Under the pieces are notes generated by a model. That model had not been told where the DNA came from. It was given only the letters and a program-made list of their open reading frames with translations, and did not search any database. Position numbers and translations under genes: made by a program. From a virus (lineage: Duplodnaviria > Caudoviricetes): a stretch of 30,796 bases of DNA. The stretch is taken from the IMG/VR virus record IMGVR_UViG_3300043429_001389, positions 1 to 30,796 of that record, one strand, 5' to 3'. Positions within the stretch are counted from its first letter, which is position 1. Every line of letters starts with the position of its first letter. Below, in pieces: positions 1 to 30,796 of the stretch.

Positions 1-219
1 ATGACCGCAGACTACAAGCTCACCGCCGACCGCACCGTCGCCGTCGACACCCGCAACGAGTGGCAACCGATGTCGACGTGCCCCCTGGGCGTGAAGGTCC
101 AACTCCTCAACCCCGGTGGCGTCGCAGTGTACGGCACCGTCAGTGGCCGGGATCGGGGGATGTGGGGCGGCTGGCACCCGATCCCCCGCCGGCCGCGCAC
201 GCAGCCCGATCAGCAGTGA
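1..219 (+). CDS. Small phage protein, DUF551-like
   Basis: 72 aa with the WQPMSTCP...KVQLL...W..W.PIP pattern typical of DUF551-type phage proteins. It converges on, and overlaps, the spanin gene. Confidence 0.55.
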   Translation: MTADYKLTADRTVAVDTRNEWQPMSTCPLGVKVQLLNPGGVAVYGTVSGRDRGMWGGWHPIPRRPRTQPDQQ

Positions 220-712
220 TCTGCGCGAGCAGCCGCGTCACTTCGCCGTCGCGCTGCTCGACCAGTCGTCGACCCTCTGCAACCAGCGCGACGCCCTCGC
301 CGAGAAGTCCGGCGAGATCCGGGGCGGGATCGCCTCCACGCTCGGGGGCAGCGGGGTCAGCCGGACGGGTGGTGCCACTACCGGCGGACAGGGCGGCGGC
401 GATCTGTGCGCGCAGCCGGCGGACGAGATCAGCGTCATCGCGGCGGCCAGCGTCGAGGCGCGCCTTCTCCAGGGTCCATGCATGTTCAGCCTCCTGCTGA
501 CGGGTTGCGTGCGCAGCCTGGGCTGCGGACAGGATCTCGGCGTGGCGCCGGGCGGCGTCTACGCGCTCGGCGCGCTCGGTGGCTACCCTCGCCTCGGCCT
601 CGGCCAGCGACGCCCGTAGCGACCCGATCCTGGCCTGCTGGACGGCCACGGTGAGCAGGAGCGCCCCCAGCACCGCGCCGACTGTGCCGTAGAGCCAGGC
701 ACGCGGCGTCAT
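140..712 (-). CDS. Rz: i-spanin (Rz-like)
   Basis: The start is probably ATG at 712 (MTPRAWLYGTVGAVLGALLLTVAV), not the ORF-track start at 1003. One N-terminal TM segment is followed by an Ala/Arg/Glu coiled coil and a C-terminal Cys. It contains an embedded lipoprotein gene. Confidence 0.8.
   Translation of the reverse strand: MTPRAWLYGTVGAVLGALLLTVAVQQARIGSLRASLAEAEARVATERAERVDAARRHAEILSAAQAAHATRQQEAEHAWTLEKARLDAGRRDDADLVRRLRAQIAAALSAGSGTTRPADPAAPERGGDPAPDLAGLLGEGVALVAEGRRLVEQRDGEVTRLLAQITADRAACAAGGGSGASRPTSPDPGH
238..483 (-). CDS. Rz1: o-spanin lipoprotein (Rz1-like), embedded in Rz in another frame
   Basis: Basic N-terminus, hydrophobic stretch and lipobox-like ISSAG|C, followed by a Pro-rich mature part (PPPCPPVVAPPVRLTPLPP). 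Lies fully inside Rz, as lambda Rz1 does. Confidence 0.8.
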   Translation of the reverse strand: MHGPWRRRASTLAAAMTLISSAGCAHRSPPPCPPVVAPPVRLTPLPPSVEAIPPRISPDFSARASRWLQRVDDWSSSATAK

Positions 713-927
713 ACGCTGATCTCGACGAAGGTCAGGTTCGGCGCCGCACCTTCGATCGCGCCGTCGCGGAAGAAGACCCGCTGGCCGACGGTCGCCGCGC
801 CGCGCGCCTGGTCCCGGCCGCCGCCGGGGAGTTCGATGATCGCCACGCCGCCGGACACCGAGATCACGGTGCCGACTTGAAGGGGCCGCTGCGGCAGCAG
901 TCCGAGCAGCCGCCGGTAGGGGTTCAT
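709..927 (-). CDS. Small tail-associated protein (~72 aa)
   Basis: The C-terminal part of ORF 709..1833 (MNPYRRLLGLLPQRPLQVGTVISVSGG...) looks like a small beta-barrel protein. An alternative GTG start at 933 overlaps the upstream stop, and its own stop overlaps the Rz start. Confidence 0.65.
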   Translation of the reverse strand: MNPYRRLLGLLPQRPLQVGTVISVSGGVAIIELPGGGRDQARGAATVGQRVFFRDGAIEGAAPNLTFVEISV

Positions 928-929
928 GC

Positions 930-2822
930 TCACGGGTGAGTCTCCAGGGTGATCGTCTGACGGAGGTCCGCGCCGGCCCCGCTCGCGTCGACCGAGACGG
1001 CACGCACCAGGCCGAGCCGGGTCGTCGTGCCGTCCACGTAGCGGACGAGCTTGCCCGGCGGGATCACGCCGGTCGCCGCCAGCACCGGCAGCGACAGCCG
1101 GACCGCCGCCTGCCGGCCGGTGTCCCCGAGGACGGCGATGCCGCGCTGGCGCGCCGCCTCGACGGCGGTGATCAGCGGGTCGGTCACCAGCGGCGCGACG
1201 AGGTCGCCGGCCGTGCCGTCGCGGGTGACCTGGCCCAGCACGCCCTGCGCGGTGCCCGACACGAACACCCGGTTGTAGTCGGGGCGCTCCTGCCACTCCA
1301 CCGACTCGCGCGTCATCACGGCGGACGGGATCTCGTAGTCCGGCGTCGCGGTGTTCCACGCCCAGGGTGCGACCGGGTAGCGCAGCAGCACGCGCAGGGT
1401 CTGCGCGGTCGGGTGCGGCTGGATGTACGCGCCGGCCGCACCCGCGATGGCGTTCACGCCTTCGATATAGGTGCCCTGCATTGCGAACGCGCCGGCCGGC
1501 ACCAACCAGTCGGTGATGCCCCAGTCGATGTCCCAGCCGAGCGGCACGCCGTTCACTGTCAGCACGTCCGCCATCAGTTGCTGCGCAGTCCGCTGGGCGT
1601 CGTTGGCGAACGACAGGACCGGCGCGTAGGGGGCCGACAGGATCGCGTTCCGGCCGCGCCCCGACACCCGGATCGACGCCTTGCCGAAGGACCGCTCGCG
1701 CGCGACGTTCTCGGCGAGCAGCCGGTAGGAATTGCCGTTGATCGACGCTTCGAGTTCGACGATCCCGTTCGAGTCCGGCAGCACGTCGTCGAGCGCGCTC
1801 GCCGGCAGCGAGGCGCTGAACGCCCACGTCCACGAATCCGCGTCGATGCTCAGGGACAGGCTCAACGTCGGCAGCGCGAGGTTGTTGCTCACGCGCCGCA
1901 GGATGATGTCGTTCACCACGATGTACACACTCCGGATCGGAACGATGACTGTGGCCGGCGGCGGATCCGGATTGCCGGGGTCGTCATGGTTCTCGCAGAA
2001 GAAGAGCAGCCCGGTGTTCGTCGACCAGGGCGTCGAGAACAGGAGATGCGGGCTGGGCGTGTAGCAGAGTTCCGGATTCGGCGGAACGATCGGCGGGACG
2101 TAGGGGCCACCGTTCGGCGGCACGGCCCGCTCGTAGACGCCGCGCGCCGCGACGGCGCCGCTGCGCGCGTTCGCGTAGCTCGCGAGCAGGCGCGCGTGCA
2201 ACTCGGTAGCCTCGCGGTACGGCACTCGGCTTCGAGCGCGTGCGGTCGGGTCCGCCACCTCGAACGCCGAGCGCCGGGTCAGCACCGCAGGCGCACCCCG
2301 CCGGAAGCCGCTCGCGCGCGAGTCGTGCAGCGCGTCGGCCGACTGGAACGACGAGCGCCGCGTCCACTGCGCCACCCGAGCGGCTTCGGTGAACACGCTG
2401 ACGAGGCGCGCCCCGCTGGGCGTCGCAGTTCGGTGCCCAGCCACCGTAACGGCCTGCACGGGCGCGCCGGCCTGGTTGGGCGACTCCACCCCCGCCGGCA
2501 GCGCGTCGGTGCCTTGGTGGCGGTGCTGGCGGCCCGTGGCGACCGCGCTCGCGGCCTGGAAGCGCGTGCGCCCCCGGCCGACCGTCGGGCGCGACGTGTC
2601 CGAGTCGTACCGCGCGCTGACGACCATCGTCAGACCGGGCATCGTGCCGGTGACCGTCGCCTCTTCGAACGGGCCGACATCCGCGACGAACGACAGCGGC
2701 GGGAGCGTACCCGCGAGCGTCGCCGACTCGTCGGGGATCGACGTGATGTCGTCCCCGAAGACGAGGTCTGCGGGAAGCCCGAGCGGTAGCCGCTCGAAGA
2801 CGAGATCGACGGGGTTCGTCAC
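930..2822 (-). CDS. Tail tip/hub-type virion structural protein (630 aa)
   Basis: Long ORF with the local codon bias, translationally coupled to its neighbours, at the distal end of the tail module. The C-terminal half resembles siphophage hub-type proteins (by recognition only). Confidence 0.6.
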   Translation of the reverse strand: MTNPVDLVFERLPLGLPADLVFGDDITSIPDESATLAGTLPPLSFVADVGPFEEATVTGTMPGLTMVVSARYDSDTSRPTVGRGRTRFQAASAVATGRQHRHQGTDALPAGVESPNQAGAPVQAVTVAGHRTATPSGARLVSVFTEAARVAQWTRRSSFQSADALHDSRASGFRRGAPAVLTRRSAFEVADPTARARSRVPYREATELHARLLASYANARSGAVAARGVYERAVPPNGGPYVPPIVPPNPELCYTPSPHLLFSTPWSTNTGLLFFCENHDDPGNPDPPPATVIVPIRSVYIVVNDIILRRVSNNLALPTLSLSLSIDADSWTWAFSASLPASALDDVLPDSNGIVELEASINGNSYRLLAENVARERSFGKASIRVSGRGRNAILSAPYAPVLSFANDAQRTAQQLMADVLTVNGVPLGWDIDWGITDWLVPAGAFAMQGTYIEGVNAIAGAAGAYIQPHPTAQTLRVLLRYPVAPWAWNTATPDYEIPSAVMTRESVEWQERPDYNRVFVSGTAQGVLGQVTRDGTAGDLVAPLVTDPLITAVEAARQRGIAVLGDTGRQAAVRLSLPVLAATGVIPPGKLVRYVDGTTTRLGLVRAVSVDASGAGADLRQTITLETHP

Positions 2823-3208
2823 GCGAAGGTGGCGCCGACCAGCAGGACGCGCCCGCCCTGGTAGAGCGTCGCGGCCGACACGACGATCTCAGTCGACGCG
2901 CCCGGCCCACCAGCGTCGCAGTCGAGGACGTGCGCCCCATTGCCGTTGACGATACGCGCCCAGGTGGGCTGGCCGGTCGCCACGATCAAGCCCGGCGCGA
3001 ACTGCTGGATCGTAAGCGCACCGTTCGACACCTCCGCGCTCGCCGGATTGAGTTCGATCTCGACGAGTAGCGGCGACCCCGGCGCGGCACCGTTGACCGG
3101 CCGCGTCGCACCGTAGATGCGGAGCTTCGGGCGGGCTGTGCCCGCGATCATCAGCGTCCGCGATCCTTCCAGTCGCGCATCCGCATGTGCTTGCGAAATG
3201 CTGATCAC
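2819..3208 (-). CDS. Putative virion structural protein (129 aa)
   Basis: Coupled by 4-bp overlaps on both sides. Contains the LRIYG..RP and G..TWARI...G..V.D pattern common in small phage tail proteins. Confidence 0.6.
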   Translation of the reverse strand: MISISQAHADARLEGSRTLMIAGTARPKLRIYGATRPVNGAAPGSPLLVEIELNPASAEVSNGALTIQQFAPGLIVATGQPTWARIVNGNGAHVLDCDAGGPGASTEIVVSAATLYQGGRVLLVGATFA

Positions 3209-4296
3209 GACATCGCCTCCGGGATGAGGTTGTCTGCCACGACTGCGCGATAGTTTTTCGCGTAGTCGTAGGTGATCACGCTATAGCGACGTGCCGGATC
3301 GATTCGGTCAAAGACGTAGTCTCCGGTCGTCGCGTCGCTCCACGTCTCGCGCATGATGATGTTCGTCGTCTCGTCGAGCAGCAGAACGCGCCTGCGCAGC
3401 GGCACGTTGGAAGGCGTCGCCTTCTGCTTCACCGTGCCAGCGATCACCCCTCGACCGAGGAACACCGTGTCTCGCCGGGGCCGCACACCTAGTGATCGCC
3501 GCGCAATCGGTGCAGCCGGGAACGAGAAGTTCAGCAGCGCGCGAACTAGTTTGCTGCGCGCCCTCGCGCTGACCTCTTTGTACTCGAAGGCAGAAGTGGG
3601 AACCGTGAAGTTGGCGGTGTAACGCGGCACCCCGATCGTCACGCGGAACTCGTCGAGGTAGCCTCGGTAGCTCGTATCCGAGGAGGCAAGTCGCGTATCG
3701 CTACCGATCGCGACGTGCTTCATTCCGCCTCCGTTGTTGACGGCGCCCGCCCAGGTCGTCTCCGCTTCCTTCTGCCCGTTGATGAACATCCGCCATACGG
3801 AGGATTCATCCCTCGTGACAGCGAAGTGCAGCGACCCAGCCCCGCGAGGGTCCGTCGTGCTTTCGAGAACCTTCGTGTTACCCGCCGTGTAGTTCGCGGC
3901 GAACGCCGACAGCTTTCCAGGCGAGTCGTTCTTGTTGTCTACGCATAGCGCAAACGCACCCGCCTTCCAGTTGTAGGTGTTGTCGGGAAACGCTACGAAC
4001 AGAAACGGATACAGCCCCGGCTGAACCGCGTCGGCGTTTATCCACCCCTCAATGCAAAACGGCGAGTCACCGAAGTTCGCAACTCGCGTGTCCTCGCGAT
4101 AGATCGCGTCACCGTTCGCAGCGAAGCGGATAGACCGGCTACCAAACTGCTTCCACGTCGTCGAAAGCGCCACCGAGCCATTAAGCGACCAAACACCAGG
4201 CGCCCCCGCCCTATCGACGACGGACGACTCGTCCGCGTTCGGGAACGCCTCGAACGGCAGTAGGGTCGTCGTCAGGTCGAAGTAGGGATCCGCCAC
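3205..4296 (-). CDS. LamG/concanavalin-A-like lectin-domain tail protein (candidate receptor-binding protein)
   Basis: FGDSPFCIEGWI...HFAVTR...MFING...GYLDEFRVTIGVPRYTANF is a typical LamG-like phage domain. The C-terminal domain reads G.IAGTVK...RRVLL...WSDATTGDYVF. Confidence 0.75.
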   Translation of the reverse strand: MADPYFDLTTTLLPFEAFPNADESSVVDRAGAPGVWSLNGSVALSTTWKQFGSRSIRFAANGDAIYREDTRVANFGDSPFCIEGWINADAVQPGLYPFLFVAFPDNTYNWKAGAFALCVDNKNDSPGKLSAFAANYTAGNTKVLESTTDPRGAGSLHFAVTRDESSVWRMFINGQKEAETTWAGAVNNGGGMKHVAIGSDTRLASSDTSYRGYLDEFRVTIGVPRYTANFTVPTSAFEYKEVSARARSKLVRALLNFSFPAAPIARRSLGVRPRRDTVFLGRGVIAGTVKQKATPSNVPLRRRVLLLDETTNIIMRETWSDATTGDYVFDRIDPARRYSVITYDYAKNYRAVVADNLIPEAMS

Positions 4297-4299
4297 GAC

Positions 4300-5550
4300 T
4301 TACCTCCACGGGCCGGTGATGTCGAACGCGGTCGTGCAACCGGCTGAGTCCGAGTTGTAGTGCGAGTAGATCAGCGCGACGTTCCGATTCGGCAACGTCG
4401 CGATGTTCCCCACGACCGTCAGATCCGGATATGGTCGGAAATGCGGCACCCAGTACATGCCCGGCATGTCGCCGCGAATGTTGTAGTCCTCCTGCCGGCA
4501 CATCGTCGGGATTAGGATGAGGCTGTAGTCCGGCCCGTTCGGGAACGGGATAACGCCCGGCTCACTCGAACCCGAAACGCTACTCAGCGTCCCCACCGTA
4601 GACCATCGAATATGGTTGCCAACTTGCGTATGGGAGCGCAGCAGAACCTTGCCCTGGTACGACGCGTGCCGCGCGAATCCATACTCATTGAAACCGCCCG
4701 GTTGGGGCATGTAATTCGAATTCCCCGCGTAGTTGTCATCGGCGCACAGAATCGTGTGCGTCTGATCACCGGGTCGATACGAGTTGATGTCGCCGAAGCA
4801 GTACTGCGCACGACCTGTACCACCCCATCCATATTGGATGAACAGGTAAAAGAGGCGATCGTCGCCGACAATCACCCAGTTCCTAGCGAAGCTGCCGCCG
4901 TCGCCGTAGTTCTCGTAGCCGTACTGGCGGGCGAAGTACCACTTATGCCACCCCCACTGCCCTCCGCTTACCTGCTCCCAGTTCTGCGTAGGAGCAGCCG
5001 GGTCGAACGGTGCCTGGATGCCAGTGATCGTATCGATGTCCGACATCGCGCTGACGATGCCGACGTTCCCCCACTTCGCCCAGTTCGTGTCGTAGTCCGG
5101 CGTCTTCAGCCCGTCGTTGACCAACAGCATGTTGCCGGTCGACTGCGGATTCTTCGACCGATATGCGCGCTTGTTCGTGCCGGTGAATGCGGCCTCGAAG
5201 CCGAGCGGGCTGACGCGAGCCGAGATGGTTCCGGACACCGTCGTCACGCCGTTCGGGGCGGGGAACTGGAAGCTCGTCGCGGTGCGCGCCGTGACGCGGA
5301 ACTCGTCGTTCATCGCCGACTGCACGGCGCCGCCGAGCTTTATGACCTGATCGACTTGGAAGACGTGTCCGGCGGTGACCGTCGCGGTCGCAACGCCACC
5401 GGAGATGCTGATCGAATCGACGCTCACCAAACCGAAGCCGTTGACGAGAATCGCGTCGAGCAGCGACGTGAGCGAACCCCACGCGGGCGTCACCGACGGG
5501 GCGCCCGGCATGTTGCTGTGGAAGTACTTGACCGGCGAAGCGACTGCCAT
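4300..5550 (-). CDS. Tail fibre/tail-associated structural protein (416 aa)
   Basis: N-terminal VKYFHSNMPGAP...GSLTSLLDAILVNGFG motif typical of this class of phage tail proteins, and position in the tail module. Confidence 0.65.
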   Translation of the reverse strand: MAVASPVKYFHSNMPGAPSVTPAWGSLTSLLDAILVNGFGLVSVDSISISGGVATATVTAGHVFQVDQVIKLGGAVQSAMNDEFRVTARTATSFQFPAPNGVTTVSGTISARVSPLGFEAAFTGTNKRAYRSKNPQSTGNMLLVNDGLKTPDYDTNWAKWGNVGIVSAMSDIDTITGIQAPFDPAAPTQNWEQVSGGQWGWHKWYFARQYGYENYGDGGSFARNWVIVGDDRLFYLFIQYGWGGTGRAQYCFGDINSYRPGDQTHTILCADDNYAGNSNYMPQPGGFNEYGFARHASYQGKVLLRSHTQVGNHIRWSTVGTLSSVSGSSEPGVIPFPNGPDYSLILIPTMCRQEDYNIRGDMPGMYWVPHFRPYPDLTVVGNIATLPNRNVALIYSHYNSDSAGCTTAFDITGPWR

Positions 5551-5571
5551 TGGAGTGTCCTTTGATCGCGA

Positions 5572-8500
5572 TTAGGCTGCGTCCACGTCGCCGCGAATCA
5601 GCAGGGTGAAGTCGTCGTTCGGTACCGTCTCCGGTCCCTGGAGAATCGTCCGCACGACCCACACCGGGAACGACGCGGCCACGGAGTTGAAGCGCAGCAC
5701 GTTGCCAGCAGCCCAGCCCAATCCCCAGCCGAGCGCGGGAATCGTGAAGTACGGCACGCCGGTCGCCGGATTCGTCGGCGAGCAGTCGGTCGACGTGTTC
5801 CCGGTAGCGATCACGCCCACGTTCTCGCCGATCACGTTGAACGCCGTGTTCGACGTGAACACGATCGCCCACCGCTCGGTAATCGCGCCCTTGTTCGTGA
5901 CGACGATCGGGTAGACCGTGTCGTTGAACGTGGCCGGCGCAGAGTTGCCTGCAACGATGTCGCCCCAGGCGTTGCCCCAGGTCTGCTGGTCGAAGATGGT
6001 CGAGATCCGCGACTTCAGATCGCCCGTGACGAGCGCCGACGAAACGTAGCTCCCGACCGGATACGCGTGCGTGAGCGGGCGGGTGAACGTGAGCGCACCC
6101 GTGATCTGCACGTCGCTGATCAGCGCCATGTCTTCGATGCGATGCTCGACACGAACCGGCTGCGAGTAGCCCGACACGTTCGTGAACGTGACCGTGCCAG
6201 CTTCGAGATCCGCCGTGTAGCCGGTGGTGATCACCGTGCCGTTGTTGCCAAGCACGCGCACCCGCGAGAGCCGCACGCGACCGCAGTTCACCGTCTGCCC
6301 GTTCGACACCGTCAGGGCGTTCGTCGTGCCGGTGTGCCCGACGACAGCGAAACCACCGGGGCGGAACACCGGCACGCGCCCGTCCGTCGGCAGACGCACC
6401 GGATCGATGCCGATGATGTCGGCGTCGAGCGGCAGGTACGAGTAGGCCGTCGCGTTGTAGCGGATGCTGTTCAGCTTGAACAGATCGCGCGGGATCGTCG
6501 TCAGACCCGAGATCCCGAGGTGCGAAAGGTCGACGTTCAGCGCCGGATCGCCGTTCGGGTTGACCCCGTACAGTTGCACTAGGCCGTACTCGTAGTCGAC
6601 TAGACCTTTGATCCGCGTCCCGTTGATCTTTCCGTCGATACCTGCGGTGACGTTGAACGTCGTACCGTCCTGCATCGTGCCGAGGATCGAAAGCGTTCCC
6701 GAGCGGATGGGCTGCGACGCCGTCCGGAAGAACGTGTCGAACGCCGTGAACGGAGCGACAGGAGTGTCGCCGGGGGGCGAGATGACACCACGCCAGTCGA
6801 TGATCTCCGACGACTGACCCGACGGCCAGTAGTTCAGTTGCACGACGCCGAGCAACGCCTGCACGTTTCCGGCGGGCGTTCCGATACCCGTATTCGGATT
6901 GACGTTGTAGCGCAGAGTATTGTCGGTGATCTGATCGAACAGGATGCTGCCGATCTTGAACGACACGCCTTTCAGCGAGTAGTTCGCCACCATGATCGTG
7001 CGAGCGAACATGTTCGACACGGTCACGTTCAGCGTCGAGCCGCTACCCGCGTCGACCGAATATTCGACGGCGACCTCCGCCGAAGTGACTGCGAAGCTCC
7101 GCGACACCTGACCCGAATATTGTCCGCTGGTCGCGTAGATGTCCCACGCTCGCGTCCAAGTGCCATAAATCGCACCTGCGACGACAATCGGACCACTAGC
7201 GTCCGGCTTGGTCAGCGTGATGTTCTGATCGACGTTGATTACGCCAGTCGCGTAGTTGATCGTGCCGCAAGCCACAGCGACACCGCTACCTGGGTCGTTA
7301 AAGACCAGCGTACCTGCCCCGGTGTCACGCACCTCGACGGAGTATGACTTGGTCGCGAAAGAAAGAATCGAGTACTGAATCGTGCTGGTGTAGTTCACGT
7401 TCCCATGGAGCGTGAACCGTACGCTGCGAGGCGCGATATTCGTCGCACCGATGGATCCGTTGATCGTCGAAACCGAGTTGCCCGACTCGGAATTCTTCCG
7501 AGTCAGCGCGATGCCGATGACGGTGTCGGGCGGCGGAAGAAGGTTCGGGCTGAAGTAGATCACGCCCGCGTTGTAGTCGACGCTGCCGGTTGCGTCTCCG
7601 GTAAGGCCGCCTGTCCCGTTGTCGGTCGCCGTGTAGGTGGTCCCACCCCAAGTCCATTCAATCGTGACGTCGCTCGGCTTGATCTTCTTCGAGCCAGGCG
7701 AGTCGGTGATGACGCCGTCGGAGTTGATCGGTACGAACAGCCGGCCGCTGTTCCGCAGAAGCGTGTTTGACGCAGCGACCGTCGCCGCATTCGAGAACGA
7801 CTGGATGACGATCGCGCTGCCCGAATCGGGGAGCGCACCCAGCGTAATGACCACCGACCCCGACGAGTAGCTGACGGTGCCACCGCCGACCGACGAGTCG
7901 TTGCCGGACAGAACGCCAGCGCCGGTATCGCGCAGCACGTACCAGCGACCCTGCGCCAGGTAGATCACCGACAGCGTGCGCGGCAGCGGCACGTTCTCCA
8001 TCGTCAGCGCATACGACTGGCTGCGATTCTCGGGGGTGATCCGGATCGCACGCTGTTCGGTGATGAGGTCCGGCGCCGCTGCTGGGGTGAAGGCGATCGT
8101 GTGCGTTCCGGACGCGGTTCCGAATACGTTCGTCGTCAGCGTCAGGATCCCGTTGTCGTAGTCCACGATGCCGACTTGCGTCGACCCGTTGACCAGCAGG
8201 CCACCGCTGTCCGTCAGCGTGACGCCGCCGCGAGTGAGGCTGAACGAGCCGGGCAGGATCGCACCGCCGACGTGCAGGTTCAGCGAGGTCGTGAACGAGG
8301 CGGACAGCGTGCGGGTCACGGCGGCGCCGGTCGCAACGAGCGCGGTCGACAGCCCGTTCGTGCGAACGTCGGAGATCGGCGTCTCGGTCTGCGCGCTCGG
8401 GACAAGCTGCGTGAAGATCGACGACGCCTGCACGGTGAAGTCGCCGAATGCCGCCGCTGCGGTCAGCGGCGCAGCGCCGACGTACGTGCCGGCATCCGCG

Positions 8501-9180
8501 ACGATCGTGTCGCGGATCTTCGTGCCATCCGGCAACTGCCGGGTGAACTTCCGGGTCGCAGGCGAGCCGGTGAAGTTCTGCCGAAGCGCGTCGGAAATGT
8601 TGATTGTGACGATGCGGGCTTCGTAGTCCTTCTGCGAATCCGGATCGTAGAAGAGTCGAATGACGGAAGTCACAGCCGTCGCGCGGACGTACTGGAGTTT
8701 CTCGGTGTTCAAGCCCTCGTTCTGAATCAGCACCAGGGTCTGACCAATGTTCGGCAGCACTTCCTCGGGTCGCTGAAACAACTGGATCACACGCTGGCCG
8801 GCGATGTGGTTTTCCCACAGGAAGCCGCCCCACTCGCCACCCTGGTTGAGGTACGCCTCGACGCGGGTCGTCGCCTGCGCTCGCGTGTCGAAGAATCCTT
8901 CGCTCGCGAACATCGTGACGCTGACGCGCGGGTCGTCCGGCGGATCGGCCACGATGACGTTGCCGCCGAAATACGTGTCGTTGTCGGTGGTCTGAATCGA
9001 CGCGAAGACCTTGCGCAGATTCACTCGGCCGCCAGCGCGGTCGAGTTCCGAGATGTCCGGGAAGATGCTGTTGCTGACGCCGTCGGTGATGAGCGTCGGG
9101 CTGGGTGCGCCGCCGCCCTCGGGCACGTCGAGCATGACCTTCGAGGCGACGAGCTTAACGTCGGACGCAGTGATTGCCAC
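5572..9180 (-). CDS. Large tail tip protein (1202 aa)
   Basis: The N-terminus (DVKLVASKVMLDVPEGGG...FPDISELDRAGGRVNLRKVF) and C-terminus (TNKGAITERW...NPATGVPYF...GNVLRF...IRGDVD) match a widespread siphophage tail protein type. Internal G.VDY..G repeats. Confidence 0.75.
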   Translation of the reverse strand: MAITASDVKLVASKVMLDVPEGGGAPSPTLITDGVSNSIFPDISELDRAGGRVNLRKVFASIQTTDNDTYFGGNVIVADPPDDPRVSVTMFASEGFFDTRAQATTRVEAYLNQGGEWGGFLWENHIAGQRVIQLFQRPEEVLPNIGQTLVLIQNEGLNTEKLQYVRATAVTSVIRLFYDPDSQKDYEARIVTINISDALRQNFTGSPATRKFTRQLPDGTKIRDTIVADAGTYVGAAPLTAAAAFGDFTVQASSIFTQLVPSAQTETPISDVRTNGLSTALVATGAAVTRTLSASFTTSLNLHVGGAILPGSFSLTRGGVTLTDSGGLLVNGSTQVGIVDYDNGILTLTTNVFGTASGTHTIAFTPAAAPDLITEQRAIRITPENRSQSYALTMENVPLPRTLSVIYLAQGRWYVLRDTGAGVLSGNDSSVGGGTVSYSSGSVVITLGALPDSGSAIVIQSFSNAATVAASNTLLRNSGRLFVPINSDGVITDSPGSKKIKPSDVTIEWTWGGTTYTATDNGTGGLTGDATGSVDYNAGVIYFSPNLLPPPDTVIGIALTRKNSESGNSVSTINGSIGATNIAPRSVRFTLHGNVNYTSTIQYSILSFATKSYSVEVRDTGAGTLVFNDPGSGVAVACGTINYATGVINVDQNITLTKPDASGPIVVAGAIYGTWTRAWDIYATSGQYSGQVSRSFAVTSAEVAVEYSVDAGSGSTLNVTVSNMFARTIMVANYSLKGVSFKIGSILFDQITDNTLRYNVNPNTGIGTPAGNVQALLGVVQLNYWPSGQSSEIIDWRGVISPPGDTPVAPFTAFDTFFRTASQPIRSGTLSILGTMQDGTTFNVTAGIDGKINGTRIKGLVDYEYGLVQLYGVNPNGDPALNVDLSHLGISGLTTIPRDLFKLNSIRYNATAYSYLPLDADIIGIDPVRLPTDGRVPVFRPGGFAVVGHTGTTNALTVSNGQTVNCGRVRLSRVRVLGNNGTVITTGYTADLEAGTVTFTNVSGYSQPVRVEHRIEDMALISDVQITGALTFTRPLTHAYPVGSYVSSALVTGDLKSRISTIFDQQTWGNAWGDIVAGNSAPATFNDTVYPIVVTNKGAITERWAIVFTSNTAFNVIGENVGVIATGNTSTDCSPTNPATGVPYFTIPALGWGLGWAAGNVLRFNSVAASFPVWVVRTILQGPETVPNDDFTLLIRGDVDAA

Positions 9181-9182
9181 GC

Positions 9183-9587
9183 TTAGACCTCCATCATTCG
9201 CAGCACGACACGGAACCAGTCGTCACTGACTTGGTCGCTGTAGAAAACGACCGGGGTTGCTTCGACAGCCGATCCGTCTTCGTGCCGGAACATCACGGTC
9301 CGAGCCGCACCGGAAAGTGTAAGCGTCATGGTCTTACCGGGCGTGGCGGCGAAATTTCGCAGCGAATCGACGACGCCCTTAGTCACCCAGCCGCTGTTCT
9401 CGTCGACCGATTGCAGCGTGATCGGCCTGCCTCCGACGCGCGCAGCGGCACTCACCACCAGGGCGCCACTAAGGGTTCGCTCGACGGTCTGCTCGACGGG
9501 GTGCCAGTTGTACTCGTCGGACCATGCGAGGTCCGGATTCAGCACGATCGTCTGCGTCTGCGGGATGTCGGAAAGGGTGATGCTCAT
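9183..9587 (-). CDS. Distal tail-type protein (134 aa)
   Basis: Directly follows the tape measure gene (4-bp overlap). Contains the W.DEY.W.PV.Q...RTLSGALVV...GRPITL motif. Confidence 0.65.
   Translation of the reverse strand: MSITLSDIPQTQTIVLNPDLAWSDEYNWHPVEQTVERTLSGALVVSAAARVGGRPITLQSVDENSGWVTKGVVDSLRNFAATPGKTMTLTLSGAARTVMFRHEDGSAVEATPVVFYSDQVSDDWFRVVLRMMEV
9316..9358 (-). promoter_or_regulatory. Putative activator-dependent late promoter, internal to the distal tail gene
   Basis: Minus strand GAAATTTCGCCGCC (9358-9345), 23 bp, then TACACT (9321-9316). Same layout as three other sites. Confidence 0.6.
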
Positions 9588-12500
9588 CGTGCGGTCCCTG
9601 CGGAGTCAGCGAGTTGACGAAGGACGGATTCGAGGTTCGCGGCCGAGGCCGCATCGGCGACTCGAACCTGCGACGTGCGCCCCGCGATATTGATGTTCAC
9701 GATCTGCCCGGCCGGCGCGGCGGGGGCATTGCCCGTCGCAGCGGGCGTCTGCGTCTTGCGCTTCGCATCCCGATCCGCCTGCTCGACCTGGCCCACTGCG
9801 CGGTCGAGAATCTGACGCAGCGACAGCACGCGCGACTCCATGTCGGCCATGCCGGCGAGCGACACCGCCGTCGAGTTCTGCTGCGAGATCGCGAGGTTCT
9901 GCTCGGCCGCCGCGAGCGCGGCGCGGATCTGCGGGAGATCCTGGGCAGTGAACTGGTCCCCGCGCGCGGCGCGATCTTGGATCGTGAACGGCAGCGTCGA
10001 GTCGACCGGCCCCGTCTGCCCGGCCAGCCGCTGACGCTGCTCGTCGGTGCGACCGTCAGCGCCGCGAACAGTCGAGGTCATCTTGTTCGACGCGTCGGCC
10101 TCGCGCTGCGCCGCGTCGGCGTTGCGGCTGCGCGCCGCCGCCTCACGATCGATGCTGCTCGTCAGGTCATCGCGCGCCCTCGCGTTCTCGCCGAGCGCCT
10201 CGGTGCTACGCTTCGTGTCGTCGAACTCGCCCTTGAGATCCTCGCGACGCGCTCGGATCCGCGCAAGCTCTTCCTCGCGCGACTTAATCGTGACGCCGAT
10301 GATCTCGGCTTCCTTCGACTTGATCTCGGCGAGCTTGATCTGCGTGTCGAGTTCGATGCGCTTGGCTTCGGTCAGCGCCCCGCGACTCTCCAGTTCCGCA
10401 CGCTGCGCCTTCGCGAGTTCGATCGAACCCTGCGCTTCGATACGCATCGCCTCGGCCTTCAGCTTGTCGATGGCGATCTCGATTTCCTTCTGCCGGATCA
10501 GTGCGATGCGAAGGCTATTCTCCAGCCCGAGCCGACGCGCACGCTCCTCGTCCGACTTGGCCTGCTGCAATTGCAGTTGCAGTGCCGCGACCGCGATGGA
10601 GTTGTCGGCGATCTTCGATCGCGTGACCGCGTTGACCTTTTCGGTCTGATCGCGCAGCGCGTCGTTGTAGCGCGCCGCAGCGACTGCCGCCTGCTCCTGT
10701 GCCTTGCGGAAGTCGTCCTGCGTAGCGGCGCCGAGCGCGAGCGCGGTCTGCGTGGCAGCAACCACGCGGTTCGCCTGCTCCAGCTTCGCGCGGAACTCTT
10801 CCACGCGACCCGCGTTGTCCTCGAACGCGAGCTTGCTCTTCTCCAAGGCGAGCCGCAGGGTCGTGTAACCGTCGGCCTGCGCGCGAGTCGCCTGCGCGTC
10901 GGCGGTGGCCTTCGCGAGCTTCTGCTCCAGGGCGTCGAGGTTCTGCTTGGCACGCTCCGCGAGCGTGCCCTCTTCGAGCGCGAGTTGGCGCGTCGCCTCA
11001 AGCTGCGCGGCCAGGATCCCGGCGTACGCTTCCCGCGCCTTGGCTTCCGCCTCGGTGGACGCCCGCAGGAGGTCGTTCGACTGGATCTGCGCACCGATCA
11101 GTTCGACCTCGTTCCCCTGGATCTTCGCGAGGTCGACGATCTGCGCAGCTTGTGCCTCGACGGCCTTGGTCGCCTTGCCACGAACGACGACTTCGTTCTC
11201 GGCGGCGGTCGCCAGCGTGCCCATCTGCACGCCGAGTGCGACGATCCGCGAGCCGAGGTTCTGCGTCGTGTCCCCTGCGATCTGCTGCGCCTTCGACACT
11301 GCCGTCTGAGCAGCCTCGTATCCGAGCGCGATCGCAGCAGTCTCGACGTACTTTGCGCTCAGGGCAGCGACTTCGACGCCGGCAGCAGTGGCTTTCGCGC
11401 CGGCCTGCTCCGTGGCATTGCCCGCCGCGATAAGGCGCTGCGCCGCCTCGCCTGTCGGTTCGAGCAGTGCTTCGAGGGAGTCGCGCATCGTCTGAATCCG
11501 CGCGTCCGACTTCTCGACTTCCTCCGTGAAGAATTCGAGTGCTTCGGTGCCCTTCCCGCCCAGCGCAAGGAAGGCCGCAGCCGCCGCCTTGCCGACGAGG
11601 AAGAACCGCTCGGCGAGCGTTGCCAGTGCGATTGCGACCGTTCCGACGGCGCCGCCGAGTAGCTTGATCGCGCTGGTGAGGACCGTGATAAATCCCGCCT
11701 CACCGATCGACTGAGCGACGATCGTCAGGGTCGTCTTGAACCTGTTCCACGACGCTTGAATGCCGTCCGTCTCGGCGGTCAGCGTCTGCAAGCCCTTCGT
11801 GAAGGCCGGGAAGAAGTCACGCGCGGCTAGGTTCCCCGACTCGACGAGCTTGATCAGTTCGGCGTCGGTGATGTTCAGCCCTTTCGCCGTCAGCGTCAGG
11901 GCACCAGGCAGGGAGTCGCCGAGTTGCTGGCGAAGCTCCTCCATCGAAACCACGCCCTTCGAAGCGATCTGCCCGAGCGCATCGATAGCGAGCGTTGCGC
12001 GCTGTGACGAAAGTCCCAGCGTGGCCGACGCCTGCGCGACGGCCTTGAACAGCGCATTCGACTGCGCAAGCGGAATGTTCGACGACTGCGTCGCGGCGTT
12101 GAACCGCACGAACGAATCGCTGATCTCCCCGATCGCGAGGCCGGTGCTTGCGGCGGTGGCGCGCAGGAACGCGATCTGCTGGCTCGCGATCTCCGACGAC
12201 TTGTAGACCGCCGACAGACCGCGCGTCATCGTCTCCGCTTGGACGTTGACGACGATGAACTGGCGACCCAACTCCTTAACGCGCTCGACCAGCGCACCGA
12301 CGGCGTCTGCGACGAGGTTGCCGGCTGCGATCTGCCCGATGGAGTTTCGGAACAGGTTCGCCGCCTTGTCGGTCAGCGTCAGTTCGTTCCGGACGCCGCG
12401 AAGGTCACGCTCCAGTTCGGCGATGCGCGCCTTGCCGGCGGACATCGCGCTCGCGAGCGCGCTACCCGTCTGCCCAGACTCGTCCTGCACCCGCTGCATG

Positions 12501-13573
12501 GCGGCGCGGACTTGCAGGATCTCAGCTTCGAGTTCCTTGACGCTGCGCACCCCGAGCGTGCCGAAGGCTTCGTCGAGGCCGCGCGCGGCGTCGCGGGCCT
12601 TCGCTTCGAGGAGCTTGGTCGCGTCCGTCGCTTCCTGGGCGGCCTTCTTCTCCGCGTCGGCGCGGATCGCGGCCTCGCGCTTGACCGCCGCGCTGATGTC
12701 CTGTTCGATGGCAATCCGCTCGTCGGCCGCCTTCTTGCGCAGAGCAAGCTGGGCGGCCTCTTGGATCGCTGCGAGGCGCGACTCCTCCGCTGCCTCGGCC
12801 TGGGCACGACGGGCCGCTTCCAGGGCGTCCTGAGCGGCCAGGGCGGCCTTGCCGGTGCCGTTGAGGGCGGCGATCACCTGGGCCTGTGCGGCGGCGAGGT
12901 TGTCGGCCGCCAGCCCGAGCGCGTTGACCGACTGGGCGGACGCGGCGAGGATCTGCTCCTGCTCGGTCAGCGCCTTGGTCTGATCGTTGACCGAGCGCAC
13001 GCTGCGCTCGTAGGTCTTCTGTAGCTTCGCCTGCGCGGCCTCGGCTGCTTTGAGCGCAGCCGTCTCGTCTGCGAGGGCGTTCTTCGCCTGCTCGACGGCG
13101 GCTTTCTGCGCGACCTTCTCGCGCGTCAGCCGCTCCATCTCCTGCCGGAAGTTCGCCGCGCGCTCGCCGTTCGAGTCGTAGGTCTTGCCGAGGATCTCAA
13201 TCTGCCCGCGCAGATCGGCCAGGCCAGCCTTCGCCTCGGTGTATGCGGTGGCCGCGTTCGCCTGTCGCGTCGCGGCCTCTTGCGTCGCCTGCGCGAGCGC
13301 GTCGAGGTTCGCGCGCAGCGCCGTCGACTGCTCCGCAGCGGCGGCCTGCGCGACGCGAAGCTCGTCCACGCGCGCGGAGAGCGACTCGAAGTTGCGCAGC
13401 GCATCCGCCTGCTGCCCGAGGCGACCGATCTCCTCGGCCAGTTGCTGGAATTCCGGCGCGGCTTCGCCAGCCTCGTTCCCGAGCGCGAGAACGCGCTGCT
13501 GGAGTTGCTGGATTTCTTCCGACCCGAGCGTCTCCACGCTCAGGGTCATTTTCACGTCGCGCTGATTCGCCAT
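9584..13573 (-). CDS. Tape measure protein (1329 aa)
   Basis: Longest ORF, Ala/Gln/Glu-rich and helical, with the tape-measure core ALGQIASKGVVSMEELRQQLGDSLPGA. Located after the major tail gene. Confidence 0.92.
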   Translation of the reverse strand: MANQRDVKMTLSVETLGSEEIQQLQQRVLALGNEAGEAAPEFQQLAEEIGRLGQQADALRNFESLSARVDELRVAQAAAAEQSTALRANLDALAQATQEAATRQANAATAYTEAKAGLADLRGQIEILGKTYDSNGERAANFRQEMERLTREKVAQKAAVEQAKNALADETAALKAAEAAQAKLQKTYERSVRSVNDQTKALTEQEQILAASAQSVNALGLAADNLAAAQAQVIAALNGTGKAALAAQDALEAARRAQAEAAEESRLAAIQEAAQLALRKKAADERIAIEQDISAAVKREAAIRADAEKKAAQEATDATKLLEAKARDAARGLDEAFGTLGVRSVKELEAEILQVRAAMQRVQDESGQTGSALASAMSAGKARIAELERDLRGVRNELTLTDKAANLFRNSIGQIAAGNLVADAVGALVERVKELGRQFIVVNVQAETMTRGLSAVYKSSEIASQQIAFLRATAASTGLAIGEISDSFVRFNAATQSSNIPLAQSNALFKAVAQASATLGLSSQRATLAIDALGQIASKGVVSMEELRQQLGDSLPGALTLTAKGLNITDAELIKLVESGNLAARDFFPAFTKGLQTLTAETDGIQASWNRFKTTLTIVAQSIGEAGFITVLTSAIKLLGGAVGTVAIALATLAERFFLVGKAAAAAFLALGGKGTEALEFFTEEVEKSDARIQTMRDSLEALLEPTGEAAQRLIAAGNATEQAGAKATAAGVEVAALSAKYVETAAIALGYEAAQTAVSKAQQIAGDTTQNLGSRIVALGVQMGTLATAAENEVVVRGKATKAVEAQAAQIVDLAKIQGNEVELIGAQIQSNDLLRASTEAEAKAREAYAGILAAQLEATRQLALEEGTLAERAKQNLDALEQKLAKATADAQATRAQADGYTTLRLALEKSKLAFEDNAGRVEEFRAKLEQANRVVAATQTALALGAATQDDFRKAQEQAAVAAARYNDALRDQTEKVNAVTRSKIADNSIAVAALQLQLQQAKSDEERARRLGLENSLRIALIRQKEIEIAIDKLKAEAMRIEAQGSIELAKAQRAELESRGALTEAKRIELDTQIKLAEIKSKEAEIIGVTIKSREEELARIRARREDLKGEFDDTKRSTEALGENARARDDLTSSIDREAAARSRNADAAQREADASNKMTSTVRGADGRTDEQRQRLAGQTGPVDSTLPFTIQDRAARGDQFTAQDLPQIRAALAAAEQNLAISQQNSTAVSLAGMADMESRVLSLRQILDRAVGQVEQADRDAKRKTQTPAATGNAPAAPAGQIVNINIAGRTSQVRVADAASAANLESVLRQLADSAGTAR

Positions 13574-13585
13574 TCGTCGGCTCCG

Positions 13586-13626
13586 AAAATAAAAAACCCG
13601 CCAGCGTCAGACCGACGTGGCGGGTT
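13586..13626 (-). terminator. Rho-independent terminator between the major tail and tape measure genes
   Basis: Minus strand AACCCGCCA-CGTC-ggtct-GACG-c-TGGCGGGTT followed by TTTTATTTT. A second hairpin (CGGGCG...CGCCCG, ~13634-13652) lies just upstream. Confidence 0.8.
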
Positions 13627-13664
13627 CGGGTCGCGGGCGCAGACCCCGCCCGAGAGACGAATCG

Positions 13665-14420
13665 TCAGCCGACGCTGGTCATCTGCACGACGGAAGCCGG
13701 CTCGGTGAACCCGGTCGGCGTCTTCATCCGACCCGGCAGCGAGATCGACGCGAAGTTGTCTTGCAGGAAGTCGAACGCGCTGTCGGCGGCGATGATCGCC
13801 TCGTACACCGTGACGCGGTACGGGAGGTCATCGGCAAAGTTCTTGCCGACCAGCAGGAATCGCGCACGAAGTTGCGGCGAGGTCATCGCCTTGATCTCGT
13901 TGCCGGTGGTGGCCTGGTAGCTGCCGGAAACCTTGATGACCTCGTTCACGGTCACCCGCGTCGAACCGGGCAGCACCTTGATCCAGCCCAGTTGCTTGTC
14001 GACGATGAAGTCCTCGCCCTCGACCAGCGACGTGTTCGTCGAATCCTGGGCGGTGATCGTCGCGAAGAACGCCTTCGACAGGGGATACCAGCGGTCGAAG
14101 GCCGCGATGGTCACGTTCTCGTTGGTGATCGTGCCGGCGGTCTGCGACACGGCGGCGGTGGTGCCCAGCAGCGCGATGGCGAGGGACTCCTTGTTGACCT
14201 CGGGGAGGTCGACGGTGAGGTCCGCCGGTTGGGGGATGGTGACCGATTCGATCACCTGGCCGTACGTGCTGCGCCCCTTCGAGGTCATCTCGACGAGGTT
14301 CACGTTGGGCTTGATTTCGAATTTCGAGCACTCGTACGGACCTTCGTACGGGAGCGGCGCACCGTTGACGAAGCGGGCGATGTACAGGTCGCCGGAACCG
14401 AGAAAACCGCGAGCAGCCAT
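13665..14420 (-). CDS. Major tail (tube) protein (251 aa)
   Basis: N-terminal GFLGSGDLYI, strong SD (AGGAG at ~14430-14434), its own promoter and terminator, and position before the tape measure gene. Confidence 0.8.
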   Translation of the reverse strand: MAARGFLGSGDLYIARFVNGAPLPYEGPYECSKFEIKPNVNLVEMTSKGRSTYGQVIESVTIPQPADLTVDLPEVNKESLAIALLGTTAAVSQTAGTITNENVTIAAFDRWYPLSKAFFATITAQDSTNTSLVEGEDFIVDKQLGWIKVLPGSTRVTVNEVIKVSGSYQATTGNEIKAMTSPQLRARFLLVGKNFADDLPYRVTVYEAIIAADSAFDFLQDNFASISLPGRMKTPTGFTEPASVVQMTSVG

Positions 14421-14477
14421 TTGAAGATTCTCCTAAGAGCGCCGAAGGTCGAACATCGAAGCTCGACGGATGCGGCG

Positions 14478-14519
14478 ATTTTGCCCCACAAAAGTTGGGC
14501 GCGAATGCGGCGAAATTTC
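14478..14519 (-). promoter_or_regulatory. Putative activator-dependent late promoter for the major tail gene
   Basis: Minus strand GAAATTTCGCCGCA (14519-14506), 22 bp, then CAAAAT (14483-14478), in an intergenic gap. Confidence 0.65.
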
Positions 14520-14526
14520 TGCCGAA

Positions 14527-14991
14527 TTAGGGGTTCGCGAGATCCTCGGCGAACGAGACTCGGATCGCGATACGAGCCTGCACCAGGGCGGCGCCATCGG
14601 GCCGAGGGCCGATGTCCTTTCCTAAGTACTCGACCTCCGCGACGGTGCCTCCGAGCGTTCGTCCGCCCGTGAACATCGCGCGCTTCATGTCGCGGATCAT
14701 CTTGTGAGCTTGCGTGTTCGGGTTGTCCGGATCGCACACGTCGAACGCGTCGATCACGTACATCTGCGTCGCCTTGATCTGCGCGGTCTGCGTCCTGCCG
14801 GCGGTGTCGACGACCTCGTCGCCGCCCTCGACAAGCTGCACGCACGGCGGCTCGTCGTCGGCGGGAATGCGGCGCCGGCCGCGCTGCACGTCACGGCCGA
14901 TGTCCGTCTCGCAGCCGTTCGAGATCCGGATGCCTTCCAGGCGCCGCGCGATCTCGTTGGCGATGTCTTCACTCTTCACGAACACGGTCAT
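14527..14991 (-). CDS. Tail terminator/completion protein (154 aa)
   Basis: Position just before the major tail gene, size, and I...NG..TDIG..V.RGR motif. Confidence 0.6.
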   Translation of the reverse strand: MTVFVKSEDIANEIARRLEGIRISNGCETDIGRDVQRGRRRIPADDEPPCVQLVEGGDEVVDTAGRTQTAQIKATQMYVIDAFDVCDPDNPNTQAHKMIRDMKRAMFTGGRTLGGTVAEVEYLGKDIGPRPDGAALVQARIAIRVSFAEDLANP

Positions 14992-15725
14992 CGCATCAGA
15001 TCCTCGAACGTGCGGCTCGCCTCTTCGAGGACCGCGTCACGCAGTTCGCCCGAGACGCGATCTTCGATTCGCCCGGCCGCCACGCGAAATAGTTGATAGA
15101 CGGACGGGCCGTAAAGCGCCTGGACGCCCTGTCGTGGCGTCTTGCGCTTCTCGCCCTCCTTCAGCCGGCCAGGCGCGCCGGTCCCCTCGAAGACGACGGG
15201 GCTACCGTCCGACGTATGCACGATGCCGGGGATCGTGAAGGCCCGCCGGATCGGCTTCGCATTGCCGCGCCGCACCTCGACTCGGATACCCGCCGCCTTC
15301 TCGCCCGGCCCGATGCGGCGAGCGGGGTCGCCCCTGCGTGGCTCCCACAGCGGCCACGGGCCGACCGCGATGCCACGTTCCGCGCCGTCCGACTCACTCC
15401 ACCTGGCGGTCTTGGACAGTTGCAGCGCCCCGTAGTGCCCGAGGCCCGTGATGTCCACGCGCGCCCCGCTCGCGATGATCTCGGCGGTGGGGCGTGCCTT
15501 CGTCGCCTCCCGCAACTCCATCCTGCGTCGGATGTAGCTGTCGGTGAGGTTCATGTCGGCGGTGATCGTGTCCCGCGACAGTTCGTACGCCGATTTCGCG
15601 ACTTCGTTGACGGTGTCGACGAGCCGCTCGCCGAGGGACTCGCTGCTGATCTCGCCCAGGCGCTGCGCAAGCTCGTTGACCGCTGTCGCGTCGACCTTGA
15701 TGGCGAACAGATTGCGACGGGCCAC
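14988..15725 (-). CDS. Neck/minor tail protein, lambda gpZ-like (245 aa)
   Basis: Basic protein with C-terminal ALYGPSVYQLF motif as in gpZ-like proteins, at the syntenic position. Confidence 0.6.
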   Translation of the reverse strand: MARRNLFAIKVDATAVNELAQRLGEISSESLGERLVDTVNEVAKSAYELSRDTITADMNLTDSYIRRRMELREATKARPTAEIIASGARVDITGLGHYGALQLSKTARWSESDGAERGIAVGPWPLWEPRRGDPARRIGPGEKAAGIRVEVRRGNAKPIRRAFTIPGIVHTSDGSPVVFEGTGAPGRLKEGEKRKTPRQGVQALYGPSVYQLFRVAAGRIEDRVSGELRDAVLEEASRTFEDLMR

Positions 15726-15726
15726 G

Positions 15727-16035
15727 TCAGACCTTGAGCAGGACGAAGCGGCGGAACGCTCCCGCGTCTTCGAGCAGCATGTCGAGCCGGTAGATACGAT
15801 CGCCGACCGTCAGCGCGTCGCCGATCTTCGGGTTGTACTCCGACGAGATGGTCGCGACGGACCGAATGCTCGACAGGTTGCGCGACTCGCGCACGGCTTC
15901 GAAGTTGGTGTCGAGGCCCGTCAGTTGCAGACCGTCCTCGACGTTGACCACGCACGGCACCGACCCACGCAGAAGAGCGCCCTCGCCTAGTGCAGCGAGG
16001 GCGCTCTCTGTTGCTCGACGGAAGATGTCGAGCAT
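15727..16035 (-). CDS. Head-tail joining protein (gpFII-like, 102 aa)
   Basis: Follows the capsid gene. Contains the P.IGD.L.VG...Y.LD beta-strand pattern. Confidence 0.55.
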   Translation of the reverse strand: MLDIFRRATESALAALGEGALLRGSVPCVVNVEDGLQLTGLDTNFEAVRESRNLSSIRSVATISSEYNPKIGDALTVGDRIYRLDMLLEDAGAFRRFVLLKV

Positions 16036-16041
16036 CGCCGC

Positions 16042-17040
16042 TTACGACGCGGTCAGCTTGATGACCGACTCGGGACGCGTGCAGAGGGTGATGGGGTTCG
16101 ACTGGGACTCCAGTTCGACGCCCTTGTTCATCCGCATCATCTCCTGCTTCGCGTAGTACGGCAGGCCGGTGGTGTTCACCGTCTCCATGTAGTCGGCCGG
16201 CGCGAAGTCGGTCGTGAACAGGCCCGGCACGCCCAGCGGGAAGGCGTACGCCTCGCCGGCCGGGATGAAGTCCATCGCACCGACGCCGCCGATGTACTCT
16301 TCGAACACCACGCCGCCCATCTCGAATGTCGTGCCCTGCTGGTCGCGGGCCAGGCTGTTCTGCTGGTAGAGTTCGAACGCCTTCGCGACGCTGGCGTGAG
16401 CGATCAGCGAGTCGAAGAACGTCTCCGAGCAGAAGACGTGGACGCGCTGGTACGACAGGCCACCGAGCGCGGCCTGCACGGCGCGCCGCAGAGCGATCAG
16501 CTTCGAGCGCACGGCGGTGGTGGCCGTCGACAGCGCGAAGTTCTGCGAGGCTTGCGTCATGCCGAAGGCGTCGTACACGTCCAGCAGTTGCGTCGTGCCG
16601 TCCGCGTCCATGACCTTGCCCTTGATCGCGCCGATCCGCTGGTACTCCAGGGTCAGGTCGAGTTGGGCCTTCATCTTCGCGAGCTTCTTGTTCACGACGG
16701 CCTGGACGGCTTCGACTTCCGTCTCGCTGCCGAAGGCACGCACGCCCTGCACCTCGTCCGCCAGCACCGAGCCGCGCTGCGGCAGATGCACGGCGTTGAC
16801 CGAGATCAGCGAGCGCGGCTTGAGCGTCACCGGCTCGCCCGAGGAACCGCGCGTCGCGGCCGGGACGAGCTTCAGCGACTGGCCGTCGCGTTCGATCATC
16901 ATGGAGGTGGTCGAGATGCCGCCCTCCTCGAACAGACCGAGTTCGCCGATGCGCGTCGGGACGCGCGGCAGATCGACGATGGTCCGCGTCAGGTTGCTGA
17001 CGGAGAACGCGTCGTCGTTGAAGATGTCGAGAGTTGCCAT
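16042..17040 (-). CDS. Major capsid protein, lambda gpE family (332 aa)
   Basis: DIFNDDAFS...LT..I...GLFEE.GI, EYQRIGAIKG and FAPADY.ETVNT.GLPYYAK...ESQSNP...CTRP motifs. Confidence 0.92.
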   Translation of the reverse strand: MATLDIFNDDAFSVSNLTRTIVDLPRVPTRIGELGLFEEGGISTTSMMIERDGQSLKLVPAATRGSSGEPVTLKPRSLISVNAVHLPQRGSVLADEVQGVRAFGSETEVEAVQAVVNKKLAKMKAQLDLTLEYQRIGAIKGKVMDADGTTQLLDVYDAFGMTQASQNFALSTATTAVRSKLIALRRAVQAALGGLSYQRVHVFCSETFFDSLIAHASVAKAFELYQQNSLARDQQGTTFEMGGVVFEEYIGGVGAMDFIPAGEAYAFPLGVPGLFTTDFAPADYMETVNTTGLPYYAKQEMMRMNKGVELESQSNPITLCTRPESVIKLTAS

Positions 17041-17067
17041 GCTGTTTGCTCCTTGTCGCGGGGGCGA

Positions 17068-17433
17068 TTACTTGGTCGTGGCCTTGCCGCGAACGCGGAT
17101 GCCCTTGGCGGCGAGGTCGGCCTCGCCGTTCGCGTTCAGCCCGGTCAGCGCGGCGCGGACGACCTCGCAGTCGCGGACGAACATCACCGCCTTCACGTCG
17201 CCGCTGCCGGCGGGCTGGGCGGTGTAGAGGATGCCGCTCGCGACTTCCGAGCCGTCGGTCCCCACGTCGTCGTACGGCACCCATTTGCCCGTCGCGGTCA
17301 GTTGCGACATGACGGTGCCCGACTTGATCGCCGTCGCACCGACGGTGACGGTGACCTCCTCGCGCGACAGGAAGCCGTTCGCCTCGGACAGCACGAACTC
17401 TTCGATGCGCGGGACTTGATTCAGACTGTTCAT
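17068..17433 (-). CDS. Head decoration protein (gpD/HDPD-like, 121 aa)
   Basis: EFVLSEANG..SRE...GTV...GKW.PYD....DGSE.A.GIL motif, located between the protease and capsid genes. Confidence 0.85.
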   Translation of the reverse strand: MNSLNQVPRIEEFVLSEANGFLSREEVTVTVGATAIKSGTVMSQLTATGKWVPYDDVGTDGSEVASGILYTAQPAGSGDVKAVMFVRDCEVVRAALTGLNANGEADLAAKGIRVRGKATTK

Positions 17434-18500
17434 TTCGAGGTTCCTTTGCTACGGACCTTGTGAGTGGCCCACATGGTGGCGGTGGTCGCCGGCTTGCCCG
17501 ACGCCGCAGCCGGCGCGGAGTTCGTGCTTCGAGGCGCGGAGTCCGTGTGCGTGCGCTCGTCCTCCCTCGCCATCGATTGGATGAGCATCTCGCGCACGTT
17601 CTGCACGCTCTTGCCGGCGCGGATCCAGGCGTCGGCCGAGTTCGGCTGCTTCGCGAGCGCGCACAGCGACCGGATCTCGCGGGCCGCCTCGACGCGGGCC
17701 GACACCTCGGTGACGTTGGCGCAGGCGAGCGCCCAGGTGGCGCCGTACTCAGGGAAGCCCGCCGAAGCGGCGGCCTCGACGATCTGCTCCGACATCAGCG
17801 GCTCGGGTTCCTGGCTCGCCTCGGGCGCCGGGGGCGGCTCCGCGCTCGCCTCGGGCGCGGGCGGCTCGGGCGCGGGCGGCTCGACCTTCGCACGGGCCGC
17901 AGCGAACACCGCCTTGACCGCCTCGGGCAGATCCGCCCGCGCCATGTCGAAGCTCGCCTGGATCAGCACGTCGTCGACCACCTCGGTCGCGAAGCCCTTC
18001 TCCAAGGCTTCGTCAGCGGTCAGCCAGGTGTCCTTCGCGAGCAGCGGGTCGAGTTCGTCCTCGGACATTCCGGTGCGGGTCGCGTAGGTCGCGCGCAAGC
18101 TCGCGCCGAATTTGTCGAGCGTGTCGGCAGTTTCTCGGAGCGCGTCCGCATTGCCGGCGGCGACGGTCCACGGGTTGTGGATCATCAGAAACGTGTTCTT
18201 CGGCATGACGATCCGATCGCCCGCCATCGCGATCAGCGACGCCGCGCTGGCCGCCACGCCCATGACCGTCACCACGACTTCTTTGCCGCTGGCACGGAGC
18301 GCGTTGTAGATCGACAGGCCGGCGAACATGTCGCCGCCGGGCGAGTTGATCTCGACGTTCAGCGTCTTCGCCTTCACGGCGCCCAGGTCGCGGACGAAGT
18401 CCTTCGCCTGGACACCCCAAAAGCCGATCTCGTCGAAGATCGACAGGGTGGCCGGCTTGTCGTCCGACGCGAGGTTGCTGAACTGAAAGCAGGGTCGCAT
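17430..18500 (-). CDS. ClpP-type head maturation protease with C-terminal scaffold-like region (356 aa)
   Basis: INSPGGD, GVAASAAS (catalytic Ser), LMIHNPW (His) and DTWLTADEALEKGFA, followed by a Pro/Glu linker and a helical C-terminal domain. Confidence 0.92.
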   Translation of the reverse strand: MRPCFQFSNLASDDKPATLSIFDEIGFWGVQAKDFVRDLGAVKAKTLNVEINSPGGDMFAGLSIYNALRASGKEVVVTVMGVAASAASLIAMAGDRIVMPKNTFLMIHNPWTVAAGNADALRETADTLDKFGASLRATYATRTGMSEDELDPLLAKDTWLTADEALEKGFATEVVDDVLIQASFDMARADLPEAVKAVFAAARAKVEPPAPEPPAPEASAEPPPAPEASQEPEPLMSEQIVEAAASAGFPEYGATWALACANVTEVSARVEAAREIRSLCALAKQPNSADAWIRAGKSVQNVREMLIQSMAREDERTHTDSAPRSTNSAPAAASGKPATTATMWATHKVRSKGTSK

Positions 18501-18526
18501 TTAGCGTTCCTTCGTTTGCAAGTGCG

Positions 18527-18568
18527 AATATATGCGAACCGTCTTTAGCGCAGTTGCGGCGAGATTTC
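18527..18568 (-). promoter_or_regulatory. Putative activator-dependent late promoter for the protease-capsid operon
   Basis: Minus strand GAAATCTCGCCGCA (18568-18555, within the last endolysin codons), 22 bp, then TATATT (18532-18527). SD AAGGAA precedes ATG 18500. Confidence 0.65.
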
Positions 18569-19069
18569 AGACGATTCCAGGCACTTAGCCCGGCGCTCGA
18601 CGTTGCGCTTCCACACCCCGGCGCAGATGCGATTGCCGGGCACGGAGCAGTCGTAGCCGCCGCTGAAGCGATAGAGGAGGTACGCCTCGCACGACTCGGC
18701 GTATCGACCCGCGTTGATGTGCCGGACCATCGAACTGCGGCACGTCGCAGGGGCACCGTACTGGTAGGCGAAGCTCACCAGCACGTCGTATTCGCCCTGC
18801 GTCATCGGCCCGGTCACGCACGCCTTCAGCCCGGCTTCGTCGCGCGCGATGTGCGCGGCGCTGCGAGCAACGGCCTTCGGCGGCGTGATCGTGTCACCCA
18901 TCTGCACGGGCGAGCCGTCGTCCCGGAACGTCGATCCAAACCCCACCGTTGGACGATCGTTCTTCGTCGGGACGACGGCTCTATCCGTGTAGCCCTCGTC
19001 TACCACGATGGCGACGAAGCCCGCCGCCGACAGCGACAGCGCCGCGATGACGAGCCGGGGCTTGTTCAC
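18545..19069 (-). CDS. Endolysin, GH24 lysozyme with probable N-terminal SAR anchor (174 aa)
   Basis: GTG start at 19069 overlaps the holin stop. KPR-LVIAALSLSAAGFVAIVV precedes the catalytic DEGY...PTVGFGST. Later motifs QGEYD.LVSF.YQYG and G...R..ER...C. Confidence 0.88.
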   Translation of the reverse strand: MNKPRLVIAALSLSAAGFVAIVVDEGYTDRAVVPTKNDRPTVGFGSTFRDDGSPVQMGDTITPPKAVARSAAHIARDEAGLKACVTGPMTQGEYDVLVSFAYQYGAPATCRSSMVRHINAGRYAESCEAYLLYRFSGGYDCSVPGNRICAGVWKRNVERRAKCLESSEISPQLR

Positions 19070-19335
19070 TGCATCATGCCCATGCGGTGTTCGTGTTCGA
19101 CCCGCTCGCGCTCGGCGGCTTCGCGCTTGAGGCGGATTTCCTCGTTCGTGAGCTTGTGCTTGTAGTACCAGTTCACGAAGAAACCGCCGACGCCGACGAT
19201 CATGCCGATCAGCACAGCGAACTCGGACGAGAGCATCCACCCGAAGATGGTCATGCTCGCGCCCGTGTAGGTCGCCTTGCTGCCCGCAGCGGATAGTGCT
19301 GTGTCGACAGCGTGCTGTTGTGCAGTCGAGTCCAC
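19066..19335 (-). CDS. Holin (class II-like, ~89 aa)
   Basis: GTG at 19335 with AGGAG 7 nt upstream. Hydrophobic segments end in FVNWYYK, followed by a charged tail. Directly upstream of the endolysin. Confidence 0.78.
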   Translation of the reverse strand: MDSTAQQHAVDTALSAAGSKATYTGASMTIFGWMLSSEFAVLIGMIVGVGGFFVNWYYKHKLTNEEIRLKREAAERERVEHEHRMGMMQ

Positions 19336-19339
19336 CACC

Positions 19340-19498
19340 TCACTCCTTCGAGAAGGTGGCATCCTCGCTCGGAGCCGCTTCGACCATAATCTGCTGGGTG
19401 GTGACCTCGCCCGTCTCCTCGTTGACGTACGACTCGGACAGCCACTTGTCGCCGTTCTCGTCGAGGAAGAGGATCTCGCCGGTTTTCGTGAGCGCCAT
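19340..19498 (-). CDS. Small acidic hypothetical protein (52 aa)
   Basis: MALTKTGEILFLDENGDKWLSESYVNEETGEVTTQQIMVEAAPSEDATFSKE exactly fills the gap between the 964-aa gene and the holin. Confidence 0.6.
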   Translation of the reverse strand: MALTKTGEILFLDENGDKWLSESYVNEETGEVTTQQIMVEAAPSEDATFSKE

Positions 19499-19500
19499 GA

Positions 19501-22395
19501 TCAGAACCCTTTGATGAGCAGGTAGGTGAGCGTCGCGCCCGTACCAGCGGTGCTGACGCGACCGCGAACCAGTTGCGACTGCACGTTGTTCACGGTCAGT
19601 TGGACGGTCGAGCCGACCGTGCCGGCGAGCGCGGCGCCGATGGCATACCACGTCACGCCGTTGTCGTCGGAGCCTTCGAGTTGGATCGACGGCGCGGTGC
19701 CGCCGGCCGCGAGCGCGAGGACCGCCTGGACGTTTCGGCAGTTCTGCACGTTCAGCGACGCGGTCGCCTGGTTCAGCGTGTTCACCGCCAGCGCGCGGTC
19801 GATCAGTTGCCGGATCAGCGGCACGTCGTCGCTCGACTGGAGGCGGTTCACCGCTCGGGTGAAGCTCGGCGTCGAGCCGCCCAGCGTCTGCACATAGCGC
19901 ACGCGGTTGCCGGTAAGCGGGAGCTTCGGGCTGCGGTAGATGCCGACAGCGGTGATCCTGGGAAAGTCGTAGACCTTGAACCAGTTCGTACCCGCGTCGT
20001 CGCTCTCTTCGACGGAGAAGTCGAGCGTCGGGTTCGTACCCGTGACGACCGTCACCGGAATGTTGACCTCGTAGCTCGTACCGAAGGTCGGCGTGAACGC
20101 AGCGGTCGTGGCGGTCGCGGCGAGCGCGGCCGAGGCCACGTCCGCGACGGTACCGGGAATGTTCAAGTTCGCGGCGGTGACGGCGGCGACCGTGGTGACC
20201 GTGGTGACCGTCGTCACCGTGCCGGACGAAACCGTGACCGCTGCCGTGCCACCTTGGAGAACGGCGGGGATGGCGCCGGCCGAATCGGTCGCGGGGCGCG
20301 GGATGTGTTCGACGCGCTGGCGTTCGTAGTCGAAGATCCGCACGAACGACAGGCGGAAGTCCGTGCGCCGCACGACCGCGCCACCGGCCGCCGCGCTGAA
20401 GTCCGCAGGCCACGTCTGCCCAGGCAGCGCGACGAGCGTCAGCGCAGTGGTCGCTTGGTTGGCGACCTTCCACGTTCCGTCGACACCGAGCAGGGTACCG
20501 TTCGTGGTGTTCGTGCAGCCCACGACTTCGACGAGGTCACCGATGGACATCGCCCAGTTGCCACTGCCCGTCAGCACCAGTTGTCGCTGCCCGTCCGCCA
20601 GCGTCGACAGCGCGACGTTCGTCACGGTCTGCGCCTGGGCGCCGAGCGCCGACATGAGGTTGCCACCTTGAACCTTGGCGACGAAGCCACCGTAGGCGAC
20701 ACCCGTCGTGCCGGTGCCGATCACAGCGGTGAACGTCGTGGCGTCGACCACCGTCACCGCAGTCGCGGTCGCCAGGTTCGGGAACGCCGCCGCCGCGCTG
20801 CTGCTGGAGCCGAAGTAGTTGACGAGGTCGCCGGTCGCGAGTCCGTGCGGCGTGGCCGTGACGAATGTGCCGGTGGTCGTGCCGGACTTCGTAACGGAGG
20901 TCACCTTCGCGCTGATCACCGACAGCGACTTGTTGTTGATCGCGCGCAGCCGGAACTTGTACGACTTGTCCGGCGTCGGGCAGACCTGAGTGCGCAGCAG
21001 GCGACCCGTGCTTTGCGTCAGCGAGTCGACCGCAGCGTCGTGCCACTGCACGCGGTCCGCTTGCATCGTCATGCGGTACTCGGTCGTCGGCGCGAACGAG
21101 TACGCATACGCAGCCGTCGCACCAGCGAGTTGCACCGATGCCGTGGTGCCGACGGTGACCGCGTGCGCGCCACCGATCACACCCGACGGCAGCGCGTCAC
21201 CCGACTCGGAGCGGACGTAGAGGTTCGCCTGGGTGGCGGTCGCCGTCTCGAAAATCTGCGAGATCGCGTCTTGCGCGCGACCGAAACGCTCGCGGTTGTA
21301 GACGAAGCCGGAATTGTTGACGGTCGCGATGGTGCCGGTGGCGACCGTACAGGTGAACTGCGTCGGAGACGGCGTGGTCGCGACGACGAGGTTGGGGTAG
21401 TTGGCGGCGAGGTTCGAGCAGTCGCGAATGCCGATGCAGCGACCGACGGTCAGGCCGTGCGGCAGCGTCGTGTTCACCGTCAGAACCGTGGTGGTCTGCG
21501 ACAGCGACGCGATGGCGAGATCAGCGGCCTCGGGCAGAGTCGCATCGGTCGAGACGACCTCGACCGAGAACTCCTGGCCGACCGTCCGCTGGCTCATCGA
21601 CGCGCCGAAGGCGATGTCGATGGGCAAATCGAAGGTGATCGCAGTCTCCACGTCGGTGCGCGTGCCCGCATCGAACGGGGACTTGGACACGACGAGGTAG
21701 CTCGCGGCGGCGGTGTTTCCGTCTAGCATGACGATGTCACCATTGGCTTTCGTCTCCAGCCAGCGGCCACCCGTGTTCGGCACGTACTCCTCGAACGCCT
21801 CGCGGAACTTCGTCGTGATGTTCTGCGAGATCACGTCCACCGCTTCCGAGCGAAGCTGGGCGTTCGTCAGCGGACCCGTGACGGGCACGGCGCCGCCGAC
21901 GAGGGCCGGGGTCTTCGCGTCGATGGAACCGATGCCCGCGACCGCCGGGCCGTCGGCGGCCAGCGTAGCGCGCAGCGTGTTCGCGTCGGCGTTGCCCACA
22001 CCCCGGCTGTAGTTCGGCGCGGTCGGAACGGCGGCGGCGCGCAGTTGCGCGTCGGTCAGCCCAGTCGATACGACGGGTTCGAGGTTCGCCAGGTTCGGCG
22101 CGTTCGCGAGGTCGACGCCCGTCGAATGGTTGCGCCACAGCACGGCTACGGTCGTCGGCGTGCTGGTCACGTCGATCACCTGAGCCTGCGTGATCAGATC
22201 GCCCACGGTCGCGCCCGTGAACGCGGTCTTCACGCGGTAGGTGAGCATGACGATCTCGCGGTCGATGGTGCTGCCACCACCGCCGCCACCGCCGCCTGCC
22301 GTTTGGAGCGTGCCGTCGGCCGCGACCTTCAGCGGAATCGGCTCACCGCCTGCGGTCAGGCCGTAGACGAGAACGAGATCGTTGACTTGGTTCAT
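19501..22395 (-). CDS. Large Thr/Ala/Gly/Val-rich beta-structured protein, putative virion appendage (964 aa)
   Basis: Long ORF with phage-typical codon bias. Gly8 linker, two LT.AQLR motifs, repeated HGL..G / IGDLV.V.G modules and two Asp-box-like motifs (SDDAGTNW, SDDNGVTW). Function is inferred. Confidence 0.6.
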   Translation of the reverse strand: MNQVNDLVLVYGLTAGGEPIPLKVAADGTLQTAGGGGGGGGSTIDREIVMLTYRVKTAFTGATVGDLITQAQVIDVTSTPTTVAVLWRNHSTGVDLANAPNLANLEPVVSTGLTDAQLRAAAVPTAPNYSRGVGNADANTLRATLAADGPAVAGIGSIDAKTPALVGGAVPVTGPLTNAQLRSEAVDVISQNITTKFREAFEEYVPNTGGRWLETKANGDIVMLDGNTAAASYLVVSKSPFDAGTRTDVETAITFDLPIDIAFGASMSQRTVGQEFSVEVVSTDATLPEAADLAIASLSQTTTVLTVNTTLPHGLTVGRCIGIRDCSNLAANYPNLVVATTPSPTQFTCTVATGTIATVNNSGFVYNRERFGRAQDAISQIFETATATQANLYVRSESGDALPSGVIGGAHAVTVGTTASVQLAGATAAYAYSFAPTTEYRMTMQADRVQWHDAAVDSLTQSTGRLLRTQVCPTPDKSYKFRLRAINNKSLSVISAKVTSVTKSGTTTGTFVTATPHGLATGDLVNYFGSSSSAAAAFPNLATATAVTVVDATTFTAVIGTGTTGVAYGGFVAKVQGGNLMSALGAQAQTVTNVALSTLADGQRQLVLTGSGNWAMSIGDLVEVVGCTNTTNGTLLGVDGTWKVANQATTALTLVALPGQTWPADFSAAAGGAVVRRTDFRLSFVRIFDYERQRVEHIPRPATDSAGAIPAVLQGGTAAVTVSSGTVTTVTTVTTVAAVTAANLNIPGTVADVASAALAATATTAAFTPTFGTSYEVNIPVTVVTGTNPTLDFSVEESDDAGTNWFKVYDFPRITAVGIYRSPKLPLTGNRVRYVQTLGGSTPSFTRAVNRLQSSDDVPLIRQLIDRALAVNTLNQATASLNVQNCRNVQAVLALAAGGTAPSIQLEGSDDNGVTWYAIGAALAGTVGSTVQLTVNNVQSQLVRGRVSTAGTGATLTYLLIKGF

Positions 22396-22434
22396 GCTGA
22401 TGTCCGTGTGAGAGTCGCGCGGAGTCCGCTGCGG

Positions 22435-24030
22435 TTACTGCTGCGAACCCGGATCGTTCGGGTCTTGGGGGTCTGCGGGATCGGTGGGATCGGTGGGGTC
22501 GGTGGCCGGATCGGCAGCGAGATCGGCTGGGTCGACGCTCAGACCCAGTTCCTCCTCGCGTTCCTTGTCGGCCGCGCGTTCCGCATCGACTTCGTCGGGG
22601 TCGTCGCCGCGCTCGCCGATGACGCTCGAACGACTGCGGAAGCCGGCCTGCACTTCCATCTGCTTGCCCTGCGGGTCTTGGACCGGATGGATGTAGGCCC
22701 ACCCGTGCGGCGCCCATTCGGCGCGGCGCACGGCGTCGAATTCCGCCTGCGCGATGGCACCGATCAGCGTCGCGGCCTCGGCGAACCAGCGCATCACAGG
22801 CACGCACAGCATGGGGATTACGATCTGCCACTGGCGCTGCTCGGCCAGGCGGCGGAACTCGTTGATCAGCACGCGCAGCGTGCGATCCGACACGTCCTTG
22901 ATGTCGCCCGAGAACACCTCGTACGGCAGGCCGGTCGCGGCGGACGTGCCCAGGTGCTGCGTCCGCATGTAGTCGCTGTAGGTCGTGCCGGCCTCGGGCG
23001 GGTTCGACCACTGCACCTCTTGCCCGTCGTCGAGTTCCTGCACCAGGCCCGGCTGAAGGCCCACCAGCGGCCTGCCTTCGTCGTCCTGCTCGGTACCCTG
23101 CCCGGTCATGCCGTGCAGATCCTCGTCGCCCGTGATCGGCGGGAGCTTGCGCGAGATGAACGCGACGATTAGGTTCGCCAGTTGCTGACGGGTCAGCGTC
23201 GCGTCGTCGTAATCTTCGATGGTCCGCAGGCGCGCGAGAACCGGCGCGAGCATCGACACGCCGCGCACCTGGCCCGGTCGCAGCGGCTCGAAGATGTGAC
23301 ACATCTCACTCGCCGGAACGCGCACCAGCGAGTCGGGCGTTGCGGACGACAGCATCGCGCCGTCGCCGGGATGCTCCTTGTAGACCCAGTAGGCGATGCG
23401 GCGTCCGCGCTTGTTGAACTCGATTCCGCTGCGGATGAAGTTGCCCTGCGGCAGACCCTGGTAGGCCGTCGCGTCGAGCATCGGCACCATCTCAGGTTCG
23501 AGCATCTGAAGCTGCATCGGCACCGCCAGTCCCTCGTCGAGGAACCGCGAGCGCCGACGCACGAACACCTCACCCGCGTCGAGCCAGGTGCGAACGGCCA
23601 GCGTCTGCTGCCCGTAGAAGTTCAGCACGCCGTCCGCGTCGGACTGCTGCACGAAGTCCTTCCACAGGTCGGTGATCTCGGCCTTGCGGGTGGCGGACGT
23701 GATTCGCTTGAAGCGCGGCGTGATCCCGATGCCGACGAGGCTCGTCGACCATTTCTGCACGGCGCTCGCGCCGCTCCAGTCGTTGCGACTGGAGTCCCGC
23801 GACCTGTCGCGGATCTTCTGCAAGCCCGAGAGCGCACGGTTGGGGCCGCTCGAACCGGGGTTCCAGCCGGCCATGCGCCGGCCGCTGCCGGCAGCGTTGT
23901 AGCGCGCCCGCACGCCGAGCTTGGAGGTGCCTTGCACACCTTCCTGGCCGCCCTGCTGACCCTTCAGCGCATCGACGACCGCGCGCGTGATCAGCGTTTC
24001 GACCTTGGGCGGTCGACCACGGGCCGCCAC
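22435..24030 (-). CDS. Portal protein, lambda family (531 aa)
   Basis: RDRSRD..RND, LQMLEPEM, IRSGIEFNKRG...AYW...HPGD, RPGQVRGV...APV and W.YIHP..D motifs. Confidence 0.93.
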   Translation of the reverse strand: MAARGRPPKVETLITRAVVDALKGQQGGQEGVQGTSKLGVRARYNAAGSGRRMAGWNPGSSGPNRALSGLQKIRDRSRDSSRNDWSGASAVQKWSTSLVGIGITPRFKRITSATRKAEITDLWKDFVQQSDADGVLNFYGQQTLAVRTWLDAGEVFVRRRSRFLDEGLAVPMQLQMLEPEMVPMLDATAYQGLPQGNFIRSGIEFNKRGRRIAYWVYKEHPGDGAMLSSATPDSLVRVPASEMCHIFEPLRPGQVRGVSMLAPVLARLRTIEDYDDATLTRQQLANLIVAFISRKLPPITGDEDLHGMTGQGTEQDDEGRPLVGLQPGLVQELDDGQEVQWSNPPEAGTTYSDYMRTQHLGTSAATGLPYEVFSGDIKDVSDRTLRVLINEFRRLAEQRQWQIVIPMLCVPVMRWFAEAATLIGAIAQAEFDAVRRAEWAPHGWAYIHPVQDPQGKQMEVQAGFRSRSSVIGERGDDPDEVDAERAADKEREEELGLSVDPADLAADPATDPTDPTDPADPQDPNDPGSQQ

Positions 24031-24031
24031 G

Positions 24032-24253
24032 TCAGAACCCCTTGCCGGACTGGTACAGCAGGGTCTGCTTCGCGCGCCGCTTCCCCGTCGTCTGCGCGGT
24101 CTGCGCGGACAACTGGGTCTGCATGTCGTTGCGGGCCTTGATGAGGCTCTCGGTCGTGTTGTAGATGACCGTCTGCCCGCCGATGGTCACGCTGCGCGTA
24201 CCGCTCGCGATGGCGCGATTGAGGCTGTCGATATCGGACTGGGTGACCGGCAT
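24032..24253 (-). CDS. Head-tail joining protein, gpW-like (73 aa)
   Basis: ATG at 24253 (MPVTQSDIDSLNRAIASGTRSVTIGGQTVIY...), located between terL and portal. Confidence 0.8.
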   Translation of the reverse strand: MPVTQSDIDSLNRAIASGTRSVTIGGQTVIYNTTESLIKARNDMQTQLSAQTAQTTGKRRAKQTLLYQSGKGF

Positions 24254-24260
24254 GGGCCGG

Positions 24261-24303
24261 ATTATGGCTCGCGCTTTAGCAAGCACGCGTGCGGCGGAAT
24301 TTC
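24261..24303 (-). promoter_or_regulatory. Putative activator-dependent late promoter for the gpW-portal operon
   Basis: Minus strand GAAATTCCGCCGCA (24303-24290), 23 bp, then CATAAT (24266-24261). An 8-bp dyad TTTCGCGC-gttaa-GCGCGAAA lies at 24312-24332. Confidence 0.65.
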
Positions 24304-24338
24304 CAGCTTTATTTCGCGCGTTAAGCGCGAAAAATCAC

Positions 24339-26519
24339 CTACCGCAGGTACGGGCTGACGGCAGACCGGCGCGGCCGGCGCCCGGTCGGGTTCACGATCC
24401 GCACGGGGCGAGGCTCGACGGGCTGCTCGACGGCCTCGTTCTCCTTCATTTCGCGCCGCTCCTCGCTGGTCACGACCAGCGAGTTCATCTCCAACGGGGC
24501 GATCCACGCCGGAACCGCGTTCCAGTCACGGATCTTGTCGAGGCCCAGGCGCAGCATTCCGGCGCGGATCATCCGGCACAGGTCGAAGCTCTCGTTTCGC
24601 TTGCGGATCTGATGCCACCGGCCGTCCTTGCCCCGCTGCTCGGCTTTAAGCTCGTCGAAGAACGCCTGCGGAAGCCACCCCTCGGGGTTCTGCGTCGCGT
24701 GCTTGGGACGCGGGAAGTGGATGTAGCCCGGCCCCGGCGTCGCGCGGCGCAGGCCGGCGTCCACGCCGTCGGACAGCAGGTTCGGGTTGCACAGGTACAG
24801 GGGCACGTCGCCCTTGTCCTTCGCGCCACGCTTTCCGACGCGCGATAGCTTGAGGATGGGCGCGTTGGGCGTATTCGCGCCCTTGTAGAGCATGACGCGG
24901 TCCGCCATGTCCTCGGATCGCACGCGGCGGAACCACCCGTAAGCGTTCGCGGTCGCGCCGTCCTCGCCGCCCGTGTCGACGACCAGCAGGCGCAGCTTGA
25001 TCTCGCGCCCCTCTTCCGGCGTGCGCCAGGTCGAGCGCAGCAGGCGCTCGGTCAGCACGTCCCAGTCTTCCGCGTAGGTGGCGGGGTCGATCGGTGCCTT
25101 GTCCTGCCCCATGCCCTCGCGATTCGAGTGCCGGATCTCGAATCGGTCGACGAGCCACTGCTCCATGTGCGGGCCGACGGCGTGGATCTGCACGACGAAC
25201 CGCGCCGTCGAGCCGCCCTGCACGTCGACTGCCGCGACGACGCACCGCGTGTCGGCCGGCACCACGTAGCGCACTAGGCCGTCGTCGGGGCGGTCTTCGA
25301 GCGGCTTCGCGCGCCCGCTGGCCTCGACGAGGTGCCGGCTCATGTACGGCATCGCCTGGTCGGTGTTCGTCGTCGCCTTGAGCGTCTCTTCCGAGCCGGT
25401 CAGCGCGTAGTCCTGCAACCCCTGGAGGTAGCGCAGCACCAGCGATTCCCACGACTGGTACGCCGCCGCGACGCCACCCAGCCAGTAGCCGGCGATCTTC
25501 GCGCTCGGCTCGGGGCCGACGATTTCGCCCTGCGGCGTCACGATGCAGTTGTCCGGCACCCACAGGCCGCCAGCGTTCAGCGACATCTTGTGCGAGTACG
25601 GGATCTCGACCGCGCACGACGGGCAGATGATTCGCCGGCCGTAGTGCCGCGCGAGCGCGCGAAGGTCGGAGGTCCGGACCACTTCGTTCAGTTCGCGGTC
25701 GTCGGGTAGGTTGAACAGCCCGAGGCCCGGCCGCGCCTCGAAGTGGTCATTGCAGTCGGGGCATTGCCAGTACCAGCGGCGCCGATCGCTGCGGTTGTAG
25801 ATGCCCAGGACGCCGGTCACGGGCGGCGCTTCGTGCGCGGTCGCAGCGCGCCAGTTCGGGTCTTCCCATTCGATGCCCGGCGACGACTCGACGAGCGCCA
25901 TTCCGCGCGACAGGAAGGTCGTCGTGCGCTTCAGCGCGAGCGAGAAGAGCGGCCCCTCCCCGTCCACGTTCTCCGCGTTCGGGATCCGGTCGAGGTCGGT
26001 GATCGCGACGTAGCGGTAGGTCGATCCGGAGACGTTCGAGACGGTCGGCCAGGCCACCCGGACCCACATCCCATGCTTGAACATGATGTCGTGGGTGTTC
26101 CGGTCCGCCGACGAGCTACTGAGCATCTCCTTGATCGCCGGGCTGTTGTCGATCGCCCGTGCGAGGTCGGTCTTCGAGAATTCGCGCGCCTTGTCTTGCG
26201 TCATCGACAGGAACAGGAAGTCGCCGGGGTCGCAGACGACCGCGTGCGCCATCCAGCCGAGCAGCAGCGAAAGCGTCTTGCCGACGCGCGCCGGGCCGGC
26301 GAAGCACACCGCTTCGTGGCGCCTGCTGGCGAGCATGTCCATCGGCTCGACCATGTACGGCGTCTCCGTGGCGCTCCACGGGCCGCCGGCCATGCCGGGC
26401 TGCTTGACGATGAGGAACTTCGCAGCCGCGTCCGCGACGCTGGTCGCCTGGGGCGGCTTGAATGCGAGGTACGCGGACGCGAGATCGCTCAGTGCGAGCG
26501 CGTAATGCTCGTCGAACAT
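24339..26519 (-). CDS. terL: Terminase large subunit, lambda GpA family (726 aa)
   Basis: ATG 26519 overlaps the terS stop (TGATG). TPYM.EPM, Walker A GPARVGKT, ESSPG, CPDC/CPSC Zn-finger, AAVDVQ, VDTGG and RNE.FD nuclease motifs. Confidence 0.93.
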   Translation of the reverse strand: MFDEHYALALSDLASAYLAFKPPQATSVADAAAKFLIVKQPGMAGGPWSATETPYMVEPMDMLASRRHEAVCFAGPARVGKTLSLLLGWMAHAVVCDPGDFLFLSMTQDKAREFSKTDLARAIDNSPAIKEMLSSSSADRNTHDIMFKHGMWVRVAWPTVSNVSGSTYRYVAITDLDRIPNAENVDGEGPLFSLALKRTTTFLSRGMALVESSPGIEWEDPNWRAATAHEAPPVTGVLGIYNRSDRRRWYWQCPDCNDHFEARPGLGLFNLPDDRELNEVVRTSDLRALARHYGRRIICPSCAVEIPYSHKMSLNAGGLWVPDNCIVTPQGEIVGPEPSAKIAGYWLGGVAAAYQSWESLVLRYLQGLQDYALTGSEETLKATTNTDQAMPYMSRHLVEASGRAKPLEDRPDDGLVRYVVPADTRCVVAAVDVQGGSTARFVVQIHAVGPHMEQWLVDRFEIRHSNREGMGQDKAPIDPATYAEDWDVLTERLLRSTWRTPEEGREIKLRLLVVDTGGEDGATANAYGWFRRVRSEDMADRVMLYKGANTPNAPILKLSRVGKRGAKDKGDVPLYLCNPNLLSDGVDAGLRRATPGPGYIHFPRPKHATQNPEGWLPQAFFDELKAEQRGKDGRWHQIRKRNESFDLCRMIRAGMLRLGLDKIRDWNAVPAWIAPLEMNSLVVTSEERREMKENEAVEQPVEPRPVRIVNPTGRRPRRSAVSPYLR

Positions 26520-26917
26520 CAGTCGTCCGTGAGCATCCGGAGGTCGCGAGCGGCGTCGGCGAGCGTGTCGGCGAGGATCGCGTCGACCTTGGCGCACACG
26601 TCCGGCGCCACGCCCTGCCGTTCGAGGTTATCGCCGACGGATCGCAGGGTCTGAGCGACGGCGGACATGATCGTGGTCGACGCCTGCCGCACGGAGTCGC
26701 GCGAGACGTACTCGCCGCTCTTGATGCGGAACTGAAGCTCATGCATGTCGGCCAGCGCGGCCTCTTTTCGCGCCTTGGCCTTCTCGAAGTCGATGATCCG
26801 CTCGGGTTTCTCGTAGGCGCCAGCCTTGCGCCCGGCGCCCGGCCGCGCGCCGCCGCGACCGTCCACGCGGTCCAGCACCTCGAAGCCTTCGTAGAACAGA
26901 TCCTCGTTGCCGTTCAT
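26519..26917 (-). CDS. terS: Terminase small subunit (132 aa)
   Basis: Upstream of and coupled to terL. GRGGARPGAGRK motif and KARKEAALAD..EL......GEYV coiled coil as in Nu1-like TerS. Start taken as ATG 26917. Confidence 0.8.
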   Translation of the reverse strand: MNGNEDLFYEGFEVLDRVDGRGGARPGAGRKAGAYEKPERIIDFEKAKARKEAALADMHELQFRIKSGEYVSRDSVRQASTTIMSAVAQTLRSVGDNLERQGVAPDVCAKVDAILADTLADAARDLRMLTDD

Positions 26918-27119
26918 CGGCCCGATTGTTTCGCATTCGCCAACCGTTGGCAAGCGCGAAACGATTCAGACCTCGAAAATCTCAAAACTCGCGAGCATCG
27001 GGCCTCAGCGGTCCCGCACGTTCGCGGGCGCTCGCAGGGTCCCCGGCGGCGCGCGGCCCGTTGCCTCGGGTCGCATCGGCACCACGGGCACAGCACTAGT
27101 CGCGTGCCCAGGGCGAGGC

Positions 27120-27295
<176 letters not shown>

Positions 27296-27333
27296 GGGCC
27301 GCACTAGGTACGTGCCCAGGGCGAGGCACTGCT

Positions 27334-27405
27334 AGTCCCTCCAGTCCCTCCAGTCCCTCCAGTCCCTCCAGTCCCTCCAGTCCCTCCAGTCCCTCCAGTC
27401 CCTCC
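27334..27405. repeat. Tandem repeat (AGTCCCTCC)8
   Basis: Eight perfect 9-bp copies read directly. Confidence 0.97.
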
Positions 27406-27485
27406 AGAGCGGCCCGAGTCCGTGCCATCCGAAGCACCACCGGACCGCACTAGGTACGTGCCCAGGGCGAGGCACTGCGAACGAA

Positions 27486-27511
27486 TGCCGTTCGTGCGCC
27501 GACGAACGGTA
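27486..27511. other. Candidate cosN (terminase nicking) dyad
   Basis: TGCCGTTCGT-gcgccg-ACGAACGGTA (10-bp arms, one mismatch), central 12-mer CGTGCGCCGACG. Upstream of terS and exactly at a compositional boundary. Confidence 0.4.
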
Positions 27512-27552
27512 GGCAGAGTGTGCGAAAAGTCTCGATTCCGTATTACCGTGCG

Positions 27553-27561
27553 TGCTAAAGT
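27553..27561 (+). promoter_or_regulatory. Putative extended -10 sigma70 promoter for the plus-strand island
   Basis: TGcTAAAGT lies ~33 nt upstream of ATG 27594. The -35 region is poor. Confidence 0.4.
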
Positions 27562-27593
27562 TTCGCATCGGCTAACGCAACGGACCCGACGCC

Positions 27594-28406
27594 ATGCAAA
27601 CGCTCCCCACGTACTACCGTCCCGCTTCCCTTTTTTCGGTCGACACCAATCCGAAAACGCTAAAAGGTCAAAAATACGGGTTCAAAACGGCCGTGCTGTA
27701 TATGGCGCCGGCGGACCTTTCGGGCGTGAATCTATGCCCTATGGCATTCGTCGCAAAATGCGATGTCGCGTGCCTGAATACCGCAGGCAATCCCGCATAT
27801 GCGGAAACGAAGCGGCGCGGCCGACTGAACAAGGCACATTATTTCCTGTCGGACCGCGTCGGTTTCATGCGACAGGTAGCACGGGAAATCGCACGGACCG
27901 CGCGTAAGGTTTCCGCCGAGGGATTTAAACTCCTCGTCCGTTTGAACGGCACGACCGACATTCGCTGGGAATTGATTCCCGTTGACGTTGACGCGAAAAC
28001 CGCAAAGGCAATCGGCGTGCCGTCGGGAGTCTATCCGAGCATTTTCGCGGTTTTCCCGGACGTGCAATTTTACGATTACACTAAGATTCCGAATCGGCAC
28101 AGCCTGCCGACGAATTATGACCTTACGTTTTCCTATTCGGGCGTCGCGGCATTCGCGAAACATGTCGACCGCGCGCGGTCGGCCGGAATGCGGATTGCGG
28201 TAGTCTTCCGCAGCAAAAAAGACATTCCCGAGTCTTTTATCGGTATGGAATGTGTCGACGGGGACGATTCGGACATCCGACATCTTGACCCGCGCGGGGT
28301 CGTCGTCGCGCTGTATGCCAAAGGCAAAGCGAAAAACGATGCATCGGGTTTCGTCGTCGATTCCCCGAAGCGTACCGGCCGGATCATTCCGATTCTCGCA
28401 GCGTGA
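27594..28406 (+). CDS. GP88-like phage protein with Cys cluster (radical-SAM-like, 270 aa)
   Basis: NPKTLKG, LYMAPA..SG.NLCP, C-x7-C-x3-C-LNTAG, RLNGTTDI.WE, QFYDYTK, LTFSYSG and DGD.SD.R.LD motifs, recalled as typical of gene-product-88-like proteins. Confidence 0.65.
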   Translation: MQTLPTYYRPASLFSVDTNPKTLKGQKYGFKTAVLYMAPADLSGVNLCPMAFVAKCDVACLNTAGNPAYAETKRRGRLNKAHYFLSDRVGFMRQVAREIARTARKVSAEGFKLLVRLNGTTDIRWELIPVDVDAKTAKAIGVPSGVYPSIFAVFPDVQFYDYTKIPNRHSLPTNYDLTFSYSGVAAFAKHVDRARSAGMRIAVVFRSKKDIPESFIGMECVDGDDSDIRHLDPRGVVVALYAKGKAKNDASGFVVDSPKRTGRIIPILAA

Positions 28407-28648
28407 AAATGCAAACATATTCCGCCGATGTCTTGACGCGCGCCCGACTAGAATTGTCGGCGGGAGTGTGCGCAATCATGCGGGCCGATCGCGCTACGCT
28501 TTCCGCATATTTCGGCGATTACTCGGGCGATTACTCGGGCGAATCCTTGACCGGCAAAACCGACGAAGAAATCCGCGCGCTATGCTTGGATTTCGTGCGG
28601 GAAGAATGTTTCTCATTCGGTATCCACTGCGCGGATATCGGACTTTAA
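28403..28648 (+). CDS. Small acidic hypothetical protein (~80 aa)
   Basis: GTGA overlap with the upstream gene (alternative ATG 28409) and the same codon style as the island. Contains a 12-bp duplication (GDYS)x2. Confidence 0.6.
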   Translation: MKMQTYSADVLTRARLELSAGVCAIMRADRATLSAYFGDYSGDYSGESLTGKTDEEIRALCLDFVREECFSFGIHCADIGL

Positions 28649-28659
28649 TAGGTGAATCA

Positions 28660-29004
28660 ATGAAACCTTTCGCGACCCTCGCCGATGCGCCGAAAATCGC
28701 GCGTCAATTCGTGCTGAATCTGATCGACGATATCGGGGCCGGTAAAATCCCGTTGGTCGTCTATCGCAATAGCAAAGAATCGGACCCGAATGTTTGCCAT
28801 TCGCAGGATTTTTGCGACGCTAATATGACGATGGATTCGGCATTCTCTGACTGCGGATTTGCCTGCGGATCGGACGCATTCGACGGCACCAAAACCGACG
28901 AAGAAATCGAAGCAATTTACGATCGGATTTCCCCGGTATGGAATGCCGCATGGGCACTCGCCAAAGCGGCAGAATTCGACCATTCTCGAATCGACGACAA
29001 ATGA
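28660..29004 (+). CDS. Acidic hypothetical protein (114 aa) with CHSQDFCDANM motif
   Basis: ATG 28660 with AGGTGA SD. It is the C-terminal part of ORF 28252..29004. Confidence 0.7.
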   Translation: MKPFATLADAPKIARQFVLNLIDDIGAGKIPLVVYRNSKESDPNVCHSQDFCDANMTMDSAFSDCGFACGSDAFDGTKTDEEIEAIYDRISPVWNAAWALAKAAEFDHSRIDDK

Positions 29005-29186
29005 AAGACATTCGGGAAGCATCGGACGCGGAAATCCGCGCGGAAATCGCACGCTTTCAGAGTCAGCAAAAACGCTATCCCGCGACGAGTCCAATTCATG
29101 CGGAAATCGGCGCGCGACTATTGGCGCCGCTATTCGCTGAAATGGCGCGCCGAGCTAGCGCATCGGGTCCGACGACCCTGCGCTAG
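29001..29186 (+). CDS. Small helical hypothetical protein (61 aa)
   Basis: ATGA overlap with the upstream stop. Sequence begins MKDIREASDAEIRAEIARF. Confidence 0.6.
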   Translation: MKDIREASDAEIRAEIARFQSQQKRYPATSPIHAEIGARLLAPLFAEMARRASASGPTTLR

Positions 29187-29222
29187 GCTATGCGTTATTC
29201 CCTTCCGGATATAGCGGCAACG

Positions 29223-29415
29223 GGACCGCCTACGGGCCGCAGGATCGGCCGCTCGGGGCCGCTGCGCCGTCGCGCCGCTGTGCCGTCCGCCGGACCGCCT
29301 ACGGGCCGCGTGATCGGCCGCTCGGGGCCGCTGCGCCGTCGCGCCGCTGTGCCGTCCGCCGGACCGCCTACGGGCCGCGTGATCGGCCGCTCGGGGCCGC
29401 TGCGCCGTCGCGCCG
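29223..29415. repeat. 69-bp GC-rich tandem repeat, ~2.8 copies
   Basis: Units start at 29223, 29292 and 29361 (GGACCGCCTACGGGCCGC...GTGCCGTCCGCC) and are nearly identical. Confidence 0.95.
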
Positions 29416-29448
29416 ACGGGCCGGCGCCGGTCCCGCGCGCCCGTTTTT
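29416..29448 (+). terminator. Possible terminator of the plus-strand island
   Basis: ACGGGC...GCCCGT stem enclosing a GC-rich inner hairpin, followed by TTTT. Confidence 0.35.
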
Positions 29449-29709
29449 CCGCTCGCAGACGGGTCGCTCGAAAACTTTTTTGCCCCCGGCAATTCTGCCG
29501 GCCGAAGGCGCCTGCCAGCCTACCACCTGGCTACCACAGCACAGCTACACCTGTCGACCCCAGGGGTAGCACCCCCCGGCCGTTCGTTTTTTATTTCCAA
29601 CTGTGAAGTCGCATTGCATAGTTCGCGGCCGACTCCTGAGCCAGCGCGGGCACCGGGAGCTGCCGGGTGTCGACCACCGCCGACCTTCACCCTGGACCAA
29701 GAACCGACA

Positions 29710-30018
29710 ATGCAGGATTGCGGACGCCCCGACTCGTTTCCATCTCAATGTGAGGACGCTCTCACCAGCGTCACCCTATCCTTCGAAATCGCGGCGATGC
29801 TCCACATCTGCCGTTCGTCGCTCTCGCAGCTAGAGGCTCGGCTCGGTGTCGATCTCAACCGGCTACACACGCTGGTGGAGGACTGCGCTGCAACCTACTG
29901 CCTCGCAAACAGCGTCCCGCTCGAATCGTTGCATCTGTCCAGGGTCGCCATCGTCCACCAGGTCGACGCAATGATCCACGTCGATGAGCAGTGGAAAGAT
30001 TTGCCAAACCGACACTGA
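29710..30018 (+). CDS. Hypothetical protein (~102 aa)
   Basis: ATG 29710 within ORF 29614..30018. Plausible helical sequence, no recognisable family, weak SD. Confidence 0.4.
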   Translation: MQDCGRPDSFPSQCEDALTSVTLSFEIAAMLHICRSSLSQLEARLGVDLNRLHTLVEDCAATYCLANSVPLESLHLSRVAIVHQVDAMIHVDEQWKDLPNRH

Positions 30019-30244
30019 GATAAAGCACTGACGCATGTGAGCCGCACCGAATCGAATCAGAAATGAAAAGTTTGTGTCTTTACTTGTACAGTTCCCTTGA
30101 TTTGACTAGCCAATCGGAGTTAGTTGCGACGCATTGCCCCTACGCTCTAGGTTAGCATTTGCTTAACTTTTAAGCGCATGGTCGCATCGCGTAGTGCTTG
30201 ACAAACGCTCCGGGTTTCGTACAAACGCTGGTGATCAACATGCA

Positions 30245-30289
30245 TCGAAGCTGACCTCGAACCGCTGCCAGGTTCGAGGTCAACTCCGA
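30245..30289 (-). other. 19-bp stem-loop downstream of the activator gene
   Basis: 12-bp perfect stem (TGACCTCGAACC/GGTTCGAGGTCA) with a 7-nt loop, extended by 7 bp in which two positions pair only as G-U on the minus strand. Confidence 0.6.
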
Positions 30290-30334
30290 CCGCAGACTGT
30301 GCGCGCAGGCGCTACACAACGAATTCGACACCCG

Positions 30335-30390
30335 TTTTTGCAGGGCATTTTGCAGGGCATTTTTCCAGGCAATTTTTGCCCCTATTTTTG
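30335..30390. repeat. Phased T-tract repeats (TTTTGCAGGGCA x2 plus degenerate copies)
   Basis: T-tracts begin at ~30335, 30348, 30360, 30373 and 30385. Confidence 0.7.
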
Positions 30391-30397
30391 TCACGCG

Positions 30398-30796
30398 TTA
30401 TTCCTCGGTCTTCCGGCCCTTCGGGACCACCGGCTCTAGCAGACCGAGCGCCTCCAGTTCCCGCGCGACTTGCATGATGCGTCGATCCGACTGACGCAGG
30501 CTGCGGGAAATCTCGCGCACCTCGAATCCCTGCTGGAGCATCCGCATGATGAGCCGGTAGTTCGAGTCTCGCTCGTACGCTGCGAGGCGCGGCACGGCAA
30601 TCCGCTGACCGCCCCACTCTTTCGACAGCTTTTGTGCCAGCGACAAGCCGATGAGCTTGACGATCGTCTGATCCTCGTTCACCTCCAGTGGCACGTACAT
30701 ATTCACGGCGTCGCCGTACCAGGCCGCGAGCCGGACGGTGGCGCTGAACCCGATCACGGCCGACAGGTCGTCGAGCGTGTTTCCCTTCAGTTCCAT
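30398..30796 (-). CDS. Mor/C-family transcription activator (132 aa)
   Basis: L..VIG..A..RL...YG...YVP...LIG...A.KL..EWGGQRIAVP followed by a C-terminal HTH (GFEVREISRSLRQSDRRIMQV), as in Mu Mor/C-like activators. Confidence 0.75.
   Translation of the reverse strand: MELKGNTLDDLSAVIGFSATVRLAAWYGDAVNMYVPLEVNEDQTIVKLIGLSLAQKLSKEWGGQRIAVPRLAAYERDSNYRLIMRMLQQGFEVREISRSLRQSDRRIMQVARELEALGLLEPVVPKGRKTEE

Follow-up and report, generated by a model that had tools for sequence, protein, structure and literature searches.

What keeps some 2 kb near one end of a phage chromosome almost free of the short words that fill the repeat arrays beside it? The question arises in IMG/VR record IMGVR_UViG_3300043429_001389, positions 1 to 30,796, a contig that amounts to half a genome; this whole stretch of 30,796 nucleotides is the window analysed here. 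A preliminary description had reported the gap from hand counts and had read it as the first-injected end of the chromosome, selected to escape defences that recognize asymmetric sites. Our recount of 27480-29514 agreed with those numbers. CCAG is absent and CTGG occurs once (27965), GTGG is absent and CCAC occurs twice (27607 and 28624), and CAGCAG, CACCAC, and CTCCAG are missing from both strands; CCWGG is absent as well. The return of the words is as abrupt as had been described, with nine CCAG plus CTGG within the next 450 bp. At the rate of the window's remainder, 19.3 CCAG plus CTGG would be expected in 27480-29514, or 16.2 after adjustment for GC, and the minimum in any 2035-bp stretch of 1-26950 is nine. 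The word counts of the island are far beyond chance.

Composition and position of the zone

A change-point fit set the limits of the zone at 27521-29505, within which five trimers occur at 0.070 per base, compared with 0.155 outside. The depletion is broader than CCAG and extends over AG/CT together with CCA, CTC, CAG, and CAC. Relative to GC-based expectation, AG/CT stands at 0.51 in the zone and 0.87 in the rest, CCA, CTC, CAC, and CAG together at 0.38 and 0.85, and mixed weak/strong steps at 0.78 and 1.06, the last effect being confined to lag 1. CTC, CCA, and CAG are the three most depleted of 32 trimers, and both strands are affected alike (CCA 10/TGG 11, CTC 12/GAG 9, CAG 10/CTG 15; 29 expected each). 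The depletion is seen separately in each gene, in the spacer, and in a 69-bp repeat, and the AG ratio of the zone is the lowest when set against 1420 windows of 1.7 kb from phage loci. Another contig record (L005) agrees at 99.96% identity across 8815 bp, arrays and island included.

GC falls from 67% to 52-58% in the block. The preliminary description had asked whether the depletion would vanish under control for GC and amino-acid composition, and it persisted: shuffling the island's own codons gave 125.6 AG, 40.6 CCA, and 6.2 CCAG, compared with 98, 20, and 1 observed, and the effect sits mostly at the level of two to three letters. The codon shift that had been noted is strong for GAA (91% versus 29%), AAA (80% versus 11%), and CAA (60% versus 18%) and weaker for ATT (40% versus 10%) and TTT (30% versus 6%), where ATC and TTC still form the majority. 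Palindromes persist as had been stated for GGCC (17), CGCG (38), and GTCGAC (3), but GATC is reduced, with 8 sites versus 23 expected from the rest.

The following features define the surroundings of the zone:

24339..26516, minus strand: terminase large subunit of the lambda gpA type (Pfam GpA_ATPase, E 2e-64; GpA_nuclease, E 2.5e-64)
26519..26953, minus strand: terminase small subunit, terS (PHROG 57 and 141)
27003..27015, minus strand: predicted cos cleavage site (cohesive end), from the contig starts of relatives
27036..27044, minus strand: cosQ-like conserved nonamer, ~20 bp from the cos motif, kept in 7/7 aligned sequences reaching that far
27087..27478, plus strand: 38-bp element in three copies (27087-27124, 27295-27332, 27441-27478) that bracket the arrays (repeat family D7, 79-100% identity)
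27121..27288, plus strand: CAG/CAC triplet array (TRF period 3, 58.7 copies; 58 A and 0 T on the plus strand)
27334..27407, plus strand: array of a 9-bp unit, 8.2 perfect copies
27521..29505, no strand: word-depleted zone, from the change-point fit
29223..29415, plus strand: GC-rich tandem repeat of 69 bp (2.8 copies) on the zone's inner edge, a candidate boundary element
30398..30796, minus strand: Mor-family late transcription activator, beyond the depleted zone and of ordinary composition

The best named matches of the terminase large subunit are Curvibacter phage PCA1 (58%) and Acidovorax phage ACF1 (63%). Contigs of eight relatives start at the predicted cos motif, seven of them at the identical alignment column and one a base earlier, and the nearby nonamer resembles lambda cosQ. 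The gpA-type terminase, the neighbouring terS, and a defined end upstream of terS are features of lambda-like cos packaging. A long direct terminal repeat is not supported, as relatives' contigs open at a short cos-like motif beside terS. From the predicted cos, the left arm runs toward lower coordinates and the right end toward higher ones. The word-depleted zone thus appears to lie 0.5-2.5 kb in from the terminase-distal end of a predicted lambda-like cos phage, and its earlier placement at a chromosome end holds in that the zone adjoins this end.

The four genes of the zone

The depleted zone contains four small genes, GP88 first:

27594..28406, plus strand: GP88-family gene, 270 aa (PF17338, E 6e-34)
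28403..28648, plus strand: acidic orphan gene, 81 aa (pI 4.6; no family match of note)
28657..29004, plus strand: acidic gene, 115 aa (PHROG 21393; homologues in PaMx74/Xoo-sp2-like phages)
29001..29186, plus strand: basic ORF, 61 aa, family-less

The third gene has six homologues, counting itself, and its search for function returned no usable Atlas match. A sigma-70 promoter scan found none oriented toward the island genes, and Rfam gave a single chance match, on the CAG array.

GP88 belongs to a large family (7995 matches among 8000 candidates scored), and our literature searches found no paper on its function. Its structural model (pLDDT 92) predicts a radical-SAM-like partial barrel, and of the 23 highest-ranking structural matches, 22 are titled as radical SAM enzymes. 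The best of these (Z 6.5, rmsd 4.3, 10% identity) falls in a range that the tool calls common. Three cysteines, Cys-48, Cys-56, and Cys-60, are invariant in an alignment of 103 sequences and are candidate ligands of a 4Fe-4S cluster. Their position past the first strand of the partial barrel recalls the radical SAM superfamily (PFL activating enzyme, QueE, spore photoproduct lyase). The usual cysteine spacing in that superfamily is CX3CX2C, whereas GP88 has the unusual CX7CX3C; the weak structural score and the lack of a sequence match in the PDB also set it apart. Foldseek returned nothing at E 0.001 against the PDB and GP88-like models alone from a viral library.

In many named phages, GP88 lies near the record ends and points inward; in the T7-like Lo5R7ANS, it sits at 1.8 kb. 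When GP88 loci were compared, with 47 of 80 dropped as redundant at 80% identity, the word dip was centred on GP88 in 33 loci.

The same signature in T5-like phages and cos relatives

Site-free first-injected DNA is already known from T5 and the Autographiviridae, and experiments reported for T5-like and T7-like phages indicate that sites matter mainly in that DNA (PMC10644984, PMC12455610). T5 first-step DNA shows AG at 0.79 versus 1.10 and CTC at 0.54 versus 1.09, and the signature steps at ~10 kb, which is the annotated injection stop. The T5 region as measured in this analysis, not as described in print, has low AG/CT and GA/TC, high CGC, and a sharp inner edge, and the island has the same properties; rank correlations between the two are 0.60 for trimers and 0.47 for four-mers. 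The earlier proposal of first-injected DNA is thereby strengthened, since the signature of the island also marks T5 DNA proven to be injected first. All four further T5-like phages dip across the A1/A2 block, and a pVp-1 stretch that is not first-step DNA served as a control. Real restriction sites are short in the first-step DNA of five T5-like phages (CCWGG 15 versus 55, GGCC 71 versus 136).

Like the first-step-transfer region of T5-like phages (Demerecviridae), the block holds small early genes and has a sharp inner edge (PMC10644984, 10.1101/866236), and it adjoins the terminase end of the map; the 69-bp repeat at that edge may be a counterpart of the repeat-bearing non-coding stretch in T5. 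Unlike T5, it measures 2 kb rather than 10 kb and is bounded by a predicted cohesive end instead of a long terminal repeat. A1, A2, and dmp are missing from its four genes, whose matches are GP88, PHROG 21393, or nothing. T5-like first-step DNA, but not the island, is short of palindromic sites, and an injection pause is proven in T5 but hypothetical for the island. Literature searches found no paper on a dinucleotide signature in T5 first-step DNA; older literature may hold remarks on T5 composition.

Eight of nine relatives dip in the cos-adjacent early block, without GP88, the exception being L199. In this comparison, the 11 of 22 pattern matches that lacked a left-arm terminase match were excluded (L212 was retained solely as an array example). 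L193, L198, L210, and L211 were omitted for a right arm shorter than 300 bp, and G001, G002, and G005 because no early block was evident (G001 and G002 end ~1.3 kb beyond the Mor gene; G005 has no Mor match). The Mor protein itself, used as a query, matched only L005. Block limits in relatives and T5-like phages were judged by eye, using cos positions and gene maps. PCA1 and ACF1 share with the present phage a map of terS, a short array, small divergent genes, a Mor-like activator, and primase, and they carry a weaker form of the bias; unlike it, they have other array units, and the PCA1 right arm has no GP88 match. The signature is weak in T7, phiKMV, and CB5A and missing in the SPO1 terminal repeat, the lambda right end, and mycobacteriophage Trike.

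Two further systems invite comparison. For the Autographiviridae (T7 Ocr, T3 SAM hydrolase; Murciavirus), Type I sites are reported to matter mainly in the leading region, where an anti-restriction gene comes first (PMC12455610), and GP88 holds the leading position in some T7-like phages. The work described in that source concerns single sites, and the present phage, unlike those, is a long-tailed cos phage. In conjugative plasmids, the leading region is likewise described as DNA that enters first, is altered in composition, and bears anti-defence genes; it enters single-stranded, with palindrome depletion in some groups and codon adaptation (10.1101/2025.04.03.647016), whereas the island shows a strand-symmetric, non-palindromic loss.

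Restriction, its rivals, and the arrays

The preliminary description had attributed the island to selection against asymmetric-site defences, and our data support this in part. Pairs of A to T 7-10 bases apart, a spacing found in 19/19 distinct named Type I sites among those listed in 2 of the table's 17 parts, have ratios of 0.77 (island, z -3.9), 0.89 (eight relatives, z -6.5), and 0.94 (T5-like first-step DNA, z -6.3), compared with 0.98 in backgrounds. In the pooled sets, lags 6 and 11 reach 1.0 or more; lags 7-10 were chosen after a first lag profile had been viewed. Pairs in the T-to-A direction, used as a control, are somewhat low as well (0.89 in the island, 0.95 in relatives), and when the island is set against its codon shuffles, A..T (p 0.015) and T..A (p 0.005) are both reduced, leaving the Type I signal unclean in this window alone and clearer in the pooled relatives. 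The first 12 distinct Type IIG sites of the table are not significantly reduced in the island (18 versus 21.5 +/- 4.5 shuffled, p 0.26) and not clearly short in T5 first-step DNA (38 versus 44.3 +/- 6.2); AG is contained in 15 of the 20 named IIG rows among those listed. Six-base palindromes are not depleted in the island (48 versus 34.6); among palindromic sites, CCWGG (absent) and GATC (reduced) are exceptions. Of the proposed selecting agents, Type I enzymes find some support in the spacing and IIG enzymes none in the 12 sites; the named words of four to six letters are not the main level of the effect. Orthodox Type II sites are those that phages usually avoid, and PMC6286503 reports that Type I and IIG sites are not avoided across whole genomes. 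A Dcm-like activity at CCWGG was rejected as the driver, as about six sites would be expected where none is found and unrelated words are lost too.

We favour, as probable but well short of certain, the explanation that this four-gene block at the cos end, poor in adenine-containing mixed words on both strands, is the first DNA to act and has been kept so by long selection against the adenine-reading restriction of many hosts. Type I systems would be the foremost selecting agents, probably joined by IIG, III, BREX, and phosphorothioate systems. Packaging from the terminase side, as in lambda, would leave the block's end packed last, and by the usual rule the last-packed end would be ejected first; this rule is challenged for lambda, where each end is reported to have led in roughly half of in vitro ejections (PMC10287942). 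Sites would be costly in DNA exposed before counter-defence genes work, so that synonymous and non-coding changes would place adenines within A/T runs rather than beside C or G. Many different sites would thereby become fewer at once; the composition is observed, and the cause is what we infer from it. The four genes, GP88 leading, would then shield the remaining genome, and GP88 might, speculatively, consume the S-adenosylmethionine on which enzymes of Types I and III depend. The arrays, which would enter still earlier in this order, are a counterpoint to site avoidance, being rich in CAGCAG and CTCCAG.

A positional, low-order trace of site avoidance is seen across unrelated phage families and, in T5, ends exactly at the injection stop. 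If the explanation is right, first-entering DNA could be mapped cheaply, candidate anti-defence genes such as GP88 could be picked from it, and two-step injection could be tested directly outside the T5 family. A bolder version, which we regard as doubtful, is that long-tailed cos phages inject in two steps as T5 does, with a 2.5-kb first step halting at the array near 29.4 kb and GP88 draining S-adenosylmethionine against Type I, III, and BREX systems before the rest enters. If so, the AG-poor signature that is also poor in Type I spacing would be a sequence-only marker of paused first-step DNA and anti-defence genes in any phage genome. Our literature searches found no paper on two-step injection in cos phages.

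Among the rivals, phosphorothioate-based defence (Ssp, Dnd, BREX type 4) as the main selecting agent seems unlikely. Its motifs of three to four letters would explain the loss of whole trimers. Those in print include CCA, CAG, NCTC, GAAC/GTTC, GAAG, GAGC, GACG, GATC, and GGCC (PMC12914056); CTC, CCA, and CAG are the top trimers here, GAAC ranks second of 136 four-mers in the island and third in T5 and is below lower-order expectation in both pooled sets, and T5 is reported to evade SspE and SspFGH (PMC8092258). However, GGCC and GACG are not depleted, CCA is just mildly low in relatives and GP88 loci, the A..T spacing dip is left unexplained, and the idea arose after CCA, CTC, CAG, and GAAC had been seen. 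According to PMC9646914, SspE senses the mark in host DNA, and a need for CCA in the target is merely presumed.

Acquisition from a donor with a genome-wide bias, which the preliminary description had raised, is very unlikely and largely refuted. It would account for the GC fall and for the patchy distribution of homologues of the block genes. Those homologues lie elsewhere without bias, the third gene's in PaMx74 and AXL1 in DNA of ordinary composition and a mid-genome GP88 in Sansa. AG below 0.65 occurred in 0 of 1232 windows away from GP88, relatives are biased at the same position with other genes, and G008 and T5 dip without a GC drop.

We give hardly any credence to self-protection, in which the block avoids words read by an early DNA-damaging enzyme of the phage itself during its attack on host DNA. 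The centring of the dip on GP88 is consistent with this, the predicted structural neighbours of GP88 include spore photoproduct lyase, a DNA-acting radical enzyme, and the escape of T5 first-step DNA from A1-dependent degradation is described as unexplained (10.64898/2026.04.02.716235, 10.1101/866236). Yet identical words are lost where the early genes are unrelated, in the T5 family and in cos relatives without GP88; the remaining genome would require another shield, and none of the four genes is recognisable as a nuclease.

A benefit to translation speed or RNA structure in very early genes with high expression is an extremely improbable cause. GAA, AAA, and CAA dominate, and adapted codon usage is reported in plasmid leading regions (10.1101/2025.04.03.647016), but the non-coding strand and the codon junctions are depleted to the same degree, the non-coding repeat is depleted too, T5 GAG codon use is unchanged (0.34 versus 0.31), and no extra RNA folding was found (z -0.84 +/- 0.30 versus -0.37 +/- 0.23; T5 -0.53 versus -1.49). 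Equally remote is a selection-free local mutation or repair regime producing both bias and slippage arrays: it fits a mostly two-letter effect and arrays clustered at the end, but inner edges are sharp here and in five T5-like phages and coincide with a functional boundary in T5, the lag 7-10 dip is hard to get from neighbour-dependent mutation, and the lambda right end lacks the bias.

The arrays had been described as flanking the island and as forming one coordinated system with it through the same words. They are word-rich on one side (27121-27407), with 28 CAGCAG and 8 CTCCAG in the same orientation, but the right-hand 69-bp array lies inside the zone and is itself word-poor. Coordination found no support, as unit and orientation vary among relatives and, in the tests run, word content mostly stayed within what random units show. 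A role as Chi-like or decoy sites was rejected: the repeated units are not alike (triplets, 6-, 8-, 9-mers, and longer), and the CA-rich strand is directed toward cos in some relatives but away from it in others. Between cos and the first gene, the arrays probably serve as low-complexity spacer with few distinct words, not as decoys. Ten relatives have a right arm longer than 200 bp, and TRF placed arrays less than 400 bp from cos in six of them (L195, L207, L208, L210, L211, and PCA1; not L193, L197, L199, or L209). Relative G003 has a 28-bp array where this phage has the 69-bp repeat; G006/L197 have shorter repeats 3.2 kb inward of cos, and TRF found none at that place in PCA1.

Extent and composition of the word-depleted zone

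The preliminary description reported an island at 27480-29514 that lacks CCAG and other words abundant in the flanking arrays and attributed it to restriction evasion; on recount, all of its word counts were correct. CCAG/CTGG occurs once in the island where 16-19 copies are expected; elsewhere in the left arm, the count per 2035 bp never drops below nine. The best-fit limits of the island, with the associated repeats, are as follows.

27121-27288, CAG/CAC triplet array
27334-27407, array of 9-bp units
27521-29505, word-depleted island; four small genes, GP88 first
29223-29415, 69-bp repeat

The depletion extends beyond the words listed in that description. As ratios to GC-based expectation, AG/CT is at 0.52, CA/TG at 0.70, and AC/GT at 0.76, and the CCA, CTC, AGG, CAC, and CAG trimers at 0.29-0.47, with AAA, AAT, CGC, CGA, and CCG high. 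Both strands are equally depleted, and each gene, the spacer, and the 69-bp repeat are all depleted when taken separately. With GC content and codon use controlled, by GC3-matched codon resampling and by shuffling of the island's own codons, the depletion persists, and the loss in these tests sits at codon junctions. The AG ratio of the island (0.499) is below that of all 1420 windows of 1.7 kb from the fetched phage loci, some of which overlap, and of all 45 AT-shifted control windows, the lowest of which are mostly early blocks of relatives. An identical 19-bp stretch coding KTDEEI is found in the second and third island genes (28555-28573 and 28890-28908), and a 12-bp tandem duplication lies within 28514-28542.

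Position of the island and its relation to ancestry

Head, tail, and terminase genes occupy the minus strand from 26953 down, and the window represents about half of a long-tailed phage; an identical copy of the GP88 protein was found in a 63,177-bp contig of the protein collection. By terminase, Curvibacter phage PCA1 and Acidovorax phage ACF1 are the nearest named phages, and both share the map of the window: terminase, short repeat array, a small-gene block that points away from the terminase side, and a Mor-like activator. Many related contigs start 500-800 bp upstream of the terminase large gene. Eight of them start at the motif found at 27003-27015 in the window (seven at one alignment column); ~20 bp beyond it is a second conserved nonamer. 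We read this motif as a predicted lambda-type cos site, which would put the arrays at 70-470 bp inward from the terminase-distal end and the island at 0.5-2.5 kb. In lambda-type packaging that end is packed last, and by the usual rule it would be ejected first in the window phage. One in vitro lambda study, however, found either end leaving first in about half of ejections (PMC10287942).

Several minor features accompany this map. The terminase large genes of several relatives (ACF1, L013, L015, L035, and L037) are ~1 kb longer than that of the window, as from an intein or intron. The tape measure (1329 aa; 9584-13573) implies a tail of ~200 nm at 0.15 nm per residue; the non-coding leader of 580 bp (27016-27593) is close to this length and may be the DNA spanning the tail or envelope. 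T-rich short repeats of 12-13 bp lie at 30335-30379, just downstream of the Mor-like gene, and similar repeats occupy the matching place in PCA1 and in relatives G003 and G006/L197.

The signature tracks position, not ancestry. Weak-strong steps (ratios to GC-based expectation) in the early block were below the rest of the genome in eight of nine cos relatives (0.84-0.93 vs. 0.99-1.06), the exception being L199; no GP88 turned up in the right arms searched. Across 33 non-redundant viral loci, the AG ratio around GP88 dips to a mean of 0.79 vs. 1.02-1.07 upstream. Recoding tests gave z < 0 in 17 of the 20 loci with enough flank, and the 1.2 kb downstream of GP88 was also lower in 24 of 26. In many named phages, GP88 sits near a record end and faces inward, although a record end is not necessarily a physical one; mycobacteriophage Trike carries it at the end position with no bias. 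Import of the island from a donor with genome-wide bias, the alternative raised at the outset, is made unlikely by Sansa, PaMx74, and AXL1, where mid-genome GP88 or the third island gene (PHROG 21393) is free of bias.

Limnohabitans phage DC31 (L188:17000-20000) has a sharp 3-kb AG-poor island around a mid-record GP88, which may mark the real end of that phage; the A-to-T spacing dip treated below is absent from it. CCAGGG is contained in a 38-bp element of the window (three copies within 27087-27478), and in the 4 kb next to cos PCA1 carries nine copies of this hexamer in one orientation and one in the opposite orientation. The hexamer may mark a binding site for a phage protein, and it accounts for the lack of CCAG depletion in PCA1. 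In G003 (L171; G003:C1 about 50300-53300), early genes are set apart by a ~70-bp element, present in four copies or more and with a ribosome-binding site at its end; a 28-bp array (about 16 copies) closes the block.

Comparison with T5 and other phage ends

The first-step DNA of T5 carries the same signature as the island (AG, 0.79 vs. 1.10; CTC, 0.54 vs. 1.09; CGC, 2.34 vs. 0.72), at a GC content slightly higher than that of the rest. Its compositional step is clean and falls at about 10 kb, at the annotated injection stop, with weak-strong steps per kb of 0.78-0.88 before it (L215:1-10200, terminal repeat) and 0.94-1.04 after. The dip in the A1/A2 block was also seen in four more T5-like phages (Aeromonas, Vibrio, and Klebsiella), and in all five, known restriction sites are rarer than lower-order composition predicts. 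This shortage accords with experiments in which T5-like phages were restricted mainly via sites in the first-step region (PMC10644984). The signature is faint in T7, phiKMV, and CB5A and missing from the SPO1 end and the lambda right end; thus, not every end that enters first bears it. It reaches its greatest strength in the window phage and in DNA known to pause on its own inside the cell. The phiKMV left end (L217:1-1000) is rich in array-type words (four trimers at 1.57 of expectation) and is followed by a CTC-poor early stretch.

We consider the feature real and judge, with somewhat better than even confidence, that it is most likely a region exposed first and depleted of recognition words containing adenine. 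Site-thinned first-entering DNA is already in print for T5-like phages, T7-like phages, and plasmids; literature searching found no paper on the low-order signature, on the step at the T5 stop signal or its recurrence in four T5-like phages, or on a comparable region of a cos phage.

Candidate defenses, island genes, and arrays

Three tests of defense type gave mixed results. In the two of 17 parts of the table of Blow et al. (PMC4752239, supplement S3) that were counted by eye, the two methylated adenines of Type I motifs are spaced 7-10 bases apart in all 19 distinct named motifs. The ratio for A-to-T pairs at these lags was lowest in the island (0.77), followed by eight relatives (0.89), T5-like first-step DNA (0.94), and backgrounds (0.98); the T-to-A mirror control gave 0.89, 0.95, and 0.97 in the first three. 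The pooled A-to-T dip is box-shaped over lags 7-10. Because in the window alone both pair types fall under codon shuffling and the lags were fixed after a first look at the data, the deficit is support, not proof, for Type I enzymes as the selecting cause. AG is present in 15 of the 20 named Type IIG rows seen; the first 12 distinct Type IIG sites were not depleted in the island (18 vs. 21.5 ± 4.5). The top three depleted trimers and GAAC match published phosphorothioate motifs, whereas GGCC and GACG, also such motifs, are not depleted. Palindromes in the island show no avoidance.

Two of the other island genes encode small acidic proteins, a common property of DNA mimics; no further clues to these genes were found. 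GP88 was modeled with high confidence (pLDDT 92); the structures that it matches best are radical SAM enzymes (Z up to 6.5), and three cysteines are invariant. Our guess is that GP88 might remove S-adenosylmethionine, as the first gene of T3 does (PMC6286503 and PMC8594841).

The first 465 bp beside cos contain 171 distinct six-mers, compared with at least 297 in each of 57 left-arm blocks, and few palindromes; the two arrays hold no A-to-T pairs at lags 7-10. Their CAGCAG copies all share one orientation, the first opposite copy being at 30530; Type III enzymes require two inverse sites (PMC10644984). TRF arrays occupy the matching place in six of 10 relatives and also the contig edges of ACF1, G003, and comparison locus L048, with units and orientation varying among relatives. 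Words that the island lacks are abundant in most arrays but mostly within the range of random units, and a decoy role fits the arrays less well than that of a low-complexity spacer.
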